The notes below the pieces were generated by a model. The model worked only from the letters and a program-made list of their open reading frames with translations. It did not search any database and was not told where the DNA came from. Of a DNA stretch of 64,000 nt, positions 1 through 64,000 are shown in pieces. The position numbers were made by a program, and so were the translations under genes. The stretch spans positions 1,531-65,530 of the forward strand of contig JAHJKD010000050.1 of NCBI GenBank assembly GCA_018822435.1. The letters are read 5' to 3'. This DNA is from Patescibacteria group bacterium. GTDB lineage: Bacteria; Patescibacteriota; Patescibacteriia; UBA9570; JAHJKD01. Numbering within the stretch: position 1 is the stretch's first letter; each line of letters begins with the position of its first letter.

Positions 1-681
1 ACCGGTCATGTCAATCACGACGGCATCTTCTTTAATCATGTTTTCTTTAACAGAATTCTGTTCATTCATTGTTGTGACCAAAATATCGGCTTGCCTGGTC
101 ACTTTAGGGTCCAACTTATATAACACTGTAACTCGACCGCCCATGCTAATAAATAACTGGCCTAAAGGACGGCTTAAAAACGGATTGTCGCCTAAAATTA
201 CCACTTCTTTATTTTTTACAGACACGCCCGTCATCTCCATCAGCCTTAAAGCCGCTTGTGAAGTTGAAGGAATAACGCGCGGCTCGCCCAAACTCATCCA
301 GCCTAAATTCTCCGGGTGAAAACCTTCCACGTCTTTCTCTGGATCAATAAAATCAATGATTCGATTTTGGTCCATGTCATCAGGCACAGGCAACTGTAAT
401 AAAATTCCATGCACACGCTTATCTTCATTTAATTTATCAATCAGCTTTAAAACTTCAGCTTGTTCGACATAGTCTTCAAGACCAAAAGTTTCCACTTTAA
501 TTCCAATTTCCTGAGCCTTATGAAAAAACTTCTGATAACCTTCTGATTCCAAATCCAAACCAACCATAATTACGGCCAAAAGCGGCTTAACCCGAAATTT
601 ATCAATTTTTTCCTTAAGCTCAGCAAAAAGCTCTTCGGCCAGGCCTTCACCTGTTAATATTTTAGTAACGTTCTCAGGCAT
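1..681 (-). CDS. folD: Bifunctional methylenetetrahydrofolate dehydrogenase/cyclohydrolase FolD, partial (C-terminal part runs off the window start)
   Basis: Absent from the supplied ORF track because it is open at the window edge. My translation of the minus strand from the ATG at 681-679 gives MPENVTKILTGEGLAEELF...KRVHGILLQLPVPDDMD...EGFHPENLG...DAVVIDMTG, which fits the FolD layout. The ATG overlaps the glyA stop (ATGCCTGA). Confidence 0.85.
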   Translation of the reverse strand, partial: MPENVTKILTGEGLAEELFAELKEKIDKFRVKPLLAVIMVGLDLESEGYQKFFHKAQEIGIKVETFGLEDYVEQAEVLKLIDKLNEDKRVHGILLQLPVPDDMDQNRIIDFIDPEKDVEGFHPENLGWMSLGEPRVIPSTSQAALRLMEMTGVSVKNKEVVILGDNPFLSRPLGQLFISMGGRVTVLYKLDPKVTRQADILVTTMNEQNSVKENMIKEDAVVIDMTG

Positions 682-1972
682 AGGTTATATCAGGATATAA
701 TTTAAATTCTTCTGTTAATTCTGATACTGTCTTCCTAGTATTTTCCTGGGCGTCAGTATTATCCAGATCTTTTAAGACAGCGGCAATGGCAACACCCACT
801 TTTTTCATTTCGCCTTCTTTCATTCCTCTTGAAGTCAGGGCTGGAGTGCCTAGTCTGATACCAGATGGATTAAACGGCGTACGCGTATCAAATGGGATCA
901 TGTTGAAGTTAGTGTAAATTCCCAGGTCTGCTAATTTATTAGCGCCTTCCTTGCCCGTGATATTCAGATCAGTACAATCGATCAACATCAAATGCGTGTC
1001 CGTGCCGCCAGAAACCAATCTCAAACCTTGATTCATAAGCTCATCTGCCAGGGCCTTGGCATTTTTCACGATCTGCCTCTGATATTCTTTATATTCGTCT
1101 GTCATGGCTTCCTTAAAGGCCACGGCTTTAGCGGCAATGACATGTTCTAATGGTCCGCCTTGCATGCCTGGGAATACAGAAAAGTCGATCATGCCCGCTA
1201 AATCTTTTTTAGAATCCGGATGATAAAGATCGTGATATCTGTCTTCTTTTTTGCACATTATAATTGCCGATCTCGGTCCGCGCAGAGTTTTAGTAGTCGT
1301 TGTCATGACGACATCATGGCTGGCCACCGGATTTTCATGGGCGCCCGCAATACATAAACCGGAAATATGAGAAATATCGGCAAAAGCATAAGCATCGATT
1401 TCTTTGGCAATGGCCGCAAACTTTTCAAATTCTACTTTTCGAGGATACGCTGTGGTTCCACAAAGCACGATCTTTGGCCGCTCCTTTAAAGCCAACTGCC
1501 TTACTTCTTCCATGTCCACTTTTTCATCCTTTTTAGAAACACCGTATGGGATGAATTCATATCTTTTTCCGGAAAAATTTACTGGTGAACCATGAGTAAG
1601 ATGACCGCCATGAGCCAGATTCATCCCTAATACCTTGTCTCCTGTATTAATTAAAGCGCCATAAACTTCCATGTTGGCAGAAGAACCAGAATGAGGCTGG
1701 ACATTAGCATGTTCGGCTCCAAAAAGCTCTTTCGCTCTTTCTATGGCCAAATTTTCAATCATATCTATATATTTTGCACCAGTATAGTATCTCTTGCCCG
1801 GATAACCTTCCGCGTATTTATTGGTACAAACCGTTCCCGTGGCTTCCATTACTGCCGGAGAAGCAAAATTTTCCGAAGGAATCATAACTAATCCTTCTCT
1901 TTGCCGGTTTAATTCTTTGTCTAACAGCTCCGCTATTTCTGGATCTTGCTTGCGAATGTTTTCAATGCTCAT
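674..1972 (-). CDS. glyA: Serine hydroxymethyltransferase
   Basis: 432-aa ORF with SHMT motifs NKYAEGYPGKRYYTG and TTTTKTLRGPR (PLP-lysine region). A TTGAGA-N17-TAAAAT promoter lies just upstream at about 2005-2035. Confidence 0.97.
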   Translation of the reverse strand: MSIENIRKQDPEIAELLDKELNRQREGLVMIPSENFASPAVMEATGTVCTNKYAEGYPGKRYYTGAKYIDMIENLAIERAKELFGAEHANVQPHSGSSANMEVYGALINTGDKVLGMNLAHGGHLTHGSPVNFSGKRYEFIPYGVSKKDEKVDMEEVRQLALKERPKIVLCGTTAYPRKVEFEKFAAIAKEIDAYAFADISHISGLCIAGAHENPVASHDVVMTTTTKTLRGPRSAIIMCKKEDRYHDLYHPDSKKDLAGMIDFSVFPGMQGGPLEHVIAAKAVAFKEAMTDEYKEYQRQIVKNAKALADELMNQGLRLVSGGTDTHLMLIDCTDLNITGKEGANKLADLGIYTNFNMIPFDTRTPFNPSGIRLGTPALTSRGMKEGEMKKVGVAIAAVLKDLDNTDAQENTRKTVSELTEEFKLYPDITYA

Positions 1973-2053
1973 TTATTTATGATAATTAATATTATTAGAT
2001 TTATATTTTACCATTCCGCTGATAATTTCTCAAGATATTATCAATGGGATGGG

Positions 2054-2086
2054 GGAGTTCGGAAAAGGAGGGGGAAACCGAACTCC
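2054..2086 (-). terminator. GC-rich hairpin downstream of the aminotransferase-like gene
   Basis: Perfect 9-bp inverted repeat GGAGTTCGG...CCGAACTCC with a 15-nt loop, about 30 nt past the stop codon. No clean U-tract follows. Confidence 0.4.
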
Positions 2087-2116
2087 GGGTGGGAAAAGGA
2101 AGGAAGGCGCCGCACA

Positions 2117-3265
2117 TCAGATCTCCGACGGATCCGGGACATCCGTATGCCACTCCGCGGGAATCTCGAATCCAGGCAGGAGCCGTTCGACCGTAGGCAT
2201 GTCCCGCCGGACCATGGCCCAGTAGGACTCGGCTGCTTTCGCCAGGAGGGGATGGGGCTCGCCGCGCCGTGCGAACGGGGCATCGATGGGCTTGGGATTG
2301 AGGCTGCGTTCCAGCCATTCGAGGTAGGCGTCGCCCTCGCCGTCATGGAAGACTCCCAGAGGCGGGTTCTCGTTGGTGGCTCGCATCACGGCCTGTACGG
2401 GCACGAAGCCGGACCAGGATCCAGAGACCGAAAATCCCTCGGCCTCGACCAGTTCGTGGCGGCTGACAGGCTTCTCTGCCACCGTGACACCCATGTGCTC
2501 GAAGATCTTGATCATGGTGGCCCGCGTCAGCCCGGGCAGGCACCACGAGTGCAGGTCAGGCGTGACCACGGTGTTCTCGTCCTGGAAGACGAAGAACAGG
2601 TTGGATCCGGTCGTCTCAGCCAGATCGTCTCCTTCGTGCGTCATGCCCAGGACTTCGTTGCAGCCGTACCACTTGGCCACCACGCCCTTGAACTTGGCGC
2701 CCAGGGGGTAGTTGGCCGCCGACTTGATGTGCGGGTAGCCGTTGTAGGGGCTGGCCCGCCGGAACAAACGTCCCGGGAAAAGCAAGTTGATGCCGAATTC
2801 GCCCTCAGGCAGTTTGAGGTACTCAGTCAGATCACGCGTGATGATCTGCCAGTCGGCCGTGCCCGTGGCGTGCACCCCGAGCTCTTCGCCCCAGGCCCCG
2901 CCGAAGATGCGGAGGTACACGTCCTGGGCCTGAGTCAGCTCAGCTGCGTTCAAAGAGGCAATCTTGACCATGGCCGTCAGAACTTGCTCGGCCGTAGGAA
3001 TCGTCTCCCGCGGCAAGCCCAGGGCCATCATATTCCGAACCAGTCGCCGAGCGTGGTCCGGACCGCGGAAGATGCGCCGCTTGCCGTCCGCGCACATCCA
3101 GGCTCCGGCCCCGCCGAAGATGCGTGTGCCGTAGTGGCCGTCGTGCCGGTACGGGCTGTGCCCGATCCCGCCGGTCTCGCGAATCTCGCCCTGGACGATC
3201 ATGTGGGTGTGATGGTAGGAACCATCCGCACCCTCGAAACTGTAAACCAAAGGCTTGACGCCCAT
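2117..3265 (-). CDS. Class IV (BCAT/DAAT-fold) aminotransferase-like protein; GC-rich island gene
   Basis: 382-aa ORF. The segments HDGHYGTRIFGG, HIKSAANYPLG and TGSNLFFV...TPDL...LPGLTRATMIKIFEHMGVTVAEKPVSRHEL...SGSWSGFVPV align in my reading with IlvE-type HALHYGTSVFEG, AAKAGGNY and GENLFEV...PGITRD...E. SD-like GGAAGGA lies about 10 nt upstream. The fully overlapping plus-strand ORF 1946..3289 is treated as a GC shadow. Confidence 0.75.
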   Translation of the reverse strand: MGVKPLVYSFEGADGSYHHTHMIVQGEIRETGGIGHSPYRHDGHYGTRIFGGAGAWMCADGKRRIFRGPDHARRLVRNMMALGLPRETIPTAEQVLTAMVKIASLNAAELTQAQDVYLRIFGGAWGEELGVHATGTADWQIITRDLTEYLKLPEGEFGINLLFPGRLFRRASPYNGYPHIKSAANYPLGAKFKGVVAKWYGCNEVLGMTHEGDDLAETTGSNLFFVFQDENTVVTPDLHSWCLPGLTRATMIKIFEHMGVTVAEKPVSRHELVEAEGFSVSGSWSGFVPVQAVMRATNENPPLGVFHDGEGDAYLEWLERSLNPKPIDAPFARRGEPHPLLAKAAESYWAMVRRDMPTVERLLPGFEIPAEWHTDVPDPSEI

Positions 3266-3405
3266 TTTCTTTTCCTTCCGTTAATGTGAGTTGTCAATTA
3301 ACTTTCTTATAATAAAACAGACCCCTCCTTTTTAGAACTCCTTTTTGGTCTGTATTAGCTTGTTTAAATTACTGGAAATACTAAAAAAAATCAAGCTTAA
3401 GTGAT

Positions 3406-3434
3406 TTGACATAAGCCAGGTAAAATAATAAGCT
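3406..3434 (+). promoter_or_regulatory. Sigma70-like promoter for 3475..4332
   Basis: TTGACA (3406-3411), 17-nt spacer, TAAGCT (3429-3434). Confidence 0.45.
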
Positions 3435-3474
3435 TTGGCCACCTTGACAACCTACCAAAAGGAGGGGGAAACCC

Positions 3475-4332
3475 ATGAAACTCACGACCGCACTGGTCAT
3501 CGCGTCCGCCATCACCTTCACTCCGTTTTGCTTCGCACAGATGGATGAAGGGCCCGAACCCGGGGCTGTCCGGTCACCGGGCGAGCCTGTCGACATGTGC
3601 CGCAGCCTTTATGGCTGGGTGCCCTGTTCCGAGGATATGGAGATCACTCATGTCTGTTTCGACCGGTCTTCCAGCTTCAACTGCCTTGACTGCACCATCA
3701 CCATGGCCCTGCTCGGCGTTCTCGATTCCGACCCGCAGAGCATGATCAACACGACCGCCGGCTGCCTCATGAACAACTTCACCCCGGAAGCCTGGGCCGA
3801 ACTCGAACACTGGGAGAAAGACTACACCAGCTCCCTGGGCCCGGCCTTGGCTGGCAAGGACATCGCCGACCTGCTCCAGAACAGTGTTTACATGGCCCGG
3901 TTTGCTTCCTACAATCTCATCTGCAAAGACAAGACCGAGGTGATCCCAGAATCCTTGACCGAGTACGTCACTTTCTGGCGAGAATCCTCCTGGGATGATC
4001 GCGCCCCCTTGCCGGTCATGATCGCCGAAGCTGCTTTTGAAGAGCATCTTGAAGCTCAAGCCTACCTCTTCTCCTTCAACTGCCTCGCCTTTTACCCGCG
4101 CACGCGTGGCAGCCCGCCCATCTACTTCACCCCGGAAGAAGACAGCGAAGCCGAACTTGGAGCCGCCTTGGTTGCTTTCCTTGCCCATCAAAAAATCACG
4201 GCCATCGCCGTGATCAAGGACTCGCCGGAGCAAGCTGCTCTAGAAGCCAAGGACTGGAAGGTCTGTCCTTCTGCCGCCACTGACAACTTCAACGTCGTCA
4301 TCCCCCCACCGATCGTCTACCACTTCCTCTGA
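3475..4332 (+). CDS. Secreted hypothetical protein; GC-rich island gene
   Basis: 285-aa ORF with signal-peptide-like N-terminus MKLTTALVIASAITFTPFCFAQ. Strong SD AAAAGGAGGGGGAAACC ends 1 nt before the ATG. GC-ending codons throughout. No family recognised. Confidence 0.7.
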   Translation: MKLTTALVIASAITFTPFCFAQMDEGPEPGAVRSPGEPVDMCRSLYGWVPCSEDMEITHVCFDRSSSFNCLDCTITMALLGVLDSDPQSMINTTAGCLMNNFTPEAWAELEHWEKDYTSSLGPALAGKDIADLLQNSVYMARFASYNLICKDKTEVIPESLTEYVTFWRESSWDDRAPLPVMIAEAAFEEHLEAQAYLFSFNCLAFYPRTRGSPPIYFTPEEDSEAELGAALVAFLAHQKITAIAVIKDSPEQAALEAKDWKVCPSAATDNFNVVIPPPIVYHFL

Positions 4333-4353
4333 TGCCGTCAAGGCACCTCATCG

Positions 4354-4386
4354 CCTCGGCAGTCTGCTACCCGCATTCTGCCGAGG
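4354..4386 (+). terminator. GC-rich hairpin after 3475..4332
   Basis: CCTCGGCAG (4354-4362) pairs with CTGCCGAGG (4378-4386), 22 nt after the stop. Confidence 0.45.
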
Positions 4387-4457
4387 CCGCCCACTTCTTG
4401 ACTTTTAAACAAAAATATGATAAAATTATTATAATAAAAAATCATTAATATAATTTT

Positions 4458-5030
4458 ATGCCTTCAAGAGAACCAAGTTTTGATTCACAACCAAAAACAA
4501 CAATCGAACAAAAACTCGAACAAAGAACTGACATTCTTGATGATCAAGCATTAACAGAAAAATACAAAGGTGGAATCCAAGTAGATTCATATCCAGTAAA
4601 ATCATCAGCTGACGGCCAATGCATGGCCCAGGAAACCAATCTCCGACTCCCAACTGAATAAACTCGAAGCACTTCAAGCAGAGACACTGTCACGCTACCA
4701 TTAGAAAGTAAAAATTTTTATAAAAATGAAGCAGACCCTAATGCCTCAGATCAATTAGCGTATCACTTTAAGGATAAATACGCTGATGTAAATGGAAAGG
4801 TCGTCCGCGTTGCCCGGCTTATAGGAACTGATAAAGGAGAAAAGTTCTTAATGACATTAGACTATGACATGGAAGGCAATGAAACAACAAAAACAATCAT
4901 GGATGCAAACGGAAATATTCTTAGTACAATGGATCGCCGACAAATAGAAAAACCCGGTAAAAATCTGCCGAACATGGAATTAAAATTTGATATTAAAGAC
5001 GGCGAAGAACAGGTTACCCTAAACTGGTAA
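4458..5030 (+). pseudogene. Hypothetical protein reading frame interrupted by one in-frame TAA (4659-4661)
   Basis: The track lists only 4458..4661 (67 aa). My translation shows the same frame stays open after the TAA to a stop at 5028-5030: ...TRSTSSRDTVTLPLESKNFYKNEADPNASDQLAYHFKDKYADVNGKVVRVARLIGTDKGEKFLMTLDYDMEG...EEQVTLNW. The total of 573 nt is an exact multiple of 3. Confidence 0.5.
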
Positions 5031-5603
5031 TTTTTTATAAGTCATCTTTTTAAGATCTTGCCACCAATCCGTGCTATTGGTGGTTTTTATTTTCTCAATC
5101 ATTTCTTTGGCAGAATCAGTCTCCACGGCTTCAGCTATTTTCACCACCCAGTCATTCATAGATTCATAGCCTTGCTCGGCAAATTCTTTCGCGGTCATGG
5201 CCATTTCCACCCAGTCGGCGTCCTTAGCAACTACTCCCTCTTTTTTGTCCCTGGAATTAAATTCTTTAAAATATTCCAATAATTTTTTCTCAATCTCTTT
5301 AGGCAAATTTTGTACTTGTTCTTCATAAGCTTTCTGCTCTGGTTCAGAATGATCCCAATATCTCGCCCCGACTTTATGCTGGTCGCCCACCCGGCACTCG
5401 CCAATATCATGAAATAAAACCATGCAAGCCGTTTTCTCCTCATCCGCCCCTTCCAGGCCGGCCATGACATAAGCGATGATCGCCGCCCGGCAGGTATGGT
5501 CGGCCAGTGAGTCAGGATCTTTCACGCCCGCCAAAATCGAGCCAGTATGCCTCTGCCTTTTCAATACGCCCATCTCATAAAAAAAATTAACGATTTTTTC
5601 CAT
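5019..5603 (-). CDS. HD-domain phosphohydrolase (YfbR-like 5'-deoxynucleotidase family)
   Basis: 194-aa ORF with ...LADHTCRAA...LFHDIGECRVGD... (H...HD...D metal-binding pattern). Confidence 0.8.
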   Translation of the reverse strand: MEKIVNFFYEMGVLKRQRHTGSILAGVKDPDSLADHTCRAAIIAYVMAGLEGADEEKTACMVLFHDIGECRVGDQHKVGARYWDHSEPEQKAYEEQVQNLPKEIEKKLLEYFKEFNSRDKKEGVVAKDADWVEMAMTAKEFAEQGYESMNDWVVKIAEAVETDSAKEMIEKIKTTNSTDWWQDLKKMTYKKLPV

Positions 5604-5973
5604 ATATCTCTCTTGGTTTATCTTGTTCTAAAAAATCTCCTAAATCTCGCTGCAAAACGTCAAAACTAAGAGTGTCTCGAAACATGAATTCTCCATTTTC
5701 TTTTTTTGCTTCCCATACCATTACCGCAAAATTCTTTAAATCTTCTTGCAATCCCTTGATAATTTTCTTGGAAGGATTCGGACCACAAGTCGAACGATCC
5801 AAAGCAAAACCATGATCAATCTGACCTCCGACATCCCATATTTCTCGACTTCCCTCGTAAGGTTCATCAGCATCAATATATTCATATAAAAAACGAAAGG
5901 CATCATTTAAGGCCTTCAAGTCATCTAAGTGGCTTATGAGGCTTAAAAATGTTGTAAACTCTTTTTCAGTCAT
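5587..5973 (-). CDS. Hypothetical protein
   Basis: 128-aa ORF. Its start overlaps the Elp3 stop (ATGA) and its end overlaps the HD gene start, so the three genes look like one operon. No family recognised. Confidence 0.6.
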   Translation of the reverse strand: MTEKEFTTFLSLISHLDDLKALNDAFRFLYEYIDADEPYEGSREIWDVGGQIDHGFALDRSTCGPNPSKKIIKGLQEDLKNFAVMVWEAKKENGEFMFRDTLSFDVLQRDLGDFLEQDKPREIYGKNR

Positions 5974-7508
5974 ATATTTTTTACCATATAATTATCCTCT
6001 AAATTATAACCCAATTTTCGATAATAGTCCCTTACACCTACTCCGGAGATAACCCAAAGATTGTCATGGCCAGCTTTCTTAGTCAGAGCTTCTGCTTCAG
6101 CCAATAATTTCTTGCCGAAACCAAAATGCTGGACTGCCTTTTCGCCTTTTGCCAGCTCCAGCATCTGCCCATAAGTATGAAGCTCACGAATAAAAGCTTT
6201 TTCTCCCAATCTCAATCGACAAAAAGCAAATAAATATTTTTCATCAGAAGATTCATAAGTTAAAAATATTTCTTTACCGCCTGAAGCCACATAGCCTCTT
6301 TTTACTAACTTGGCCTCACTCAAATCTACTTTAGCCTCACGCGGCTCTCTACATCTGATGCATTTGCACTCAACTCCCCCATCTTGAAGTAATTGCCTCA
6401 AATTAGACACAGTGCTTCCCGCCACGATCGACTCCTGGGGAATATCGCGAATTAATCTCGCAATCCTGACATACTCAGGCATCTCTTTCTTTACCTTTTT
6501 AAGCAATCCTACCAATTCTTCAGTAGTATATGGCTTATACTTTCCCTCTTTATACCATTTATATAATTCCGATCCTTTCGTGACTACGCACGGATAAATT
6601 TTAATCTGGTCTGGCTTAAAATCCGGATTTGTAAATAACTCCCGGAACATCTTATGGTCCTTATCCAAATCAGAGCCCGGCAGATTCGGCATCATATGAT
6701 AAGTTATTTTAAATCCGGCATCTTTTAATAATTTAGTCGCTTGAATAGTTTGCTCTACTCTATGCCCTCTCTGGTTTAGGTCTAAAATATCATCATAGAC
6801 AGTTTGCACGCCCAGCTCGACCCGAGTCGCCCCAAAATCTAACATACGCTGCACTTCTTTTTCATCTACATAATCCGGCCTGGTCTCCAGAGTTAGCCCC
6901 ACCACTCTATGTTCTGCTGTCTCATTTAGTTTCTTAGCCTCTTCCAAATCTTTAGATTCTTTTTTATTATAACCATCATAACAACGCTTAATAAAATCCT
7001 CCTGATATTCCGGCGGCAAGCAAGACCATGTTCCGCCCATCACAATCAACTCACACTTATCTGTCGGATGACCATTGTCATACAAAGCCCGCAGTCTCAT
7101 TTCCACTTGCTTATAGGGATCAAACTCACATAAAACTGCCCGCATCACCGCTGGCTCATTAGAAAGATAAGATTTAGGCATGTCTTTTTCCGTAGGGCAA
7201 TAAACACATTTTCCCGGGCAAGGATGTTCGCGAGTTAAAACAGAAATCACTGCCACACCCGATAAAGTTCGGACATCTCTTTTTCGAAGCATTCTAAAAA
7301 GCTGTTCGTCTTCTTTTATCTCCCCTTTTTTTACTAGAGATCTATATGCCTTAAGAATTTCCGCATTTGTCGCCATGCCTGTGCCATCTTTCTTGGCAAT
7401 CTCTCCTTTTATACGTCGAAGCTGGATCACGTTCTTGGGCTTTTCTTTTATGGCTAATTTTACCAATTCTTCTAGGGCTTTTTTCATAGGGTTATTATAT
7501 ATGAACAT
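5970..7508 (-). CDS. elp3: Elp3-family radical SAM / GNAT acetyltransferase (tRNA U34 cm5-type modification enzyme homolog)
   Basis: 512-aa ORF. Radical-SAM cluster motif CPGKCVYCP, then a TIM-barrel-like region and a C-terminal GNAT motif QHFGFGKKLLAEAE. This is the Elp3 architecture. Confidence 0.85.
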   Translation of the reverse strand: MFIYNNPMKKALEELVKLAIKEKPKNVIQLRRIKGEIAKKDGTGMATNAEILKAYRSLVKKGEIKEDEQLFRMLRKRDVRTLSGVAVISVLTREHPCPGKCVYCPTEKDMPKSYLSNEPAVMRAVLCEFDPYKQVEMRLRALYDNGHPTDKCELIVMGGTWSCLPPEYQEDFIKRCYDGYNKKESKDLEEAKKLNETAEHRVVGLTLETRPDYVDEKEVQRMLDFGATRVELGVQTVYDDILDLNQRGHRVEQTIQATKLLKDAGFKITYHMMPNLPGSDLDKDHKMFRELFTNPDFKPDQIKIYPCVVTKGSELYKWYKEGKYKPYTTEELVGLLKKVKKEMPEYVRIARLIRDIPQESIVAGSTVSNLRQLLQDGGVECKCIRCREPREAKVDLSEAKLVKRGYVASGGKEIFLTYESSDEKYLFAFCRLRLGEKAFIRELHTYGQMLELAKGEKAVQHFGFGKKLLAEAEALTKKAGHDNLWVISGVGVRDYYRKLGYNLEDNYMVKNI

Positions 7509-7535
7509 CGAATTTTAGACGAACTCGAATTAGTT
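7509..7535. repeat. Left arm of the 27-bp inverted repeat flanking the GxxExxY gene
   Basis: CGAATTTTAGACGAACTCGAATTAGTT. The reverse complement of 8356-8382 is CGAATTTGGGACGAACTCGAATTAGTT, giving 25/27 identity with an 18-bp perfect core. Confidence 0.85.
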
Positions 7536-8324
7536 CCTAATAAAATTCCAATTTAATCTTGTCCTATTGAAGTTTGCAATTAATCCTAGCTTAATATTAA
7601 AATATTTCAAGTTTTTCTTCATTTTTTCAATTTCAATTTCTGATATTTCTTTCACTGCTAAAACTCTAACTAATATTTTATTTTCAATAAAAAATAATTT
7701 TACATCGCTTTCCCCAAGGATTTCTCCCTTAAAAGACATGGATTTTTTCTTTTTATACAAAAAGGGAATGCCATTATTTCTTAATTCTATCCATAAGGCC
7801 CTTCTATATACATAATGAAAAAATCCTGGCCCTAAAATTGAATGAACTATTAATAAACAATCAAGAACATCTTTCGATAATCCTGGATAAAGCAAATCAG
7901 GTTTAATAGTTATTTCATTTTTTGGTTTAAAATTTTTATTTTTTAATTTTAAATTATTTATAACTCTCTCATACTGTGCCTTTTCTGATCCAAAATTCAT
8001 TAATATTCCTAAGGAGTAATCAGTAACTTTCAAATAAGAAATTAATTGGGCGATATTAATAGGATGAATTTCATCTCGCGCCTTCAATTCTAAAATTATT
8101 TTATCTTGCACAACAATATCAGGACGACAAAATCCTATTTTATGTCCTTTATAAAGCATGTCTAAAGGTTTCTCTAAAACAAAATTAATTTTCTTTTTGT
8201 TTAAACCAATCGCCATTGCTTTCTGATATATTTCCTCTTTATGTCCTGGGCCAATTTTATTATAAACATCATAATAGACACCTTGTACTAAATAAGATAA
8301 TTCCGGAAAAATAATTTCAGTCAT
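7530..8324 (-). CDS. Tandem GxxExxY-domain protein (PD-(D/E)XK nuclease-like superfamily)
   Basis: 264-aa ORF made of two homologous halves. The first half carries GHKEEIY (GxxExxY). The second half is degenerate (GFFHYVY). Confidence 0.75.
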   Translation of the reverse strand: MTEIIFPELSYLVQGVYYDVYNKIGPGHKEEIYQKAMAIGLNKKKINFVLEKPLDMLYKGHKIGFCRPDIVVQDKIILELKARDEIHPINIAQLISYLKVTDYSLGILMNFGSEKAQYERVINNLKLKNKNFKPKNEITIKPDLLYPGLSKDVLDCLLIVHSILGPGFFHYVYRRALWIELRNNGIPFLYKKKKSMSFKGEILGESDVKLFFIENKILVRVLAVKEISEIEIEKMKKNLKYFNIKLGLIANFNRTRLNWNFIRN

Positions 8325-8355
8325 AAAATATATGGATAATTAATAAATAATTAAA

Positions 8356-8382
8356 AACTAATTCGAGTTCGTCCCAAATTCG
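8356..8382. repeat. Right arm of the 27-bp inverted repeat flanking the GxxExxY gene
   Basis: AACTAATTCGAGTTCGTCCCAAATTCG, the partner of 7509-7535. Confidence 0.85.
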
Positions 8383-8512
8383 GTGTTCATATTCCTCATA
8401 CCAATTCGCGCCCGCGTATGATTCGCGGTAGTCTTCGCGATTGCCAATAAAAAAACGCCCAATGTTTGCCATTTGGACGCCGTAGTTATATATTAAAGGA
8501 AAGAATAACATT

Positions 8513-9190
8513 ATGCAACCATCGCAAGCTCGTGAAATATTGGCCCAAGTTAAGGCTGATTACGATAAAATTGCCCCTCATTTTGCTCAAACCAGGGCAC
8601 AAGGCTGGTCAGAATATGAGGAATTTAAGCCCTATTTAAAAAAAGGCGACGAAGTCTTGGATTTAGGCTGCGGCAATGGCCGTCTTGTTGAATTCCTAAT
8701 TCCTCTTGGAATTAAATACACAGGCTGTGATAATTCTAATCAATTATTAAAATTTGCGTCGGAAAAATATACTGACACCAAATTTGTCGTCGGTGACTTC
8801 ATGCATCCCCCTTTTGAAAAAGAAGAGTTTGATGTGGTCATGGCCATTGCCAGCTTGCATCATGTTCCTTCAGGGGAATTACGCCTGAGAGCCTTAAAAG
8901 AAATTTATCGTATTTTAAAACCAGGTGGATATCTGCTTATGACCAATTGGTATCTTTATCAAAAAAAATATAAGAAGTATATTAAAAATAATAAGGGCAA
9001 AATGGACAAAGGTGACGCCATAATCCCCTGGAAAGACAAATACGGAAATACCCAAGCAGAAAGATATTACCATGCCTTCAAACAAAAAGAGCTCAGCAAG
9101 CTAGCTAGGCAAATCGGTTTTAAAGTTATTTCCCAAAATATGAACGAATCAAAACAAGAAAGAAATATTGTCAGCATTTGGAAAAAATGA
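8513..9190 (+). CDS. Trm9/ALKBH8-like class I SAM-dependent methyltransferase
   Basis: 225-aa ORF. YDKIAPHFAQTR, LDLGCGNG, FDVVMAIASLHHV...RLRALKEIYRILKPGG, AIIPW and RYYHAFKQKEL align block by block with yeast Trm9 (YNEIAPHFSQTR, IDVGCGNG, FDFAISIAVVHH...GG, VFVPW, RYYHLYREGEL) as I recall it. Confidence 0.75.
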   Translation: MQPSQAREILAQVKADYDKIAPHFAQTRAQGWSEYEEFKPYLKKGDEVLDLGCGNGRLVEFLIPLGIKYTGCDNSNQLLKFASEKYTDTKFVVGDFMHPPFEKEEFDVVMAIASLHHVPSGELRLRALKEIYRILKPGGYLLMTNWYLYQKKYKKYIKNNKGKMDKGDAIIPWKDKYGNTQAERYYHAFKQKELSKLARQIGFKVISQNMNESKQERNIVSIWKK

Positions 9191-9232
9191 TATAATATTT
9201 CTCAGAAATAATTAAATAAATAAATATAAACT

Positions 9233-10603
9233 ATGACTTTTCGGAGGATCAAATGGTTCAGTATAGGCACCCTTATCGGGTCCCTTTTAGTACTGGCCCT
9301 ATCCATTCCTGTTTTAGCACAGGATAACACCAACGAAGAACCCTTAATTTCGCCTGATACGGAAACAGTATCAACTGATGCTACTGCTACCACTACTGAT
9401 GGTTCAGATGCAGTCGAAGAAGTGCCCGAAATCGTACCTATTAGCGCCGAACTTGGAAACGAAACCGTAACTGACATTGATTCTGATGTAGAAGAAACTG
9501 AAGTGCTCGGGACAACTACCTTTAAAACTGGTGAGACGGTAAACGTAACTGGCACTTATGATAATGATGTCATTGTCGCCGGAAACAACATAACTATTGA
9601 TGCTGTTGTTGATGGTGATGTTCTTGCCATGGGCGGAACAGTCACGATTCGGGGCCGCGTTGAAGGCAATATTCGCGTGATGGGTGGAACTGTAAATATT
9701 GAGGGTGAAGTAGCCAAAAATGCAACTGTCTCTGGCGGTTGGATCAATGTGGCTAACACTGCCAAAATAGGAAAAGATGCCATGTTCTGGGGCGGAACTG
9801 TAAATATTGACGGTGAAATCACTGGCAGCTTATTTGGCGGAGCCGGAACAGTTACTTTAGACGGAATTATTGGAGGAAATGTTGATGTTGAAGTTGGTTC
9901 TTTGAATGTTGGCAGTAAAGCCAATGTCACCGGCGACTTAAAATATAACGCTGGCCAAGATGCTTCCATTAGTTCCTCTGCGACAATCAACGGTGAAACA
10001 ATAAAAGTGGATCCAGCCACTGCCACTGATGATGCTGATACTGTAAAAAAAGATGACTCTAATTTAAGCAAGCAAATCGGCTGGAAACTTGTCTGGTGGG
10101 TTAGCAATCTGCTTCTCGGCTTGCTTCTAATTTACGCTTTCCCGAAATGCGTCAAAGGCACAGGCAAAGCTATGTTTGCAAAGGCCGGTCATTCTTTCCT
10201 CTGGGGCTTGCTTGTCTTATTTGTCACTCCGATCGTCCTACTAATTCTAATGGTTACAGTTATTGGCATTCCAATTAGTATAATCGGCTTTATCGCTTAC
10301 GGCATCGGCATTTATCTGGCCTCTATTGTTTTAGGCATCGCTCTAGGTAACAAGATTTTGCCAAAAATGGAAAATCCAATCCTCCCTATGGTTATTGGTG
10401 TAACTATTATCTATATTCTTGGCTTAATACCCTTCCTAGGTGGATTAGTCGGCTTTGTGGCTGCTCTCTGGGTACTTGGCGCTTGGATGGTTTATATTAA
10501 ACAAAAAAAAGAAGCCCAGAAAGAAATGAAGATGGAAGAGAAAGAAGAAAAAAAGCCTGCCAAGAAAATTTCTAAAAAAACAGACGCTAAAAAGAAGAAA
10601 TAA
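9233..10603 (+). CDS. Membrane-anchored protein with bactofilin-like (polymer-forming, beta-helical) repeats
   Basis: 456-aa ORF. N-terminal signal/anchor, then repeated G(D/N)V...V.I.G.V.G units, four C-terminal TM helices and a Lys-rich tail. Confidence 0.65.
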   Translation: MTFRRIKWFSIGTLIGSLLVLALSIPVLAQDNTNEEPLISPDTETVSTDATATTTDGSDAVEEVPEIVPISAELGNETVTDIDSDVEETEVLGTTTFKTGETVNVTGTYDNDVIVAGNNITIDAVVDGDVLAMGGTVTIRGRVEGNIRVMGGTVNIEGEVAKNATVSGGWINVANTAKIGKDAMFWGGTVNIDGEITGSLFGGAGTVTLDGIIGGNVDVEVGSLNVGSKANVTGDLKYNAGQDASISSSATINGETIKVDPATATDDADTVKKDDSNLSKQIGWKLVWWVSNLLLGLLLIYAFPKCVKGTGKAMFAKAGHSFLWGLLVLFVTPIVLLILMVTVIGIPISIIGFIAYGIGIYLASIVLGIALGNKILPKMENPILPMVIGVTIIYILGLIPFLGGLVGFVAALWVLGAWMVYIKQKKEAQKEMKMEEKEEKKPAKKISKKTDAKKKK

Positions 10604-11949
10604 TGAAAGAAAAAGTGAACGAAGGAATTTTCAAAGCATACGATATAAGGGGGATTTACCCCGATGAAATAAACGAAAACACGGCCTATTTACTGGGCCG
10701 TGCTTTCGCTGTATTTGCTGATTCCGATACAATTCTGGTCGGTCGCGACATGCGCACGTCCGGTAAATCATTAGTTAACGAATTTGCCCGCGGCGTTGTT
10801 GACCAAGGCAAAACCATAATTAAACTCGGCTTGATTTCCACTGACGCTCTTTATTTTGCGGCGGGAAAATTAGATGCCCCTGGCGCTATGTTCACGGCTT
10901 CCCACAATCCGCCAGAATACAACGGCATTAAATTTTGCAAAGCCGGAGCTGAACCTGTTTCCGACGAAACCGGCCTTAACGATATCCGCGACATGGTTCT
11001 TAAAAATGATTTTCCAGAAGCAAAAAATAAAGGCAAACAAGAAGAGAAAGACATTCTCCCTGATTATGTAAAACATGTCTTATCTTTCGTGGAAGAAAAA
11101 AAACTTGGAAATCTTAAAATAGTGATTGACGCCGGCAATGGCATGGCCGGAAAATTAGCTCCCATGGTATTTGATAAAACTCCCTGTGAAATCATCCCTA
11201 TGTATTTCGAACTGGACGGCACTTTTCCCAATCATGAAGCTAATCCTATTAAACCTGAGAACGTTCAGGACCTTATTACCAAAGTAAAAGAAGAAGGCGC
11301 TGATCTTGGCCTGGCCTTTGACGGCGATGCTGACCGGGTTTTCTTTATTGACGACCAGGGCAACCGCGTTTCCAGTTCTTTGATCACGGCCATGGTGGCT
11401 GACCAGGTTTTGGAAAAAAATCCGGGCGCTTCTATTATTTATAATGTCCCGTCATCCAAGATCGTCCCGGAAATAATCGAAAAAAAAGGCGGCATCGCGA
11501 TTTTAGAAAGAGTCGGCCATTCTTTCATTAAAGAAACGATGAAAGAAAAGAATTCCATCTTTGGCGGCGAACATTCCGGCCATTTTTATTTTCGAGACAA
11601 TTACAGAGCTGACAGCGGGTTAATAGCCGCCTTAATAGTAATAGAAATCATCTCTCAAGCTAAAGCCAAATTTTCTGAACTTTTAGCTCCTTATGCGAAA
11701 TACAATGCGATAGAAGAAACCAATTTTGAAGTTTCAGACAAAGAAAAGGCTCTGGCGGCATTAAAAGAAAAATATAGCAATGCCAGAATAGAAGAAATCG
11801 ACGGCATCACTTTCCATTATGATGATTTTTGGTTCAATGTCCGGCCTTCTAACACTGAACCTGTCATCAGGCTAAACCTTGAAGCAAATACAGAGGAGTT
11901 AATGAATGAGAAGACCAAAGAAATTAGCGGCTTCTTAACCAGCGTATGA
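10603..11949 (+). CDS. Phosphomannomutase/phosphoglucomutase (alpha-D-phosphohexomutase)
   Basis: 448-aa ORF with active-site TASHNPPEYNGIKF, metal loop FDGDADR and GEHSGH. Confidence 0.9.
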   Translation: MKEKVNEGIFKAYDIRGIYPDEINENTAYLLGRAFAVFADSDTILVGRDMRTSGKSLVNEFARGVVDQGKTIIKLGLISTDALYFAAGKLDAPGAMFTASHNPPEYNGIKFCKAGAEPVSDETGLNDIRDMVLKNDFPEAKNKGKQEEKDILPDYVKHVLSFVEEKKLGNLKIVIDAGNGMAGKLAPMVFDKTPCEIIPMYFELDGTFPNHEANPIKPENVQDLITKVKEEGADLGLAFDGDADRVFFIDDQGNRVSSSLITAMVADQVLEKNPGASIIYNVPSSKIVPEIIEKKGGIAILERVGHSFIKETMKEKNSIFGGEHSGHFYFRDNYRADSGLIAALIVIEIISQAKAKFSELLAPYAKYNAIEETNFEVSDKEKALAALKEKYSNARIEEIDGITFHYDDFWFNVRPSNTEPVIRLNLEANTEELMNEKTKEISGFLTSV

Positions 11950-13469
11950 AAATAAAGCGACCCATCGTGCTCACCATCATGGATGGCTGGGGTATTGGCA
12001 ATGATGATGCCCACAACCCCATCTTTTTGGCTGATACGCCTAATATTGACCATCTTCTGGCTACTTATTCCAATACCATTATTGGCGCGGCCGGAGAATT
12101 CATCGGCCTGACTCCGGGCCATCAGGGCTCATCAGAAATCGGTCATCTTATTATTGGCGCTGGTCGCAATGTTTTACTGCCTCAAACTCAGATCAAGCAA
12201 GCTACTCAAAATGGCGATATTAATAAAAATCCTGCTTATTTAGATTCACTAAAAAAGCGAGAAGAAAATAATAGCAATTTGCATATTTTTGGATTACTGT
12301 CAGATATGGGCGTGCACGCTTATGATGAAACCTGTCACGCCCTGCTAAAACTAGCTCGTGAAAAAGGCGTGCCTGACGAAAAAATATTTGTTCATGTCAT
12401 TGCGGACGGCCGCGACGTTATGCCCAAAACAGTTAATACTTTTTTGGACCGTTTAAATAAAGTCGGTATTGGCCGCATTGCTGATATTCAGGGCCGCTAC
12501 TTCTGCATGGACAGAGATCACCGTTGGGACCGGGTTGAAAAAGCTTATGATCTTTTCACGTCTGGCCAGGCCGAATTTAAAGCTGACGATGCTTACCAGG
12601 CAGTTGAAGCAGCTTATGAGCGTGGCGAAACTGATGAATTCATCAAACCCACTCTTATTATAGAAGGCGGACATTTTCAAGATAATGATGTTGTTTGGAA
12701 TTTTAATTATAGAGTAGATAGAGAAATTGAAATCACCGAAGCTTTAATTGAACCTGACTTCAAAAATTTCTTACGCCCTGTCTGGCCGCAAATTAATTAT
12801 GTTGCCATGACAGATTATTATCAAGGCATCACCTGCCCGGTCGCTTTTCAAAGAGAAGAACCAAAAAACACATTAGGCGAAATTTTAGCAGATAACAGCC
12901 TGACCAGTTTTCGTTGTACGGAAACGGAAAAATGGCCTTATCTCACAAAAATATTCAACGGCCTCCGTGAAGATCCCTTCCCAGGTGAAGTAAGAAAATT
13001 ATTTCCATCAGATAAAGTCGACACGTACGATGAATTGCCAGACATGCAAGCTATGAAAATTGCCAAAGCCGTCAGCCAGCACCTTCATGAAAAATCATTT
13101 GACGTTTATATGATCAACTTTGCCAACCCGGACATTCTCGGCCATACCGGCAACAAGGACGCCATCATGCAAGGCATTCACACAGTCGACAAGGCTCTCG
13201 GACTTATTTATGAAGAACTACTAAATATGGACGGTATCATGCTTGTCACCGCCGATCATGGCGATGCTGAAATTGTTTATGATAAAGAAAGCGGCCAACC
13301 CCATACTTCGCACACTGATTCTCATGTTCCCTTTATCTATATTGACGAAGAGAATAAAAATGCTACTCTAAGAGAAAATGGTGCCTTACAAGATGTTGCT
13401 CCCTCGATTCTTAAATTATTAGACATTAAAAAACCCAAAGAAATGACAGGTAAATCAATAATCATATGA
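11946..13469 (+). CDS. gpmI: 2,3-bisphosphoglycerate-independent phosphoglycerate mutase
   Basis: 507-aa ORF with iPGM hallmarks (VLTIMDGWG, GSSEIGH, NFANPDILGHTG, TADHGDAE). Its start overlaps the preceding stop. Confidence 0.93.
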   Translation: MKIKRPIVLTIMDGWGIGNDDAHNPIFLADTPNIDHLLATYSNTIIGAAGEFIGLTPGHQGSSEIGHLIIGAGRNVLLPQTQIKQATQNGDINKNPAYLDSLKKREENNSNLHIFGLLSDMGVHAYDETCHALLKLAREKGVPDEKIFVHVIADGRDVMPKTVNTFLDRLNKVGIGRIADIQGRYFCMDRDHRWDRVEKAYDLFTSGQAEFKADDAYQAVEAAYERGETDEFIKPTLIIEGGHFQDNDVVWNFNYRVDREIEITEALIEPDFKNFLRPVWPQINYVAMTDYYQGITCPVAFQREEPKNTLGEILADNSLTSFRCTETEKWPYLTKIFNGLREDPFPGEVRKLFPSDKVDTYDELPDMQAMKIAKAVSQHLHEKSFDVYMINFANPDILGHTGNKDAIMQGIHTVDKALGLIYEELLNMDGIMLVTADHGDAEIVYDKESGQPHTSHTDSHVPFIYIDEENKNATLRENGALQDVAPSILKLLDIKKPKEMTGKSIII

Positions 13470-14203
13470 TAGGAATCTTTGACTCCGGTTTAGGAGGATT
13501 AGGAATTTTCAAAAAAATCAAAGCCATGCTTCCGGATGAGGATATTTATTATTATGGCGATACCGCTAATATCCCTTATGGTGAAAAATCTCCAGACGAA
13601 TTAAAAGGCCTGATTACTGCTGGCTTAAAATATTTAGAAAAAAAAGGCGTGAATATTATTGTAATTGCCTGTAACACGGCTTCTGTTTTGGATACTACTT
13701 ATTTTCGCCGCCAAGTTAAAATTCCAGTTGTTGCGGTCGTACCGGTTATAAAAACTGCTTCCAATCAGTCAAGAAATAATAAGATCGCCTTGCTGTCCAC
13801 TAAAGCCACCGCCATAAGCCCTTACACGGATTACCTTATAGAAGAATTCGCCCCAGAAGCCGAGGTCAAAAAAATTGCCTGCTCTGGCTGGGTTGAAGCG
13901 ATTGAAAAAGGCAAGGTCTCTGACCACCGTTTAAATTCTTGCCTAAAAAAGGTCGATGAAGAAGACGTTGTCGTGCTCGGTTGCACCCACTACACTCTTA
14001 TCAAAGGCGATATCCAAAGATTGCTCGGTCCCAATAAAATCCTCCTTGATTCCAATGAAGCTGTCGCCCGCCAAGTTCTTCGTGTCATGAACAAAGAAAA
14101 ACTTTACCAACATATAAAAAAGCCGAGATATATTTTCGACGCTTCCGGACATAAGAAAAAATTCCAGAAAATGGTTGATAGGTATTTAGAGGAGATAGCA
14201 TAA
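13466..14203 (+). CDS. murI: Glutamate racemase
   Basis: 245-aa ORF with IGIFDSGLGGL, IACNTAS and LGCTHY motifs. Confidence 0.92.
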   Translation: MIGIFDSGLGGLGIFKKIKAMLPDEDIYYYGDTANIPYGEKSPDELKGLITAGLKYLEKKGVNIIVIACNTASVLDTTYFRRQVKIPVVAVVPVIKTASNQSRNNKIALLSTKATAISPYTDYLIEEFAPEAEVKKIACSGWVEAIEKGKVSDHRLNSCLKKVDEEDVVVLGCTHYTLIKGDIQRLLGPNKILLDSNEAVARQVLRVMNKEKLYQHIKKPRYIFDASGHKKKFQKMVDRYLEEIA

Positions 14204-14287
14204 TTTCACGCCCCCAATAAATTGGTGGCCTGAAATTATATTATAGTATATTAGCCAAGCCCCGAATTTATTCGGGGTATTGGCTAA
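14202..14287. repeat. Double-hairpin intergenic repeat, copy A
   Basis: AATTTCAcgCCCCCAATAAATTGGtGG...CCAAGCCCCGAATTTATTCGGGGTATTGG. A second copy lies at 41058-41140. It sits between convergent murI and murD. Confidence 0.8.
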
Positions 14288-14289
14288 TT

Positions 14290-15576
14290 TTATTTTATCT
14301 TTTTGACTTCCTTCACAAACTGTTCCCCTCTCATAAATTCATTCATGACCGGCAACCAAGTCAAGCCAGGCGATAACAATATCACATCGCCCTCTTCGGA
14401 AAGCTCCCAGGCCTTTTTTACCGCGTCCTTCATGTCCACGGCTTCCAGGCCGGCGGGCAGGTCCTTATTGGCGTTGCCCGGCAGTAAAATCAAGATCTTG
14501 GCTTTCTTGGCGATCTCCTGGCTGAACTGCTTCAGATCTAATCCCTTGGAATTGCCTCCGGAAATCAGGATAATGTCATTTTCAAACGCACTCAAAGCCG
14601 CCACCCCCGCGTCCGGGCTGGTCGCGGTCGTGTCATTATAAAATTCCCGGCCCTGGTGTTCCCGCACCAGTTCCAGGCGGTTAGGCACGCCCCGGAAATT
14701 CTCCACTACCTGGCGCGCCGCCTTTTTCGACACCTTAAATATATCCGCCACTCTCATGGCCGCGTCGGCATTGGCCAGATTATGCCTGCCTTTGATGTGC
14801 TTGGGCGTGAAATCGATCTCTGTAAAATAATAGCCATAGGCCGGCGTATGATGGATCATCTTGTTTACGACCGGATCACGCCGGTTCAGCACGACATAAT
14901 CATCTTCGGTCTGATTTTTTAAAATATTTTCTTTGTCTTTCCTATACTCCGCCATAGATCTATAAAAATTCAGGTGATCAGGCAGTAAATTTGTCATCAC
15001 GGCCACATTAAATCTTTCTTTCTTCAGTTCATGCAACTGGAATGAAGAAACTTCTAAAACCACAATATCTCCTTTTTTTATATCATCCACAAAATTCAGG
15101 GGCGAATTGCCGACATTGCCTCCGATCCAGACTTTGTTCTTAAATTTCTTCCTTAATATCTCATAAATCAAAAAAGTCGTGGTCGTCTTACCCCGCGTGC
15201 CGGTCACGCCTACGACTTTTACGTCCTTGTCTTTTATTTCATTGAAAAAGAGAGAGAGGTCATTCACGATCGGGGTGCCTTCTTTTCCGGCCACGGCCAG
15301 ATATTCCGAATCCCAATGCACGCCCGGGTTCCGCACTACCAGATCCCGGCCTTTAAAATCTTCTTTCCTGTGTTTGCCTAAGACTAGCTGGATATTTTTA
15401 AATTTTTTCAGCTGATTTATTGTGCTGGGGTTTAATTGCGACTTTTTTTTATGATCTGTCACAATAACGCGCGCGCCTTTTCGCGCCAAAAACCGGGCCG
15501 CGGAAAAACCAGAGCCTTTTTCAATGACCCCGAGCCCCATGACCGTGATTTTTTTATCTTTATATGAATCAATCAT
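14290..15576 (-). CDS. murD: UDP-N-acetylmuramoylalanine--D-glutamate ligase
   Basis: 428-aa ORF with Mur-ligase P-loop GVTGTRGKTTTT and a C-terminal Mur ligase domain. Confidence 0.9.
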   Translation of the reverse strand: MIDSYKDKKITVMGLGVIEKGSGFSAARFLARKGARVIVTDHKKKSQLNPSTINQLKKFKNIQLVLGKHRKEDFKGRDLVVRNPGVHWDSEYLAVAGKEGTPIVNDLSLFFNEIKDKDVKVVGVTGTRGKTTTTFLIYEILRKKFKNKVWIGGNVGNSPLNFVDDIKKGDIVVLEVSSFQLHELKKERFNVAVMTNLLPDHLNFYRSMAEYRKDKENILKNQTEDDYVVLNRRDPVVNKMIHHTPAYGYYFTEIDFTPKHIKGRHNLANADAAMRVADIFKVSKKAARQVVENFRGVPNRLELVREHQGREFYNDTTATSPDAGVAALSAFENDIILISGGNSKGLDLKQFSQEIAKKAKILILLPGNANKDLPAGLEAVDMKDAVKKAWELSEEGDVILLSPGLTWLPVMNEFMRGEQFVKEVKKIK

Positions 15577-16573
15577 TTGCTACTCCCAGGCCCACGACTT
15601 TCCTCACATTCTCCATGGTCGGCTGTGCCAGCTTGGCCGCTTCTTTAGCCCCATTCGTTAAAATCTTTTCCAGCTTAGGCTGATCATCAATATATTCTTT
15701 ATATTTTTTCTGAATCGGTTCAATAAATTCCACCACGGCTTCGGCCAGGCCTTTCTTGAAATCGCCATAACCTTTGCCCGCATATTCCTTTTCCAAAGAT
15801 TTTATATTTTTTTCCGTCACCAGCGAATAAATAGTCAACAAATTAGAAATCGCCGGTTTTTTCTCCTCGTCAAATTTCACCTCTGACCCGGAATCTGTCA
15901 CTGCCTTCATGATCTTCTTCCTGATTTTGTCCGGTTCATCGGTCATGGCAATGTAATTATTTCCACTACTCGCTGATTTGCTCATTTTTGATGTCGGATC
16001 ATCTAATCCCATAATTCTGGCGCCCACTTCCGGCAACAGTGCTTCCGGCTCTTCAAACACCTGGCCATATTTATTGTTCACTCTATGGGCAATGTCCCGT
16101 GTCAGCTCGACATGTTGTCTCTGATCTTCGCCCACTGGAACTTTATTGGTCTGATATAAAAGAATATCCGCTGCCATCAAGGCCGGATAAGTGAATAAAC
16201 CAGCATTAATATTTTGCTTATGCCTTTGTGATTTATCTTTAAATTGCGTCATGCGCTCCAATTCACCCATTTGCGTATTGCAATTCAGCACCCATGCTAA
16301 TTCTGTATGTGCTGAAACATCTGACTGCACAAATATAATCGCCTTTTTCGGATCTAATCCTGACGCCAGATAAATCGCCGCTAGTTCTCTGATATTTTTC
16401 TGCAGTTCTTCCGGCTCCTGCTGTACCGTAATCGCATGCATATCCACAATGCAAAAAATGGAAAAATATTTATCCTGTAAATCAATCCATTGTTTGATCG
16501 CACCAAGATAATTTCCTAAGTGAATTACACCGCTAGGTTGTATGCCTGAAAATACTATTTTTTTATTTGTCAT
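15569..16573 (-). CDS. trpS: Tryptophan--tRNA ligase
   Basis: The track ORF (15569..16903) carries a 110-aa extension running through the neighbouring GC island. The conserved protein starts at MTNKKIVFSGIQPSGVIHLGNYLGA (ATG 16573-16571) and contains KMSKS. Confidence 0.92.
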   Translation of the reverse strand: MTNKKIVFSGIQPSGVIHLGNYLGAIKQWIDLQDKYFSIFCIVDMHAITVQQEPEELQKNIRELAAIYLASGLDPKKAIIFVQSDVSAHTELAWVLNCNTQMGELERMTQFKDKSQRHKQNINAGLFTYPALMAADILLYQTNKVPVGEDQRQHVELTRDIAHRVNNKYGQVFEEPEALLPEVGARIMGLDDPTSKMSKSASSGNNYIAMTDEPDKIRKKIMKAVTDSGSEVKFDEEKKPAISNLLTIYSLVTEKNIKSLEKEYAGKGYGDFKKGLAEAVVEFIEPIQKKYKEYIDDQPKLEKILTNGAKEAAKLAQPTMENVRKVVGLGVAND

Positions 16574-16596
16574 AAAATAATTATACAATAAAAAAT

Positions 16597-16619
16597 ACCG
16601 TCTATCAAGCAGACTTTTT
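16597..16619 (+). terminator. Conserved hairpin family, degenerate copy 0
   Basis: ACCGTCTATCAAGCAGACT plus a T-run. It keeps the CTATCAAGC loop region of the family. Confidence 0.45.
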
Positions 16620-16690
16620 CCTTGACTATATCTCAATAAAAAGCTAAAAATACCCCACCACCCGTACCACCACCAAGGAGGAAAAAATCC

Positions 16691-16948
16691 ATGAAAGCGA
16701 GAATCATCGACCCTGGCACAAATTCTTTGGTCCTCTGGCTCATAGTCGAGGTGAATGAAGGCGAAATCGCCATCAAGCCCAGTAAAGGGGGGATCGAAGT
16801 AGCTGTGTTCGTCTCCGGCTGGTTTCCGGACACAATCATCGGGGAGACTGAGGTGCCGGAAGATTTGGTCGAGAAGGCAGTCGCCCATCTCCGGACCAAG
16901 CACGAGCTCGACCAGCTGGCCAACCAGCTCAAGGAGATCCTGCGCTGA
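16691..16948 (+). CDS. Hypothetical 85-aa protein; GC-rich island gene
   Basis: SD AAGGAGG lies 9 nt upstream. TTGACT-N17-TAAAAA(T) promoter at 16622-16651. GC-ending codons. Followed by an imperfect GC hairpin (about 16950-17000) and family hairpin copy 1. Confidence 0.6.
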   Translation: MKARIIDPGTNSLVLWLIVEVNEGEIAIKPSKGGIEVAVFVSGWFPDTIIGETEVPEDLVEKAVAHLRTKHELDQLANQLKEILR

Positions 16949-17026
16949 GTGGAGGGGGCGGGCGGCGGCTCATCAAAAAGCTGCCGTCCTCCCTCCAATC
17001 TAGTAACAATCACTTCATATAAAAAC

Positions 17027-17053
17027 GGCCCGCCTATCAAGCGAATTTTTTTT
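17027..17053 (+). terminator. Conserved hairpin family, copy 1 (right arm degenerate)
   Basis: GGCCCGCCTATCAAGCGAA followed by T8. Confidence 0.5.
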
Positions 17054-17115
17054 ATTCTTGTAAAAAAAGGATTTTTGTAGTATAAAGGAACCACCTAAGT
17101 ATTTACTTCAAACAT

Positions 17116-17934
17116 ATGAAAAAAATATTCTTATTCCCTATTCTGGGCATTTTATTATTTACTATTAATTTCTTAGCGACTCCTTCAACCAAAGCATTTA
17201 GCACCGCCACTCATCCCATAGTTATAGATAATATATTAATGGGAGGATCGGGAAATGATGTTTGGATAGATGCTTCATATGGTAAGTATTGGGATTTAAA
17301 AGGAAAAAAATACAAGTTGTATAAAATGCGTTCTTATATTGGCAAAGGTACGGGCAGTGGAATATACCAAGGCCCTCCATCCATGACAGAAATTGTGAGA
17401 ATGAAAAATAATGGGACATATCTGAATAATTTTGTGGCCATCAGAAGCAATTGGAAATTTTTCCCTCAAAAGATAAGGAAGGGCAGTAAAAAATCTCCTA
17501 CTTATAAAAAAGTTATCAAAAAAATATTACGCAGGAATGATTTAGGCCATTTAAAGCCAAAGATCAAACAAATTTACAAAGTTGACCTGGATGGTAATGG
17601 CACCAAAGAAAAAATTATTCATGCTTCCAATATTGATTTTAATAATCCAAATTACTATCAGGAAAAAAATACTTATTCAGTCGTATTTGTAAGAAAGTTA
17701 GTAAATGGAAAAAAGAAAAATATTATTTTGAGGAAAAGCTTTTACACAGAAGACGGAGATTTTGAAGACGGCCCTACATATTCGCATCGCATCCGCGCTA
17801 TCGGCGATTTTAACGGGGATGGAAGAATGGAGGTCGTAGTTGAGACAAGATACTATGAAGGAACTGGATTTTCAATCTTTGAAGTAAAAAAGAAAAAAGC
17901 CGTGCCTGTACTCAGTAACGGCTCAGGAGCATAA
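17116..17934 (+). CDS. Secreted protein with a C-terminal FG-GAP/VCBS-like repeat
   Basis: 272-aa ORF with signal peptide MKKIFLFPILGILLFTINFLATPSTKA and IGDFNGDGRMEVVVE near the C-terminus. Confidence 0.6.
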   Translation: MKKIFLFPILGILLFTINFLATPSTKAFSTATHPIVIDNILMGGSGNDVWIDASYGKYWDLKGKKYKLYKMRSYIGKGTGSGIYQGPPSMTEIVRMKNNGTYLNNFVAIRSNWKFFPQKIRKGSKKSPTYKKVIKKILRRNDLGHLKPKIKQIYKVDLDGNGTKEKIIHASNIDFNNPNYYQEKNTYSVVFVRKLVNGKKKNIILRKSFYTEDGDFEDGPTYSHRIRAIGDFNGDGRMEVVVETRYYEGTGFSIFEVKKKKAVPVLSNGSGA

Positions 17935-17946
17935 TATAAATAAAAC

Positions 17947-17971
17947 GACCCGCCTTCCAAGCGGGTCTTTT
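17947..17971 (+). terminator. Conserved hairpin family, copy 2
   Basis: GACCCGCCTTCCAAGCGGGTC plus TTTT, directly after the stop. Confidence 0.7.
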
Positions 17972-18023
17972 CTTATTTAAAAAAAATATGATATTATTAC
18001 ATTGAAAGGAATAAATTATATTT

Positions 18024-18761
18024 ATGGCAAATAATATGGAAGGGCGACGGCCAGCTCAAGAGCTGGAGTCAGCCAAAAATGTTACTAAAGAAGAGCTGGA
18101 AAAAATCGCCAAGAAAAAATTGAATTTTATGGTGAAAAAGGATGGATTAATTCTTGCTAGCTCGTTTGAAGATCTCAATTTGGGGGATGATGCCCAAGAC
18201 ACTGAAGGCAGTCCTTATGAATGGTTCCAAATCTTTGATGAAAAAGACCATCCCTACCGAATTGAAGGTAATGATGTCGTTCTTTATCGGAAGGAATGTC
18301 ATGGAAAAGGAAGAATTGAGAACGTTTATCATCGCGGCACCGATGTTTGGATAGTGAACCCAAAGAACGAACTCATGGTCCCTGTTAGAAGTGCAAAAAA
18401 AGACCTCTACTCCTCTATGGGAGACAACAGTGTAAGTGAACATAATAGCATAAGAGAGCCGTATTTAGGCACTGCCGTTAGGGGTTTCCAAGAAGAGCTT
18501 GGAATATCGGTCCCCCCTGAAGGACTATCCCTTGTGTGCAAATTTCCAGTGCATGATAAAAATCAATGGCAATGGTCTCAATATTACGTATTTCCCGATA
18601 AAGAAGGAAAATATAATCCGTCTGAAGAAGAAATAGGGGAAGTCCGCTGGATTCCCTTACAAAATTTATTTACAGAGGAAGGGATAAAAAAAATAAATTT
18701 TCGACTAGACCATTTACCCGCTCTAAAAGTATTTCTAGAAAAAATAAAAAATAAAAAATAA
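18024..18761 (+). CDS. Nudix hydrolase (IDI-like subfamily)
   Basis: 245-aa ORF with a Nudix box region GTAVRGFQEELGI and an upstream ...HRGTDVWIVNPKNELMV... layout. Confidence 0.7.
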   Translation: MANNMEGRRPAQELESAKNVTKEELEKIAKKKLNFMVKKDGLILASSFEDLNLGDDAQDTEGSPYEWFQIFDEKDHPYRIEGNDVVLYRKECHGKGRIENVYHRGTDVWIVNPKNELMVPVRSAKKDLYSSMGDNSVSEHNSIREPYLGTAVRGFQEELGISVPPEGLSLVCKFPVHDKNQWQWSQYYVFPDKEGKYNPSEEEIGEVRWIPLQNLFTEEGIKKINFRLDHLPALKVFLEKIKNKK

Positions 18762-18766
18762 AAAAA

Positions 18767-18793
18767 CGCCCGCCTATCAAGCGGGTCTTTTTT
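18767..18793 (+). terminator. Conserved hairpin family, copy 3
   Basis: CGCCCGCCTATCAAGCGGGTC followed by T6. Confidence 0.7.
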
Positions 18794-18832
18794 ATCCCTT
18801 TACATTCAGACTTTTTTTGATAAAATATCAAT

Positions 18833-19531
18833 ATGGGAGAAAAATACGAATACAATCAAAGTGGTGCAGAAGCCTACAAAGAATTAGGTATCGAGGGAAC
18901 TACATATGAAATGTCATTCTCTGAGATGAAAAGGATGCTTGGAAATATTCAAGGCATGAATTTTTTAGATTTCGGCTGCGGTTCAGGTCGTAGCGCACGA
19001 TTCCTAAAAACTCTCGGCGCTAAAAACGTCATTGGTGTTGATCATAATGAATCTATGATAAAACAGGCCAAGGCAACGGCAGTACAAGGGATTGATTTCA
19101 GGCTGATCAAAGAAAAAATTCCTCTAGACGATGATTCCGTTGACGGCGTAATTAGTTCAGCAGTTTTCTTAGAAATAAAAAATTTGGCTGATATGGAAAA
19201 AACGGCCAGGGAAATTGCCCGAGTTCTCAAGCCCGGTGGCGTATTCATACTAGTTACCGTAAATCCGGACGCCTTCGGGCATGATTTTGTAAGTTTTACC
19301 AGAACAGGAAACCCTGCAGAACTCGAAAGCGGCGATATGACTGAATGCCGGATGAAAGGAAAAAAACCATTTGTAATAGATGATATATTCTGGACCGAAG
19401 ACGATTATAGACAAGTGCTTGAATCAGCCGGTTTTACCATCGAAGATATTGTTTTCCCGAAAGCAGAATCAGGTAATTGGCTGGATGAAACAAATGTCGC
19501 ACCTGATATGGTCATAAAAGCAACAAAATAA
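18833..19531 (+). CDS. Class I SAM-dependent methyltransferase
   Basis: 232-aa ORF with motif I FLDFGCGSGR and a later LKPGGVFILV. The promoter TTTACA-N16-(TGa)TAAAAT ends 6 nt before the ATG, so the mRNA is possibly leaderless. Confidence 0.8.
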   Translation: MGEKYEYNQSGAEAYKELGIEGTTYEMSFSEMKRMLGNIQGMNFLDFGCGSGRSARFLKTLGAKNVIGVDHNESMIKQAKATAVQGIDFRLIKEKIPLDDDSVDGVISSAVFLEIKNLADMEKTAREIARVLKPGGVFILVTVNPDAFGHDFVSFTRTGNPAELESGDMTECRMKGKKPFVIDDIFWTEDDYRQVLESAGFTIEDIVFPKAESGNWLDETNVAPDMVIKATK

Positions 19532-19534
19532 AAC

Positions 19535-19561
19535 GACCCGCCTATCAAGCGGGTCTTTTTT
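19535..19561 (+). terminator. Conserved hairpin family, copy 4
   Basis: GACCCGCCTATCAAGCGGGTC followed by T6. Confidence 0.7.
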
Positions 19562-19614
19562 AATTTTTTAACCACTTCTTCTGAACACCAAAATTTGATA
19601 TACAAAAGAAGGGG

Positions 19615-19646
19615 CGGGGGCATGGTTCTTGCGAACGCAGCCCCCG
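19615..19646 (-). terminator. GC hairpin terminator of 19678..19923
   Basis: On the minus strand, CGGGGGC-18 nt-GCCCCCG is followed by CCCCTTCTTTTGTAT. Confidence 0.5.
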
Positions 19647-19677
19647 TTTGATCCCGTAAACTACCGAAGCATCCACG

Positions 19678-19923
19678 TCACTCTTCATCCTCGTCCTTCG
19701 TATCCTCCTCTTCTTTTTCCTCATTTTTTTCCTGAACAAGACGTGCGATGCTTTCAGGAATCTGACTGACTAGTAAACCTAAGAAGAAAAGAGACAGTGC
19801 TATAGCCATACAAAGCACGACAATCGCAACCTCTGCGTTCCCATTGAAAACACATATGCAAGCCAAACCAGAAGAGAGGAAAAAAGTAGCCATCCATAAA
19901 GGGAATACGATACTTTTTGTCAT
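19678..19923 (-). CDS. Small membrane protein (81 aa, two predicted TM helices, acidic tail); GC-rich island gene
   Basis: SD AGGAGG lies 5-6 nt upstream of the ATG. Two hydrophobic stretches, FPLWMATFFLSSGLACICVF and VAIVVLCMAIALSLFFLGLLV, are followed by an EEKEEEDTKDEDEE tail. Confidence 0.6.
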   Translation of the reverse strand: MTKSIVFPLWMATFFLSSGLACICVFNGNAEVAIVVLCMAIALSLFFLGLLVSQIPESIARLVQEKNEEKEEEDTKDEDEE

Positions 19924-20023
19924 GGTAACCTCCTAATAGGTGGATGAAGTTGTTAACGGTCGCCTGTTCCGGATTCGCCGGCAACTTATTTTGCCGACTA
20001 AATCACTAGATACAGGATAGGCG

Positions 20024-20052
20024 ACCTTACCATTTCAGCGATCCCTTGTCAA
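20024..20052 (-). promoter_or_regulatory. Sigma70-like promoter for 19678..19923
   Basis: Minus strand TTGACA (20052-20047), 17-nt spacer, TAAGGT (20029-20024). About 100 nt of GC-rich 5' UTR follows. Confidence 0.4.
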
Positions 20053-20085
20053 TAGTCGCTCTTGAATAATTATTATCAATAAAAA

Positions 20086-20110
20086 CACCCGCCTATCAAG
20101 CGGGTCTTTT
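20086..20110 (+). terminator. Conserved hairpin family, copy 5 (no plus-strand gene precedes it)
   Basis: CACCCGCCTATCAAGCGGGTC plus TTTT. Confidence 0.6.
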
Positions 20111-20168
20111 CTTTAATAAAAATAATATTTCTGATATATTTAATCATATCTAGATAAATAAACATTTT

Positions 20169-20639
20169 ATGCCACAAAATAATTCAAGACCAGCTAAAAA
20201 ACCTTTTACGGAAAACGAACAAGTTCTTCTAAGGAATAAAGCAATTGATAAAATCAAAGACCTTTTTCTGCCTAATGATAAAATTCTGAAAATAATTCTT
20301 ATTGGATCTTCTGTGAAGGGATCTTTTGGGGAATATGGACCGCCCGGTTTCAGAAACAGCCTATTTTCTGATTTTGATTTCATTTTCTTTGTAAAAGACG
20401 ATTATGAAATTCCTGATTGGTTAAAAAAAGAACCGTCGGGAAAACCTTTCACTGACGACAGTCTTAATCTTGCCTATCGCAACGCAAAAATGGTCGACGA
20501 TAAATATGATATCGAATTTTTCTTTATCAGGGAAGAGAATCTGGATGATAATAATTTTATCGAAGAAGGAGAAGGGGCAGGCATTCCTTTGAAAAAGAAT
20601 TCAAAAATTGAACATCTGACTATTTTTGAAAAAAAATAA
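20169..20639 (+). CDS. Nucleotidyltransferase-fold protein (Pol-beta/MNT-like)
   Basis: 156-aa ORF with LIGSSVKGSFG...SDFDFIFFV, matching the GS-x(n)-DxD pattern. Confidence 0.65.
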   Translation: MPQNNSRPAKKPFTENEQVLLRNKAIDKIKDLFLPNDKILKIILIGSSVKGSFGEYGPPGFRNSLFSDFDFIFFVKDDYEIPDWLKKEPSGKPFTDDSLNLAYRNAKMVDDKYDIEFFFIREENLDDNNFIEEGEGAGIPLKKNSKIEHLTIFEKK

Positions 20640-20643
20640 AAAC

Positions 20644-20670
20644 GATCCGCCTATCAAGCGGGTCTTTTTT
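20644..20670 (+). terminator. Conserved hairpin family, copy 6
   Basis: GATCCGCCTATCAAGCGGGTC followed by T6. Confidence 0.7.
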
Positions 20671-20696
20671 ATTTAAAGTAATTTTAGAAAAATAGT

Positions 20697-20722
20697 GGGA
20701 CTGAATGTAAGGATTCAGTCCC
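20697..20722 (-). terminator. GC hairpin terminator of 20758..21156
   Basis: GGGACTGAAT-GTAAGG-ATTCAGTCCC (10-bp perfect stem), followed on the minus strand by ACTATTTTTCT. Confidence 0.6.
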
Positions 20723-20757
20723 GGGGGAAACAACCGCGCCTTACCGCGGGTGCGACG

Positions 20758-21156
20758 CTAGGCCACTTCGTCGAAGTAGTCCCAGCGCGCCTCATCGATC
20801 TCCTCCACGACCGCCTCGCACATCATGTAGATCATGACGTCGCGCAGCGTGATGTGAGCGGAATGGTCGACGTTGCACTCGAAACCGCAGTAGCACTCAC
20901 AGCAAGATTCCTCGCGGACACCGACGATGCCTCTAGCGGTCTGATCCAGATCCAGCCCATCCAGCATCATGTCCTCGGTGTAGCGGAACAGGACGGCGTC
21001 GGTCATATCCGACGCGCGACCGTAAGCCGCCCGCCAGGTCGAGTCCGTCTCCTTCCACCAGTGATCCGGGCCGAAATGGTCCATGATCCGGCGAGCGAGC
21101 CGCTCGATCAGGTAGGAGGAATCATGCCGGTTACCCTTTTGTTGTACGTTCATCAC
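20758..21156 (-). CDS. Hypothetical acidic 131/132-aa protein; GC-rich island gene
   Basis: SD AAGGAG lies 7 nt upstream of the ATG at 21153 (a GTG at 21156 is also possible). GC-ending codons and a Cys-rich patch CCECYCGFEC. No family recognised. The plus ORF 20695..21264 is a shadow. Confidence 0.6.
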   Translation of the reverse strand: MMNVQQKGNRHDSSYLIERLARRIMDHFGPDHWWKETDSTWRAAYGRASDMTDAVLFRYTEDMMLDGLDLDQTARGIVGVREESCCECYCGFECNVDHSAHITLRDVMIYMMCEAVVEEIDEARWDYFDEVA

Positions 21157-21232
21157 GTATCTCCTTTCAGGAGTTTTACCGCACCTGCTCCATGCAGGAC
21201 GGCGATGGCAATGCCATCATTGAGGGTCAATC

Positions 21233-21261
21233 TGTATATCACATTTTTTCAATTTTGTCAA
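21233..21261 (-). promoter_or_regulatory. Sigma70-like promoter for 20758..21156
   Basis: Minus strand TTGACA (21261-21256), 17-nt spacer, TATACA (21238-21233). Confidence 0.4.
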
Positions 21262-21279
21262 TAGTAATCCATAAAAATA

Positions 21280-21308
21280 TTGACAAATTCTATAATATTT
21301 GCTAATAT
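21280..21308 (+). promoter_or_regulatory. Sigma70-like promoter for 21343..22083
   Basis: TTGACA (21280-21285), 17-nt spacer, TAATAT (21303-21308). Confidence 0.5.
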
Positions 21309-21337
21309 TTACATAGGTTTACATAGGTTTACATAGA
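21308..21337 (+). repeat. Three tandem 10-bp direct repeats (candidate operator)
   Basis: TTTACATAGG TTTACATAGG TTTACATAGA, between the -10 box and the ATG at 21343. Confidence 0.85.
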
Positions 21338-21342
21338 TTATT

Positions 21343-22083
21343 ATGAAAGAAAAATTACATTCAATCGGAGAAACAGCTAACATTATTGGAGTTTCTATTG
21401 ATACTCTACGAAAATGGGATAAAAAAGGCATTTTGCCTTCTTTTCGACCTTCACCTACCAGTAAAAGATACTATCGCCAAGAAGATATTGATGCTTTTTT
21501 AGCAAAAGAAACCCAACTAGATCTGAAATCCATGGCTGAAAAATGGGCCATTGATCCATCTCCTTCTCCCCTGTCCCCGGAATTATATTGCCAGACAAGC
21601 GATGTTTTTCATGCTCGCCTGCAACATCTAGAGGTAGAAATAGCCCGCGTACCTAAATTAAAAGATATTTTTCCCTTAATCGTCGCTGTTATTGGTGAAA
21701 TCGGCAATAATTCTTTCAACCATAACATTGGCAATTGGCCGGATGAGCCAGGCATATTTTTTGGATACGACCTAAAAAACCGCCAAGCTGTTCTGGCTGA
21801 CCGAGGCCAAGGCATCTTAAAAACTCTGAAGCGTGTAGTGCCGGATTTGAAAAACGACCAAACTGCCCTAAAAGTTGCTTTCACCGAATATATTTCCGGC
21901 CGCGCCCCCGAAGACAGGGGCAATGGCCTGAAATTCGTCCGGGACGTAGTGACGGAAAATCCGATACAGCTAAAATTCTTTACCGGTGAGGCGCAACTGG
22001 AGTTAGAACAAAATACAGCTGATTTAGATATTAAAAAAAGCGATCTTTCCTTCCATGGCTGCATCGCCATAATAAATTTCTAA
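21343..22083 (+). CDS. MerR-type HTH fused to a GHKL (RsbW/SpoIIAB-like) ATPase/kinase domain
   Basis: 246-aa ORF. N-terminus IGETANIIGVSIDTLRKWDKKGIL...YYRQEDID is a MerR-type HTH. C-terminus has an N-box-like EIGNNSFNH, a G1-like DRGQGI and a G2-like GNGLKF. Confidence 0.7.
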   Translation: MKEKLHSIGETANIIGVSIDTLRKWDKKGILPSFRPSPTSKRYYRQEDIDAFLAKETQLDLKSMAEKWAIDPSPSPLSPELYCQTSDVFHARLQHLEVEIARVPKLKDIFPLIVAVIGEIGNNSFNHNIGNWPDEPGIFFGYDLKNRQAVLADRGQGILKTLKRVVPDLKNDQTALKVAFTEYISGRAPEDRGNGLKFVRDVVTENPIQLKFFTGEAQLELEQNTADLDIKKSDLSFHGCIAIINF

Positions 22084-22100
22084 CATCCTAATCCTATACT

Positions 22101-22385
22101 ATGAATATTTATCTAAAAAAATTTGGTACTACTCTCGTTTCCCGGCCGGCCGGCAAAGAGGCTTGGCTCGCGCTCCAACCCAATCTTAAGGAATTAGAAG
22201 AAAACGAAAAAATAATTATTGATTTCAAAGGCGTGGCCGTGCTTACCCCTTCCTGGGCGGATGAAGTCGTCTCACCTTTAAAAGACAATTTTCAAAATCA
22301 GATCAGTCTGATAAATACGGAAAATCCGTCTGTCCAAGCCACATTAACTACACTAAAAAAAGCAAAGCAAGACCAAAAATCTTAG
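22101..22385 (+). CDS. STAS-like (DUF4325-type) protein
   Basis: 94-aa ORF. Its size and the pattern ...SRPAGKEAW...IIIDFKGV..LTPSWADEV... match the STAS-like DUF4325 family as I recall it. It lies 18 nt downstream of the GHKL gene. Confidence 0.55.
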   Translation: MNIYLKKFGTTLVSRPAGKEAWLALQPNLKELEENEKIIIDFKGVAVLTPSWADEVVSPLKDNFQNQISLINTENPSVQATLTTLKKAKQDQKS

Positions 22386-22466
22386 TAAAAATTAAAATTT
22401 TATTAATATTTGAATCCATCTATTGATACAATGTATACAAACTTTCTTAGATGTACATGAAAAATA

Positions 22467-22493
22467 ATTCCGCCGTTCAAGCGGGTCTTTTTT
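22467..22493 (+). terminator. Conserved hairpin family, variant copy 7
   Basis: ATTCCGCCGTTCAAGCGGGTC followed by T6. Confidence 0.5.
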
Positions 22494-22547
22494 GACTTAT
22501 CTATGCAAATTGCTATAAAATAGAATAGTAAACAAAAAAATAATTTC

Positions 22548-23021
22548 ATGAACAAGCAAGAAGCCCGAAGACCGACTCCTGAAAAACAAGAAATAAAAAA
22601 AGTTGAAATTGGCAATCTCGATGAGTTTGATATGGATTATTTCCACCAATTAGAGGGCGAAGACGGTTGGATCGCTATAGGACAAGATAATTGCCAAAAC
22701 CAAAAATATTTCACTCTAGGAGGAACAGAAGGAGACAAACTAGGAATAATCGGTGTTTTTGACACGGATGAAGATTCAAATATCACCCACACTGTAATTG
22801 ATCCAAAATTCCGTGGTCAAAGGCTGGCCAGCCGAGCCAAGCACGAATTGATGGACAAACTGAATCTGCCTTTTATTACTATGATAATAGATTTGGATAA
22901 TCTTCCCTCTATCAAAGCGACAGAAAAAATCCCTGGCGTTAAAAGAGTGAGCGATGATACTTATGAAGAAGAATTTCATAAGGTCAAACTTGTTTATGAA
23001 AAACCTCCAACAAATACCTAA
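22548..23021 (+). CDS. Putative GNAT-family acetyltransferase
   Basis: 157-aa ORF. VIDPKFRGQRLASRAKHELMDKL resembles GNAT motif A. Weak call. Confidence 0.45.
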   Translation: MNKQEARRPTPEKQEIKKVEIGNLDEFDMDYFHQLEGEDGWIAIGQDNCQNQKYFTLGGTEGDKLGIIGVFDTDEDSNITHTVIDPKFRGQRLASRAKHELMDKLNLPFITMIIDLDNLPSIKATEKIPGVKRVSDDTYEEEFHKVKLVYEKPPTNT

Positions 23022-23037
23022 AAATTAACTTAAAAAC

Positions 23038-23427
23038 ATGCTAGAATCATTTGAAGTTTCCGATATATTCCCGGTCAGCCCAGAAGAATTATATTCTGCC
23101 TGGTTAGATAGTAAAAAACATGGTGCCTTTACTGGCAGCAAAGCCAAAATCGATCCTAAAGTCGGGGGAAAATTTACGGCTTGGGACGGATACATTGAAG
23201 GTGAGACTGTAAAGCTCGAACCAAATAAAAAAATCTTGCAAAAATGGCGCACGACTGAATTCCCTGAAGATAGCAAGGATTCAAAACTTGAATTAATATT
23301 TGAGGAAGTTGATGAAGGCACTAAACTGACTATTAAACATTCTGATGTGCCTGAAGGCCAAGCGAAAAACTATAAACCAGGTTGGGATGAATCTTATTTC
23401 CAGCCCATGCAAGAATATTTTGAATAA
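23038..23427 (+). CDS. SRPBCC/AHSA1-domain protein
   Basis: 129-aa ORF. PEELYSAWLDSKKHGAFTG...GGKFTAWDGYIEGE...LQKWR... is typical of Aha1-like SRPBCC proteins. Confidence 0.65.
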   Translation: MLESFEVSDIFPVSPEELYSAWLDSKKHGAFTGSKAKIDPKVGGKFTAWDGYIEGETVKLEPNKKILQKWRTTEFPEDSKDSKLELIFEEVDEGTKLTIKHSDVPEGQAKNYKPGWDESYFQPMQEYFE

Positions 23428-23446
23428 TTAAAAATAAAATAATTTT

Positions 23447-24718
23447 ATGGAAGAAAAGATTTCTGAAAAAAAGGAAGTTGTCACAGAACCAAATCCAAAA
23501 CCAAAGAAAAAAAAGTCGACTCTAATTATAATTATTGTCATTGTTATTATAGCCCTACTATTGATCGGCAGTGTAATTGGCGTAGGAATTTATTTTTGGT
23601 CAAAATCAAACCAAGAAAAGCAAGATCAAGCCGCCCTCCAAATGCAATTAGAAGGCTTAGTCGCTGAAGCAGAAACATATATTGACGATTACGAATATGA
23701 ACCAGCCATTAAGGCGGCCACGCAAGCCATAAATTTAAGCCAAAATTATGTCCCGGCGTTAATAACCCGGTGTAAAGCCTACCGCAAAGACGAACAATAT
23801 GAAAAAGCTTATGCTGATTGCGACAAAGCCATTGAACTGAATCCGAATTCTGCCCGCGCTTATCATAACCGGGCCTACATTTATTTAAATGAGGAAAAAT
23901 ATGAAAAAGGCATTGCCGACGCCCAGAAAGCGATTGAATTAAATCCGCAAAACGCAAAAGGCTACACGGCATTATGTTGGGCCTACGGCGATCAAGGCAA
24001 ATATGAAGATGCCACCCTGCAATGCAACAAAGCCATTGAACTTGACCCCAACGATGACTTTCCGCACAGCCTGATTTGTTATGACTTGCGCGAACTAGGA
24101 AAAACAGAAAAGGCTCTCCAAGAATGCAATGAAGCGATTGAACTTGACCCGGAATATTCCTGGGCTTACCGCAACCGCGCCCTTGTCTATGAGGATAAGG
24201 AAAATTGGGACAAAGTCATTGCTGACACAACTAAGGCAATCAAATTAAGAGAAGACTTTGCCCATGCCTATGATATTCGCGGCTTCGCTTATTTTAAGCA
24301 AAAAAAATATAATAAAGCTAAGGAAGATTATAATAAAGCCATTAAGCTTGATCCGGAAAATGAATATTTTTTCTATGACCGTGCTTATTTAAACGAAAAA
24401 CAAGGCGACTGCGATAAAGCCATTGAAGATTACACCAAAGCGATTGAAATATACAAAGATTACCAGCAGGCTTATTCCAGCCGCGGTTATTGTTATACGG
24501 AATTAGAAAAATGGGACAAAGCGATTGATGATCTTAAAAAAGCCGTCAAACTGGACCCGAAAGATAAATACGCATTTAACAATCTTGGTTATGCCTATGA
24601 TAATCTTGAAGATTATGACAATGCTCTAAAATACTACGAAAAAGCGGTTGAACTTGATCCTGATTATGAAATCGCGATTGAAAATGTAAAAGGATTAAAA
24701 GAATTCCTTAATCAATAG
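23447..24718 (+). CDS. Membrane-anchored tetratricopeptide (TPR) repeat protein
   Basis: 423-aa ORF with an N-terminal TM segment (LIIIIVIVIIALLLIGSVIGVGIYFW), then about ten 34-aa repeats of the form A..Y.KAIELDP....AY.NRG. Confidence 0.85.
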   Translation: MEEKISEKKEVVTEPNPKPKKKKSTLIIIIVIVIIALLLIGSVIGVGIYFWSKSNQEKQDQAALQMQLEGLVAEAETYIDDYEYEPAIKAATQAINLSQNYVPALITRCKAYRKDEQYEKAYADCDKAIELNPNSARAYHNRAYIYLNEEKYEKGIADAQKAIELNPQNAKGYTALCWAYGDQGKYEDATLQCNKAIELDPNDDFPHSLICYDLRELGKTEKALQECNEAIELDPEYSWAYRNRALVYEDKENWDKVIADTTKAIKLREDFAHAYDIRGFAYFKQKKYNKAKEDYNKAIKLDPENEYFFYDRAYLNEKQGDCDKAIEDYTKAIEIYKDYQQAYSSRGYCYTELEKWDKAIDDLKKAVKLDPKDKYAFNNLGYAYDNLEDYDNALKYYEKAVELDPDYEIAIENVKGLKEFLNQ

Positions 24719-27700
24719 CTAAACTTTTTTCTTAAAAGTCAGTCCTCTTTTCCTGGTGTAGAAGAACATGAATATCGCGAAAGCCACTATCAGGCTCAGA
24801 TTGACTATGAACAGCCACATCGTTTTGGACAGGCCCTGGCCTTCTTCCGGTATGACGAATTTACCCAGCACGATCTCATCTGTTTCCACTCCGTACAATT
24901 CCGACTGGGCGTAAACGGTATGTTCGCCCTCGGGCAGCAATTCCATGGGCACGCGGATTTCCCAGCGGCCGTATTCATCCGCCTTAGTCACCCTAACCAC
25001 TTCTTCAGACCTTATTTTCACAGTCACGGTCGCATGAGGCAAAGTCAAGCCTTTAAGCACCAACTCCGGACCAGATACATTGATCAATGTCTGAATATTT
25101 CCCTCTTCATCAATATATTCTTCAATGCCCGGCACATCCCCGTAAGTCGCCTCAAAGAAATCCATGCCTTCCACATTGGTGTCATTCACCATTAAAAGTT
25201 TCAAGAAATTTTCCATGGTTTCTTTCAGTTCCTGCCGCTCTTCTTCGGTCTGGGGCGGCCTGATGTCGCGCGGAATTTTTATTTCCTCTTCATTTACAAT
25301 TACAATGATAAATTCTTCCTCTTCTTCCTCCTCAAATGCGAGCACGATAGTTTGCCCGGCTGATGAATGTCTGCTCACCGACGTATAAGCGGTCGCCGTA
25401 GCTGCGAAAGAGGAAGGCCCGAATACTTCCGCGTAATAAACGCCGGAACCAAGTCCGTAAAAAGTCAGTTCGCCATTTTCATTGGTTACTCCGGACGATA
25501 CTTTGTAGCCGTCTTTATAGATATAGACATAAGATCCGGGCAATGGATCCCCGATCGGATCTTGTACATAATAAGATAAAGTAGAAGTCTCGATCGGATT
25601 GCTGGTCATGTTAGAATTGGTCGCGGCCGATGCCTCATTAGATGAAAACGCTGCTTCACTGCCTACCACGGCTGAATTGAAATTCGGATTAATAACCCGA
25701 ACAACAAAGTAGACCGATTTTGTCTCTCCCGGCGCGATCGCTGTATCGCTGAAATCAAGCGTTGTACCGTTTACATTAAGATCTCCGCCATATGAGGAAA
25801 GATAGGTTCCTGATGGGATATAATCGCGAATATTTATAGATGTCGCATCGCCATCGCCCGTATTTCTATATGTCAGGGAATATTTCAGATAATTTCCCGG
25901 TTCAACTGGCACGCCGTTGTCGTCAGCTGCCTTAATGACCGGACTAAATATTGCAAACACGACCAAGGCGGCCGTAATTACGCCGGCGCCGACAGCGGCC
26001 CAGTGATTTGTTTTGGCATTGCCCCGGAACTGATCGTAAGACATTTGCCAAGTGCCCTTTTTATTGGCCGGGGCGATTTTCGAGAACGACCGGGCCGGAC
26101 TCCTGAATATGACCAGGTGCGGTTTTTTTAAGCCACCGGATAAAAAGAGGGTCACCAGAAATAGCGTCAGGAATATAAATAAAAATGACCAAAGAGGTAT
26201 CTGATAAGCCGAGTAATCAAGCTCGCGGAATTCTACATTTTCATTCCCTGTCGCGGCCATGGCCATTTTAATGAACTTATTAAGCCAGGTCAGCGGAGCC
26301 GTGCCTACTGTAACAATTTTTGTAAGGGATATTTCCGGATCAAGCGAAGTATTTACATAAAACTTCTTCGCACCAGACCATTCTCCTTTCAATCCTTCCG
26401 GATCAATCGCCCGCACAGTCCAGTAATAATCTGTTTCATCATTCAATTGATTAATCACGTTCACTTCCGGGCTGCCCGTGGCTGACGTATAGGAATATTC
26501 GTAATTATTGGCCGGATCAGAATTTTTCCCTATCCTTACCCGGTAATAAAGCTGGGACTTGCTGTGGTCCGGGTCGCTGGGCGCGTCCCATTTCAGGGTC
26601 GGCGTCTGGCTGGAAGTGGTGGAGTTATTTGGTGGTGAAAAACCTGAAGTTATCTTATTAGGCGGATCATTGACATTGTTGACGGTCAGGGTCACCTGAT
26701 TGGAATTCCTCGTATCTCCCTCGGTATCTATCGCCTTGAAAGTGACCGTAGCCGTGCCGTACCAGTTCGATTTCGGGGTAAAGGTCACTTTATTCTCGCT
26801 GCCGATGCTGACAGTAATATTGGCCGGGCTGTCCGAACCCAGCACTTCATAATGCATGGCCAGGCTCCTCAGGTCCTGGAAATAGTCATCCAGGTCAAAG
26901 GCCTTTGTCAAGGTCGTATCTTCATTCCATTGCTGGTTCGGGATCGTCCCGGTCTGTATTATATTTGAAGTAGAAGTCGTAAACACGGTGCAATTCGAAT
27001 AATTAGAGTAATTGCCATAAGAATTTTTATAGCGCACGTGCCACCAATAGGTCGCGCCCTTGGCCAGACTGCCGTACGGGACCGTGTAAGAGGTATTAGC
27101 GGCCGCGTCCCCCGTATTTAGAACGGCTCCGGAATCGGCCGCGCACTGGGAAGACGAATTATAAACTTTCCACTGTGAAGCGGCATGCGTCTCAGCCGCG
27201 TCCGCAAAAGCAGAAGCCGATAAAGCCACGTCTGTTTTTTGGTCAACTGATCCATTAGCCGGAGATGTATTGGCTGGCTGGTCCGGCACAGTGGAAACGA
27301 TCGCATCAGCGATCTGATACCGCCATACTCCGTCTGTATCATAATAAGAAGGCAGACCGCCTGGATTCGTATCATCGTCCTTGCCATTAAAAGTAAAAGT
27401 CGGATTCAAAGAATCATTTGCATAGTCGCCATAAACCTTGATAGTAAAAGGACCGTATTCAGTTTTTGAACCGTTTACGTCATATTCATAATCAGTAATA
27501 TAAAACCAGGTCGGTTCGTCATCGTATTCAAAGCTGGCCGGCCCCCACGCGCCCTGATCAGTATCACCAGCCGGATAGGGCGGATTCGTAAAAGTGCCAT
27601 TACTTAAAGTGGAGCCGCTGTAAGTGGCGCCTGACTGGGGAATCACAGAAACCGTATTGCTGCCGGATTTTATCGGATTCAGGTCCTTATATAAGATCTC

Positions 27701-29758
27701 AACTGCTCCCCACCAGGTCGAGCGAATGTCAAAATTATTATTATTATTACCGATATTATTATCGGTTAAAAGCGTTGTCTCATTAGCCGCTCTGGTATCA
27801 ACAAATAAAATACCGCCGTCCGTATTGCTGTTAATCGTATTTTCCACGCCGCTACCGCCAATATCAGGCTTTGAAACCAAATCATAAGAATGTCCGATCG
27901 GCGTCTGCTTATCATAATAAGGATCATAATGATTCGGTAAATCATCTTGATTCAGGGCATGGTCAAGAGTTCCGGCCGCATAAATACCATAATCTGCATT
28001 ACCGGTCAGAGTATTGCTTTCCAAAGTCATGGTTGATCCTTCAAGAAAAACACCTGAACCGCCATTACCTGATATTGTATTGTCTCTTACGATTGGTTCT
28101 TCACCCGGAGTCTGATCAAGATTATAGTCTTGGGCAAAAATTCCATGAGAAGAATTATTGGAAATATCATTATTTTGAATTATATATCCCGCGCCAGGAA
28201 ATCCAGATGAAGAATAAACCATGCGCATAACAACACCATAGGTATTATTTTTTATAGAATTTGTCCGATTGCCTGCCGCCCCAAAATAATCATTGCCTCC
28301 CGCTTCTCCCGCTATTATATTTATGCCCATATAATTTGGAATACTGGAATCATCTTTTCCAATACCAAAATAATTTCCATAAATCATGGAATCATCTCCC
28401 ACAATATGAGAAAATAACATACCGCTGCCATCATCAGCCGGATGTGAATCAGATATTCCTGTATTCCCAATAAAATAATTTCTTTGGTCGGCTAATAATC
28501 CCGCATTTGAGCACATGTTCACGGCCCAGCCTAAATCATCTGTATCATCGCAATAGCCGATGATATTACTATAATGATTATAAATAAATCTTACGCCCTG
28601 TTCTGTTTGTCCAGGTGCTGGAGTATAAATATCACTTGTTCCAGTCGGATCTCCTCCAATAATATTTCCTGATACACGATTATGATGAAAGCCCGGATTT
28701 GTGTCCTGATCAAATCCAAAAAAGGTACCATAATCATAACCCGCCCCAACATTGCCTTCTGAACTATCATCAACTCCGTCTCCATCTGTACCAATCGTAT
28801 TATATTTAGCATCAGTATATAAATATACTCCAAAAGCCAATTCTCCATAATGGACAATAGCAGAGCCATCAGGCCGAATATTAAAATAATTACCTGACAC
28901 TTTATTTTCCTGGCTGCTCCATCCTATAAAAAGTGAATCAGTATTTTGGTCATCGCCAGCTGCAAAAATATTCCGGGCTTGTGCCGCCGTACAAGAAAAA
29001 GCCGGATCATCATCAAAGCCGGTAATATTCTCATCCGAATTATAATAACGCAATGATGCGCCATTATTGCTATTCCAAGTCGTCCCGTTATCATCCAATG
29101 CAAACCAGTTGCCGGCCACATGATTTCTGTCCGCCACTAGCATGTAGATGCCGTTTCCTGAAGAAATTGCTCCCACAATATTATTGCCCACAATAACATT
29201 TCTTTGATGACTGTCAGGCGTACCAAAACAATCCAGTCCGATCTGGCTGTCTTCTGCCCTAAAAAATATTCCATTATCATCAAAGCCTTCCACTTTCAGT
29301 CCGCTAATGCGCGAATTATCAGCCGCATCATTAAAATACAATCCATTAAGGCAAGTTCCCGTTTTTGTTATACGAATTCCAGGTCTATCATTAATTGTAT
29401 CCCATTCATTTTCCGCTGTTAGAATTAAATCTTCATTTACGTTTGGCAACTGGCCCTGTCCGTCGCCGTCCACGGTAATGGTCACCTGGCTGCCAGCCAC
29501 AGCTACACCGGCAAAATCAACAGTATCTAATCCTGGATTTCCATTGGCCGCTGTTATGGCCTCGCGCAAAGAACAGTCGCCAGGATTGCAAGCACCCGGC
29601 GCCGGATCATCGTTCCTGGTGACGGAATAAGTGGCTGCGTATCCGGAAAAAGGCACACAAAGAAAAAGCCCTCCGATTAGGAGGGCCATAAAAAATCCAA
29701 AATATTTAGCATTTTGGCAGTTTTCACCGATGGATGCTATCTTTTTCCACAGTTTCAT
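24719..29758 (-). CDS. Giant (1679-aa) surface protein with parallel beta-helix, FN3/cadherin/Ig-like and DUF11-like modules
   Basis: N-terminal signal/anchor and many NxxGIxx beta-helix turns. Also has ...VTLTVNNVNDPP..., a DUF11-like LKYSLTYRNTGDGDATSINIRDYIP and a CarboxypepD_reg-like segment. There are two internal TM helices and a C-terminal TM anchor. Confidence 0.8.
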   Translation of the reverse strand: MKLWKKIASIGENCQNAKYFGFFMALLIGGLFLCVPFSGYAATYSVTRNDDPAPGACNPGDCSLREAITAANGNPGLDTVDFAGVAVAGSQVTITVDGDGQGQLPNVNEDLILTAENEWDTINDRPGIRITKTGTCLNGLYFNDAADNSRISGLKVEGFDDNGIFFRAEDSQIGLDCFGTPDSHQRNVIVGNNIVGAISSGNGIYMLVADRNHVAGNWFALDDNGTTWNSNNGASLRYYNSDENITGFDDDPAFSCTAAQARNIFAAGDDQNTDSLFIGWSSQENKVSGNYFNIRPDGSAIVHYGELAFGVYLYTDAKYNTIGTDGDGVDDSSEGNVGAGYDYGTFFGFDQDTNPGFHHNRVSGNIIGGDPTGTSDIYTPAPGQTEQGVRFIYNHYSNIIGYCDDTDDLGWAVNMCSNAGLLADQRNYFIGNTGISDSHPADDGSGMLFSHIVGDDSMIYGNYFGIGKDDSSIPNYMGINIIAGEAGGNDYFGAAGNRTNSIKNNTYGVVMRMVYSSSGFPGAGYIIQNNDISNNSSHGIFAQDYNLDQTPGEEPIVRDNTISGNGGSGVFLEGSTMTLESNTLTGNADYGIYAAGTLDHALNQDDLPNHYDPYYDKQTPIGHSYDLVSKPDIGGSGVENTINSNTDGGILFVDTRAANETTLLTDNNIGNNNNNFDIRSTWWGAVEILYKDLNPIKSGSNTVSVIPQSGATYSGSTLSNGTFTNPPYPAGDTDQGAWGPASFEYDDEPTWFYITDYEYDVNGSKTEYGPFTIKVYGDYANDSLNPTFTFNGKDDDTNPGGLPSYYDTDGVWRYQIADAIVSTVPDQPANTSPANGSVDQKTDVALSASAFADAAETHAASQWKVYNSSSQCAADSGAVLNTGDAAANTSYTVPYGSLAKGATYWWHVRYKNSYGNYSNYSNCTVFTTSTSNIIQTGTIPNQQWNEDTTLTKAFDLDDYFQDLRSLAMHYEVLGSDSPANITVSIGSENKVTFTPKSNWYGTATVTFKAIDTEGDTRNSNQVTLTVNNVNDPPNKITSGFSPPNNSTTSSQTPTLKWDAPSDPDHSKSQLYYRVRIGKNSDPANNYEYSYTSATGSPEVNVINQLNDETDYYWTVRAIDPEGLKGEWSGAKKFYVNTSLDPEISLTKIVTVGTAPLTWLNKFIKMAMAATGNENVEFRELDYSAYQIPLWSFLFIFLTLFLVTLFLSGGLKKPHLVIFRSPARSFSKIAPANKKGTWQMSYDQFRGNAKTNHWAAVGAGVITAALVVFAIFSPVIKAADDNGVPVEPGNYLKYSLTYRNTGDGDATSINIRDYIPSGTYLSSYGGDLNVNGTTLDFSDTAIAPGETKSVYFVVRVINPNFNSAVVGSEAAFSSNEASAATNSNMTSNPIETSTLSYYVQDPIGDPLPGSYVYIYKDGYKVSSGVTNENGELTFYGLGSGVYYAEVFGPSSFAATATAYTSVSRHSSAGQTIVLAFEEEEEEEFIIVIVNEEEIKIPRDIRPPQTEEERQELKETMENFLKLLMVNDTNVEGMDFFEATYGDVPGIEEYIDEEGNIQTLINVSGPELVLKGLTLPHATVTVKIRSEEVVRVTKADEYGRWEIRVPMELLPEGEHTVYAQSELYGVETDEIVLGKFVIPEEGQGLSKTMWLFIVNLSLIVAFAIFMFFYTRKRGLTFKKKV

Positions 29759-29783
29759 TAAATATAGTATAGCACATTTTCAA

Positions 29784-31583
29784 TTAAACTTCAATAACGA
29801 CCGGGAGTATCATGGGACGTCTTTCAGTTTTCTTGAATAAAAATTTTCCAATTTCATCCCGAAGCTTATTTTTCAAATACATCGGATTGGCTGCATCTTG
29901 GGGATTTTTATCCTTAGCGACTTCTCTTACTTTTTTTCGCGTATCCTCAATAAGATTTTTACTGCCTTTCATATATATAAAGCCGCGGGAAATAATATCA
30001 GGTGATCCGATCAATTCCCCGGTTTGTGCCGATACAGTCACGATCACGACAAACATGCCGTCATCGGCCATAACTTGCCTATCTCTTAAGACTACATTAG
30101 AAACGTCGCCCACGCCAAGACCGTCAACCATAACATAGTCAGTATCGACTTTATCTTTGGTCATCCTGCCTTCACCACCAGAAAATTCCATAACCTGGCC
30201 ATTTTTAGTAATAAAGACATGGTCTTTGTCCCAGCCCAGGCCTTCTGCCACCTTAGCCGCCGCATGCATCATGAATTGATTACCCATGATCGGAATAATA
30301 TATTTCGGCTTGATCAAAGTGTAAAGCAGTTTCAGGTCTTCTTCTTTAGCATGACCGCCGGCATGCACATCCATCATTTTATAATGGATAACATTGGCGC
30401 CTTCTTTTACTAAAGTGTCTTTTAGCCTTTGTACAGTTCTTTCATTTCCAGGAATGACTGAAGATGAAAACACGACTGTATCGCCCGGTTGGATCCGGAA
30501 ATATTTATGTTCCTTGCCGGCAATACGCATTAGAGCGGCATTGCCTTCGCCCTGGGCACCAGTACACATAATAATAACTTTATTATCAGGCAGCTTACTC
30601 GCTTCGGCTGAAGAAACGAATGTATTAGGTTTGGCTTTCAGATAGCCTAGCTCACGGCAGAGGGCCACGTTTGTTTTCATAGAATAGCCTTCCACCGTAA
30701 TCTTCCGTCCATACTTTTCCGCATCCCACACAATCTGCTGGACACGGGTAAGTAAAGATGCAAATGTACCGACAATTACCCGGCCTTCAGCATCTTTAAT
30801 AATATTTTCCAGAGTCTCCCCAATCGTCTTTTCTGATTCCTGATGGCCGGCTTGGTCAGCATTAGTCGAATCTGAAAACAGGGCCAGTACGCCTTCAGTG
30901 CCTAGGCGGGCAATTTTATCAAACTCCGCCACTTTATCCATGACTGGAGTATAATCAAATTTGAAATCACCGGTGTGAACCAATGTTCCTTCTGGCGTAT
31001 GCACAATTATGCCGACACAATCCGGGATATTATGGTTGACGCGAAAAAATTCTACGCGAAAAGCGCCTAGTTCCAATTCCGCATCTGGATTGATCTCTCT
31101 CGTATCAAGACTGCCTTTACCGGCAAAATCTTCCTGGCGCTTATCAATAATGCCCAGCGTCAATTTTGTGCCATAAATTGGGGGGTTCTTCAGACTAGGC
31201 GCGATATGCGGAATCCCGCCAATATGGTCGAGATGGCCATGCGTGATAATAATGCCTTTAACATTTTTTTCCTTGCCTTTTAAGTAGTTCATGTTCGGAA
31301 TGATGTAATCAATTCCGGGCTGATCCTCTTCAGGAAATTGCAAACCACAATCAATCATGATGATGTCATCACCGTACTCGATTAATGTCATGTTGCGGCC
31401 GACTTCTTCGGCTCCTCCCATGATCATGACTTTCAGCTTGGCACCACGCCGGCCTTTTGCCATTGTTGTCGGCCTTTTTTGTCCGCGCTGGAAAGTTCTA
31501 TTTGATTTTGTCCTGTTCTTGACCACTATGGTCTTACGCCTTTTTGGCGAATGACCTTTATAGGTCTTCTTCTTTGGTGTCAT
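29784..31583 (-). CDS. rnj: Ribonuclease J
   Basis: 599-aa ORF with metallo-beta-lactamase motif ITHGHLDHIGG, beta-CASP and a C-terminal domain. A basic N-terminal extension is present. Confidence 0.9.
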   Translation of the reverse strand: MTPKKKTYKGHSPKRRKTIVVKNRTKSNRTFQRGQKRPTTMAKGRRGAKLKVMIMGGAEEVGRNMTLIEYGDDIIMIDCGLQFPEEDQPGIDYIIPNMNYLKGKEKNVKGIIITHGHLDHIGGIPHIAPSLKNPPIYGTKLTLGIIDKRQEDFAGKGSLDTREINPDAELELGAFRVEFFRVNHNIPDCVGIIVHTPEGTLVHTGDFKFDYTPVMDKVAEFDKIARLGTEGVLALFSDSTNADQAGHQESEKTIGETLENIIKDAEGRVIVGTFASLLTRVQQIVWDAEKYGRKITVEGYSMKTNVALCRELGYLKAKPNTFVSSAEASKLPDNKVIIMCTGAQGEGNAALMRIAGKEHKYFRIQPGDTVVFSSSVIPGNERTVQRLKDTLVKEGANVIHYKMMDVHAGGHAKEEDLKLLYTLIKPKYIIPIMGNQFMMHAAAKVAEGLGWDKDHVFITKNGQVMEFSGGEGRMTKDKVDTDYVMVDGLGVGDVSNVVLRDRQVMADDGMFVVIVTVSAQTGELIGSPDIISRGFIYMKGSKNLIEDTRKKVREVAKDKNPQDAANPMYLKNKLRDEIGKFLFKKTERRPMILPVVIEV

Positions 31584-31632
31584 AAATTTAAAAAAATTTA
31601 ATTGTTAAAATAATAAATAGAAGAAATTTATT

Positions 31633-31716
31633 GTGCCGGGAAGAGGATTTGAACCTCCACGGAGTTGCCCCCACACGGCTCTGAACCGTGCGTGTCTACC
31701 AATTTCACCATCCCGG
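31633..31716 (-). tRNA. tRNA-Leu (anticodon CAG)
   Basis: Minus-strand sequence GCCGGGATGGTGAAATTGGTAGACACGCACGGTTCAGAGCCGTGTGGGGGCAACTCCGTGGAGGTTCAAATCCTCTTCCCGGCA. It has a 7-bp acceptor stem, anticodon loop TTCAGAG, a long variable arm and T-loop TTCAAAT. Confidence 0.9.
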
Positions 31717-31804
31717 CCCTTCGATGCGCTATGCTTACTCAGGGTCTACTTATAATATTTAAATTTATCCTGAGTAGCCCGAAGGGCGTACCGAAGGATA
31801 AAAA

Positions 31805-33826
31805 TTACTCTTGTGTGTCTTCGGCTGTTTCTTCCTCTTCTTTTACAGCCTCTTCATCTGTAGCTGTTTCTTCCTCAGAAGCATCAGTCGCTGTCGCATC
31901 TGTAGCGACCGCATCTGTTGCTTCTGTGGAGTCCTGCGAAGCCTCTGGCGTAGCAGACTCCGGCGGTAATTCAACCACATCCGTTTCTTCTTCATCCTCT
32001 ATTTTGGATTTCCATATCCTGCTTGTCTTTACATACCAATTGGCAATACCAGCAAACCGGTCAGACGGTATCGTAATATATTGTGATTCAATTCCCTTAA
32101 CTTTCTTATGTACGGCATAAGTATAAAGTGGGTTATATAAGAAGATGGCAGGCAGTTCATCTGCTAAAATATTTTGAAAATGATAATATTTTTTAGCTCT
32201 TTCTTCATCGTCTGTGGCCACGCGTGCTTCTTCTAGTAACTGGTCAACATCTTTAAGCCTTTTATAAGGAATAGCCAGATTCAAACCAGGATGTTCATCC
32301 TGAGAAGAATGCCAGAAAGGATACGGATCCGGATCAGTTCCGACGATCTCGCCAAATAATAAAGCTTCATAATTTCTGTCTTTAATGACTTCTGTCTGGA
32401 TATCTTCCACACTATAGGTGTTGATATTAACTTTCATGCCCATGTCTTCCCAGTTCTGCTTCAAAACATCCAGGGTCTGGATAAATTCTGGCTGGTCAAC
32501 TGTCACGATCGTAAACTCTAAAACACGATCATTTCTAGTGCGATATTCTTCGTCATCATCTTTTGTCCAACCGCCTTCGTTTAATATTTCCCTGGCCTTT
32601 TTAATATCATATTCATATTTTCTGATTTCTTCATTATAGCCGACATAGCCAGGCAGAATTGATGCAAAAATCGGTTCGCCATTTCCACCCAAAACATCAT
32701 CAATAATCTTTTTTCTGGGAATGCCATGGGCCATGGCTTCACGCACAGCTTTATAAGCTAAGACATTATCTTCGCCTTCTTTTTGATTAAAGAAAATAGC
32801 CGTATATTGCGGTAATCTTAAATAATGATATTCGAGCTTTCTATTCCTTTTATGGAGGTCTTCCTGCATGTCAAACGGCACAAAAGCAACGCTTTCGACT
32901 TTTTTTGCTGCGGCTGCATCTACCGCCGCTGTAATATCTGGATAAAAAATAAAATTCAAATTATCCAAATAGGGTAAACGTTCAAAATAATTCTTATTCT
33001 TTTCCAGATGGAAAGATTTAATATTACCATCGCGGTCCTTCACCAATTCTTTGAATTGATAAGGGCCGGAACCGATCGGCTTAATATTATATTCAGTCAA
33101 TAAAACATTTTTCGTTGATACGGAATAAGCATCAAACCAGATATGTTTGGGCATGATGCCAAAAGTCAGGGTTGATAAGAAAGGAGCAAATGGTTCTTTC
33201 AAAAACATTTTAAAATTATATTCATCCACCTTTTCCACGCCAACACCGCGCAAACTGGGCAAGAGCGGGCTTTGAAAGTTTTCATCCTGGATAGCGCCTA
33301 TGGTAAAAACAATATCTTCAGCCGTCAGCGGTTCACCATCATGCCAAACCACGCCTTCTTTTATCTTAAATGAATATTCTTTCTGGTCTTCAGAAATCTC
33401 ATAAGACTCTACTAAGTCAGGCACTAATTCCTGATCTTCATTATATTTGAACAATCCTGAAAAAATAAGGCGGGAAAGATCCATGTCCACGTCATTTGTC
33501 TGGGCCAGAATCGGATTAATATGTTCCGGGTAACCCACTAGAGCTTCTGTGTATTCTCCGCCATTTTGCGGAATTGCTTCGGTATTACTGAAATATGCAT
33601 ACCCAATCAAGCCAACCACACCTGCTATTAATAGCATGCTGGCAACATAGGCAATTATTCTTTCCTTTTTCGGTAAAACTTTAAAAAAATATTTTGTCTG
33701 CTCCCAGGAAGGTTTCTTTTTATCGCTCACGCCATAAATAAGCTCCTCGCTTGGATCAGCTTTTTTTTCTTTATTTTCACCTTCCTTTTTCTTAGGAATA
33801 AATGATTTAAATGGATTGTTCTTCAT
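31805..33826 (-). CDS. ABC transporter substrate-binding protein, family 5 (peptide/nickel, OppA-like)
   Basis: 673-aa ORF with an N-terminal TM anchor, an SBP_bac_5-like core and an acidic low-complexity C-terminal tail. Confidence 0.8.
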   Translation of the reverse strand: MKNNPFKSFIPKKKEGENKEKKADPSEELIYGVSDKKKPSWEQTKYFFKVLPKKERIIAYVASMLLIAGVVGLIGYAYFSNTEAIPQNGGEYTEALVGYPEHINPILAQTNDVDMDLSRLIFSGLFKYNEDQELVPDLVESYEISEDQKEYSFKIKEGVVWHDGEPLTAEDIVFTIGAIQDENFQSPLLPSLRGVGVEKVDEYNFKMFLKEPFAPFLSTLTFGIMPKHIWFDAYSVSTKNVLLTEYNIKPIGSGPYQFKELVKDRDGNIKSFHLEKNKNYFERLPYLDNLNFIFYPDITAAVDAAAAKKVESVAFVPFDMQEDLHKRNRKLEYHYLRLPQYTAIFFNQKEGEDNVLAYKAVREAMAHGIPRKKIIDDVLGGNGEPIFASILPGYVGYNEEIRKYEYDIKKAREILNEGGWTKDDDEEYRTRNDRVLEFTIVTVDQPEFIQTLDVLKQNWEDMGMKVNINTYSVEDIQTEVIKDRNYEALLFGEIVGTDPDPYPFWHSSQDEHPGLNLAIPYKRLKDVDQLLEEARVATDDEERAKKYYHFQNILADELPAIFLYNPLYTYAVHKKVKGIESQYITIPSDRFAGIANWYVKTSRIWKSKIEDEEETDVVELPPESATPEASQDSTEATDAVATDATATDASEEETATDEEAVKEEEETAEDTQE

Positions 33827-33876
33827 GAAAAATTAGGGAAACAGTATTTGTGTTCCGCCTATAAATTTAGCGTTAA

Positions 33877-34098
33877 TTATCCTTGGATCAGAAATGAAAA
33901 CAAGGCCAGCCCGAGAAATAGAACAGAGAGTACAATAGAAGAGTAAAAAATAAACTTTTCTGCCCCGCGGCGCATGCCAAAAGACTCGCCTCCGCCGCCG
34001 AAAGCAGCGCCTAAACTTGATCCTCTTTGTTGCATCAGGATAGTGATTACAAGCAAAACAACTACCACTATCTGGGCAATACTTAAAGCTGTGTTCAT
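33877..34098 (-). CDS. secG: Preprotein translocase subunit SecG
   Basis: 73-aa ORF with two TM helices flanking the Gly-rich loop QQRGSSLGAAFGGGGESFG. Confidence 0.85.
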   Translation of the reverse strand: MNTALSIAQIVVVVLLVITILMQQRGSSLGAAFGGGGESFGMRRGAEKFIFYSSIVLSVLFLGLALFSFLIQG

Positions 34099-34181
34099 AT
34101 ATGTAAAAAGTCTTTAAATCGCATAATTACGTCAAAAAGTACTATATCATGAGTGCTTATATTTGTCAATGAGACCTGTTT

Positions 34182-35237
34182 TTAGGCCGCTTCTTTGTCT
34201 TCCCTGTTTCTCTCATTTTCTTTCGCCATTCTAATCATTTCTTCCATAAAATCCACTTCTTCCTCTGGACCTTCTTCATCCCAGTTCTCTTCTTCTGGTA
34301 AACCTTCAGTCGGCTTTCTGGCAATTTCCTCATATTCCTGCCAAGTTAATTCATCCTCCCGATCCTGCCGATAACCTCTCGCCTCTGCTTCTGCGTATGA
34401 TCCAGCTGTTTCCTGGCCCATTTGTTCTATGGCGTCGGCTTTTTCTTCTATTCTCGTTTTCCGGTCCCGTTGCCTTAATTCCTGCCTGCCTGTCTTTCTT
34501 GTCCGTAATTCCGCCATAATCGCCTCCTGCCAAATATCAAAATTGTCTTTTCCGGAAAATTGCTGTTCCAAGGATTCTTCCATTTCTTGCCTTGAAAATC
34601 TTTCCTTTCCAAACCTGGCAGCCTCCAGGTCCCGGGCCACAAAATTTAGTTTCGATAATACCTGGCTGTGCCTGGCCTCTTTTTCCCTGATAAGGCTCTT
34701 GTCCGCCTTATTCTTAATCAACGACCCGATCTCGTCTTCCAGAGCCCGGTTCTCATCTTTATAATATTTAATCAGATCGGAAAAATGAATAATATTCCCC
34801 CTAAATTTTTTATCAGCTTTATTGTCTGCTTTTTCCTTTTCCGCTTTGATCTGATCCAACATATACACAAGCTGCTCTTTTTTCATATTCCTGACCCGGC
34901 CGGCCACTCTTCTTTCAATCACATGAGAAGGCGCCTTGGTTTTTTCCCTGCCCAGGCCGATTTGTTTTCTTTGTATGTTTTCTTTTTCACCAACATCAAA
35001 TGCCTCTGGTTGATGACCTATTGCATGATCCTCATTAAAACGCATTTCCAATTCATGATCCAGAAGCTCAGCCTCAGTTGCCGGCTGCCCTCTTCTTTCA
35101 ATGATTTCTCTTGCGTTATCAGGCCAATCTTGGGACGCCTGCATCTTATTATAAATGCGTCCTCTTTTTTCTGCACCTGATCTGTATGTTGCTCCTCTCA
35201 TATAAGTAAAAATACCTAAAAATCGGCCCCTAGTCAA
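34182..35237 (-). CDS. Highly charged coiled-coil-like hypothetical protein
   Basis: 351-aa ORF, E/K/R-rich, no family recognised. The true start is uncertain. Confidence 0.55.
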   Translation of the reverse strand: MTRGRFLGIFTYMRGATYRSGAEKRGRIYNKMQASQDWPDNAREIIERRGQPATEAELLDHELEMRFNEDHAIGHQPEAFDVGEKENIQRKQIGLGREKTKAPSHVIERRVAGRVRNMKKEQLVYMLDQIKAEKEKADNKADKKFRGNIIHFSDLIKYYKDENRALEDEIGSLIKNKADKSLIREKEARHSQVLSKLNFVARDLEAARFGKERFSRQEMEESLEQQFSGKDNFDIWQEAIMAELRTRKTGRQELRQRDRKTRIEEKADAIEQMGQETAGSYAEAEARGYRQDREDELTWQEYEEIARKPTEGLPEEENWDEEGPEEEVDFMEEMIRMAKENERNREDKEAA

Positions 35238-35272
35238 ACCCCATTATTTCTGGTACACTAATCGGACTGAAT

Positions 35273-37366
35273 ATGGCAAATACGAAAAAAATCAATCCAA
35301 TTTTATATCCGCTGAATCCGAAACAGCAAGAAGCCGCTTCCGTGAATGAAGGGCCGGTTTTAATTTTGGCCGGCGCCGGTTCTGGCAAGACAAAAACACT
35401 GGTCCACCGCATTGCCAACCTCATCGCCGCTTACAAAGTTAAGCCTTGGAATATTCTGGCTGTCACTTTCACCAATAAAGCGGCTGGAGAAATAAAAGAA
35501 CGCGTGCAAAAGCTGATCGGCAAGAAATACAAGCATCTTCCTGCTATGGGTACTTTTCATTCCATCTGCGTCCGCATTTTAAGGCAGGAAATTGAGATAC
35601 TAGGCTACAAAAAGAACTATAATATTTTTGATTCTCATGACTCTCTGTCACTTATTAAGAAAGTCATGAAAGATCTGAACATCGATATTAAGCAAGTTAA
35701 TCCTCGGGCGATCGCGGCCATCATTTCTAATGCCAAAAACGAATTAATAGGGCCTGATGAGTATGCCGGACAAGCAAAAGGCTATATGGAACAAATGGTT
35801 GTAAAGGTCTATCCCGAATATCAGCGCCAGTTAAAAGACGCCAACTCGCTTGATTTTGACGACCTGATCATGAAAACCGTCCAGATTTTCCAGCAATATC
35901 CCGAAGTTTTAAAAAAATATCAGAATCTTTGGCATTATATATTAGTAGATGAGTATCAGGACACTAATCATGCCCAATACTTGTTCATTAAATTATTAGC
36001 CGAAGAAAAGAAAAACATTTGTGCCATAGGCGATGATTATCAGTCTATTTACGCCTTCCGCGGCGCAAATTACCAAAACATCCTGGATTTTGAAGATACA
36101 TTTGAAGATACAAAAACTGTTTATTTAGAGCAGAACTATCGTTCCACGCAAAATATTCTTGATACTGCTAACGAAATTATCAGTCATAATAAAAACCAAA
36201 AAGACAAAAAACTTTGGACAGAAAACCCCAAAGGCGACCGCGTCGTGGTTAAGGAGGTTCATGACGAAATCGACGAAGGCGAATATATTATTAAGTCTAT
36301 CTTTGGAATTGACGATGTAGGGGTCCGGAATTCTGAACCCGATCCCGACAGTGAAATAACTTATGAACCAGAAGAGCCCCAACACCAAACCATTCTAGAA
36401 AAAGTTATGGCTTCTAAAACTTTCCAAGAAAGACAAGAAGACAAAGATATATTAAATGCCGTGGAAAAATCTCTTAAAAAAACTGACTTATCCCAGTACG
36501 TAATTTTATACCGCACTAATGCCCAGTCCCGCGCCTTAGAAGAGTCTTTCTTAAAATATGGGATTCCCTATCGCATTATCGGCGGCATCAAGTTTTACGA
36601 AAGAAAAGAAATCAAAGACGTCCTCGCTTTCATGCGCGTCCTTTCCAATCCCTTGGACTGGGTCGCCCTGGAAAGATTGATCAATGTCCCTCCGCGCGGC
36701 GTTGGCCAAAAATCCTGGTTGAAAATTGAACGCGCCTGCCGCGATGCTGGGAAGACATATTTAGAAATAACTCCTAATGAAACTCCGGATGTGACTACTC
36801 GTTCCCGCCAAGGTTTTTTTATCTTTCAGGAAGCTATGAAAGAAATTGATGCCAAAAAAGAAAAATTAAATCCCACGGAAATATTAGACCTAATAGTAAA
36901 CAAGACTGGAATGAAGGCCTTTCTTAAAGATGGCAGTGAAGAGGGAGAAAGACGATGGGAAAATATCATGGAATTAAAAACTGTCACAAAAAAATACTTC
37001 GGCCAAAAAGGCCAGAAATCTTTAGAGGCATTTTTAGAGGAAGTCGCTCTAATATCTGATCAAGATAATATTGATGAAAAAGCCAAGGCCGTCAACATGA
37101 TGACGATTCATGCCGCCAAAGGCCTGGAATTTCCTAATGTATTTTTAGCGGGCATGGAAGAAGGCTTGTTCCCTCATTCCCGTTCTTTGTTTGAACCTAA
37201 AGAAATGGAAGAAGAACGCCGCCTCTGCTACGTCGCCCTCACCCGCGCCCGGGAAAAACTGAATTTAATTTATACATCACAACGGACTGTTTACGGCAAT
37301 ACGCAAATAAACGCTCCGTCAAGATTTATTGACGATCTTCCCAAAGAAAATATTGAAATGCGGTAA
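35273..37366 (+). CDS. pcrA: ATP-dependent DNA helicase PcrA/UvrD (SF1)
   Basis: 697-aa ORF with Walker A AGAGSGKT, DEYQDTN, QNYRST and later helicase motifs. Confidence 0.92.
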   Translation: MANTKKINPILYPLNPKQQEAASVNEGPVLILAGAGSGKTKTLVHRIANLIAAYKVKPWNILAVTFTNKAAGEIKERVQKLIGKKYKHLPAMGTFHSICVRILRQEIEILGYKKNYNIFDSHDSLSLIKKVMKDLNIDIKQVNPRAIAAIISNAKNELIGPDEYAGQAKGYMEQMVVKVYPEYQRQLKDANSLDFDDLIMKTVQIFQQYPEVLKKYQNLWHYILVDEYQDTNHAQYLFIKLLAEEKKNICAIGDDYQSIYAFRGANYQNILDFEDTFEDTKTVYLEQNYRSTQNILDTANEIISHNKNQKDKKLWTENPKGDRVVVKEVHDEIDEGEYIIKSIFGIDDVGVRNSEPDPDSEITYEPEEPQHQTILEKVMASKTFQERQEDKDILNAVEKSLKKTDLSQYVILYRTNAQSRALEESFLKYGIPYRIIGGIKFYERKEIKDVLAFMRVLSNPLDWVALERLINVPPRGVGQKSWLKIERACRDAGKTYLEITPNETPDVTTRSRQGFFIFQEAMKEIDAKKEKLNPTEILDLIVNKTGMKAFLKDGSEEGERRWENIMELKTVTKKYFGQKGQKSLEAFLEEVALISDQDNIDEKAKAVNMMTIHAAKGLEFPNVFLAGMEEGLFPHSRSLFEPKEMEEERRLCYVALTRAREKLNLIYTSQRTVYGNTQINAPSRFIDDLPKENIEMR

Positions 37367-37407
37367 AACTAAATATCCTACCCCTTAAGGGGCAGGATAT
37401 TTAGTTT
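37366..37407. terminator. Long bidirectional hairpin after pcrA
   Basis: AAACTAAATATCCTACCCCT-TA-AGGGGCAGGATATTTAGTTT, with 19/20 paired arms. Confidence 0.7.
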
Positions 37408-37413
37408 TTATTT

Positions 37414-37554
37414 TTATTTTTCCTTCAATTTCTGCAAATCAAAAACGGCCTTGCCTGAGACTTTCATTTTAGGCTTTTTTGTTTTCTTCTGCTGCCGTCG
37501 TTTTGACTTGGCTTCAGCTTTCTTTTCTAACTCATGAGAGTGGTTGTTCTTCAT
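37414..37554 (-). CDS. Small basic protein (46 aa)
   Basis: Below the track threshold. My translation is MKNNHSHELEKKAEAKSKRRQQKKTKKPKMKVSGKAVFDLQKLKEK. It ends at the pcrA hairpin. Confidence 0.35.
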   Translation of the reverse strand: MKNNHSHELEKKAEAKSKRRQQKKTKKPKMKVSGKAVFDLQKLKEK

Positions 37555-37668
37555 GAGTGTATTATATAAAACGAACTAGAATTTGAAAAGAAGGAGGGGG
37601 AGGATTTCGGGAGGGGGAGGAGGATCCGAGGGGTTATGCCGAAGCAAAACCACACGGACCTCCTTCCC

Positions 37669-37998
37669 CTATGGGAGAACAAATCGGAACAAACAAGTGT
37701 CCCCAGCCACGACCACCTTGCGGGGGTCATAACCGTCTGCCCATGAGATCCCCCGAAGGGTTTCCCACAAAAAAATATCGTCTCCCAACGTACATGCTTT
37801 CAGCATGATCATGTAGTAGGACTGTCCCACGTACACGATTTTGCCTTCTGCACGCACGCCCCCCACCAACGCTACTGTCTCCTCCGAAGGGACATCCTCC
37901 GAATACTCGAAGACCAGAACGAGCGTATCGTCCGTAGTCCTCATAGCGTCGACATTTTGGGGGGTGGAGCATTCTCCCGAAGGCTGCGTGGCCAACAT
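37669..37998 (-). CDS. Hypothetical 109-aa protein; GC-rich island gene
   Basis: SD AAGGAGG lies 7 nt upstream of the ATG. GC-ending codons. Overlapping ORFs on both strands are shadows. No family recognised. Confidence 0.6.
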   Translation of the reverse strand: MLATQPSGECSTPQNVDAMRTTDDTLVLVFEYSEDVPSEETVALVGGVRAEGKIVYVGQSYYMIMLKACTLGDDIFLWETLRGISWADGYDPRKVVVAGDTCLFRFVLP

Positions 37999-38063
37999 CT
38001 CTCTGCCTCCTTTAAATACTCACCCCCTTGCAGGGGGCTATGCGGCTTGATTGCCGACGGTAA

Positions 38064-38092
38064 AACTTACAATTTTTCTTGAATTAAGTCAA
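38064..38092 (-). promoter_or_regulatory. Sigma70-like promoter for 37669..37998
   Basis: Minus strand TTGACT (38092-38087), 17-nt spacer, TAAGTT (38069-38064). Confidence 0.4.
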
Positions 38093-38214
38093 TATTGTTA
38101 TCTACATTGACAAATTAGCAAAAATATGATATTATATATATAATATAAGCCAAACCTTGACATTATAAGCAAATTGCGCTAATATAATTCGTTTTACTAT
38201 TAGCTTAAAATTAT

Positions 38215-38511
38215 ATGTTTAAAGAAGGAACAAACACTTCAACCCAACCTAGGCCTGAACCAAAAAAACAGGATAAAAAAATCAATGGCACAAGATCAGA
38301 ACAGCCTACTTCTGAAGATTTAGCTGATCTGCAATCTGCTTTTCCAGAGAGAGACTTAACCAGCCATGCTGTTGGTGGAAAGCAAGCCCAGGAAGGACTG
38401 CAACAGACTCTCCAAGAAATCAGAGCCAGCGAGGAAAGCCGAAAAGCACGATACGCTTCCCTGAAAGAAAAAATGGACAAAGAAAGAGAAGACAGAGAAA
38501 AAAGAGCTTAA
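38215..38511 (+). CDS. Hypothetical charged protein (98 aa), N-terminal paralog of the next gene
   Basis: KQDKKINGTRSEQPTSEDLADLQSAFPE matches KQDRKIKGVRAEQPTQADADALQAAFPD of 38530..39789. TTGACA-N17-TATTAT promoter at about 38121-38149. Confidence 0.6.
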   Translation: MFKEGTNTSTQPRPEPKKQDKKINGTRSEQPTSEDLADLQSAFPERDLTSHAVGGKQAQEGLQQTLQEIRASEESRKARYASLKEKMDKEREDREKRA

Positions 38512-38529
38512 TTATTATATCTATATACT

Positions 38530-39789
38530 ATGCCTAATTTAGAAACCAGAATGGGCTCAAAGCCCGCCACACAAGAAGGTGCTAAACAAGACAGAAAAAT
38601 AAAAGGTGTAAGAGCAGAACAGCCTACTCAGGCTGATGCTGATGCATTGCAGGCTGCTTTTCCTGATAAAAAAATCAAGCAAGCCATTGCCGCTCAAGAT
38701 GCTGACCAAATTGCGGCTGTAAAAAAGAAAATGGGTGTTGATCCTAGTGTTGCGCAAAAGCGCCCTGGCGAAACAACTGGTGAATACAAAACCAGACTAT
38801 CCCGATACAATCTGGAAGAAAATTATGGCGCCCCGAAAAAACCTGTTTCTGCCGCTGCTATGAAACCTGGCGAAGTAATGGTGGCCCGCAAAGATCCAGG
38901 CCAGCCTGTCCAGCCTGTTGAGGAAGTTAAATCCAAACTAGACGACTTAATGAGTGAATACGTAAACCTTCGCACCAAGATGAAAAAACTTGAAGGCAAA
39001 GGCTTTGCTTTCTTTAAAAAAGCTCGCCTTAACCGCCTCAAACAAATGGAAGGAAATCTAAATACCCAAGTTGCCGAACTGACTCCGATTGAAAATAGAA
39101 AAGATGCTCGTGCGCTTTATGACAGAATGGACATCAATTTAGGTGACCGCATGACTGCCAATGCCCGCGCGGAAGTAGAAAAACAAAATGCCTCTTATAT
39201 GGAAGCAATTGGTCCGGCTTTAGAAGCCCGGCGTGTAGCTGAAGCGGAAAAAAGCCTTGGCGAAGCAGCTGCAGCCAGAGAAGAGGAAATGGCGGCTTAT
39301 CGTCCCATTACTGACGTTGAGGAAAATATTACTGAAAAACAGCCAGATGTAACTGAACAATTAGAATTAATTGAAGAAAAACCTGATGTAAGTGAAGATC
39401 TTGAATTAGTTGATGAAACAAAACCGACAAGAAAAGATATGGAAGGAGCAATTCAAGCCAGAAAAATTTTAGTTGAAGATATGGGTGAAATTGAGGCTGG
39501 CGACGACGAACCAACTGATGAAGAAATTGCTGCTCAAATGGAAGAAATTAATCTACAATTAGCCGAAGAAGAAAAAGCTGCCAGAATGGCAAAATATCCT
39601 AAGGCTATTAAGCTAAAAGAGGGTACTCAGCCTGAACCATATGCGGGGGGCCCGACTCTAACGGAAAGCTCCGCTCCAAAATCTGCCACGCAAGTGCCAG
39701 AAAAGGATCTGCCTGAATTAAAACTTGATGATGAAGTTGAAGAAATCGAACTGGATGAAGATGATAAAGACCAGGCTGCGTCAGCTTAA
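38530..39789 (+). CDS. Hypothetical charged/acidic protein (419 aa)
   Basis: Long ORF in AT-rich context sharing its N-terminal module with 38215..38511. No family recognised. Confidence 0.65.
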   Translation: MPNLETRMGSKPATQEGAKQDRKIKGVRAEQPTQADADALQAAFPDKKIKQAIAAQDADQIAAVKKKMGVDPSVAQKRPGETTGEYKTRLSRYNLEENYGAPKKPVSAAAMKPGEVMVARKDPGQPVQPVEEVKSKLDDLMSEYVNLRTKMKKLEGKGFAFFKKARLNRLKQMEGNLNTQVAELTPIENRKDARALYDRMDINLGDRMTANARAEVEKQNASYMEAIGPALEARRVAEAEKSLGEAAAAREEEMAAYRPITDVEENITEKQPDVTEQLELIEEKPDVSEDLELVDETKPTRKDMEGAIQARKILVEDMGEIEAGDDEPTDEEIAAQMEEINLQLAEEEKAARMAKYPKAIKLKEGTQPEPYAGGPTLTESSAPKSATQVPEKDLPELKLDDEVEEIELDEDDKDQAASA

Positions 39790-41024
39790 ATACCTTTTAA
39801 CCTAAGCTTGCGATGATAAGCTATGGCAAAACGATGCGCTTCATCGCGCATGCGCTGCATTAAATAATATCCTTCTGAATCCTCGGTCAACTTCCGGGGA
39901 TTCTTTATATTTGGCATATAAATTTCTTCTTCCCTCTTTGCTAAAGCCACAACTGGCACTTTATATTCTTCCCAAATATCTTTTACTGCATTTAATTGCC
40001 CCTTGCCGCCGTCCATGATCGCCAAATCCGGCTTGGGCCACTTATTTTTCACCCGCCGCATAATAACTTCTTTCATCATAGCGACGTCATTAATGCCGGA
40101 CACGGTTTTTATCTTAAATTTTCTGTATTCCTGCTTATCCGCCTGACCATTTGTAAACACGACCATAGAACCGACGGCAAACGTGCCCTGAATATTAGAA
40201 ATGTCGTAAATCTCTATCCGCTGGGGCAGCTTATTTAATTTTAATTTTAATTTAATCTGCACCAGCGCTTTGCGTATCTTCTCTTGCTCAGAACGTTTCT
40301 GAATTTGAAGCGAAGTAAGACGAATCTCTTTAAGTTTATTCATCGCCCGCATCTGGTCCCGATAATATGCCGCCTTTTCAAAATTCTTTTGTTCAGAAGC
40401 TTTTTTCATCTTTGCTTCCGCTGCAACAATAAATTTATCTTCATTGCCTTCAAAAAAATCAATTACTTCGTTTATTATCTTCTGATACTCCTCTTTTGGT
40501 ATACCATCCACGCATGGCGCCAGGCATCGGCCCATATGATATTCCAGGCACGGCTTTTTCGGCATAGCGGAACAGGAACGAAGCGGGAATATCTTGTGAA
40601 AATATCGATACACTTGCTTGACCGGCCGGCTCCAGGGAAACGGGCCGAAATATCTGGCCTTTTGCCGGAAATTCGGTCGGCGCACAAATTCCACTTTTGG
40701 AAAATCTTCTTCTTTTATTTTTAAATATAAATAATTCTTATCATCTTTCAACATTATGTTATAAGGTGGCTTGTATTTCTTAATCAACATTCTCTCCAAT
40801 ATTAAAGCCCTGGCTTCGTTCTTGGTATTTTGCACTTTCACGTCAGCTATTAAACGGACCATAACTTGCTTCATTACGGACAAATCAGAGCCTTTTTGAA
40901 AATATGACCTCACTCGGGAACGTAAATTCACGGCCTTACCAATATAAAGCACCCGGCCTTTTTTATCATAAAAAGTATAGGCCCCGGCCGTATTTGGTAG
41001 ATTTTGTAGCTTTTTATTTTCCAT
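39786..41024 (-). CDS. uvrC: Excinuclease ABC subunit C, short form lacking the C-terminal (HhH)2 domain
   Basis: 412-aa ORF. It has GIY-YIG (GAYTFYDKKGRVLYIGKAVNLRSRV), a UVR-like region and an RNase H-like endonuclease region (IEIYDISNIQG...DGGKGQ...RDEAHRFA). The ORF ends directly after that region. Confidence 0.85.
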   Translation of the reverse strand: MENKKLQNLPNTAGAYTFYDKKGRVLYIGKAVNLRSRVRSYFQKGSDLSVMKQVMVRLIADVKVQNTKNEARALILERMLIKKYKPPYNIMLKDDKNYLYLKIKEEDFPKVEFVRRPNFRQKARYFGPFPWSRPVKQVYRYFHKIFPLRSCSAMPKKPCLEYHMGRCLAPCVDGIPKEEYQKIINEVIDFFEGNEDKFIVAAEAKMKKASEQKNFEKAAYYRDQMRAMNKLKEIRLTSLQIQKRSEQEKIRKALVQIKLKLKLNKLPQRIEIYDISNIQGTFAVGSMVVFTNGQADKQEYRKFKIKTVSGINDVAMMKEVIMRRVKNKWPKPDLAIMDGGKGQLNAVKDIWEEYKVPVVALAKREEEIYMPNIKNPRKLTEDSEGYYLMQRMRDEAHRFAIAYHRKLRLKGI

Positions 41025-41057
41025 AATTTAATTATAGCAATATCTCTTTCCAAAACA

Positions 41058-41140
41058 AATTTCAAACCCCCAATAAATTGGGAGCTTGAAATTAAATAAT
41101 CGTAAACTCCAAGCCCCGAATTTATTCGGGGTATTGGAGT
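41058..41140. repeat. Double-hairpin intergenic repeat, copy B
   Basis: AATTTCAaaCCCCCAATAAATTGGgaG...CCAAGCCCCGAATTTATTCGGGGTATTGG. It is the partner of 14202-14287 and lies between divergent uvrC and uvrA. Confidence 0.8.
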
Positions 41141-41212
41141 TTATGTCCATATTCTTGACCAAAACGAAAATCTAGTATATAATACTTCAGTTGAATTTTT
41201 TTACAAGATTTC

Positions 41213-44047
41213 ATGGATATAAATAAAATTAGCGTCAAAGGCGCCCGTGTCCACAACCTAAAGAATATCAACGTCGATATTCCTCGGGACAAGTTAGTTG
41301 TTATTACCGGCATTTCCGGATCAGGCAAGTCATCGCTCGCTTTTGATACGATTTATGCGGAAGGACAAAGAAGATATGTCGAAAGCCTGTCTGCTTATGC
41401 CCGCCAGTTCTTAGGTTTAATGGACAAGCCTGATGTCGACCAAATTGAAGGCCTTTCTCCGGCCATTTCCATAGACCAGAAAACAGCTTCTCATAATCCG
41501 CGTTCTACTGTGGGCACAGTCACCGAAGTTTATGATTATTTACGTCTGCTATACGCCCGCATTGGCATTCCTCATTGTCCTAAATGCGGACAAGTTATAG
41601 TTAAGCAAACTCGAAAACAAATCTCCGATAAAATTTTAAAAATGGAAGAGGGCACCGAATTCATGATTATTTCCCCTATTATTCGTGATAAAAAAGGTGA
41701 ACATAAATCCGTTATTGAAGAAGCCCGAAAATCTGGCTATGTCCGCCTACGGATCGATAACAATCTATATTCTATCGAAGAAGCCGAAGACAAGGACCTG
41801 GATAAGAAGAAAAAACATAATATAGACGTTGTAATTGACCGGCTGACAATTGGAAAAGAATTAGAAAAAGAAAGATTGACAGAATCTTTAGAAACGGCCC
41901 TGGATCTTTCCAACGGCTTAGTCGTGGTTCATGATTCTAAAGCAGAAAAAGACAATATCTTTTCTGAACACTTTTCTTGTCCAAAATGTGACATTTCCCT
42001 GGAAGACATTGAACCTAGAAACTTTTCCTTTAACAGCCCGCATGGTGCTTGTCCTGAATGTACAGGCCTGGGCACGAAGCTGGAAGTTGATGAAAATTTA
42101 GTTATACCAAATAAAAAACTTTCTATTGCTGAGGGCGCTATCCGTCCCTGGTCCCGCACTTCTTCTAATCAGACCTGGCAAATGCGTATCCTGGAAGCTG
42201 TGGCTAAAACAAATGGTTTTTCTACCCGTACTCCGATTAAAAATCTATCGCCGCAAGACTTGAATGTCATTCTGTTTGGAACTGGCAGTAAATCTTATGA
42301 TGTAAATGCTCCGTATACTACTGGCAAAGTCAAAGAATTCTATACAAACTATGAAGGCGTTATTCCTAATTTGGAACGCCGGCACAGAGAAACCGAGTCT
42401 GATTACATGCGTACCGAGATTGAAAGATATATGCGTATTTACGCTTGTCCGCTATGTGTTGGCAAGCGCTTAAGAAAAGAAGCTCTTGGCGTCACCATTG
42501 CCGACCAGAACATATCCCAAGTCACTTCCCTGCCCATTGATAAGACCCTGGATTTTTTCCGCGGATTAAAACTTAATCAGCGGGATCAAAAAATTGCCAA
42601 GCAAATATTAAAAGAAATTGATTCGCGGTTGAAATTCCTGACTAATGTCGGCCTTTCCTATTTGACCCTGGACAGAACCGCGTCCACTTTGGCCGGCGGT
42701 GAGGCCCAGCGCATCCGTTTGGCTACCCAAATCGGCTCTGCCCTGACTGGCGTATTATATATTCTCGATGAACCTTCCATCGGCTTGCACCAAAGAGATA
42801 ATATGCGATTGATTGAAACTCTGCAAAATCTCAAAGCCTTAGGAAATACAGTTATAGTAGTAGAACATGATGAAGAAACCATTTTAGAAGCTGATTATGT
42901 CATTGACATCGGCCCTGGAGCTGGCGCCCAAGGAGGAGAAGTTGTCGCCCAAGGCACGCCGGCCGAATTAATGAAAAAAAAATGTCTGACTGGCGAATAT
43001 CTTTCCGGCAAAAAAGAAATTGCTGTTCCAAAAAAATTCCGCAAAGGCAATGGCCTGGACATTGAAGTTATTGGCGCGGCCGCCCATAACCTTAAAGAAA
43101 TAGATGTTAAGATTCCTTTAGGTAAGCTCGTTTCTATCACTGGTGTTTCCGGGTCTGGAAAATCAACCTTAATGACAGATATTCTTGCCCGTGCCCTGGC
43201 CCTGCAATTCCATAATGCAAAAAATCTTCCGGCCGAACATAAAGAAATTAAAGGTCTTAAAAACTTGGATAAAGTTATTCATATAGACCAATCTCCTATT
43301 GGCCGCACCCCGCGTTCCAACCCCGCCACCTACACCGGCGTTTTCACTTATATCCGAGACCTCTTTACCCAAGTCCCAGAATCTAAAATGCGCGGGTATA
43401 AAGCGGGACGCTTCTCTTTCAATGTAAAAGGTGGTCGTTGCGAAGCTTGCCAGGGCGATGGTGTCCAAAGGATTGAAATGCATTTCCTGCCTGATGTTTA
43501 TGTTAAATGCCCGGAATGCAAAGGCAAACGTTATAATCCTGAAGCTCTTGAAATCCATTATCGGGAAAAAAACATTTCCGACGTCTTAGAAATGAGCGTG
43601 GAAGAAGCTTATCATTTCTTTGGCAATATCCCGGCTGTTAAAGAAAAAATGCAGACTCTGCGCGATGTCGGCCTTGGTTATATCAAGCTTGGCCAGAATG
43701 CCACCACTCTTTCCGGCGGTGAAGCCCAGCGGGTTAAGTTAGCGACAGAATTATCCCGCCGCGCTACTGGAAAAACACTTTATATTTTAGATGAACCGAC
43801 CACCGGCCTGCACTTTGAAGATGTGAAAAAATTATTATCTGTATTAAACCGGCTTGTCGATAAAGGCAATAGTGTCTTAATTATCGAACACAATCTCGAC
43901 GTCATTAAATCATGCGATTGGATTATTGATCTTGGTCCGGAAGGCGGCGATCGCGGCGGCCTAGTGATTGCCCAGGGTACTCCACCTGAAGTGGCTAAAG
44001 AAAAAAAATCTTATACCGGTAAATATTTAAGGCGATATTTTAAATAA
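41213..44047 (+). CDS. uvrA: Excinuclease ABC subunit A
   Basis: 944-aa ORF with two ABC ATPase modules ([18 protein letters not shown]), Zn-finger cysteines and LSGGEAQR signatures. Confidence 0.97.
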
Positions 44048-44055
44048 CACCTCTC

Positions 44056-44095
44056 TGTAGTGTAGGGACAACCCTAGGGTTGTCCCTACACTACA
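44056..44095. repeat. Perfect 40-bp palindrome, GTAG-type (REP-like), copy 1
   Basis: TGTAGTGTAGGGACAACCCT|AGGGTTGTCCCTACACTACA. It shares its outer 15-bp arms with 56245-56285. Confidence 0.9.
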
Positions 44096-44106
44096 GGTAT
44101 TTCATA

Positions 44107-45006
44107 ATGGATAACCTAGAAAATTCCATCCTTAAAACCCTCACATACTTCGATCTTTTCGACTACCCTTTAACTTTGCTGGAAATTCAGAAATGGTTAT
44201 GGGAAACAAAAGAGGAAGATCTTAATAAAATCAAACAAGTCTTAAACAATAGCCCTCAAATAGAAAGCCGCGAGGGCTTTTATTATTTACAGGGACGGGG
44301 CGACATTGTGCGAAAAAGAAAAAACCGTTATGTCGTGGCCCAAAAAAAATTCAAGAAAAGACTTCCCTATATCCGCCTGCTTACCTGGCTGCCCCATGTC
44401 AAAGCTATTTTTGTGGTAAACAACCTGGCTATTGCCAATGCCGGCACAAACAGCGACATTGACCTCATGATCATCTCCCCGGACGATAAAATATGGACCA
44501 CGCGCATGTTTACGACCACGCTCATGAAAATCTTCGGCCTCCGTCCTACGCAAGAAAAAAACAAAGACCAACTTTGCTTAAGCATTTACCTCACGGAAAA
44601 AAATCTAAATCTGGAAGATTATAAAATTAATCCGGACGACATCCATTTCACTTACTGGGCAGATCAGATCTTCCCGGTTTATGACCCAGACAACCTGGAA
44701 AAAAAATATATTAAGGCTAATGCCTGGATTAAAAACAAGCTGCCCGCTTCAATTGGATATCAGGCTGCCTGGCCTCGCACTATTAATCGATCCGGCTTAA
44801 ATAGATTTATGCAGTCTTTCTTAAGTCTGGCTTCTTTTGAAAATGCTTATAAAAAATGGCAGCTGAAAAATCTGCCCCAAAACCTGAAAGACATGATGAA
44901 TAAAGATACCAGAGTAGTTGTCAACGACAAAATTTTAAAATTCCATGACAATGACCCCCGAGCAGAAATCCTCCAAAAGTGGGAGCAAAAAATCCAACAA
45001 ATTTGA
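44107..45006 (+). CDS. Hypothetical protein with a nucleotidyltransferase-like core
   Basis: The track start at 44080 (TTG) lies inside the palindrome. ATG 44107 (MDNLENSILK...) is preferred. GTNSDIDLMII resembles an NTase G[ST]-x(n)-DxD motif. Confidence 0.6.
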   Translation: MDNLENSILKTLTYFDLFDYPLTLLEIQKWLWETKEEDLNKIKQVLNNSPQIESREGFYYLQGRGDIVRKRKNRYVVAQKKFKKRLPYIRLLTWLPHVKAIFVVNNLAIANAGTNSDIDLMIISPDDKIWTTRMFTTTLMKIFGLRPTQEKNKDQLCLSIYLTEKNLNLEDYKINPDDIHFTYWADQIFPVYDPDNLEKKYIKANAWIKNKLPASIGYQAAWPRTINRSGLNRFMQSFLSLASFENAYKKWQLKNLPQNLKDMMNKDTRVVVNDKILKFHDNDPRAEILQKWEQKIQQI

Positions 45007-45835
45007 ACAGCGCGCCGACATCATAGACGCGATTCGCGCCTTCTTTAAAAATGAAGGTTTTTTGGAAGTTGATACGCCTTGCCTGGTTGATCTGCCTGGC
45101 ATGGAACCATATTTAGATCCATTAAAAACTGAAAAAATAAATGGCCGAGGAAACAAGAAAGATGCCTATTTAATTACATCTCCTGAATACGCCATGAAAA
45201 AATTATTAGTCGATGGCTTTAAAAGAATATACACGATCTGCTCTTGCTTTCGTAACGGCGAAACCCCTTCCTCTCTTCATAACACTGAATTTAAAATGCT
45301 CGAATGGTACCGGGCTGACGCCGATTACAAAGACATCATGAAAGACACGGAAAACCTAATCTATTTTGTAAATAAAAAAATTAATAATTCAGATTTTTTA
45401 GAATACCAAGGCAAAAAAATTGACCTCACTCCTCCCTGGTCGCGAAAAAACCATACTGGAGATGAAATAGACGAGCATCTTGGCTGGGAAAAACCAGAAT
45501 TTATAATTGACTATCCTGCAGCAGAAGCATCTCTTTCTAAAATTAATAAAGAAGACAAAGCCGAAAGATTCGAATTATTTATTGCCGGCATTGAACTAGG
45601 TAATGCTTTTTCTGAATTAACTGACTGGCAAGAACAAGAAAAAAGGCTCATAAGAGAGAGGGAAGAAAGAATAAAGATGGAAAAAATTATGTACCCCGTT
45701 GACAATACCTTTATAGAAGCGCTAAAATGTGGAATGCCCGAATCAGGCGGAATCGCCCTGGGCGTCGACCGACTAGTCATGTTATTGACCAATAGTCGGT
45801 CTTTAAAAGAAGTAATTTTATTTCCTGACGATTAA
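44945..45835 (+). CDS. epmA: EF-P lysine beta-lysyltransferase EpmA (PoxA/GenX-like, class II LysRS paralog), short form
   Basis: 296-aa ORF. IRAFFKNEGFLEVDTP, TSPEYAMKKLL, CFRNGE...HNTEFKMLEWY, ERFELFIAGIELGNAF and GIALGVDRLVML parallel E. coli EpmA blocks. It lies next to efp. Confidence 0.8.
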   Translation: MTMTPEQKSSKSGSKKSNKFEQRADIIDAIRAFFKNEGFLEVDTPCLVDLPGMEPYLDPLKTEKINGRGNKKDAYLITSPEYAMKKLLVDGFKRIYTICSCFRNGETPSSLHNTEFKMLEWYRADADYKDIMKDTENLIYFVNKKINNSDFLEYQGKKIDLTPPWSRKNHTGDEIDEHLGWEKPEFIIDYPAAEASLSKINKEDKAERFELFIAGIELGNAFSELTDWQEQEKRLIREREERIKMEKIMYPVDNTFIEALKCGMPESGGIALGVDRLVMLLTNSRSLKEVILFPDD

Positions 45836-45840
45836 TTTTT

Positions 45841-46401
45841 ATGATTGACGCCAACCAAATCCAAAAAGGCACTGCCTTTAAATGGAAAGGCGACCCGTAT
45901 GTGGTGACTGAATTTGAATTTTACAAGCCTGGCAAAGGCAATTCCCTGACCCGGACGAAAATGAGAAATCTGAAAACAGGCAATGTCGCTTCTAACAATT
46001 TCCAGTCTGGTGAGAAGCTGGAAAACATACAAGTCAGCTTCCTGCCTGTTTCTTTCCTATATAAGGACGATACTGACTTTTTTTTCATGGACAAGAATTT
46101 TGAACAATTCCAAATCCCAAAAAACATTATTGCCGAACGCGATAAATACCTGGTCGAAGAAGGCCAAGTCGACGGCATCTTCATTGAAGACGCCCTCTAT
46201 GACATCCGCCTGCCTAAAAAAATGCAGTTCAAAGTCGTGGAAGCCCCAGAAGGCGCCCGCGGTGATACAGCTAACGCCGCCACTAAGCCAGTCAAACTAG
46301 ATACCGGCGCGGAAGTCCAGGCCCCTCTATTTATTAAAGAAGGTGAAATTATTCAGATCAATACAGAGACGGATGAATATGTCGGGCGGGTGAATGAATA
46401 A
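45841..46401 (+). CDS. efp: Elongation factor P
   Basis: 186-aa ORF with the conserved loop YKPGKGNSLTRTKMRNLKTG, which includes the modifiable Lys. Confidence 0.95.
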   Translation: MIDANQIQKGTAFKWKGDPYVVTEFEFYKPGKGNSLTRTKMRNLKTGNVASNNFQSGEKLENIQVSFLPVSFLYKDDTDFFFMDKNFEQFQIPKNIIAERDKYLVEEGQVDGIFIEDALYDIRLPKKMQFKVVEAPEGARGDTANAATKPVKLDTGAEVQAPLFIKEGEIIQINTETDEYVGRVNE

Positions 46402-46465
46402 GCTCCAACAATAAATATTCCAAAAGGCGGATGTAGCGACATCCGCTTTCATTTTTTATATATAT

Positions 46466-47281
46466 TTATGACAATTTCTTATTCTGAGGTTTTTTAAGAT
46501 AATTATTTTTAATTGAAATCTTTTTTCCCGTACGTTTCTCAATGTCCTTACGGGTAGATCCGGCTACTTCACCGCCTTCTTTAGCATCTTTTTTTAATGG
46601 TTTGAAAGATTTGGACTCTTTGTCTTGAGTTAATCTGGTTGTTGTCGCTTCACCCAGCATTGTCAGGATCAATTCCAAATCATCCATATGATCCCTTAGA
46701 TTCTCACGCTGTAAATTCTTAAACTTTTTATACTCCTCCGGCGACATGTCAAAAGTGGCCTTAGAAATTTCTGAAGTCAAAATGGCGTATTCCCTCGCTT
46801 GTTTTAGCCCTCTTTTACTCCACTCATCAGTCAGCTCTTCCCGCACAGCAATGCCCCTCATCCTCTTCTCAATCCAGGAGTCACTATATCCCTTGGCTTT
46901 ATATAGCGCCTTTGTCCTTTTTGTTGCCAATTCCGGATCTTCAATTTCTTTGATCCTTTCATAGCCAACTCTGGCTAGCCAACGCTTGAAAGGTTCGGCT
47001 TTAGGCGAAGGGATTGATTGGATAATACGAAATATCCCCTCTGTATTGGCGCAATTCATCTCTTGTTTGCCGCCTTTAGTGCCTATTTCAAGGGTGTGTA
47101 CAATTTGTACCCACCCCTTAGCTATTTCTGCGTCTCTCTGCTTCATCCGTTGTATATATTGTTTTGCGTCCCGAGAATCAATTAATGCTAAAACAACATC
47201 TTCAACAACAAACCACCATTCATTATCATGAATAGTCCTTCTCACTTTTTTCCCTTTAAAAATCGCAATTTTATTATTCAT
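46466..47281 (-). CDS. Bro-N domain / DinD-like (phage antirepressor-type) protein
   Basis: 271-aa ORF. IHDNEWWFVVEDVVLAL...NTEGIFRIIQSIPSPKAEPFKRWLA is characteristic of Bro-N/DinD proteins. Confidence 0.75.
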   Translation of the reverse strand: MNNKIAIFKGKKVRRTIHDNEWWFVVEDVVLALIDSRDAKQYIQRMKQRDAEIAKGWVQIVHTLEIGTKGGKQEMNCANTEGIFRIIQSIPSPKAEPFKRWLARVGYERIKEIEDPELATKRTKALYKAKGYSDSWIEKRMRGIAVREELTDEWSKRGLKQAREYAILTSEISKATFDMSPEEYKKFKNLQRENLRDHMDDLELILTMLGEATTTRLTQDKESKSFKPLKKDAKEGGEVAGSTRKDIEKRTGKKISIKNNYLKKPQNKKLS

Positions 47282-47637
47282 CTAATTTTATTTTAAATGA
47301 TTATATTAATTATAACAAAAATAAATAAAAACACCCGGATTTTTTTGGGTGTTCTGAATTTAACATATAAATTTTTATATCTCAAATTTAACACAAAATT
47401 TGAAATATGGCAAATCCTTATTTCAAGTAAAATTTAATTAACTATTATATAAAATAGACAAAATTTAAACTGCCACCGAGAACTTCCTTTGTGTATGACA
47501 GTCGCTGCTGTCGCTGAGGGAGGCGTGGACACCGTCATCAGGAAGATGATGTTCGGAAATGGGTTGTGGTGTCTCTGAGGGCAAGTACGGAGCAGACTTC
47601 TTCCTCCAGCTGGCGAAGAAGTAGAAAGGAGGAGGCC

Positions 47638-47736
47638 ATGTCTCATTCACGAGCCGGGCCAACAGACTCGCCAGCGGAGGCCTCAAGCCAAGAATCCCTG
47701 GTGAGTCTCCGTAAAATTATTACATTTTTAAAATAA
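47638..47736 (+). CDS. Candidate 32-aa peptide at the 3' end of a GC-rich segment
   Basis: AAAGGAGGAGG SD precedes the ATG at 47638. Translation is MSHSRAGPTDSPAEASSQESLVSLRKIITFLK, with the stop just before hairpin ACCCGA-ATATCA-TCGGGT plus a T-run. The competing minus-strand ORFs 47465..47686 and 47434..47646 lack any SD. Confidence 0.25.
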   Translation: MSHSRAGPTDSPAEASSQESLVSLRKIITFLK

Positions 47737-47774
47737 TAAAAACACCCGAATATCATCGGGTATTTTTATTGTTG

Positions 47775-47816
47775 GTTGCGGGGGGCGGATTCGAACCGCC
47801 GACCTGATGGTTATGA
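47775..47816 (-). repeat. Orphan copy of the 3' half of tRNA-Met (att-like direct repeat)
   Basis: 42/42 identity with 49829-49870 (GTTGCGGGGGGCGGATTCGAACCGCCGACCTGATGGTTATGA). It covers the tRNA 3' end up to the anticodon loop. Confidence 0.9.
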
Positions 47817-47994
47817 AGATTGGGACCCCTCATCAACCAATTTGGCTAACCTAAGTCATTTATAGCTGAGCTCAGCTAAAATTTACCCACCTATCATTTT
47901 CTCAAGCATTCCCAAACTTGATCAAATGTACTCAATCATCATCACTTCGTGGGCAACTGGTGGGCAACGCTTTTTAAGAAAGTAATTATTAATT

Positions 47995-48204
47995 ATGAAA
48001 ACCAATCACAATGAATCCAAGCCATTGGATGAATCTCTCTTAACCGTAAGCCAAGTTGCGAAGCTGTTGAATCTTTCCAAAACAACAATCTATCGTCTGG
48101 TTGAGACGCGACAAATTCCACACTACAGAATTTCCGGGTCTCTCCGCTTTTCACGGAAAGAGATAGAAGAATATTTAAGGCAAGAAAGCTACAGATCTCC
48201 CTAG
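47995..48204 (+). CDS. Excisionase/AlpA-type (MerR-superfamily) HTH DNA-binding protein
   Basis: 69-aa ORF. LLTVSQVAKLLNLSKTTIYRLVETRQIPHYRI...RFSRKEIEEYL matches the helix_turn_helix_17/Xis pattern. Confidence 0.75.
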   Translation: MKTNHNESKPLDESLLTVSQVAKLLNLSKTTIYRLVETRQIPHYRISGSLRFSRKEIEEYLRQESYRSP

Positions 48205-48296
48205 AACCCAATTTAGAAAATTTTTATATTTCCTGCCTACATTGACAAATAGCAAATCTTTCTTAAGATAAATGTACTTATTTTTAACACAATATT

Positions 48297-48839
48297 ATGA
48301 GTGTAAAATTTTTAAAGAGCTTTGATGATTATTGCGAAGAGCACACATCAAAGGAAGATGTAAACGAAGCAATTAAAAATCCAGATAAAGTGACCAGAGA
48401 AGATATGGGTAATCAGCAATCCCTGTTCTTTTTGAAACATTTCTCTGAAGGCGAAAATGAATATTACATTCTTGCCTGCGCTACCAAAAAGGAAGATGAA
48501 ACTAGTGTATATGCCGCTTTTTATCTGCCACCGGAATTTGATAGTCAACTATCTAAAATGGATGCAATAGATGTAATGGTGGCTGTGGCCGAGGCATTTG
48601 GTTTAGAGGCAACTAGCGGTTCAGCCAAATCTAAGTTTATTCATCATCAGACCTATTGGACTGACAACGATAATTCTATACCTTTTATAGAAGGATTTCA
48701 GCCAGGTGATAAAAAAATGATATGTCAAACGTGGTTTAAAAAAGAGCCCCACGGAAGCAAAGTTCGTATCGAAATTCATACTGCTTTTTGCATCAATATG
48801 GATATTTATTACGAATGGCTACATTCTATTAAAAGATAA
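48297..48839 (+). CDS. Hypothetical protein (180 aa)
   Basis: ORF with TTGACA-N17/18 promoter at about 48243. No family recognised. Confidence 0.55.
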   Translation: MSVKFLKSFDDYCEEHTSKEDVNEAIKNPDKVTREDMGNQQSLFFLKHFSEGENEYYILACATKKEDETSVYAAFYLPPEFDSQLSKMDAIDVMVAVAEAFGLEATSGSAKSKFIHHQTYWTDNDNSIPFIEGFQPGDKKMICQTWFKKEPHGSKVRIEIHTAFCINMDIYYEWLHSIKR

Positions 48840-48849
48840 GAATAAGAAC

Positions 48850-49701
48850 TCATGCTAAAATATATTTCTTTATATAAACATCTAACTCTATCCAATTAAC
48901 CAAGGGCCTATTAAATTTTTGTATAATTGGTTCGACTTCCTTCGCTATAATATTATTTTTAATCAAGAAATACATTTGTGAGAATTTTCCTCTGTTCTCA
49001 TTATCTTGTTCTTCCCAACTTATTATCACTCCAAGGATATTCTTGTTTGAAGATAAAAATAGCTGGACTGGTATAGACATCTCTGCCAAGCCTGGTTTTA
49101 GAATCCAGTGCTGAGGTACTCTAAGAAATATAATTCCTAAGTTTTCTTTTCGAATTTGTTCAGCTGCTTTCTCACAAGGTTTTACTATTGATTCTTCAGA
49201 ATAGGGGGTAGTTTCAGATTTATTTTTTACCTCACATCGTATTTCAGGAGTAGTCTTTAAAAGTATATCAAAATTTTTATCTTTATCCTTATCTTTATCA
49301 GCGATAACAAACTCAAATGGTAAATTTCTTCTGAAGAAATGAGCACCACCACCCAATTCAGCAAATCGCGAAGTTAGATTTCCTCTTTTTATATGCTTAA
49401 CAACAGAGTCTATCCCCTCAACATGCTGCATGTTGTAAACCATTTCAGCTAAATCAGTAACCCGATTTTGATGGACAAATCCCATTTTCTTTGTGAGTAG
49501 AAACACCCTAGCTTCTTCTGTTTGTTGTGGATGCCGGCTATGTTGCATAAAAAGCGTTTGATTGGCCCATTCGTTTCTTATCATTCTTCTTATCAATTCT
49601 ATTGAGACGGCGCTCCTATAGAAATCAAACTTTTCTTTTGGGAGCTTGTTTTTTATTGTTTGGCATAATTTTTTTATTTCTGCCTCACTGACTTTTTCCA
49701 T
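48850..49701 (-). CDS. Hypothetical protein with a possible PD-(D/E)XK nuclease motif
   Basis: 283-aa ORF. NFDILLKTTPEIRCEVKNK fits D-x(n)-E-x-K. The call is tentative. Confidence 0.5.
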   Translation of the reverse strand: MEKVSEAEIKKLCQTIKNKLPKEKFDFYRSAVSIELIRRMIRNEWANQTLFMQHSRHPQQTEEARVFLLTKKMGFVHQNRVTDLAEMVYNMQHVEGIDSVVKHIKRGNLTSRFAELGGGAHFFRRNLPFEFVIADKDKDKDKNFDILLKTTPEIRCEVKNKSETTPYSEESIVKPCEKAAEQIRKENLGIIFLRVPQHWILKPGLAEMSIPVQLFLSSNKNILGVIISWEEQDNENRGKFSQMYFLIKNNIIAKEVEPIIQKFNRPLVNWIELDVYIKKYILA

Positions 49702-49829
49702 ATGTTTCTTATTAATAATTACCCACTACTTATTTTATCATGTTCAATTACAATAATAACAACATAATATAATTGTAGTTTTTAGGTGTGATTTGATTTA
49801 ATCAGTAAACACCGATGAGGGACTTCTTG

Positions 49830-49901
49830 TTGCGGGGGGCGGATTCGAACCGCCGACCTGATGGTTATGAGCCACCCGAGCTGCCACTGCTCCACCCCGC
49901 G
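49830..49901 (-). tRNA. tRNA-Met (anticodon CAT), initiator-like
   Basis: Minus-strand sequence CGCGGGGTGGAGCAGTGGCAGCTCGGGTGGCTCATAACCATCAGGTCGGCGGTTCGAATCCGCCCCCCGCAA. A C1:A72 mismatch and the CGCGGGG acceptor match bacterial tRNA-fMet. CCA is not encoded. TTGACA-N17-TAATAT promoter at about 49958-49986. Confidence 0.88.
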
Positions 49902-50013
49902 TCATTGACCCTGAGCTTGTCGAAGGGTCTCATTACTCTTATAGAGCAAGCTATATATTAACCCCAAAAATTAAATATGTCAAATCTTAGCCAAATTTGG
50001 TATAATTAACCTC

Positions 50014-50955
50014 ATGAAAAGAAGGGCCAAGGGAATCAAAAAACCACGCGGCGAGCGCATTAAAAAAGCGCTGGTTGTTTTTAATCCCGAGGCCGGGCTG
50101 GCCGTTCTGCGCATGGGCGATAAAAAAATAATTGAAAGATATCTCAAAAGAAAACTGATTCAATATACTTTTTACACCACCAAGGAAGACAAACCGATCG
50201 AATTGGAAAAATACAAAGAAGAAAAATTTGATATTATTATTGTCGCTGGCGGGGACGGAACAGTCAGGGAAGTTGCCCATTGGATGCTTAAAAATAACGA
50301 CAAGACCCCCTTGGCGATTATTCCTTCTGGTACCAGTAATTTTTACGCCATGGGCCTGGGCGTTCCCCTCACTTTAAGAAGAGCCTTGTCATTTGCCATC
50401 AAACATAAGGCCATGCCCCAGGATGTGGGTATAGTTAATAAAAAACAATATTTCCTTTTTGTGGCCGGCGCCGGGTATTCTGCAAAATTTGCCCAGGATA
50501 CTCCCCGCCGATTAAAAAAAGTAATTGGTTTCCCGTCTTACTTACTCATTGCTGTCGCTCATTCTTTTAATAAAGACTATATCGAAGGCACTCTGCAAAC
50601 AGATGGTGACACCAGGGAAATAAGAACCAGAGCTTTGGTCGCCTTTAATATGAGATCGGCCCTGAATGTTAATCCTTATGTCCCTTTAGATGCTCATCCT
50701 GGTGTATTAGATGTTTTAATTGCCGATGAAATTAAAGTCACCAATGTCATGCGCTTGGCAAAACGTTTCACCGATGAAAAAAGGACCCTTGATCAGAACC
50801 AGGTTAAATTAATTAAAACAAAAAAATTAATTTTTGAATCAAAGTCTGTGATACCCATGGAAATCGACGGGGAAACATGGACTGGAAAAAAATTAGAGAT
50901 CGAATTAATTCCTAACGCCTTAAATATCGTATGCGGCAAATCATCGCCAAAATAG
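50014..50955 (+). CDS. Diacylglycerol-kinase-family lipid kinase (YegS/BmrU-like)
   Basis: 313-aa ORF with IIIVAGGDGTVREVA and IIPSGTSNFYA motifs. Confidence 0.8.
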   Translation: MKRRAKGIKKPRGERIKKALVVFNPEAGLAVLRMGDKKIIERYLKRKLIQYTFYTTKEDKPIELEKYKEEKFDIIIVAGGDGTVREVAHWMLKNNDKTPLAIIPSGTSNFYAMGLGVPLTLRRALSFAIKHKAMPQDVGIVNKKQYFLFVAGAGYSAKFAQDTPRRLKKVIGFPSYLLIAVAHSFNKDYIEGTLQTDGDTREIRTRALVAFNMRSALNVNPYVPLDAHPGVLDVLIADEIKVTNVMRLAKRFTDEKRTLDQNQVKLIKTKKLIFESKSVIPMEIDGETWTGKKLEIELIPNALNIVCGKSSPK

Positions 50956-52214
50956 GTGAATGGCTCTTATATATTTTTGCCTTCTTGCTTCCCTGGCAAA
51001 CCCGGTGGATTTTTTTTGAAGGTGAAATAAATAATGGCTTCTGGGAATATGGCTCTTATAGTTTGTATGGTTTTGATATTATATTGTTTCTTCTGCTCAT
51101 CATTACAATCATAGTCGGAAAAAAGAAAAACTTTTTCATCAATCGATTTAGTCTGGCTGCTCTTGGCCTTCTCCTGGTTGCCTTTTTCTCTCTCTACTGG
51201 GCCCTGGACAAAGAAATCGCCCTATATGCTTTTACCCGCCTGCTGGCTGCCATGCTGCTTATTATTATTGTCTGGCAGATCAAATTCAAGCCTCTTTTTC
51301 TGGCTGGCGCCATTGCATTGGCCGGAGTATTTCAATCTATTCTCGCCACCTGGCAATTTTTCACACAAAAAGCTGTGGCCATAAAATTTTTAGGCATGGC
51401 TGAACACCTACCCTGGATCCTGGGGGATCAGGTTATTGAATTTACCGGCGGCCGAATGCTCCGGGCTTATGGCTCTTTTCCGCATCCCAATATTCTAGCC
51501 GCTTTTCTCGCTATCGCTGTCATTCTCTCTATTGGTATTTATTTAAAATCAACTAATAAATGGGGTAAGTATTTTGCTCTGGCTTCTCTGGTAATAAATT
51601 CTGCCGGATTATTCTTTACTTTCTCCCGCGCCGCCTGGATCGGCTTATTTATTACTTTGCTTTTTTATGGTTTGCTGATCTTCTGGATCTACCATCGCCG
51701 TGAGCTGACATATATAAAATTATTCACTGCTATTCTTCTGCCGTTTATTTTGCTGACTGCCATTTATCCTAATCTCGTTTTAACTAGATTCGGATTAGGA
51801 GAAGATTTTCAGAGATTAGAGATAAAATCTATTGAACAGCGGGCCGATTATACGGAACAATCATTGGAAATCATTAAAGCCAATTTCATGACTGGTGTTG
51901 GCATTGGCAATTATACCTGGACCTTGCATGAACAAGTTGATAAACATTTGGAATCTTATGATTATCAGCCTGTCCATAATGTTTATTTACTTGTCTTGGC
52001 TGAATTAGGAATATTTGGATTATTATTTTTTATATATTTAATCGCGGCTGTATTATTGAAAATTGATTTGAAATCTCGTCTTAATCTGGCTTTTGCCATG
52101 TGCTTCTTGTTTTTCGCCTTTATCGCTTTTTTCGACCACTTCCTCTGGACTATGGCGATTGGACTTTATCTTTTCTTTTTGATATTCGCCGTCAACAGTA
52201 AATATAGTAATTAG
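50931..52214 (+). CDS. O-antigen ligase (Wzy_C) family membrane protein
   Basis: 427-aa polytopic ORF with FSRAAWIGL in a central loop region. Its last codons lie inside the MITE-like repeat. Confidence 0.7.
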   Translation: MRQIIAKIGEWLLYIFAFLLPWQTRWIFFEGEINNGFWEYGSYSLYGFDIILFLLLIITIIVGKKKNFFINRFSLAALGLLLVAFFSLYWALDKEIALYAFTRLLAAMLLIIIVWQIKFKPLFLAGAIALAGVFQSILATWQFFTQKAVAIKFLGMAEHLPWILGDQVIEFTGGRMLRAYGSFPHPNILAAFLAIAVILSIGIYLKSTNKWGKYFALASLVINSAGLFFTFSRAAWIGLFITLLFYGLLIFWIYHRRELTYIKLFTAILLPFILLTAIYPNLVLTRFGLGEDFQRLEIKSIEQRADYTEQSLEIIKANFMTGVGIGNYTWTLHEQVDKHLESYDYQPVHNVYLLVLAELGIFGLLFFIYLIAAVLLKIDLKSRLNLAFAMCFLFFAFIAFFDHFLWTMAIGLYLFFLIFAVNSKYSN

Positions 52215-52428
52215 GATCACGAAAATTCGAAAAAACGAATTTCTCGAAGGTATTAACTTCATTTATATTGTAATGGCTGATGACTATTTTGTTGGGAATT
52301 TATATTACAGAAATCTTTTCGGCTTATTAAATAATTTCACTTTAAAATTAGTCCAAAGGCGCTTATTAATTTATAAGAGTAATTACCTTCGAGTTTTTCG
52401 TAACTTCATGCTTTCGTGATCCAAATTT
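52204..52428. mobile_element. MITE-like element, copy 1
   Basis: ATAGTAATTAGGATCACGAAAATTCGAAAAAACGAATTTCTCGAAGGTA...TACCTTCGAG...TTTCGTGATCCAAAT. It has imperfect terminal inverted repeats of about 44 bp (about 31/44 paired by my count) and no ORF. Confidence 0.7.
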
Positions 52429-52526
52429 CCCCTAAACGAAATAGAGCCCGTGACATGCACAGAATAGCGTCATAAAATTCACGATAATTTCAGAATAAAT
52501 AATTTGCTTATTTTCTCTGAAACGAT

Positions 52527-52563
52527 GGGATGAAAGACGGACGCTGGGTCCGTCTTTCATCCC
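52527..52563 (-). terminator. 16-bp perfect GC hairpin downstream of 52592..52888
   Basis: GGGATGAAAGACGGAC-GCTGG-GTCCGTCTTTCATCCC. Confidence 0.55.
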
Positions 52564-52591
52564 AAACAGGAAACCGCTCTTCCGGCAAGCG

Positions 52592-52888
52592 TCAGAGCCT
52601 CTCGATGATCCCGCCGGGTCCATGGGGGCCGTAGCCGTGGCCGTCCAATGACCCGATCAAGGCCCGCAGCCTGTCCGCCTTCGCGACTTTGCTGCGGACA
52701 ATGCTCATGATCCCTTCCCAGACGGCCTGGCGCTCGTCGTCTTCCAGAGCCATGAAAACTTCATAACTGCGGGCAGTGAAGCTTTCATCCGCCATCAGGG
52801 AAACCGGATCATCAGAACTGGAATCAATTGACTCACACACCTGCTCGAAAAAACTCGCCAAAATCTCACGATTATCAGATTTAGCCAA
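52592..52888 (-). CDS. Hypothetical acidic 98-aa protein; GC-rich island gene
   Basis: TTG start with SD AAGGAGG 8 nt upstream. GC-ending codons. No family recognised. Confidence 0.55.
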   Translation of the reverse strand: MAKSDNREILASFFEQVCESIDSSSDDPVSLMADESFTARSYEVFMALEDDERQAVWEGIMSIVRSKVAKADRLRALIGSLDGHGYGPHGPGGIIERL

Positions 52889-52921
52889 TTAGGTTGCCTC
52901 CTTTCTTCCTGTTGAAGACTT

Positions 52922-52951
52922 AGCTTACCAAGAAAGGCAAAAAAAAGTCAA
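52922..52951 (-). promoter_or_regulatory. Sigma70-like promoter for 52592..52888
   Basis: Minus strand TTGACT (52951-52946), 18-nt spacer, TAAGCT (52927-52922). Confidence 0.4.
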
Positions 52952-53023
52952 TAAATCCCTTAAAATAAGGGGAATTTTACCCTCTTGACGCAATTTTTAA
53001 ATTTGTTAAGATAATATCATTGC

Positions 53024-53050
53024 TTAGCACTCTTATTTTAGGAGTGCTAA
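53024..53050 (+). promoter_or_regulatory. CIRCE operator (HrcA binding site) of groESL
   Basis: TTAGCACTC-N9-GAGTGCTAA is a perfect consensus. It lies downstream of TTGACG at 52985-52990. Confidence 0.92.
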
Positions 53051-53114
53051 TTAAACCCTAAAATATGGCTAAAATTAAACAAATTTAATTTAATAATAAT
53101 TAAGAAAAAATATT

Positions 53115-53390
53115 ATGGCATTACAACCACTCGGAGACAGAATCCTAGTAAAACCTCTCTCAGAAGAGGAGACAACCAAGTCCGGTATCGTCTTACCTGA
53201 CACAGTTGATAAAGAAAAAAAGGCCGAAGGCGAAATCTTAGGCATCGGTGACGGCGAAGACATTAAAAAACTTGGCCTTAAAGAAGGTGACAAGGTTCTT
53301 TTTGGTAAATATTCCGGCGAAGACGTCGAATATGAAGAAGACGAATTAAAGTTCTTAAAGTACGACGAAATTCTCGCCGTAGTTAAATAA
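53115..53390 (+). CDS. groES: Co-chaperonin GroES
   Basis: 91-aa ORF MALQPLGDRILVKP...GIVLPD... Confidence 0.97.
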   Translation: MALQPLGDRILVKPLSEEETTKSGIVLPDTVDKEKKAEGEILGIGDGEDIKKLGLKEGDKVLFGKYSGEDVEYEEDELKFLKYDEILAVVK

Positions 53391-53410
53391 TTATTAATTA
53401 ATTTATGTAA

Positions 53411-55093
<1,683 letters not shown>

Positions 55094-55095
55094 AA

Positions 55096-55129
55096 CACGA
55101 AATCACGAAATTTTCGAAAATCACGAAGG
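55096..55129. repeat. Solo terminal-repeat fragment of the MITE-like family
   Basis: CACGAAATCACGAAATTTTCGAAAATCACGAAGG resembles the left TIR ATCACGAAAATTCGAAAAAACGAATTTCTCGAAGG. Confidence 0.5.
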
Positions 55130-55160
55130 CGAGACTAAATATCTCGCCTTCATTTTATTT

Positions 55161-55320
55161 ATAGTAATTGGGATCACGAAAGTACGAAATTACGAATAAC
55201 TCGAAGGTAATGACTTTTAATATAAAATATTCGTTTTATTACTAATTTATTACGTATAAATATTGGTATCACGACTTTCTTCGTGTTCTTAACTCTTTCG
55301 AAATTTCGTGTTCCAAATCA
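55161..55320. mobile_element. MITE-like element, copy 2 (shorter)
   Basis: ATAGTAATTGGGATCACGAAAGTACGAAATTACGAATAACTCGAAGGTA...TTTCGTGTTCCAAAT. It has the same ends as copy 1. Confidence 0.7.
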
Positions 55321-55345
55321 CTTTATTTTTTGCTATAATTACCCC

Positions 55346-55819
55346 ATGGAATACCCTAATACAACCCAGATAGAAATCCCCAAAAAAGATATATCCGCCG
55401 GAGTAGGTAAAGCGAAGGAGGGCGATACTCAGGCTTTAGCCGAAAAATATTTTAGGACTTTTTTCCTACCTGGAATAATTGCCACTATTTTTGCTGTATC
55501 AGCCCAATTTATTGATAATACTTTCTGGATATCTCTGATCGCATATGTGGCCTTATTAATGTATGTCTCTTGGAGATTATATGAAGAAAAGGCTTCTCCA
55601 AAAATTTCTTTCTGGGCCATGTTTGTCGCTATGTTAATGATAACTTTCCTGGTCGCCGTCGTAAAATTAGTTATAAATTTCAAATTCGTGTATTTTCTGA
55701 ATTTAATTACAGAACCTCTCATCTATGCTATAATTGGTGGAGCTTTAGGTTATCTGGTTATGCTTGCCCTCACGCGGGGCCAGAAAAACCCAAAACCAGA
55801 AACTAAACCTAAACAGTAA
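55346..55819 (+). CDS. Integral membrane hypothetical protein
   Basis: The track start at 55283 lies inside the MITE. ATG 55346 (MEYPNTTQIEIPKK) is preferred. Four predicted TM helices. Confidence 0.6.
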   Translation: MEYPNTTQIEIPKKDISAGVGKAKEGDTQALAEKYFRTFFLPGIIATIFAVSAQFIDNTFWISLIAYVALLMYVSWRLYEEKASPKISFWAMFVAMLMITFLVAVVKLVINFKFVYFLNLITEPLIYAIIGGALGYLVMLALTRGQKNPKPETKPKQ

Positions 55820-55856
55820 TTAATCAATAAAAATTAAAACTGAAGGGAGGTGGATT

Positions 55857-56186
55857 ATGGAAGAAGAAAAAAAACAACCGGAAGCAGATTTAAAGTTTGA
55901 TCCTAAAGACGTAGAAGAGAATAAAGCTATCGCATGTCTGAGCTACATCGGTATTCTATGCTTAATTCCTCTACTGGCTAAGAAGGATTCCAAATTTGCC
56001 CAAGCTAATGCTAAGCAGGGATTAGTCATGTTAATCGCCTGGGTATTAGTAGTCATCCCATTTATTGGCTGGCTATGGGGATTGATCTTATTAGTTGTGT
56101 CTTTGATCGCTCTTATTAATTGTCTATCTGGCAAATATTGGAAGATTCCTGGCGCAAATGACATCGCCAAGAAATTCAACTTCTAA
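55857..56186 (+). CDS. DUF4870-like small membrane protein
   Basis: 109-aa ORF. KAIACLSYIGILCLIPLLAKKDSKFAQANAKQGLVMLI is typical of DUF4870. It is one of the few backbone genes with an SD (GGGAGG). Confidence 0.65.
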   Translation: MEEEKKQPEADLKFDPKDVEENKAIACLSYIGILCLIPLLAKKDSKFAQANAKQGLVMLIAWVLVVIPFIGWLWGLILLVVSLIALINCLSGKYWKIPGANDIAKKFNF

Positions 56187-56244
56187 TTTTATCTCTAGAG
56201 ATAACAATAAAGGCCCGCTATATCGCGGGCCTTTATTTATTTTT

Positions 56245-56285
56245 TGTAGTGTAGGGACAGAACAATGTTCTGTCCCTACACTACA
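56245..56285. repeat. 41-bp palindrome, GTAG-type (REP-like), copy 2
   Basis: TGTAGTGTAGGGACAGAACA-A-TGTTCTGTCCCTACACTACA. The outer 15 bp match copy 1. The inner 5 bp differ but remain complementary. Confidence 0.9.
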
Positions 56286-56291
56286 AAGTTC

Positions 56292-57299
56292 TTATTTATC
56301 TTCTTCTTTAACAGCTTCCCAGACTTCTTTTTTGATATTATTCATAATCTTGGGATTTTCTTTCAAGTAAGCTTTGGCATTTTCCCGGCCGACACCGAGT
56401 TTTTCTTCCTTGAATTTGTAGCTATTGCCGGATTTATCAACTACGCCAAATTGTATGCCTGTATCTAAAATATCGCCAGATAATGATATGCCTTCGTTAT
56501 ACATGATATCAAATTCAGTTGTCCTGAATGGAGCGGCTACTTTATTTTTTACGATCTTACATTTTACGCGATTGCCGATCACCCGGTCAACTTGCTTGAT
56601 TTGGGCGGATCGTCTGACTTCAATACGAACAGATGAATAAAATTTCAACGCTGTGCCACCAGTCGTTGTTTCCGGGTTGCCAAACATCACACCAATCTTC
56701 ATGCGAGTTTGGTTGATGAAAATCACAGATGTTTTAGTTTTAGCTATAATACCAGCCAGTTTTCTTAAAGCCTGGCTCATAAGCCTGGCTTGCAGACCCA
56801 TATGCACATCTCCCATTTCACCTTCAATTTCTGCCTTTGGCGTCAAAGCGGCAACTGAATCAACCACAATTACGTCAACACCGTTTGAACGGACCAAAGT
56901 TTCTACGATTTCTAAGGCCTGTTCACCTGTATCTGGTTGGGAAATTAGCATCTCATCTACATTAACTCCTATCTTCTTGGCATATTCCGGGTCTAAAGCA
57001 TGCTCTGCGTCTACAAAAGCAGCTACACCGCCTTCTCTTTGTACACTAGCCACAATATGCTGGGCCAAAGTGGTTTTACCAGAAGCTTCCGGGCCATAGA
57101 TTTCAATAATCCGGCCGCGTGGCACGCCGCCTACGCCTAAGGCCAAATCCAGAGACAAACAAGAGGTAGATATAACATCTACTTCCATTTGTTTGGCATC
57201 TCCAAATTTCATAATAGAACCTTCTCCAAAGCGCTCCCTAATCTGGTCAATTGCCTCCTGGGTTGCTTTTGATTTATTTTCGTCTTGTTTTTTTGTCAT
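56292..57299 (-). CDS. recA: Recombinase RecA
   Basis: 335-aa ORF with GPEASGKTT Walker A and conserved L1/L2 regions. Confidence 0.98.
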
Positions 57300-57395
57300 T
57301 TTTTTTCATTAATTTTTTCTACGGGGTTTGTACAACTCATAATAACCGAAGAAAAACCGAAACACAAGTCCTCCCTGTGGATAACAGTAGACAGG

Positions 57396-58070
57396 CTATT
57401 TTTGCGTCTTTTTCTTGACTTTAATCTGTTTGACTATAACTAATTCCTTAGAATGTTTTTTCTTGGCTGAAATAGTCATCGTATTGATCCCCTCTTGCAG
57501 AGAAACTACTTCTTGAAAATTTCCACTTGGATCAACGCTTATCATTTGGCCATTTATAAAAACATTGGCCTCTGGATCTGTTTGGCCCACTATATTAACA
57601 GAATTATCTTCTGTAATCATGTTATCTGGCACATTGTAAACTTCCAAAGTCGGCGGCTCCACAATATTTGATATTTCAAATCCTAAATATGAAAAAATAA
57701 TTAAAACCACCATGGCAATCAGCAATCCATAAACTAATTTTGGTACATTTAAGGCCCTTTTAATATGCCGGGCTGACTTACCTGGTTTTTCCGGCTCTTT
57801 ATACATAATGCGTTCCTGATCATACATTTTTTTTACCCGCGGCCAGCTTAGTTGCAGGAAATTTGTGTATGTTTTTAAATAATTTTCTATAAATAAAAGC
57901 CCGGGTAATTTATTGTATTGCCCGGTTTCTAAATAATTAATATTTGATGGCTTGATCCTGGTCTGATCAGCGACCTGCTCTAAAGTATAGCCTTGTTCTT
58001 CTCTGGCATTTTTTAACTTTTCCCCCAAAGTTTCACTTCCAATAATTTCTTTCTTTTGAAACTCTGTCAT
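57396..58070 (-). CDS. RodZ-like HTH (Xre-type) membrane protein
   Basis: 224-aa ORF with an N-terminal HTH (LKNAREEQGYTLEQVADQTRI), a single TM helix and an extracytoplasmic C-terminal domain. Confidence 0.65.
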   Translation of the reverse strand: MTEFQKKEIIGSETLGEKLKNAREEQGYTLEQVADQTRIKPSNINYLETGQYNKLPGLLFIENYLKTYTNFLQLSWPRVKKMYDQERIMYKEPEKPGKSARHIKRALNVPKLVYGLLIAMVVLIIFSYLGFEISNIVEPPTLEVYNVPDNMITEDNSVNIVGQTDPEANVFINGQMISVDPSGNFQEVVSLQEGINTMTISAKKKHSKELVIVKQIKVKKKTQK

Positions 58071-58071
58071 T

Positions 58072-60399
58072 TTATTCTTCTTTACTTTCTTCCTCAGATT
58101 CTTCTTCTGTCATTTCTTCCTCTTCTGAATTATTCTCTTCACTTATTTCTGGTTCGTCAATTTTTACTTCTTCTTCACTATCCTCAGTAACATTACCCGT
58201 CTGCTCTTCATCTCTTTCAAAAAACTTATCGCCCTTAACCAATATTTCCCTTGGTTTAGCGCCATCAGCCGGCCCAATAATGCCCTGTTCTTCCATGATA
58301 TCTAAAATTCGGGCAGCCCGGGCATATCCGATTCGGAGTCTTCGTTGTAAAAGTGAGGCAGAAGCTTTTTGGGCTCTGATTACCACTTCTTTTGCTTCAG
58401 GCAATAACTCATCTTCCGCTTCATCAAAGCTGCCATTAGCGCCGCCCCCGGCACTGCTTGTCTGGATCTCTGTTACATCTTCAGTATATTCCGGCTTAGC
58501 TTTGCCTTTTAGGAAATTAGCCACATTTTCAATTTCATGATCTGTCAGTAATGCGCCCTGCAAACGTTTGGGGCTGGAAAGGCTGGCTGAAATATAAAGC
58601 ATGTCTCCTTTTCCTAATAATTTCTCTGCCCCAGAATGGTCAAGAATAGTTCTTGAGTCTACTAAGGAAGCCACATTAAAGGCAATACGAGAAGTAATAT
58701 TAGCTTTGATCAAACCAGTGATAACATCAACTGAAGGCCTTTGAGTAGCCAATACTAAATGAATGCCCACGGCTCTGGCCATTTGTGCTAATCTGGTAAT
58801 GGCTGCTTCCACGTCTCGGGCGGCTGTCGCCATCAAATCAGCTAATTCATCCACTACTAATACTATGAAAGGCATTTTCGCATCTGGATTAGCCGAATTG
58901 TATGCGTTTATATCTCTTTTACCTGATTGTGATAATAATTCATAACGCCTGTCCATTTCTGCTACCACCCATTTCAAAGCGTTAATTGTCTTTTTAACAT
59001 CTGTAATAACCGGCGTCAATAAATGAGGGATGTCATTGTAGACTGTAAATTCTACTCTTTTTGGATCAACTAATATTAATTTCAAATCATCTGGTCCGTT
59101 CTGGAAAAGCAAGCTCATGATAATGGCATTAATACAAACAGATTTACCAGATCCAGTCGCGCCAGCAATCAGTAGATGAGGCATGGTGCCAAGGTCAACC
59201 ATGGACATTTTACCGGACACGTCCCGGCCCAGGCATATCGTCAGATCACTTTTTCTTTGTTTTTTGAATTCCGATGAAGCTAGCATCTCTTTCAGGCCCA
59301 CTATAGCCACGGCCTTGTTCGGCACCTCAATGCCAACCAAAGATTTTCCCGGGATCGGTGCTTCTATTCTGACCGGATGCGCGGCCAGAGCAAGAGCCAA
59401 ATCATTAGAAAGAGTTGTAATCTGAGATATTTTCACGCCTTCGGCCGGATGCATGGCATATTGGGTCACCGTCGGGCCGACAGAAACATCAGCCATGTCC
59501 ACTTCAATGCCAAAATTATCCAAAGCTTGTTTGATCTTTTCTTTATTGGCGTCTATGTCGCCGGCGGACGGCTTGCCTTTCTTTTCTTCCAACAATTCAA
59601 GCGGGATGGCGATTTGCCTTCTCTTTCTCTTTAAAGTTGGCATCAATTCCATTTGCTCGCCGTCACCTTTTCCGGCCACTTCTTTTGTTTTAAATTTAGC
59701 CTCTTCCCCGTCTTCTGGATTTTCTTCACCTTCGGCCATTTCTTCAGTCACAAAACTAGATTTTTCAATGCCATCGTCAATGGCTCCATCTTTTTTAAAC
59801 AAGGCAGTAGCTTTGTACCAGGTCCGCCTGAAAATATTTCCTGACGGAGCTTTTTCCATGATCCGGGAAAGCGACCAATTAAACATAAGCAACCAGGAAA
59901 TCGCAAACAAAGCAATCAAAACTACTAATGCTCCCCAGAAGCTTAAAGCCTTTTCTAAAGTATATCCAAAAACATAGCCCAGATATCCGCCACTATGGCT
60001 TTCATTGGATAAAAGATCAAACAATCCGAAAAAGCTTAAAACAAAAATTGCCAATCCAATATAATTGGTAACTTTTATTTCATATTTTTCCGGAAATATT
60101 AAAATGTATCCAAAAACGATCAAAACCAAAGGCGCCACATATTTGCCCCAACCGAGAGCCATGTCCATGCCCGTATCCAGCCATCCGCCGATCCGGCCCG
60201 CTCCCCCGAACATGGAAAGCAGCAATAATAAAGCCAGCGCAAATAAAGCCACGATCACAATGCCTTTTTGCGTGTCCTTAGAAAGCCCGGCTACAGAGCT
60301 AGGATCATCCTCTTGTTCTGTGTCTTTGCCTTTTCTTCTCTTCTCTTTCTTGTCTTTCTTTTCTTTGGCTTTTTTTAATTTTTTCCTCTTTCTTGCCAT
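58072..60399 (-). CDS. ftsK: DNA translocase FtsK
   Basis: 775-aa ORF with N-terminal TM helices, the motor domain (AGATGSGKS, VVDELADL) and a gamma winged-helix domain (LLQRRLRIGYARAARILD). Confidence 0.95.
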   Translation of the reverse strand: MARKRKKLKKAKEKKDKKEKRRKGKDTEQEDDPSSVAGLSKDTQKGIVIVALFALALLLLLSMFGGAGRIGGWLDTGMDMALGWGKYVAPLVLIVFGYILIFPEKYEIKVTNYIGLAIFVLSFFGLFDLLSNESHSGGYLGYVFGYTLEKALSFWGALVVLIALFAISWLLMFNWSLSRIMEKAPSGNIFRRTWYKATALFKKDGAIDDGIEKSSFVTEEMAEGEENPEDGEEAKFKTKEVAGKGDGEQMELMPTLKRKRRQIAIPLELLEEKKGKPSAGDIDANKEKIKQALDNFGIEVDMADVSVGPTVTQYAMHPAEGVKISQITTLSNDLALALAAHPVRIEAPIPGKSLVGIEVPNKAVAIVGLKEMLASSEFKKQRKSDLTICLGRDVSGKMSMVDLGTMPHLLIAGATGSGKSVCINAIIMSLLFQNGPDDLKLILVDPKRVEFTVYNDIPHLLTPVITDVKKTINALKWVVAEMDRRYELLSQSGKRDINAYNSANPDAKMPFIVLVVDELADLMATAARDVEAAITRLAQMARAVGIHLVLATQRPSVDVITGLIKANITSRIAFNVASLVDSRTILDHSGAEKLLGKGDMLYISASLSSPKRLQGALLTDHEIENVANFLKGKAKPEYTEDVTEIQTSSAGGGANGSFDEAEDELLPEAKEVVIRAQKASASLLQRRLRIGYARAARILDIMEEQGIIGPADGAKPREILVKGDKFFERDEEQTGNVTEDSEEEVKIDEPEISEENNSEEEEMTEEESEEESKEE

Positions 60400-60476
60400 T
60401 TTTAAATAAAAAAAATAGGGTATATCTATCTTATTTTACCACTATTTCACCCCTTCGTCAAAGCTAAGCTTTGCCC

Positions 60477-60605
60477 CTAAGTTGTCTTTAAAAGCACATA
60501 CCATATTACATATAAAAAAACCAAAACCGCTGCCAGGCTGATATACTTCATTATCAGCGAAGCGTCTTTGGATAAGTGTTTTTTCTTAATCTTTTTCTCT
60601 TCCAT
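60477..60605 (-). CDS. Candidate 42-aa single-TM peptide
   Basis: My translation is MEEKKIKKKHLSKDASLIMKYISLAAVLVFLYVIWYVLLKTT. Below the track threshold. Confidence 0.3.
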   Translation of the reverse strand: MEEKKIKKKHLSKDASLIMKYISLAAVLVFLYVIWYVLLKTT

Positions 60606-60670
60606 AGTATTCTTATCCTATACTATATTATAAAAAATTCCAAGTAGAGTTATATGCTATAATAAAACAT

Positions 60671-60991
60671 ATGAAAATCATCTACGACCAAAATCCGCCC
60701 ATCAACATGCGCAACCTGCTCATGAAAATCGGTTATCACGAACATTATGACTATAAAATGAAAAGGTCTTCTTTTGTTTCTCCCCTTAGCTCTGGTTATT
60801 ACCCCCGCTTTCATATTTATACAAAGGATAAACACGACGGCTCCATAGAGCTTGATCTTCATCTTGATCAAAAAAAGGCCTCATACAAAGGTACGAAGGC
60901 CCATATGGGCGAGTCTGACTCTTCTAATGTTTTAGAAGAAGGCGCCCGCATCCAGCGCTGGCTGGATTACGCCCGCATCCAGCGCCGTTAA
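60671..60991 (+). CDS. Hypothetical protein (106 aa)
   Basis: ORF in AT-rich context. No family recognised. Confidence 0.5.
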   Translation: MKIIYDQNPPINMRNLLMKIGYHEHYDYKMKRSSFVSPLSSGYYPRFHIYTKDKHDGSIELDLHLDQKKASYKGTKAHMGESDSSNVLEEGARIQRWLDYARIQRR

Positions 60992-62800
60992 TTACTCCCA
61001 TTCAATCGTTCCTGGCGGTTTATTTGTAATATCGTAAAAGATATAATCTATGCCTTTTATTTTTTTCAAACGGTTTACCAGTAATTTCAGCAAGTGGTCG
61101 TCCATGCGGTAAAAATTTACAGTCATGGCTTCTTCAGATTCAATCGGCCTAAGAACGATAGATTCGCCTTTATTGCCAAACGGCACTAACACGACCGGGT
61201 TTTGCCAGATATCTTTATAAATCTCTTTTTCCCGCATAAATCTGGTCACTTCATCATCCACTTCCCGGAGTAAGTCTAATCTCTTTTTTGTCAGAGTCGC
61301 TTTTTTCATTTTTGCCTCGCTGGAAATCTTCTTCTTGTCCACTAAATAGATAACTCTGTTAATATCTTTGTCATTGGTAATATTAATGGAAAGAGTATTT
61401 AATAGTTCCCAGTCCGTCTCGCCGATAATTACGGCCGGGTGGCGATAGGTTCTTTCGTCTCCTTGCACACCCACGCTTTTAACAGGTAAAATCTCTACAT
61501 CTAGACCGTGCGGTTTAACATATTTTCCTAATTTATCTAAAATTCGCTTTTTCTCCTCTACTTTCTCTTTTCCATCTGAACAAAGACAGCGGATGGCCAG
61601 GCCCGGACCGGGAAAAGGATGCCGTGATAAAAGTTCCCTGTTTATTTTCAATTGCTTGCCTAACTCCCTAACTTCATCTTTATAAAAATCCGCAATCGGT
61701 TCAATTATCTTTCCCTCATCCATCATCTCCTGGATCAGGTCTACCCGGTTATGATGGGTTTTGATTTTATCCGCGTGTTGGGTGCTGCCGGATTCAATCG
61801 TGTCCGGATAAATCGTGCCCTGCCCGAGGAGCCAACCTTCTTTGTCTGGGTCAATGTCTAATTTTTCCATTTCTTCATTGGCGATATTCACGAACATCTC
61901 TCCGATGATCTGCCTCTTTTTTTCCGGATCAATCACGCCTTCTACCGCTTTTAAAAATCTGGCCGAAGCATCAACCATATGTAAATCCGGAAAACCGGCC
62001 TTTTTTAAGAATTCCATTACTTTCTTGCTTTCATCTTTTCTCATGAAACCGTTGTCCACGTGCAGACCGTATACATCATCCAAACCAAGCGCTTTTTCCA
62101 GTAAGGCAAAACTGACAGTTGAATCAACTCCGCCAGAAACCAGCAAAAATACATTTTTATTTTTTGCTTCGGTTTTTAAGGTATTCATTAATTCTATCGT
62201 CATGTCATCAACTTTCCAGTCCGGCTTCATTTTACAAATATCAAATACAAAATTAGATAATATATCCTGGCCGTGTTTGGTATGGTTCACTTCCGGATGG
62301 AATTGAAACCCGTAAACCTTTTTTGCTTTATTGCGCATAGCTGCCACTGGACAATCCGTAGTCGCCCCGATCAGTTCAAAGCCTTCTGGCATTTTCACGA
62401 CTTGATCGCCATGACTCATCCAAATTCGTTCTTTGTCCTTTAGACCCTTGAAAATATCATCTTTTTCTTCCACAAACAGATCGGCCTGGCCATATTCGCC
62501 CTGATCACCAGAAAGTAATGTTCCGCCTAAATATGTCGCTATTAATTGATGGCCATAGCACAAACCCAAAACAGGCACACCCATTTTGAATATACCGGGG
62601 TCAAATCTTAAAAAACCCTTATCTTTTACAATCGATCTAGGACCGCCAGATAAAATAATGCCGCCAATGTTCTTCACTTTAGAAAAATCCGTATCAGGTG
62701 CGTAAATTTTGGCTAAAACATCAAGCTGCCTGATTCTTCTGGAAATCAGGTGTGTATATTGGGATCCGAAGTCTAAAATTGCGATTTGTTTATGTTCCAT
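60992..62800 (-). CDS. guaA: GMP synthase (glutamine-hydrolysing), long form
   Basis: 602-aa ORF with a GATase domain (LGLCYGHQ), the PP-loop SGGVDSTV and a C-terminal ...KPPGTIEWE. Confidence 0.95.
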   Translation of the reverse strand: MEHKQIAILDFGSQYTHLISRRIRQLDVLAKIYAPDTDFSKVKNIGGIILSGGPRSIVKDKGFLRFDPGIFKMGVPVLGLCYGHQLIATYLGGTLLSGDQGEYGQADLFVEEKDDIFKGLKDKERIWMSHGDQVVKMPEGFELIGATTDCPVAAMRNKAKKVYGFQFHPEVNHTKHGQDILSNFVFDICKMKPDWKVDDMTIELMNTLKTEAKNKNVFLLVSGGVDSTVSFALLEKALGLDDVYGLHVDNGFMRKDESKKVMEFLKKAGFPDLHMVDASARFLKAVEGVIDPEKKRQIIGEMFVNIANEEMEKLDIDPDKEGWLLGQGTIYPDTIESGSTQHADKIKTHHNRVDLIQEMMDEGKIIEPIADFYKDEVRELGKQLKINRELLSRHPFPGPGLAIRCLCSDGKEKVEEKKRILDKLGKYVKPHGLDVEILPVKSVGVQGDERTYRHPAVIIGETDWELLNTLSINITNDKDINRVIYLVDKKKISSEAKMKKATLTKKRLDLLREVDDEVTRFMREKEIYKDIWQNPVVLVPFGNKGESIVLRPIESEEAMTVNFYRMDDHLLKLLVNRLKKIKGIDYIFYDITNKPPGTIEWE

Positions 62801-62896
62801 ATAGGCTTATTTTAGCAAAAAATTTTTACTTTGGCCAGATACAATTTTATCTTAAAAACATTGACTTTTTCGCTAATTTCTGCTAAAATTACATAT

Positions 62897-63307
62897 ATGC
62901 CTGAACCAAAACCAGAACGACAACCTGATCTGGCCCGCAAGATCCAAAGAGAATTTGGAATTATTTTGATCAAAGAGGGTGACGTTGACTTTGACAGTGA
63001 CATGTATAACGCAACCTTAGAAAATCTTTATAAAACATTAAAAGCACTGAAAAAAATTGATGAAAGAGAAGGCAATCAATTTATTCGCGGAACAAGTATT
63101 TTTATAAGCGATGAAGAACCAGAAAATGCTACGCCAGATGGGATTCGGGGGCATAGCGTCAAATGGGGGGATACACCAGCAGCAATGTTGAAAAAATTGC
63201 AAATAGTCAGGAAAAAGCGCGGCGAAATTTTCAACGATGAAAGGAAGACTCTCCCTTTAGACGCGGATGATGAAGACAATAAAGAAACCTTCAATACTGA
63301 CGAATAA
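62897..63307 (+). CDS. Hypothetical protein (136 aa), probably leaderless
   Basis: TTGACT (62861-66), 17-nt spacer, TAAAAT (62884-89), then 7 nt to ATG 62897. The track start at 62831 would lie upstream of this promoter. Confidence 0.5.
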   Translation: MPEPKPERQPDLARKIQREFGIILIKEGDVDFDSDMYNATLENLYKTLKALKKIDEREGNQFIRGTSIFISDEEPENATPDGIRGHSVKWGDTPAAMLKKLQIVRKKRGEIFNDERKTLPLDADDEDNKETFNTDE

Positions 63308-63351
63308 TAAATATTAAGACCCGTAAATTAGCTCTGAGTGACCGGCAATAA

Positions 63352-64000
63352 TCAGTGTTTGAAAGCGCGTGAACCAGTAAACACCATCGGGATCTTGTGT
63401 TCATTGCAAGCGGCGATCACCTCGGCATCGCGCTTGGACCCGCCAGGCTGAATAATGGCCCGAATTTTTTTATCCGCAATTTCATCAATGGAGTCGCGGA
63501 AAGGGAAAAAGGCGTCAGATGCTAAAATGCATCCTTCTACATTACCTTCTGCTTTCATAAGAGCGACCTTAGTGGAATCAACCCGGCTCATCTGGCCCGC
63601 GCCCACTCCCACTGTGGTCATATCTCTAGTAAATAAAATTCCGTTTGATTTGATGTGCTTGATCACTTTCCAGGCAAAAAGCATTTCCTGGATATCTTCT
63701 TTTTTTGGCTTAATTTTTGTGGCCACTTCCAGATCCTTTTCCGTAACAATCAGCCTGTCCAGATCCTGAATCAACATGCCGCCCACAACTTTTCTCATGT
63801 CCCATAAATGCGGTTCCTTAGAAATCGGTCCGACTTCAATCAAACGCAAATTCTTTTTCTTGGCTAACACGTCATGGGCGTCATTATCAAAGCTCGGGGC
63901 AATTACAATTTCCACGAATACTTTGGCCAGCTCTTCCGCAATTTCTTTAGTACAGTCTCGGTTCAAAGCAATGACCCCGCCAAAAGCAGAGAGAGAATCT
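63352..64000 (-). CDS. purH: Bifunctional purine biosynthesis protein PurH (AICAR transformylase domain), partial; N-terminus beyond the window end
   Basis: The frame is open to the window end. Translation ...DSLSAFGGVIALNRDCT...GAGQMSRVDS...IIQPGGSKRD...MVFTGSRAFKH matches the PurH C-terminal domain. Confidence 0.9.
   Translation of the reverse strand, partial: DSLSAFGGVIALNRDCTKEIAEELAKVFVEIVIAPSFDNDAHDVLAKKKNLRLIEVGPISKEPHLWDMRKVVGGMLIQDLDRLIVTEKDLEVATKIKPKKEDIQEMLFAWKVIKHIKSNGILFTRDMTTVGVGAGQMSRVDSTKVALMKAEGNVEGCILASDAFFPFRDSIDEIADKKIRAIIQPGGSKRDAEVIAACNEHKIPMVFTGSRAFKH

Follow-up and report, generated by a model that had tools for sequence, protein, structure and literature searches.

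A Putative Kinase/STAS Gene Pair Predicted to Repress Its Own Operon through Phased Direct Repeats in Patescibacteria

Introduction

Patescibacteria (CPR bacteria) are ultra-small, cannot be grown alone, and encode very few regulators; to our knowledge, almost nothing is known about how they control transcription. A two-gene locus in a 64,000-nucleotide stretch of patescibacterial DNA, here called the window, raises the question of how a DNA-binding domain fused to a kinase-like domain could serve that control. The first gene (gene A) encodes such a fusion, the second (gene B) a small STAS-like protein, and short direct repeats lie in front of the pair. The preliminary description, made from the letters alone, regarded the locus as a partner-switching-like pair in which a covalently attached DNA-binding domain appears to replace the sigma factor, and the repeats as a plausible autoregulatory operator. 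Here, we ask what the three domains are, which of them reads the repeats, and which known regulators the pair resembles.

Results

Organization of the Locus

The features of the locus are listed in Table 1. The promoter matches the consensus at 10 of 12 positions and has the TG of an extended −10 element, and its TTGAC..TGCTAAnAT layout recurs in the closest homologous loci. The repeats are indeed located between the −10 box and the ATG of gene A, as had been reported: Tandem Repeats Finder gave a period of 10 at 21308–21336, with 2.9 copies, 100% matches, and the consensus TTTACATAGG. While the exact 10-bp spacing of the three described repeats was borne out, they comprise two perfect copies and a third unit, TTTACATAGA, that ends in A and differs from TTTACATAGG by 1 nt. 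A degenerate fourth unit, TTTGCTAATA (21298–21307), is in the same phase and holds the −10 box. With this box and the expected transcription start inside it, the whole array reaches through the leader to within 5 nt of the ATG. The 29-mer of the repeats occurs once in the window, versus 0 expected (100 shuffles), and the PWM sites at 21308, 21318, and 21328 score 16.2, 16.2, and 11.6 bits, respectively. The AT-rich upstream region has other short repeats as well, such as a 9-bp unit present 2.2 times at 21243–21262.

Table 1. Positions of the features of the locus within the window
Feature	Position	Strand	Details and basis
Operon promoter	21280–21308	+	−35 TTGACA 21280–21285, 17-nt spacer, TG-extended −10 TAATAT 21303–21308
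Operator array (putative)	21298–21337	+	Four in-phase 10-bp units: TTTGCTAATA, TTTACATAGG, TTTACATAGG, TTTACATAGA
Gene A	21343–22083	+	246 aa, winged-HTH::GHKL fusion, proposed repressor-kinase
MerR-like winged HTH without coiled coil	21361–21507	+	aa 7–55
Linker and family-specific N-terminal extension of the kinase domain	21508–21672	+	aa 56–110; alignment, AF2
GHKL (Bergerat-fold) domain	21673–22080	+	aa 111–246
Gene B	22101–22385	+	94 aa, minimal STAS-like DUF4325 protein; Pfam, fold match
Terminator-like hairpin with T-run	22469–22493	+	3′ of gene B, closes the bicistronic operon
Single operator-like site	22496–22509	−	TTTGCATAGATAAG, 14.4 bits, inverted; in the −35/−10 spacer of the next promoter

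Gene A starts at an ATG without a Shine–Dalgarno (SD) sequence, as had been remarked, and this is the norm of the genome: of the 39 ORFs in the window that are 200 aa or longer, just 5 have an SD-like motif. As the genome generally lacks SD motifs, the start is no distinguishing feature of the gene. Gene B begins 17 nt past the stop codon of gene A. The neighbors of the pair in the window encode Nudix, SAM methyltransferase, GNAT, AHSA1, and TPR proteins.

Gene A Joins a Minimal Winged HTH to a GHKL Domain

Pfam searches confirmed the MerR-type HTH that had been recognized in gene A, with matches to MerR_1 (E = 6.5e-9), MerR (E = 1.2e-8), and HTH_17 (E = 6.1e-7), the first two exceeding their gathering scores. 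In the fold search, the best matches for the domain were Xis, AlpA, BldC, and RdfS. AF2 places a low-confidence linker and then the GHKL domain after the HTH (aa 7–54), and both the coiled-coil dimerization helix and the effector-binding region of MerR-type proteins are absent. The HTH thus belongs to the Xis/BldC type and is not that of a classical MerR dimer. Its recognition helix comprises aa 19–28, and the codon of D20 is at 21400–21402. The database name of the protein is "MerR family transcriptional regulator," which conceals its predicted enzymatic half. A PADLOC match of A to "mad1" was confined to the HTH and says nothing on MADS membership.

The extension between HTH and GHKL domain contains an invariant W68 and the motif YCxTSDVFxARL, with helices predicted at aa 61–70 and 86–101 (AF2), and is kept in relatives that lack the HTH. 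As only ~55 aa separate the two domains, there is no internal STAS domain as in CapK. For the C-terminal half, the preliminary description had quoted three motifs of an RsbW/SpoIIAB-like core (EIGNNSFNH, DRGQGI, and GNGLKF), and these hold up well: the N-box E119-x3-N123-x3-H127 (codons 21697–21699, 21709–21711, and 21721–21723), the G1 box D153-R-G-Q-G157, and the G2 box R192-G-N-G-L-K197 were invariant in an alignment of 28 homologs. The core itself is supported by these motifs and by its best fold matches, SpoIIAB and RsbW, with UsfX also close, but profile searches did not see it. Up to E = 1, neither Pfam (its HATPase_c_2 model included) nor NCBIfam gave a HATPase-type match, and sequence and profile searches of the PDB gave no GHKL chain; as the PDB searches returned MerR HTHs only, the assignment needed the fold search. 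The top four fold matches of the domain are anti-sigma kinases that phosphorylate STAS proteins. At ~135 aa, it is of the small, single-domain Bergerat type; MutL and GyrB, by comparison, have a transducer or second domain that is missing here.

Gene B Encodes a Minimal STAS Protein

The identity proposed for gene B, a DUF4325-type STAS protein, was upheld by a Pfam match to DUF4325 (E = 1.8e-9) and by its STAS fold, closest to SpoIIAA, RsbS, and RsbV in the fold search; the Pfam STAS model did not match, and a profile of B gave nothing meaningful against PDB sequences. The protein consists of the STAS domain only and ends soon after the core, with family members being 84–113 aa long. The segment T49-P50-S51-W-A-D-E is invariant and lies at the N terminus of helix 2, which begins at residue 50, and S51 (codon 22251–22253) is the proposed phospho-acceptor. 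In a weak alignment, S51 is opposite S54 of CapS, whereas gapless alignments place P50, not S51, opposite S58 of SpoIIAA and S48 of VapS. As the match of B to SpoIIAA is not significant (hhalign E = 0.69), the acceptor position rests on weak alignments and the model.

The Pair Is Strictly Conserved but Its Neighborhood Is Not

Relatives of A were found in at least 550 species genomes, and hundreds of CPR bacteria carry the two-gene operon. The coupling of the two genes noted at this locus proved strict, gene B lying directly 3′ of gene A in 82 of the 82 fetched loci with room for it, and B likewise follows the relatives of A without the HTH. The two genes often overlap by 4 nt.

The preliminary description had suggested that similar pairs are enriched near restriction and defense loci. 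Our survey of the neighborhoods gave no support for this. Among 137 immediate neighbors from ~75 loci, no family appeared more than three times, and Pfam and PADLOC identified a mix of housekeeping genes with a few toxin–antitoxin (TA) or defense genes. Clustering of 954 neighbor ORFs from 81 loci gave no conserved third gene, be it a phosphatase, sigma factor, toxin, or cargo; the most widely shared family, a Fic protein, was present in at most 7 loci, and a toxin-type third gene was shared by none of the 81. Similarly, no sigma factor, PP2C phosphatase, or effector gene was linked to the pair in ~80 loci. Some loci adjoin genes for PIN/MazE, Fic, Phd, AbiEii, or an EcoRI-type methylase with GmrSD. 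The protein and operator variants track host lineage and show no mobile pattern. A phage origin was rejected, as just one relative was found in 2.9 million viral contigs.

The Operator Motif Covaries with One Residue of the Recognition Helix

The upstream regions of homologous pairs contain a strand-specific motif, TTTGCATAGATTT, in 73 of 79 distinct regions, ~250-fold above background. GCATAG occurs 83 times in the 79 regions (1.0 expected), with 83 occurrences on the coding strand versus 4 on the opposite one. PWM sites total 178, with at least one in 73 and at least two in 62 of the 79 regions, versus a background rate of 0.0088 sites per 150 nt. Successive sites are spaced by 10 bp (40 cases), 20 bp (23 cases), or 21 bp (28 cases), with operators of 2–4 direct units. 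Across CPR phyla, the sites overlap the −35, the −10, or the transcription start.

The base at motif position 5 follows residue 20 of A. Aspartate at this residue coincides with C in 49 of 50 cases and glutamine or methionine with T in 22 of 22, while asparagine, glutamate, or serine is accompanied by variant repeats in six of seven. The covariation extends to near-identical proteins: those of loci L009 and L010 are 95% identical in their C-terminal domains but have the helices SIENLRNW and SIDTLRQW, and their repeats are TTTTAGTAGG and TTTACCTAGG, respectively. Independent switches are also seen at loci L031 and L036. Because residue 20 covaries with base 5, the fusion protein A very probably binds the repeats and represses its own operon, a prediction made from sequence comparison. 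With the same phased motif upstream of homologous pairs and its covariation with a recognition-helix residue, the case for the repeats as an autoregulatory operator is much firmer than the "plausible" it had been given. As HTH and operator are conserved and coevolve, DNA binding seems to be a selected function of A.

No other repeat arrays were found within 6 kb on either side of ~80 loci (~1 Mb of flanks) or elsewhere in the 64-kb window, and sites downstream of gene B were not enriched (4 observed vs. 3.3 expected), so a wider regulon near the locus was rejected. The inverted site TTTGCATAGATAAG sits in the promoter (22492–22521) of a GNAT-like gene (22548–23021). Sites of at least 14 bits numbered 2 in 1.33 Mb of flanks, and 5e-4 would be expected in the promoter spacer of the GNAT gene. 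This promoter is a possible second target of A.

Discussion

Proposed Mechanism and Alternatives

We consider it probable that the two genes form a self-contained phospho-switch that represses its own expression, of the class formed by the kinase/STAS regulator pairs CapK/CapS and VapK/VapS (Chambers et al., EMBO J 2026, PMC13373217), with the DNA-binding domain placed on the kinase. The binding step of this mechanism is strongly supported by the sequence data: the winged HTH of A would recognize the direct repeats TTTACATAGR (family consensus TTTGCATAGATTT), with HTHs arranged head-to-tail on one face of the helix and one protomer on each 10-bp unit. Bound at the array, A would cover the −10 box, the transcription start, and the leader, and we propose that this shuts off the A–B operon. 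From the fold, the motifs, and the strict operon coupling, we infer that A uses its C-terminal GHKL domain to bind B, in the manner of SpoIIAB with SpoIIAA, and to phosphorylate it with ATP on the invariant Ser51 or the neighboring Thr49 at the start of helix 2. The state of the kinase domain (free, B-bound, or nucleotide-bound) may then alter the multimerization of A on the repeats, and expression of the operon would follow the signal that the kinase reads. RsbW/RsbV read the ATP/ADP ratio and CapK responds to single-stranded DNA; either that ratio or a ligand of such a kind is a candidate here, and the signal may bind the conserved W68/YCxTSDVF extension. Beyond autoregulation, the switch may work through free B on an unlinked partner, or at a small number of other promoters, for instance that of the neighboring GNAT gene. 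The data are consistent with the earlier idea that, in A, a covalently attached DNA-binding domain replaces the sigma factor. A more specific form of the proposal, in which a new, CPR-wide minimal device combines a kinase that is itself the repressor on phased direct repeats with a 94-aa STAS substrate that is its anti- or co-repressor, is at this stage tentative.

Other explanations differ in what they take the kinase domain to do. GHKL domains can also serve as ATPase clamps. That A works as a clamp on DNA driven by nucleotide, or as an ATPase repressor, and not as a protein kinase is unlikely; its GHKL domains would then dimerize on ATP, as in MutL, GyrB, and MORC, and bridge the HTH protomers on the array, with B as a nonphosphorylated co-repressor or anti-repressor gating the dimerization. 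A clamp would suit an operator whose architecture needs multimerization, a pair with no linked phosphatase gene, and an acceptor serine that gapless alignments place one residue away from SpoIIAA S58. However, anti-sigma kinases with STAS substrates make up all four of the best fold matches, the ~135-aa domain lacks the transducer or second domain of MutL or GyrB, the canonical acceptor position of STAS proteins is occupied in B by an invariant T-P-S, and the nearest characterized relatives, VapK and CapK, are kinases. Classical partner switching, in which A is an anti-sigma factor or inhibitor of another unlinked protein and its HTH is incidental, B is its antagonist, and the main output the release of that partner instead of DNA occupancy, agrees with the folds, those of A being closest to SpoIIAB, RsbW, and UsfX and those of B to SpoIIAA, RsbS, and RsbV. 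We find it improbable given the conserved and coevolving HTH and operator, and none of the ~80 loci has a sigma factor or PP2C gene nearby.

Two further explanations assign the pair or its repeats to other processes. The two genes could form a TA-like or abortive-infection module, in effect VapKSC cut to two genes, where the kinase (by phosphorylating cellular targets) or free B is toxic, the partner neutralizes it, and the module is autorepressed like a type II TA system. A compact, autorepressed cassette of two genes with variable neighbors would fit such a module, as would the TA and defense genes adjoining some loci and the role of VapS, a DUF4325 protein, as the antitoxin of VapKSC. Nevertheless, with a toxin-type gene conserved in 0 of 81 loci, neighbors that are mostly housekeeping genes, and a B protein without the C-terminal tail that VapS requires against VapC, this seems quite unlikely, and the distribution of the family (variants that track host lineage and not a mobile pattern, and a single relative in 2.9 million viral contigs) also argues against it. 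The idea that another regulator binds the repeats, or that they are a chance or structural AT-rich feature and the HTH has its target elsewhere, draws on the AT-rich region and the commonness of short repeats in it, like the 9-bp unit upstream. It is strongly disfavored and in our view highly improbable: the motif is ~250-fold enriched, strand-specific, helically phased, and present in 73 of 79 upstream regions, and it tracks residue 20 of A even between near-identical proteins.

Significance of the Pair

The phospho-switch that we favor would provide a predicted regulator–operator pair for the CPR, found in at least 550 species with a clear consensus, helical phasing, and a covarying specificity residue. 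It would extend the CapK/CapS and VapKSC class of kinase/STAS transcription switches to a new domain arrangement and biological setting, and the pairing of HTH and operator in A suggests a possible role for the HTH of CapK, so far unexplained. The comparison also links DUF4325, a "domain of unknown function," to kinase substrates of the VapS type; our literature search met DUF4325 in incidental mentions only, and we found no work joining "partner-switching" with "Patescibacteria." If the kinase is itself the repressor, energy charge or a nucleic acid or stress ligand sensed at W68/YCxTSDVF would be converted directly to promoter occupancy, with no need for a sigma factor, phosphatase, or separate transcription factor. 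If true, a code in which a single residue sets the base (D20 with C, Q with T, and N with G-rich variants) would make this a readable and reprogrammable regulator–operator pair.

Comparison with Known Systems

CapK/CapS and VapKSC were described in 2026 from defense islands of Proteobacteria, and 348 of 443 CapKS cases have an immune operon downstream (PMC13373217). CapK phosphorylates S54 of CapS, a STAS-wHTH repressor that binds palindromes, while the role of the HTH in CapK itself is unexplained (PMC13373217). Like CapK, A has a Ser kinase fold of the GHKL anti-sigma type and an N-terminal HTH and is encoded directly before a STAS gene; the pair is predicted to control transcription from its own promoter, S54, the conserved serine at the start of STAS helix 2 in CapS, is opposite S51 of B in a weak alignment, and N123 in the ExxxN box of A is equivalent to the active-site N218 of CapK. 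The sequence similarity to CapK is nevertheless marginal, the hhalign match covering 25 columns only with a probability of ~10%. The domain arrangements also differ. CapK is an HTH-STAS-GHKL protein of 362 aa (Appendix Table S2 sequence), whereas A lacks the internal STAS domain, and B, unlike CapS, has no DNA-binding domain, the operator being predicted to be recognized by the HTH of the kinase. The A–B operators are direct repeats and not palindromes, and no conserved cargo or immune operon follows the pair.

In VapKSC, VapK acts on S48 of VapS, the antitoxin, whose C-terminal tail is needed to inhibit VapC (PMC13373217). The kinase gene directly precedes a DUF4325 STAS gene in both systems: VapS matches the Pfam model (PF14213) with E = 2.7e-17, and B matches VapS with hhalign E = 2e-4 over aa 1–67. 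The GHKL domain of A aligns with VapK at E = 0.003 and a probability of ~10%, collinear through the N, G1, and G2 boxes, with EIYANSFEHS in VapK opposite EIGNNSFNHN in A. However, of STAS domain and HTH, VapK has only the former and A only the latter; the A–B pair lacks a VapC/PIN gene, B lacks the inhibitory tail of VapS, and the family shows no bias toward defense islands. The best structural matches of A and B, SpoIIAB/SpoIIAA and RsbW/RsbV, share the ExxxNxxxH, DxGxG, and GxGL motifs, and B has a serine at the start of helix 2, although gapless alignment puts its neighbor P50 opposite SpoIIAA S58. In contrast to these modules, the pair has no linked sigma factor or PP2C; A differs further in its DNA-binding domain, in an N-terminal extension particular to its family, and in the insert HNxGNWPDxPG.

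On the DNA-binding side, BldC binds direct repeats of the unit AATTxxxx(C) as head-to-tail multimers on one face of the helix, with variable repeat number (PMC5859096). The HTH of A resembles it in being minimal and free of a coiled coil and in its direct-repeat operator, but it is fused to a GHKL domain, whereas BldC and Xis are stand-alone proteins of ~55–70 aa, and its repeat unit is 10 bp with the consensus TTTGCATAGA. MerR, CueR, BmrR, and SoxR share the Pfam MerR/MerR_1 HTH signature with A and differ from it in their long coiled-coil helix and C-terminal effector domain. Whereas the classical MerR operator is a palindrome within a 19–20-bp spacer, the promoter of A has a 17-bp spacer and direct repeats.

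Layout of the A–B Operon and Its Repeats

With a promoter in front of gene A, a 17-nt gap between A and B, and a hairpin with a T-run after B, the locus is a compact bicistronic operon (table below). The GC content around it is ~38%, and the window is AT-rich. The preliminary description had noted three 10-bp repeats between the −10 box and the ATG of A, and this array was recovered by Tandem Repeats Finder with a period of 10, 2.9 copies, and 100% matches. Its 29-mer has a single occurrence within the window and none in 100 shuffles, and the array ends five bases before the ATG. The 10 bases just 5′ of it (TTTGCTAATA) make a degenerate in-phase unit with the −10 box inside. A second small tandem repeat (ATTTTGTCA, period 9, 2.2 copies) lies just 5′ of the −35 box; visual inspection of homologous loci did not show it there.

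The ATG of A lacks a Shine–Dalgarno (SD) motif, as had been claimed, yet this is ordinary for the window, where an SD-like motif was found at only 5 of the 39 ORFs of at least 200 aa. TATAAT-like boxes, often TG-extended, end ~7 to 10 nt before several ATGs (e.g., 50014 on the plus strand, 41024 and 29758 on the minus strand), and the few SD motifs together with these boxes suggest that translation in the source organism is mostly leaderless or SD-independent. The 34-nt operator-filled stretch from the −10 box to the ATG of A is unusual against this background.

Features of the A–B locus, its surroundings, and two loci with kinases lacking the HTH
Feature	Position	Strand	Remark
Segment with deviating GC content	20600-21260		48–61% GC against ~38% in the region
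Longest ORFs of this segment	20758-21156; 20695-21264	−; +	132 aa; 189 aa
Period-9 tandem repeat	21243-21262
Promoter of A–B operon	21280-21308	+	TTGACA, 17-nt spacer, TG-extended TAATAT; near-consensus
Tandem array TTTACATAGG-TTTACATAGG-TTTACATAG(A)	21308-21337	+	First base is the final T of the −10 box
Gene A	21343-22083	+	246 aa
Gene B	22101-22385	+	94 aa
Hairpin with T-run	22469-22485		Downstream of B
Operator-like site TTTGCATAGATAAG	22496-22509	−	14.4 bits, inverted
GNAT-like gene	22548-23021		Next after the A–B operon
Gene for giant protein	24719-29758	−	1679 aa
HTH-less kinase and DUF4325 gene, locus L088	891-1765		4-nt overlap
HTH-less kinase and DUF4325 gene, locus L089	5001-5866		4-nt overlap

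Both domain assignments made from reading the sequence hold. Residues 7–55 of A match Pfam MerR_1, MerR, and HTH_17, all above thresholds, and the part beyond the HTH gave no match in Pfam, NCBIfam, or the PDB sequence set. Its fold matches were SpoIIAB (anti-sigma F; 11.4), RsbW (10.3), the RsbW domain of Rv1364c (10.2), UsfX (9.5), and SiaB (8.9), all five of which act on a STAS-fold protein as kinase or binding partner, and the GHKL motifs E119-x3-N123-x3-H127, D153-R-G-Q-G157, and R192-G-N-G-L-K197 are invariant across the family. Databases currently label the pair only as "MerR family regulator" and "STAS-like/DUF4325."

A Phased Operator Motif Co-Varies with the Recognition Helix

For 79 nonidentical loci, we made an unbiased count of 6-mers over the 150 nt that precede A. 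GCATAG was observed 83 times (expected, 1.0) and ATAGAT 100 times (expected, 2.5); the enrichment is nearly confined to the coding strand, the opposite strand having only 4 copies of GCATAG. An iterated weight matrix gave the consensus TTTGCATAGATTT(G), of which the window carries the variant TTTACATAGG, and yielded 178 sites in total, with at least one site in 73 of the 79 regions and at least two in 62, compared with a background rate of 0.0088 sites per 150 nt in 1.33 Mb of flanking sequence. Successive sites are spaced by 10 bp (40 times), 20 bp (23 times), or 21 bp (28 times) and scarcely ever otherwise, that is, by one or two helical turns. The placement relative to the promoter differs between groups: Microgenomates-type loci have a four-unit array with one slot taken by the −10 box; loci of the Saccharibacteria/Parcubacteria type have a motif whose 3′ end extends into the −35 TTGACA, plus a second site, 21 bp downstream, that overlaps with the −10 box; and the array of the window and its closest relatives spans the transcription start and leader.

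No second array was found in the rest of the window or in the flanks of the fetched loci. A single, very strong operator-like site lies between the −35 TTGACT (22492) and the −10 of the promoter of the GNAT-like gene. Only two sites as strong occur in the 1.33 Mb of flanks, one of them directly past the stop codon of B in another genome (L075) and inverted too. A may have the site in the window as another target, or the site may act jointly with the array.

Residue 20 of A, at position two of the recognition helix (GVSI-D-TLR), sorts with base 5 of the motif: Asp goes with xCATAG in 49 of 50 cases, Gln or Met with TGTATAG in 22 of 22, and Asn, Glu, or Ser with variants such as GGGTAGATTT, GAGTAGATTT, and TTTTAGTAGG in 6 of 7. 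Two Peregrinibacteria loci, L009 (upstream of 5995) and L010 (upstream of 3317), encode proteins with 95% identical C-terminal domains but differ in the helix (SIENLRNW vs. SIDTLRQW) and in the repeats (TTTTAGTAGG/TTTTACTAGA vs. TTTACCTAGG/TTTACATAGA), the promoter hexamers being unchanged; operator and reader have here switched jointly and recently. Similarly, L031 and L036 have Gln or Met with TGTATAG, though their nearest relatives are of the Asp/GCATAG type. These switches argue that the co-variation does not reflect shared ancestry alone.

Comparison across the family thus indicates that A recognizes phased direct repeats at its own promoter; binding by its HTH and autoregulation of the operon are well supported by these patterns, the latter probably, and most simply, as repression, given that the sites lie over parts of the core promoter. 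Such binding has a direct precedent in BldC, a MerR-like winged HTH protein that lacks a coiled coil and forms head-to-tail multimers on variable numbers of direct repeats (PMC5859096). The earlier suggestion of an autoregulatory operator is strongly reinforced by the enriched, phased motif and by the co-variation at residue 20, and it is essentially excluded that the repeat arose by chance or that some other factor binds it.

A and B Travel Together

Relatives of A number in the thousands in metagenomes. The best 120 are all full-length (239–265 aa, at least 53% identity), and those with names come from Peregrinibacteria, Gracilibacteria, and "Patescibacteria group." When one genome per species was scanned, at least 550 species proved to have a relative, most of them CPR bacteria of the Peregrinibacteria, Saccharibacteria, Microgenomates, and Parcubacteria groups, whereas 2.9 million viral contigs contained only one. 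The kinase domain defines a small, clearly bounded family, with 308 of 1.84 billion cluster representatives matching at E ≤ 1e-3. Among 87 fetched loci (L001–L087), 82 had room after A, and in all 82 a same-strand DUF4325 ORF follows directly, at distances from overlap to +25 nt with a single outlier of 225 nt; ATGA-type 4-nt overlaps are common. By this comparison, A and B form an obligate pair within one operon. One MAG (CAZWLI01) contains the pair twice, on different contigs (L024 and L025) and with operators that resemble each other without being identical; the two copies may be paralogs, or they may be strain variants brought together by co-assembly.

Some family members of ~190–200 aa (P0256, P0260, P0265, and P0311) lack the HTH but retain the W...YCxTRDVF extension, and P0278 carries a different, winged-helix-looking N-terminal domain not recognized by Pfam. 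Because such members exist, and those without the HTH still precede a DUF4325 gene, the GHKL and STAS proteins are the core, with the MerR-type HTH a fusion dominant in CPR. In L088, a HARE-HTH-domain gene immediately upstream adjoins the HTH-less kinase, which suggests that DNA binding can also reside in a protein of its own.

Genomic Neighborhood, Inferred Mechanism, and Alternative Readings

The neighbors of the pair in the window are Nudix, SAM methyltransferase, weak nucleotidyltransferase-like, GNAT-like, AHSA1/SRPBCC, and TPR proteins and a GC-rich orphan segment, with no recognized defense gene among them. This segment, directly upstream of the operon promoter, looks like foreign or decayed DNA, and its longest ORFs have no Pfam match. 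The 1679-aa protein has a signal/anchor-like segment at its N-terminus and a transmembrane segment at its C-terminus. It has no relation to the pair and is presumably one of the giant surface proteins that are typical of CPR genomes.

A rival, less probable reading makes the pair a TA-like or defense module, and enrichment near defense loci had been proposed. Among the immediate neighbors in ~75 loci, raw counts gave AbiEii three times, PDC-S01/DUF4143 three times, and one type II methylase, with PIN/MazE, Fic, and Phd adjoining the pair in single loci; these few TA or defense genes are mixed with housekeeping ones (GAPDH, formyltransferase, CCA-adding enzyme, YchF, and HrcA/GrpE), which gives no support to that enrichment. 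Clustering of 954 neighbor ORFs gave no conserved third gene, the commonest family (Fic) occurring in 7 of 81 loci. The neighborhood is variable and not a defense island signature. In three Peregrinibacteria/Gracilibacteria loci (L005/L015, 934-6923, and L010), the pair lies just upstream of hrcA-grpE-(...)-dnaK on the same strand, a possible heat-shock link that may also be only local synteny among close relatives.

The biochemical half of our model and its physiological output are what we infer. The GHKL domain of A would bind B and phosphorylate it on S51 or T49, and the state of the kinase domain (free, B-bound, or nucleotide- or ligand-bound) would be coupled to multimerization of A on the array. 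Gapless alignments of B to SpoIIAA (identical to PDB 1AUZ) and VapS place P50 opposite the phospho-serine with S51 adjacent, so the candidate acceptor is uncertain by one position; the replacement of T49 by Ala in one homolog (L001) favors S51. One candidate signal is the ATP/ADP ratio, as for RsbW/RsbV; another, suggested by the case of ssDNA and W68 of CapK, is a ligand bound at the W68/YCxTSDVF extension. As no phosphatase is linked to the pair, resetting could run through new synthesis, as proposed for CapS. Two less probable rivals to this kinase model are an ATP-driven clamp without kinase activity and classical partner switching with an unlinked target.

Relation to CapK/CapS and VapKSC

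CapK phosphorylates Ser54 of CapS, a STAS-wHTH protein (Chambers et al., EMBO J 2026, PMC13373217), whereupon the CapS dimer leaves its palindromic operators and CapS and a downstream immune operon are derepressed; deletion of the CapK HTH had no detected effect. In VapKSC, the STAS-only VapS inhibits the VapC toxin until phosphorylated (PMC13373217). We compared A and B with the sequences from the appendix of that paper (VapS being WP_135559717.1). B aligns with VapS at E = 2e-4 and weakly with CapS, S51 falling opposite S54. The GHKL domain of A is collinear with VapK through all three boxes (E = 0.003; EIGNNSFNHN in A, EIYANSFEHS in VapK) and aligns with CapK in the G1 region only. VapS itself matches Pfam DUF4325 (E = 2.7e-17), a family that PMC13373217 does not mention, and this "domain of unknown function" thus now has an experimentally characterized member, an antitoxin and kinase substrate. 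The A–B pair falls within the broad kinase/STAS class of these systems, yet it lacks the defining architecture of either one: CapK has a STAS domain inside the kinase and A has none, CapS carries a wHTH on the substrate and B does not, the pair has neither VapC nor the VapS tail, and conserved immune cargo such as that downstream of CapK/CapS is absent. The pair is a new architecture within this recently described class of regulators, widespread in CPR bacteria, and its regulator–operator code and fused layout are new and directly testable.

Follow-up and report, generated by a model that had tools for sequence, protein, structure and literature searches.

Genomic islands in tRNA genes are recognized in the Islander collection by a rule of 'regenerated target plus displaced fragment', and one of its classes has an anticodon-centred attP (PMC4383910). 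In islands of this class A, an intact tRNA gene is accompanied by a co-oriented displaced 3' fragment, the block of identity runs from the anticodon loop to the 3' end, and the composition is foreign. Standard island finders drop tRNA islands that have no integrase. CIMEs are cis-mobilizable elements derived from ICEs or IMEs, as in the Streptococcus ICESt1/3 family (PMC5704250). They are devoid of integration and transfer genes, keep attL and attR, are open in principle to mobilization by the integrase of a related element, and typically occur in tandem arrays with common att cores; they are seen as one-off decay products. Phage satellites (P4-like, PICI, PLE) usually have their own integrase, replication and helper-hijacking genes and extend over several kb or more. 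IMEXs are integrase-less and use the host XerC/D at dif. In Patescibacteria, both mobile elements and defence systems are poorly known.

The window analyzed here is a 64-kb stretch of Patescibacteria DNA, in which two copies of the 3' part of a tRNA-Met gene (the core) enclose a 2-kb islet. A single further copy of the islet backbone (arms, core and excisionase-like gene) was found outside the window, on metagenome contig L055. The features of the islet are the following.

47730..47774, minus strand: native terminator of the tRNA gene, hairpin at 47744-47761 plus T-run (terminator scan)
47775..47816, minus strand: orphan core copy (attR side), the 3' part that the tRNA gene had before the insertion, now displaced (repeat comparison)
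47808..47839, no strand: inverted repeat across the anticodon-loop end of the core (consensus fold and alignment)
47817..47994, no strand: right arm (P-type), from the orphan core to the xis-like gene (similarity to two L055 units)
47863..47878, no strand: perfect 16-bp palindrome TAGCTGAGCTCAGCTA, not conserved in L055
47883..47890, minus strand: inverted GTGGGTAA motif in the right arm, of which only GGGTAA is conserved in L055
47939..47968, plus strand: box upstream of the xis-like gene (motif count and L055 alignment)
47995..48204, plus strand: excisionase-family HTH_17 protein of 69 aa, xis-like (Pfam, TIGR01764, phrog_66)
48297..48839, plus strand: 180-aa partner protein (homologue in L055)
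48850..49701, minus strand: 283-aa PD-(D/E)xK-like protein, a candidate nuclease (family profile search)
49702..49828, no strand: left arm (P'-type), from the core to the nuclease-like gene (similarity to L055 4501-4634)
49829..49870, minus strand: core copy within the tRNA gene (attL side), followed by AAG and then element DNA
49829..49901, minus strand: intact initiator-type tRNA-Met(CAT) gene (ARAGORN; Rfam RF00005, 59.2 bits)

The first-pass annotation had reported a 42-bp repeat of the tRNA-Met 3' half and had read it as a signature of site-specific integration, and both statements hold. The direct repeats at 47775-47816 and 49829-49870 are identical at 42/42 positions, and a 24-mer taken from them occurs at these two sites only (0 copies expected by chance). 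The repeat corresponds to tRNA positions 33-74, from U33 of the anticodon loop to C74, in like orientation. The tRNA gene has both the CAU anticodon and the C1xA72 mismatch (acceptor stem CGCGGGG/CCCCGCA) by which bacterial initiators are recognized; in its anticodon stem, two of the three canonical G:C pairs are present (30:40 and 31:39), and 29:41 is U:A. The intragenic core copy continues with AAG and hence lacks an encoded CCA. The orphan copy runs on into C-A and thus encodes the native CCA, and because this CCA and the terminator hairpin remain with it, the orphan copy is the displaced host fragment. The native terminator now lies 2 kb from the tRNA gene, in which positions 33-74 (the 3' part) come from the element. 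The GC content is 0.31-0.38 in the islet against 0.40-0.45 in the flanks. The islet is a genuine anticodon-loop-type integration into the tRNA-Met gene: as in class A of Islander, an intact tDNA is accompanied by its cognate displaced fragment in like orientation, and the 3' fragment begins at the anticodon loop. A third, degenerate tRNA fragment to the left of the orphan copy (a tandem decay that would include the neighbouring Bro-N gene) was sought, and none stood above chance. The Bro-N gene itself, named earlier as a neighbour of the islet, was recovered by a domain search.

In theory, the repeat might have arisen in assembly, or the 3' half of the tRNA might have been duplicated locally with no mobile element involved. 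This reading is effectively refuted, and its probability is close to nil. The structure recurs in two independent MAG assemblies and agrees with Logan unitigs of other runs, native CCA and terminator are still found at the orphan copy, the composition of the islet is foreign, and a homologous element exists in L055. In exact-protein look-ups, every locus was either occupied or on a contig that breaks at the repeat, and neither an excised circle nor an empty site was seen; Logan contigs break within it (k=31 < 42) and are uninformative on an excised circle or an empty site.

From this anatomy, a tyrosine-type recombinase may be proposed for the integration. The islet (47817-49828 plus one core copy) would have been inserted into the initiator tRNA gene site-specifically, by a recombination event of the tyrosine-integrase type, and the attachment site of the element would have borne 42-43 nt of tRNA sequence that reach from the anticodon loop to C74. 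A crossover near the anticodon loop would then have restored the gene by joining the host 5' part to the 3' part of the element, while the host's own 3' part, with CCA and terminator, would have been displaced by 2 kb.

Which enzyme could have done this is the point at which the islet departs from the described systems. No integrase or recombinase domain was found in its three ORFs by Pfam, PHROG and NCBIfam profile searches, and no integrase domain in the window, as covered by the precomputed Pfam annotation of 1-59700 and by the window tail. The absence of an integrase noted earlier for the islet therefore extends to the whole window. Profile searches of the islet also returned no relaxase or transfer genes, and no replication module or helper-interference genes. 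In contrast to Islander class A islands, the islet has no integrase gene and is just 2 kb long; since no integrase gene lies inside, it would fail the integrase filter of Islander. Compared with phage satellites, it is likewise small and integrated, may depend on a helper, has an AlpA/Xis-type HTH protein and possibly a defensive cargo, but it is only 2 kb, has none of their integrase, replication and hijacking genes, and no relative was found in viral contigs. In scans of these contigs neither the 283-aa family, the core, an attP junction, the 180-aa protein nor the box was detected, and the xis-like matches there were generic HTH_17. IMEXs resemble the proposed behaviour of the islet in integrating without a recombinase of their own, through a tyrosine recombinase in trans; unlike them, the islet targets a tRNA gene instead of dif and carries an excisionase-like gene and long arms that IMEXs do not need. 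The closest likeness is to CIMEs. Integrase, relaxase and transfer genes are all missing, an excisionase-like gene is kept, and attL and attR are retained, with identical cores and with both arms conserved in L055. The differences from CIMEs are that no parent ICE or IME was found, that the host is a Patescibacteria genome, and that the xis-like gene, arms and gene order are conserved between two synonymously saturated copies.

The excisionase-like gene is well supported by profile matches. As proposed at first, it encodes an Xis/AlpA-type HTH protein (47995-48204), which matches HTH_17 (PF12728; 8.6e-18, 64.8 bits against a cutoff of 27) and TIGR01764 'excise' (3.6e-15, 56.1 bits against 28.8). 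An islet that has no integrase but does have an excisionase-family protein and conserved arms probably relies on an integrase made elsewhere in order to move. We therefore favour, as the explanation with a somewhat better than even chance of being right, a miniature integrative element reliant on an integrase in trans, CIME- or satellite-like, with a nuclease-partner cassette as its cargo. For further movement, the integrase would come from a helper element or from the chromosome; no helper integrase was seen.

The islet could instead be the dead remnant of a larger phage or integrative element that lost its integrase and most genes, and its features would then be merely inherited by an immobile piece of DNA. 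The absence of an integrase from islet and window would fit, as would the finding of one and the same islet sequence, and of no variant state, in two MAGs, and integrated elements commonly decay into att-flanked relics (PMC5704250). Against this, all three ORFs are intact (those of 180 and 283 aa are present as first described), and the repeats are still identical at 42/42 positions. In genomes as small and streamlined as those of Patescibacteria, DNA without a use would not be expected to last. The compact gene order recurs in L055 beyond synonymous saturation, with xis under purifying selection and arms about 80% identical. We regard decay as rather unlikely.

The L055 copy deserves closer description. 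The order left arm, nuclease homologue, convergent partner and xis is common to L055 and the islet. The xis homologue is identical at 35/42 aa, and as judged from pS 0.83 and pN 0.10 it is under purifying selection. The left arm is 76-79% identical to L055 4501-4634, and the right arm matches two L055 units (83% over 191 nt and 78% over 200 nt), so that the arms remain 76-83% identical despite saturated synonymous sites. The core is identical over 43 nt. The conservation of xis, arms and core points to purifying selection on the backbone, in contrast to a cargo pair whose identity has dropped to about 34%. One L055 unit reads right arm, core and terminator hairpin, as in the window, and the window terminator hairpin is homologous to the hairpin after L055 core 1 (z=12.8). 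The sequence after this core was also considered as a diverged left arm; the similarity was not significant, and it matches the host terminator of the window. The other unit has a right arm-core-left arm junction, the product expected of recombination at the core, which at the contig coverage of 4.5x could also be a mis-join at the 44-nt repeat. The layout resembles a CIME-type tandem array, a likeness that is suggestive only. Because the L055 contig ends inside xis, an integrase may lie beyond that gene.

It had been left open at first whether the islet is a decayed element or a satellite mobilized in trans. The L055 copy suggests a maintained family of trans-dependent elements over decay, and the islet may be mobile today. 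The conservation of xis and arms could, on the other side, stem from selection in integrase-bearing ancestors and not in the present mini-form. If there is a lasting family of integrase-less mini-elements whose attachment arms and excisionase-like gene are under selection, this would mean helper-integrase-dependent traffic in organisms with tiny genomes.

The short motifs of the arms were compared in the same way. The first-pass annotation had pointed to two 9-bp direct repeats and a palindrome upstream of the xis-like gene. Both repeat copies are real, and they belong to a longer box: TCATCACTTCGTGGGCAA at 47939-47956 is followed by a second GTGGGCAAC at 47960-47968, and TTGCCCACGAAGTGATGA, the reverse complement of the 18-nt TCATCACTTCGTGGGCAA, is invariant in four copies. 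Exact copies of GTGGGCAAC occur in the window only at 47949-47957 and 47960-47968. For GTGGGYAA, 4/5 sites of the window fall within the 305 bp of the arms, against about 0.013 expected. The palindrome exists as well, at 16 bp instead of the 14 bp first given, and is not conserved in L055. In the left arm, a conserved 17-mer AAGTAGTGGGTAATTAT lies on the minus strand at 49715-49731, about 14 nt upstream of the ATG of the nuclease-like gene. At the anticodon-loop end of the core, the inverted repeat has the arms TGGTTATGAAG (47808-47818) and CCTCATCAACCA (47828-47839) in the window and, in tRNA orientation, TGGTTGATGAGG / CCTCATAACCA in L055; it is retained in all three right arm-core units with a spacer of 7-9 nt. 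Two other candidates were discarded. A consensus RNA fold of arm and core gave just two compensatory pairs in three sequences, which is too few, and an 8-bp inverted repeat flanking the islet (CCCTCATC/GATGAGGG) is not retained as a pair in L055.

These motifs admit a different use. The HTH protein may chiefly control cargo transcription, in the manner of restriction-modification C proteins, with the GTGGGCAAC box and the GTGGGTAATTAT 17-mer as operators or promoters and not as recombination arm sites. HTH_17 proteins also serve as plain regulators, and the protein matches the MADS MAD1 HTH model, below the cutoff of that model. Upstream of the start codons, the motifs are found at a distance of 27-46 nt for xis and of about 14-30 nt for the nuclease gene, and the two genes have a 12-mer GTAATTATTAAT in common ahead of their ATG. 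L055 shows no change in the 17-mer of the nuclease gene, and a box copy in L055 also precedes an unrelated asparaginase gene. This control function, which is compatible with the trans-dependent element, is possible, yet we hold it to be on the doubtful side: the protein matches an excisionase family domain and adjoins an att arm, and the whole arm of about 150 nt is conserved, beyond the box alone. Moreover, directionality factors such as lambda Xis and TorI typically bind to direct repeats that stand in tandem at a distance of one helical turn.

As to the cargo, the earlier description of the 180-aa and 283-aa proteins as unknowns stands in that neither has a known-family match, and is to be amended in that the 283-aa protein belongs to a large family and the 180-aa protein is its conserved partner. 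Word-indexed protein searches with either protein returned self-matches only. A full HMMER search gave a family of at least 664 clusters for the 283-aa protein at E<=1e-3, and this family is unannotated. The D...ExK motif noticed at first is conserved across 50 family members as part of an E...D...ExK...Q pattern (E115, D141, D145, E157, K159, K161 and Q182). In these 50 sequences, conservation reaches at least 90% at E115, D141, D145, E157 and K159, and Q182 never varies. Searches that included longer members gave no match in Pfam, NCBIfam, PHROG, PADLOC or PDB; the PDB profile search returned 0 matches, and weak matches to AHJR-like and NOV_C families came from just 2/50 members (E of about 0.04-0.05). 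An hhalign comparison of the family with the PDDEXK_3 protein of the window gave nothing. AlphaFold single-sequence models of the two cargo proteins (pLDDT 36 for the 283-aa protein and 45 for its partner) were unusable, and Foldseek with the former returned noise only. By its D...(D/E)xK motif, the 283-aa protein is thus a candidate PD-(D/E)xK-like nuclease.

The 180-aa gene is convergent with the 283-aa gene at a gap of 10 nt, and no family match was found for its product in Pfam, NCBIfam, PHROG and PADLOC profile searches. A full-length homologue is encoded at L055 5588-6127 (33.5% identity, tblastn 6e-37, z=65), where it is again convergent with a 283-aa homologue. A resemblance of the 180-aa protein to the N-terminus of an ORF at another homologue locus, L029, was dismissed as chance (z=0.9).

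The 283-aa family shares the conserved E...D...ExK...Q pattern with the PD-(D/E)xK superfamily, and the islet shares with C-protein-controlled restriction cassettes a small HTH gene with repeated boxes upstream; restriction-modification genes adjoin two homologues of the 283-aa protein. The islet differs from both in that no known-family profile match is significant, no methyltransferase is present in the islet, and the partner has no known fold. The 283-aa family is distributed patchily over Patescibacteria (CPR), DPANN archaea and Bacillota, with unrelated neighbours, and both points suggest a foreign cargo. From motif and context, the cargo pair is plausibly, as suggested at first, a defence or a toxin-immunity/addiction module. 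The nuclease-like gene could be read from the tRNA promoter, since a terminator scan found no terminator-like site between the two genes, and it also has the conserved 17-mer upstream. This unannotated nuclease-like family, which in one subclade comes with a conserved partner, is a candidate for functional tests.

A more inclusive reading joins these points. The islet and its L055 relative would belong to a Patescibacteria family of integrase-less, xis-bearing cassettes of about 2 kb, which insert at the initiator tRNA gene through a conserved right arm-core that mimics the tRNA 3' part, possibly in arrays, and which are moved by an integrase in trans while their cargo evolves fast. The cargo of the islet would be a new defence or addiction module of two genes, nuclease and partner, driven by the tRNA promoter; L055 would be a tandem array with an asparaginase, a lipoprotein-like gene and a nuclease pair as cargoes. 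That all of this should hold together is improbable, and we put it forward as speculation.

Finally, the position of the nuclease-like gene, 127 nt downstream of the tRNA-Met gene and on the same strand, is the usual position of an integrase. The 283-aa protein might itself be the mobility enzyme, a tRNA-gene-directed nuclease or recombinase. This we consider very improbable. The tRNA-restoring 42-nt duplication is what conservative site-specific recombination yields, not homing by a nuclease; recombinase motifs are absent from the family; and the majority of homologues have no tRNA close by, being single genes amid housekeeping genes without flanking repeats. Nevertheless, the family tends to sit just after tRNA genes: homologues follow tRNA-Gln at 44 nt in L007 and tRNA-Phe at 99 nt in L029, and in L009 a tRNA-Gln lay about 50 nt away before a secondary insertion. 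A family gene directly follows a tRNA gene at 4 of about 16 informative loci, against about 3% expected per locus.

The 42 nt at 47775-47816 of the window are repeated exactly and in direct orientation at 49829-49870, and a 24-mer taken from the repeat found no further site in the window with three mismatches tolerated. The second copy belongs to a tRNA-Met gene, within which the repeat begins at U33, in the anticodon loop, and ends at C74, just as the first-pass annotation had described it. The acceptor stem read from the gene sequence (CGCGGGG/CCCCGCA) carries a C1xA72 mismatch, which is a mark of bacterial initiators, and two of the three canonical anticodon-stem G:C pairs are present, so that the earlier label "initiator-like" is fair. 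The features of the locus are as follows.

46466-47281, minus strand: Bro-N gene just outside the islet, where it had been placed before (PADLOC candidate defence family PDC-S13, 3e-107; phrog_15286, 2.7e-79)
47995-48204, plus strand: xis-like gene, 69-aa excisionase-family HTH (HTH_17, 8.6e-18; TIGR01764, 3.6e-15; phrog_66)
48297-48839, plus strand: 180-aa partner
48850-49701, minus strand: 283-aa nuclease-like protein
49829-49901, minus strand: tRNA-Met(CAT), a single gene by ARAGORN and Rfam

The two copies of the repeat differ in what follows them. On the tRNA strand, the next bases after the orphan copy are C-A, so the encoded CCA is complete, and a hairpin with a T-run (47744-47761) begins 4 nt beyond it. 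The copy in the tRNA gene is followed by A-A-G and then by AT-rich DNA, and the terminator scan found no terminator-like site there. This asymmetry indicates that the orphan copy represents the host's own 3' part, displaced together with its native terminator, and that the element supplied the 3' part on which the tRNA gene now relies. The islet is a true insertion of readable direction, and the site-specific integration into a tRNA gene proposed earlier is borne out. It obeys the rule of "regenerated target plus displaced fragment" known from tRNA islands and falls into the same anticodon-centred class of attachment sites (PMC4383910). GC content is 0.31-0.38 in the islet versus 0.40-0.45 outside. 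A second MAG has the identical structure, with 3 mismatches in 12.4 kb. Logan contigs are compatible with it and stop 30 nt into the repeat, as k=31 predicts; because they break inside the repeat, public assemblies are unable to show circles or empty sites. No empty site, circle or helper integrase was observed. One Logan contig, L013 (SRR27458548), begins at window position 49877, 7 nt past the repeat end and not 30 nt inside, which may mean that this sample varies at 49876. Separately, the left arm includes, at 49745-49785, a degenerate version of the host terminator region 47730-47770 (z=4.5; 4/1000 shuffles), and this suggests that capture of the element's tRNA-like segment once took in downstream host sequence as well.

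Domain searches confirmed the Xis/AlpA-type HTH and detected no integrase or other recombinase domain in the islet. None was present in the precomputed Pfam annotation of the remaining window contig or in the window tail, so the absence first remarked on for the islet extends to the whole window. The 283-aa and 180-aa proteins had no family match in Pfam, PHROGs, PADLOC or NCBIfam. The window comes from a Patescibacteria MAG, and the two proteins are recorded under the name "Patescibacteria group bacterium" with locus tags KKC88_04580/85 on contig JAHIYR010000040.1.

A word-indexed search with the 283-aa protein returned only the protein itself; HMMER run in full against 1.84 billion representatives gave 664 relatives at E<=1e-3, of which 237 reach E<=1e-10, and most are 280-300 aa long. 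In a 50-sequence alignment E115 (AELE), D141, D145, E157, K159, K161, P184 and P196 are each conserved in 90% or more, and Q182 and W199 do not vary at all. The resulting E...D...ExK...Q is the pattern typical of PD-(D/E)xK nucleases. The D...ExK motif noticed in the first-pass annotation is thus conserved across 50 sequences, but a profile search of PDB sequences with the family found no match. REase-like Pfam families were matched weakly, from only two family members, and two structure predictions, each from a single sequence, gave unusable models. The protein is a nuclease candidate by its motif. Homologues come from Wolfebacteria, Absconditicoccaceae, a Woesearchaeota archaeon, a Bacillota MAG and assorted metagenomes, usually as a lone gene amid unrelated housekeeping genes with no integrase close by. 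Other settings, in the window and elsewhere, were these.

L004, 635-5066: homologue 22 bp after an MmeI-like restriction-modification gene
L005, 38-1200: homologue with a 4-bp overlap with an HsdS fragment
L052: homologue beside a terminase-like gene
L022: homologue near a group II intron reverse transcriptase
Window: nuclease-like gene directly after tRNA-Met, same strand, 127 nt
L007, 9884-10846: homologue directly after tRNA-Gln, same strand, 44 nt
L009, 9237-10870: homologue directly after tRNA-Gln, same strand
L029, 48-1665: homologue directly after tRNA-Phe, same strand, 99 nt

A tRNA neighbour was thus found at 4 of ~16 informative loci, versus a few percent expected; such enrichment is typical of island cargo. 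The L029 homologue has an in-frame TGA, and that of L007 is inserted as a single gene of low GC, with no repeat on its flanks. The L009 homologue originally lay ~50 nt from its tRNA, and this gap received an insertion of 650 bp between the two copies of an imperfect ~40-nt direct repeat (9302-9345 / 9950-9993), made up of the last 7 nt of tRNA-Gln and downstream sequence; a 167-aa ORF lies within the repeat pair.

Context look-up for the nuclease homologue P0007 led to L055, a metagenome contig with a second, diverged copy of the element. Its nuclease homologue is 34% identical to that of the window and is followed by a convergent 179-aa gene, whose product gives a full-length alignment with the 180-aa protein (33.5% identity; tblastn 6e-37; z=65). 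The 180-aa protein, formerly listed as a separate unknown, is thus half of a conserved cassette, since the same convergent pairing recurs. The cargo would be a defence or toxin-immunity nuclease pair, as we infer from the motif, from the conserved partnership and from contexts of restriction-modification and island type.

A truncated xis homologue adjoins the L055 pair, with 35 of 42 residues identical; synonymous sites are saturated (pS 0.83) and pN is 0.10, which places xis under purifying selection. The L055 left arm, upstream of the nuclease gene, is 76-79% identical to the window's, and the 17-mer AAGTAGTGGGTAATTAT just before the nuclease ATG is perfectly conserved. Ahead of this left arm comes a core that matches tRNA positions 32-74 exactly, preceded by a right arm with 83% identity to the window's over 191 nt. 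A further right-arm and core unit at 1242-1439 (78% identity) is followed by a homologue of the native terminator hairpin of the window (z=12.8), and this right arm-core-terminator junction repeats the window's attR. The right arm-core-left arm arrangement corresponds to the product expected from recombination at the core, and may represent either attP or an internal junction of a tandem array, although at 4.5x coverage it might stem from a wrong join across the 44-nt repeat. Tandem arrays have been described for CIME/IME accretions (PMC5704250). The 2.9 kb between the two right arm-core units hold two genes, one of 70 aa and one of 209 aa that is lipoprotein-like. A third box copy in L055 precedes an asparaginase gene, which stands between two conserved box copies; the layout of L055 1-4457 might represent mini-elements of differing cargo arranged in tandem, or else host DNA.

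The 18-mer TTGCCCACGAAGTGATGA does not vary among the four box copies of the window and L055. It holds, on the opposite strand, GTGGGCAAC, earlier singled out as a candidate site; the palindrome proposed with it is not conserved in L055. The inverted repeat TGGTTGATGAGG / CCTCATAACCA spans the anticodon-loop end of the core and is kept, with variable spacer, in 3/3 units. Four of the five GTGGGYAA sites of the window fall inside the 305 bp of arms, and a 12-mer is common to positions just upstream of the xis and nuclease start codons. The boxes may act in recombination, in controlling how xis and the nuclease gene are transcribed, or in both.

Non-coding arms at ~80% identity, as against saturated synonymous sites and cargo at ~34%, indicate that arms and xis are functionally constrained. 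The order left arm-nuclease-partner-xis is older than the split of the two copies. A one-off relic would also lack an integrase; the constrained arms and xis, the shared gene order and the L055 junctions favour a maintained, putatively trans-dependent mini-element, as judged from two known backbone copies, of which L055 stops inside xis and could have an integrase beyond that end. The islet has all the structural features of a tRNA island except the integrase, and agrees with the descriptive definition of a cis-mobilizable element (CIME), from which it stands apart in that its form, xis included, is conserved between two copies that diverged long ago, and in that its host belongs to the Patescibacteria. 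It does not qualify as a phage satellite.

Near the Bro-N gene, no tRNA fragment marking it as a second island was found. A GC-rich stretch at ~47434-47740 (GC 0.45 in AT-rich surroundings), within 47319-47772, is bracketed by two terminator-type hairpins (47319-47353 and 47730-47764) that are 77% alike; the outer one shares 90% identity with the hairpin that follows core 1 of L055. The stretch folds better than shuffles on the plus strand (z=-3.7); Rfam gives no match for it, and no gene is annotated there. Elsewhere, a perfect, spacer-free 42-bp palindrome (44055-44096; 21+21 nt) between uvrA and the next ORF is the window's longest by far, and one Logan contig ends within it. An 82-nt intergenic repeat (85% identity, inverted) links 41058-41137, between uvrC and uvrA, with 14202-14283. 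A second GC-rich island at 52400-52900 (GC ~0.5) has an annotated 98-aa ORF of no family, adjoined by a perfect hairpin with 17-nt arms at 52526-52564.
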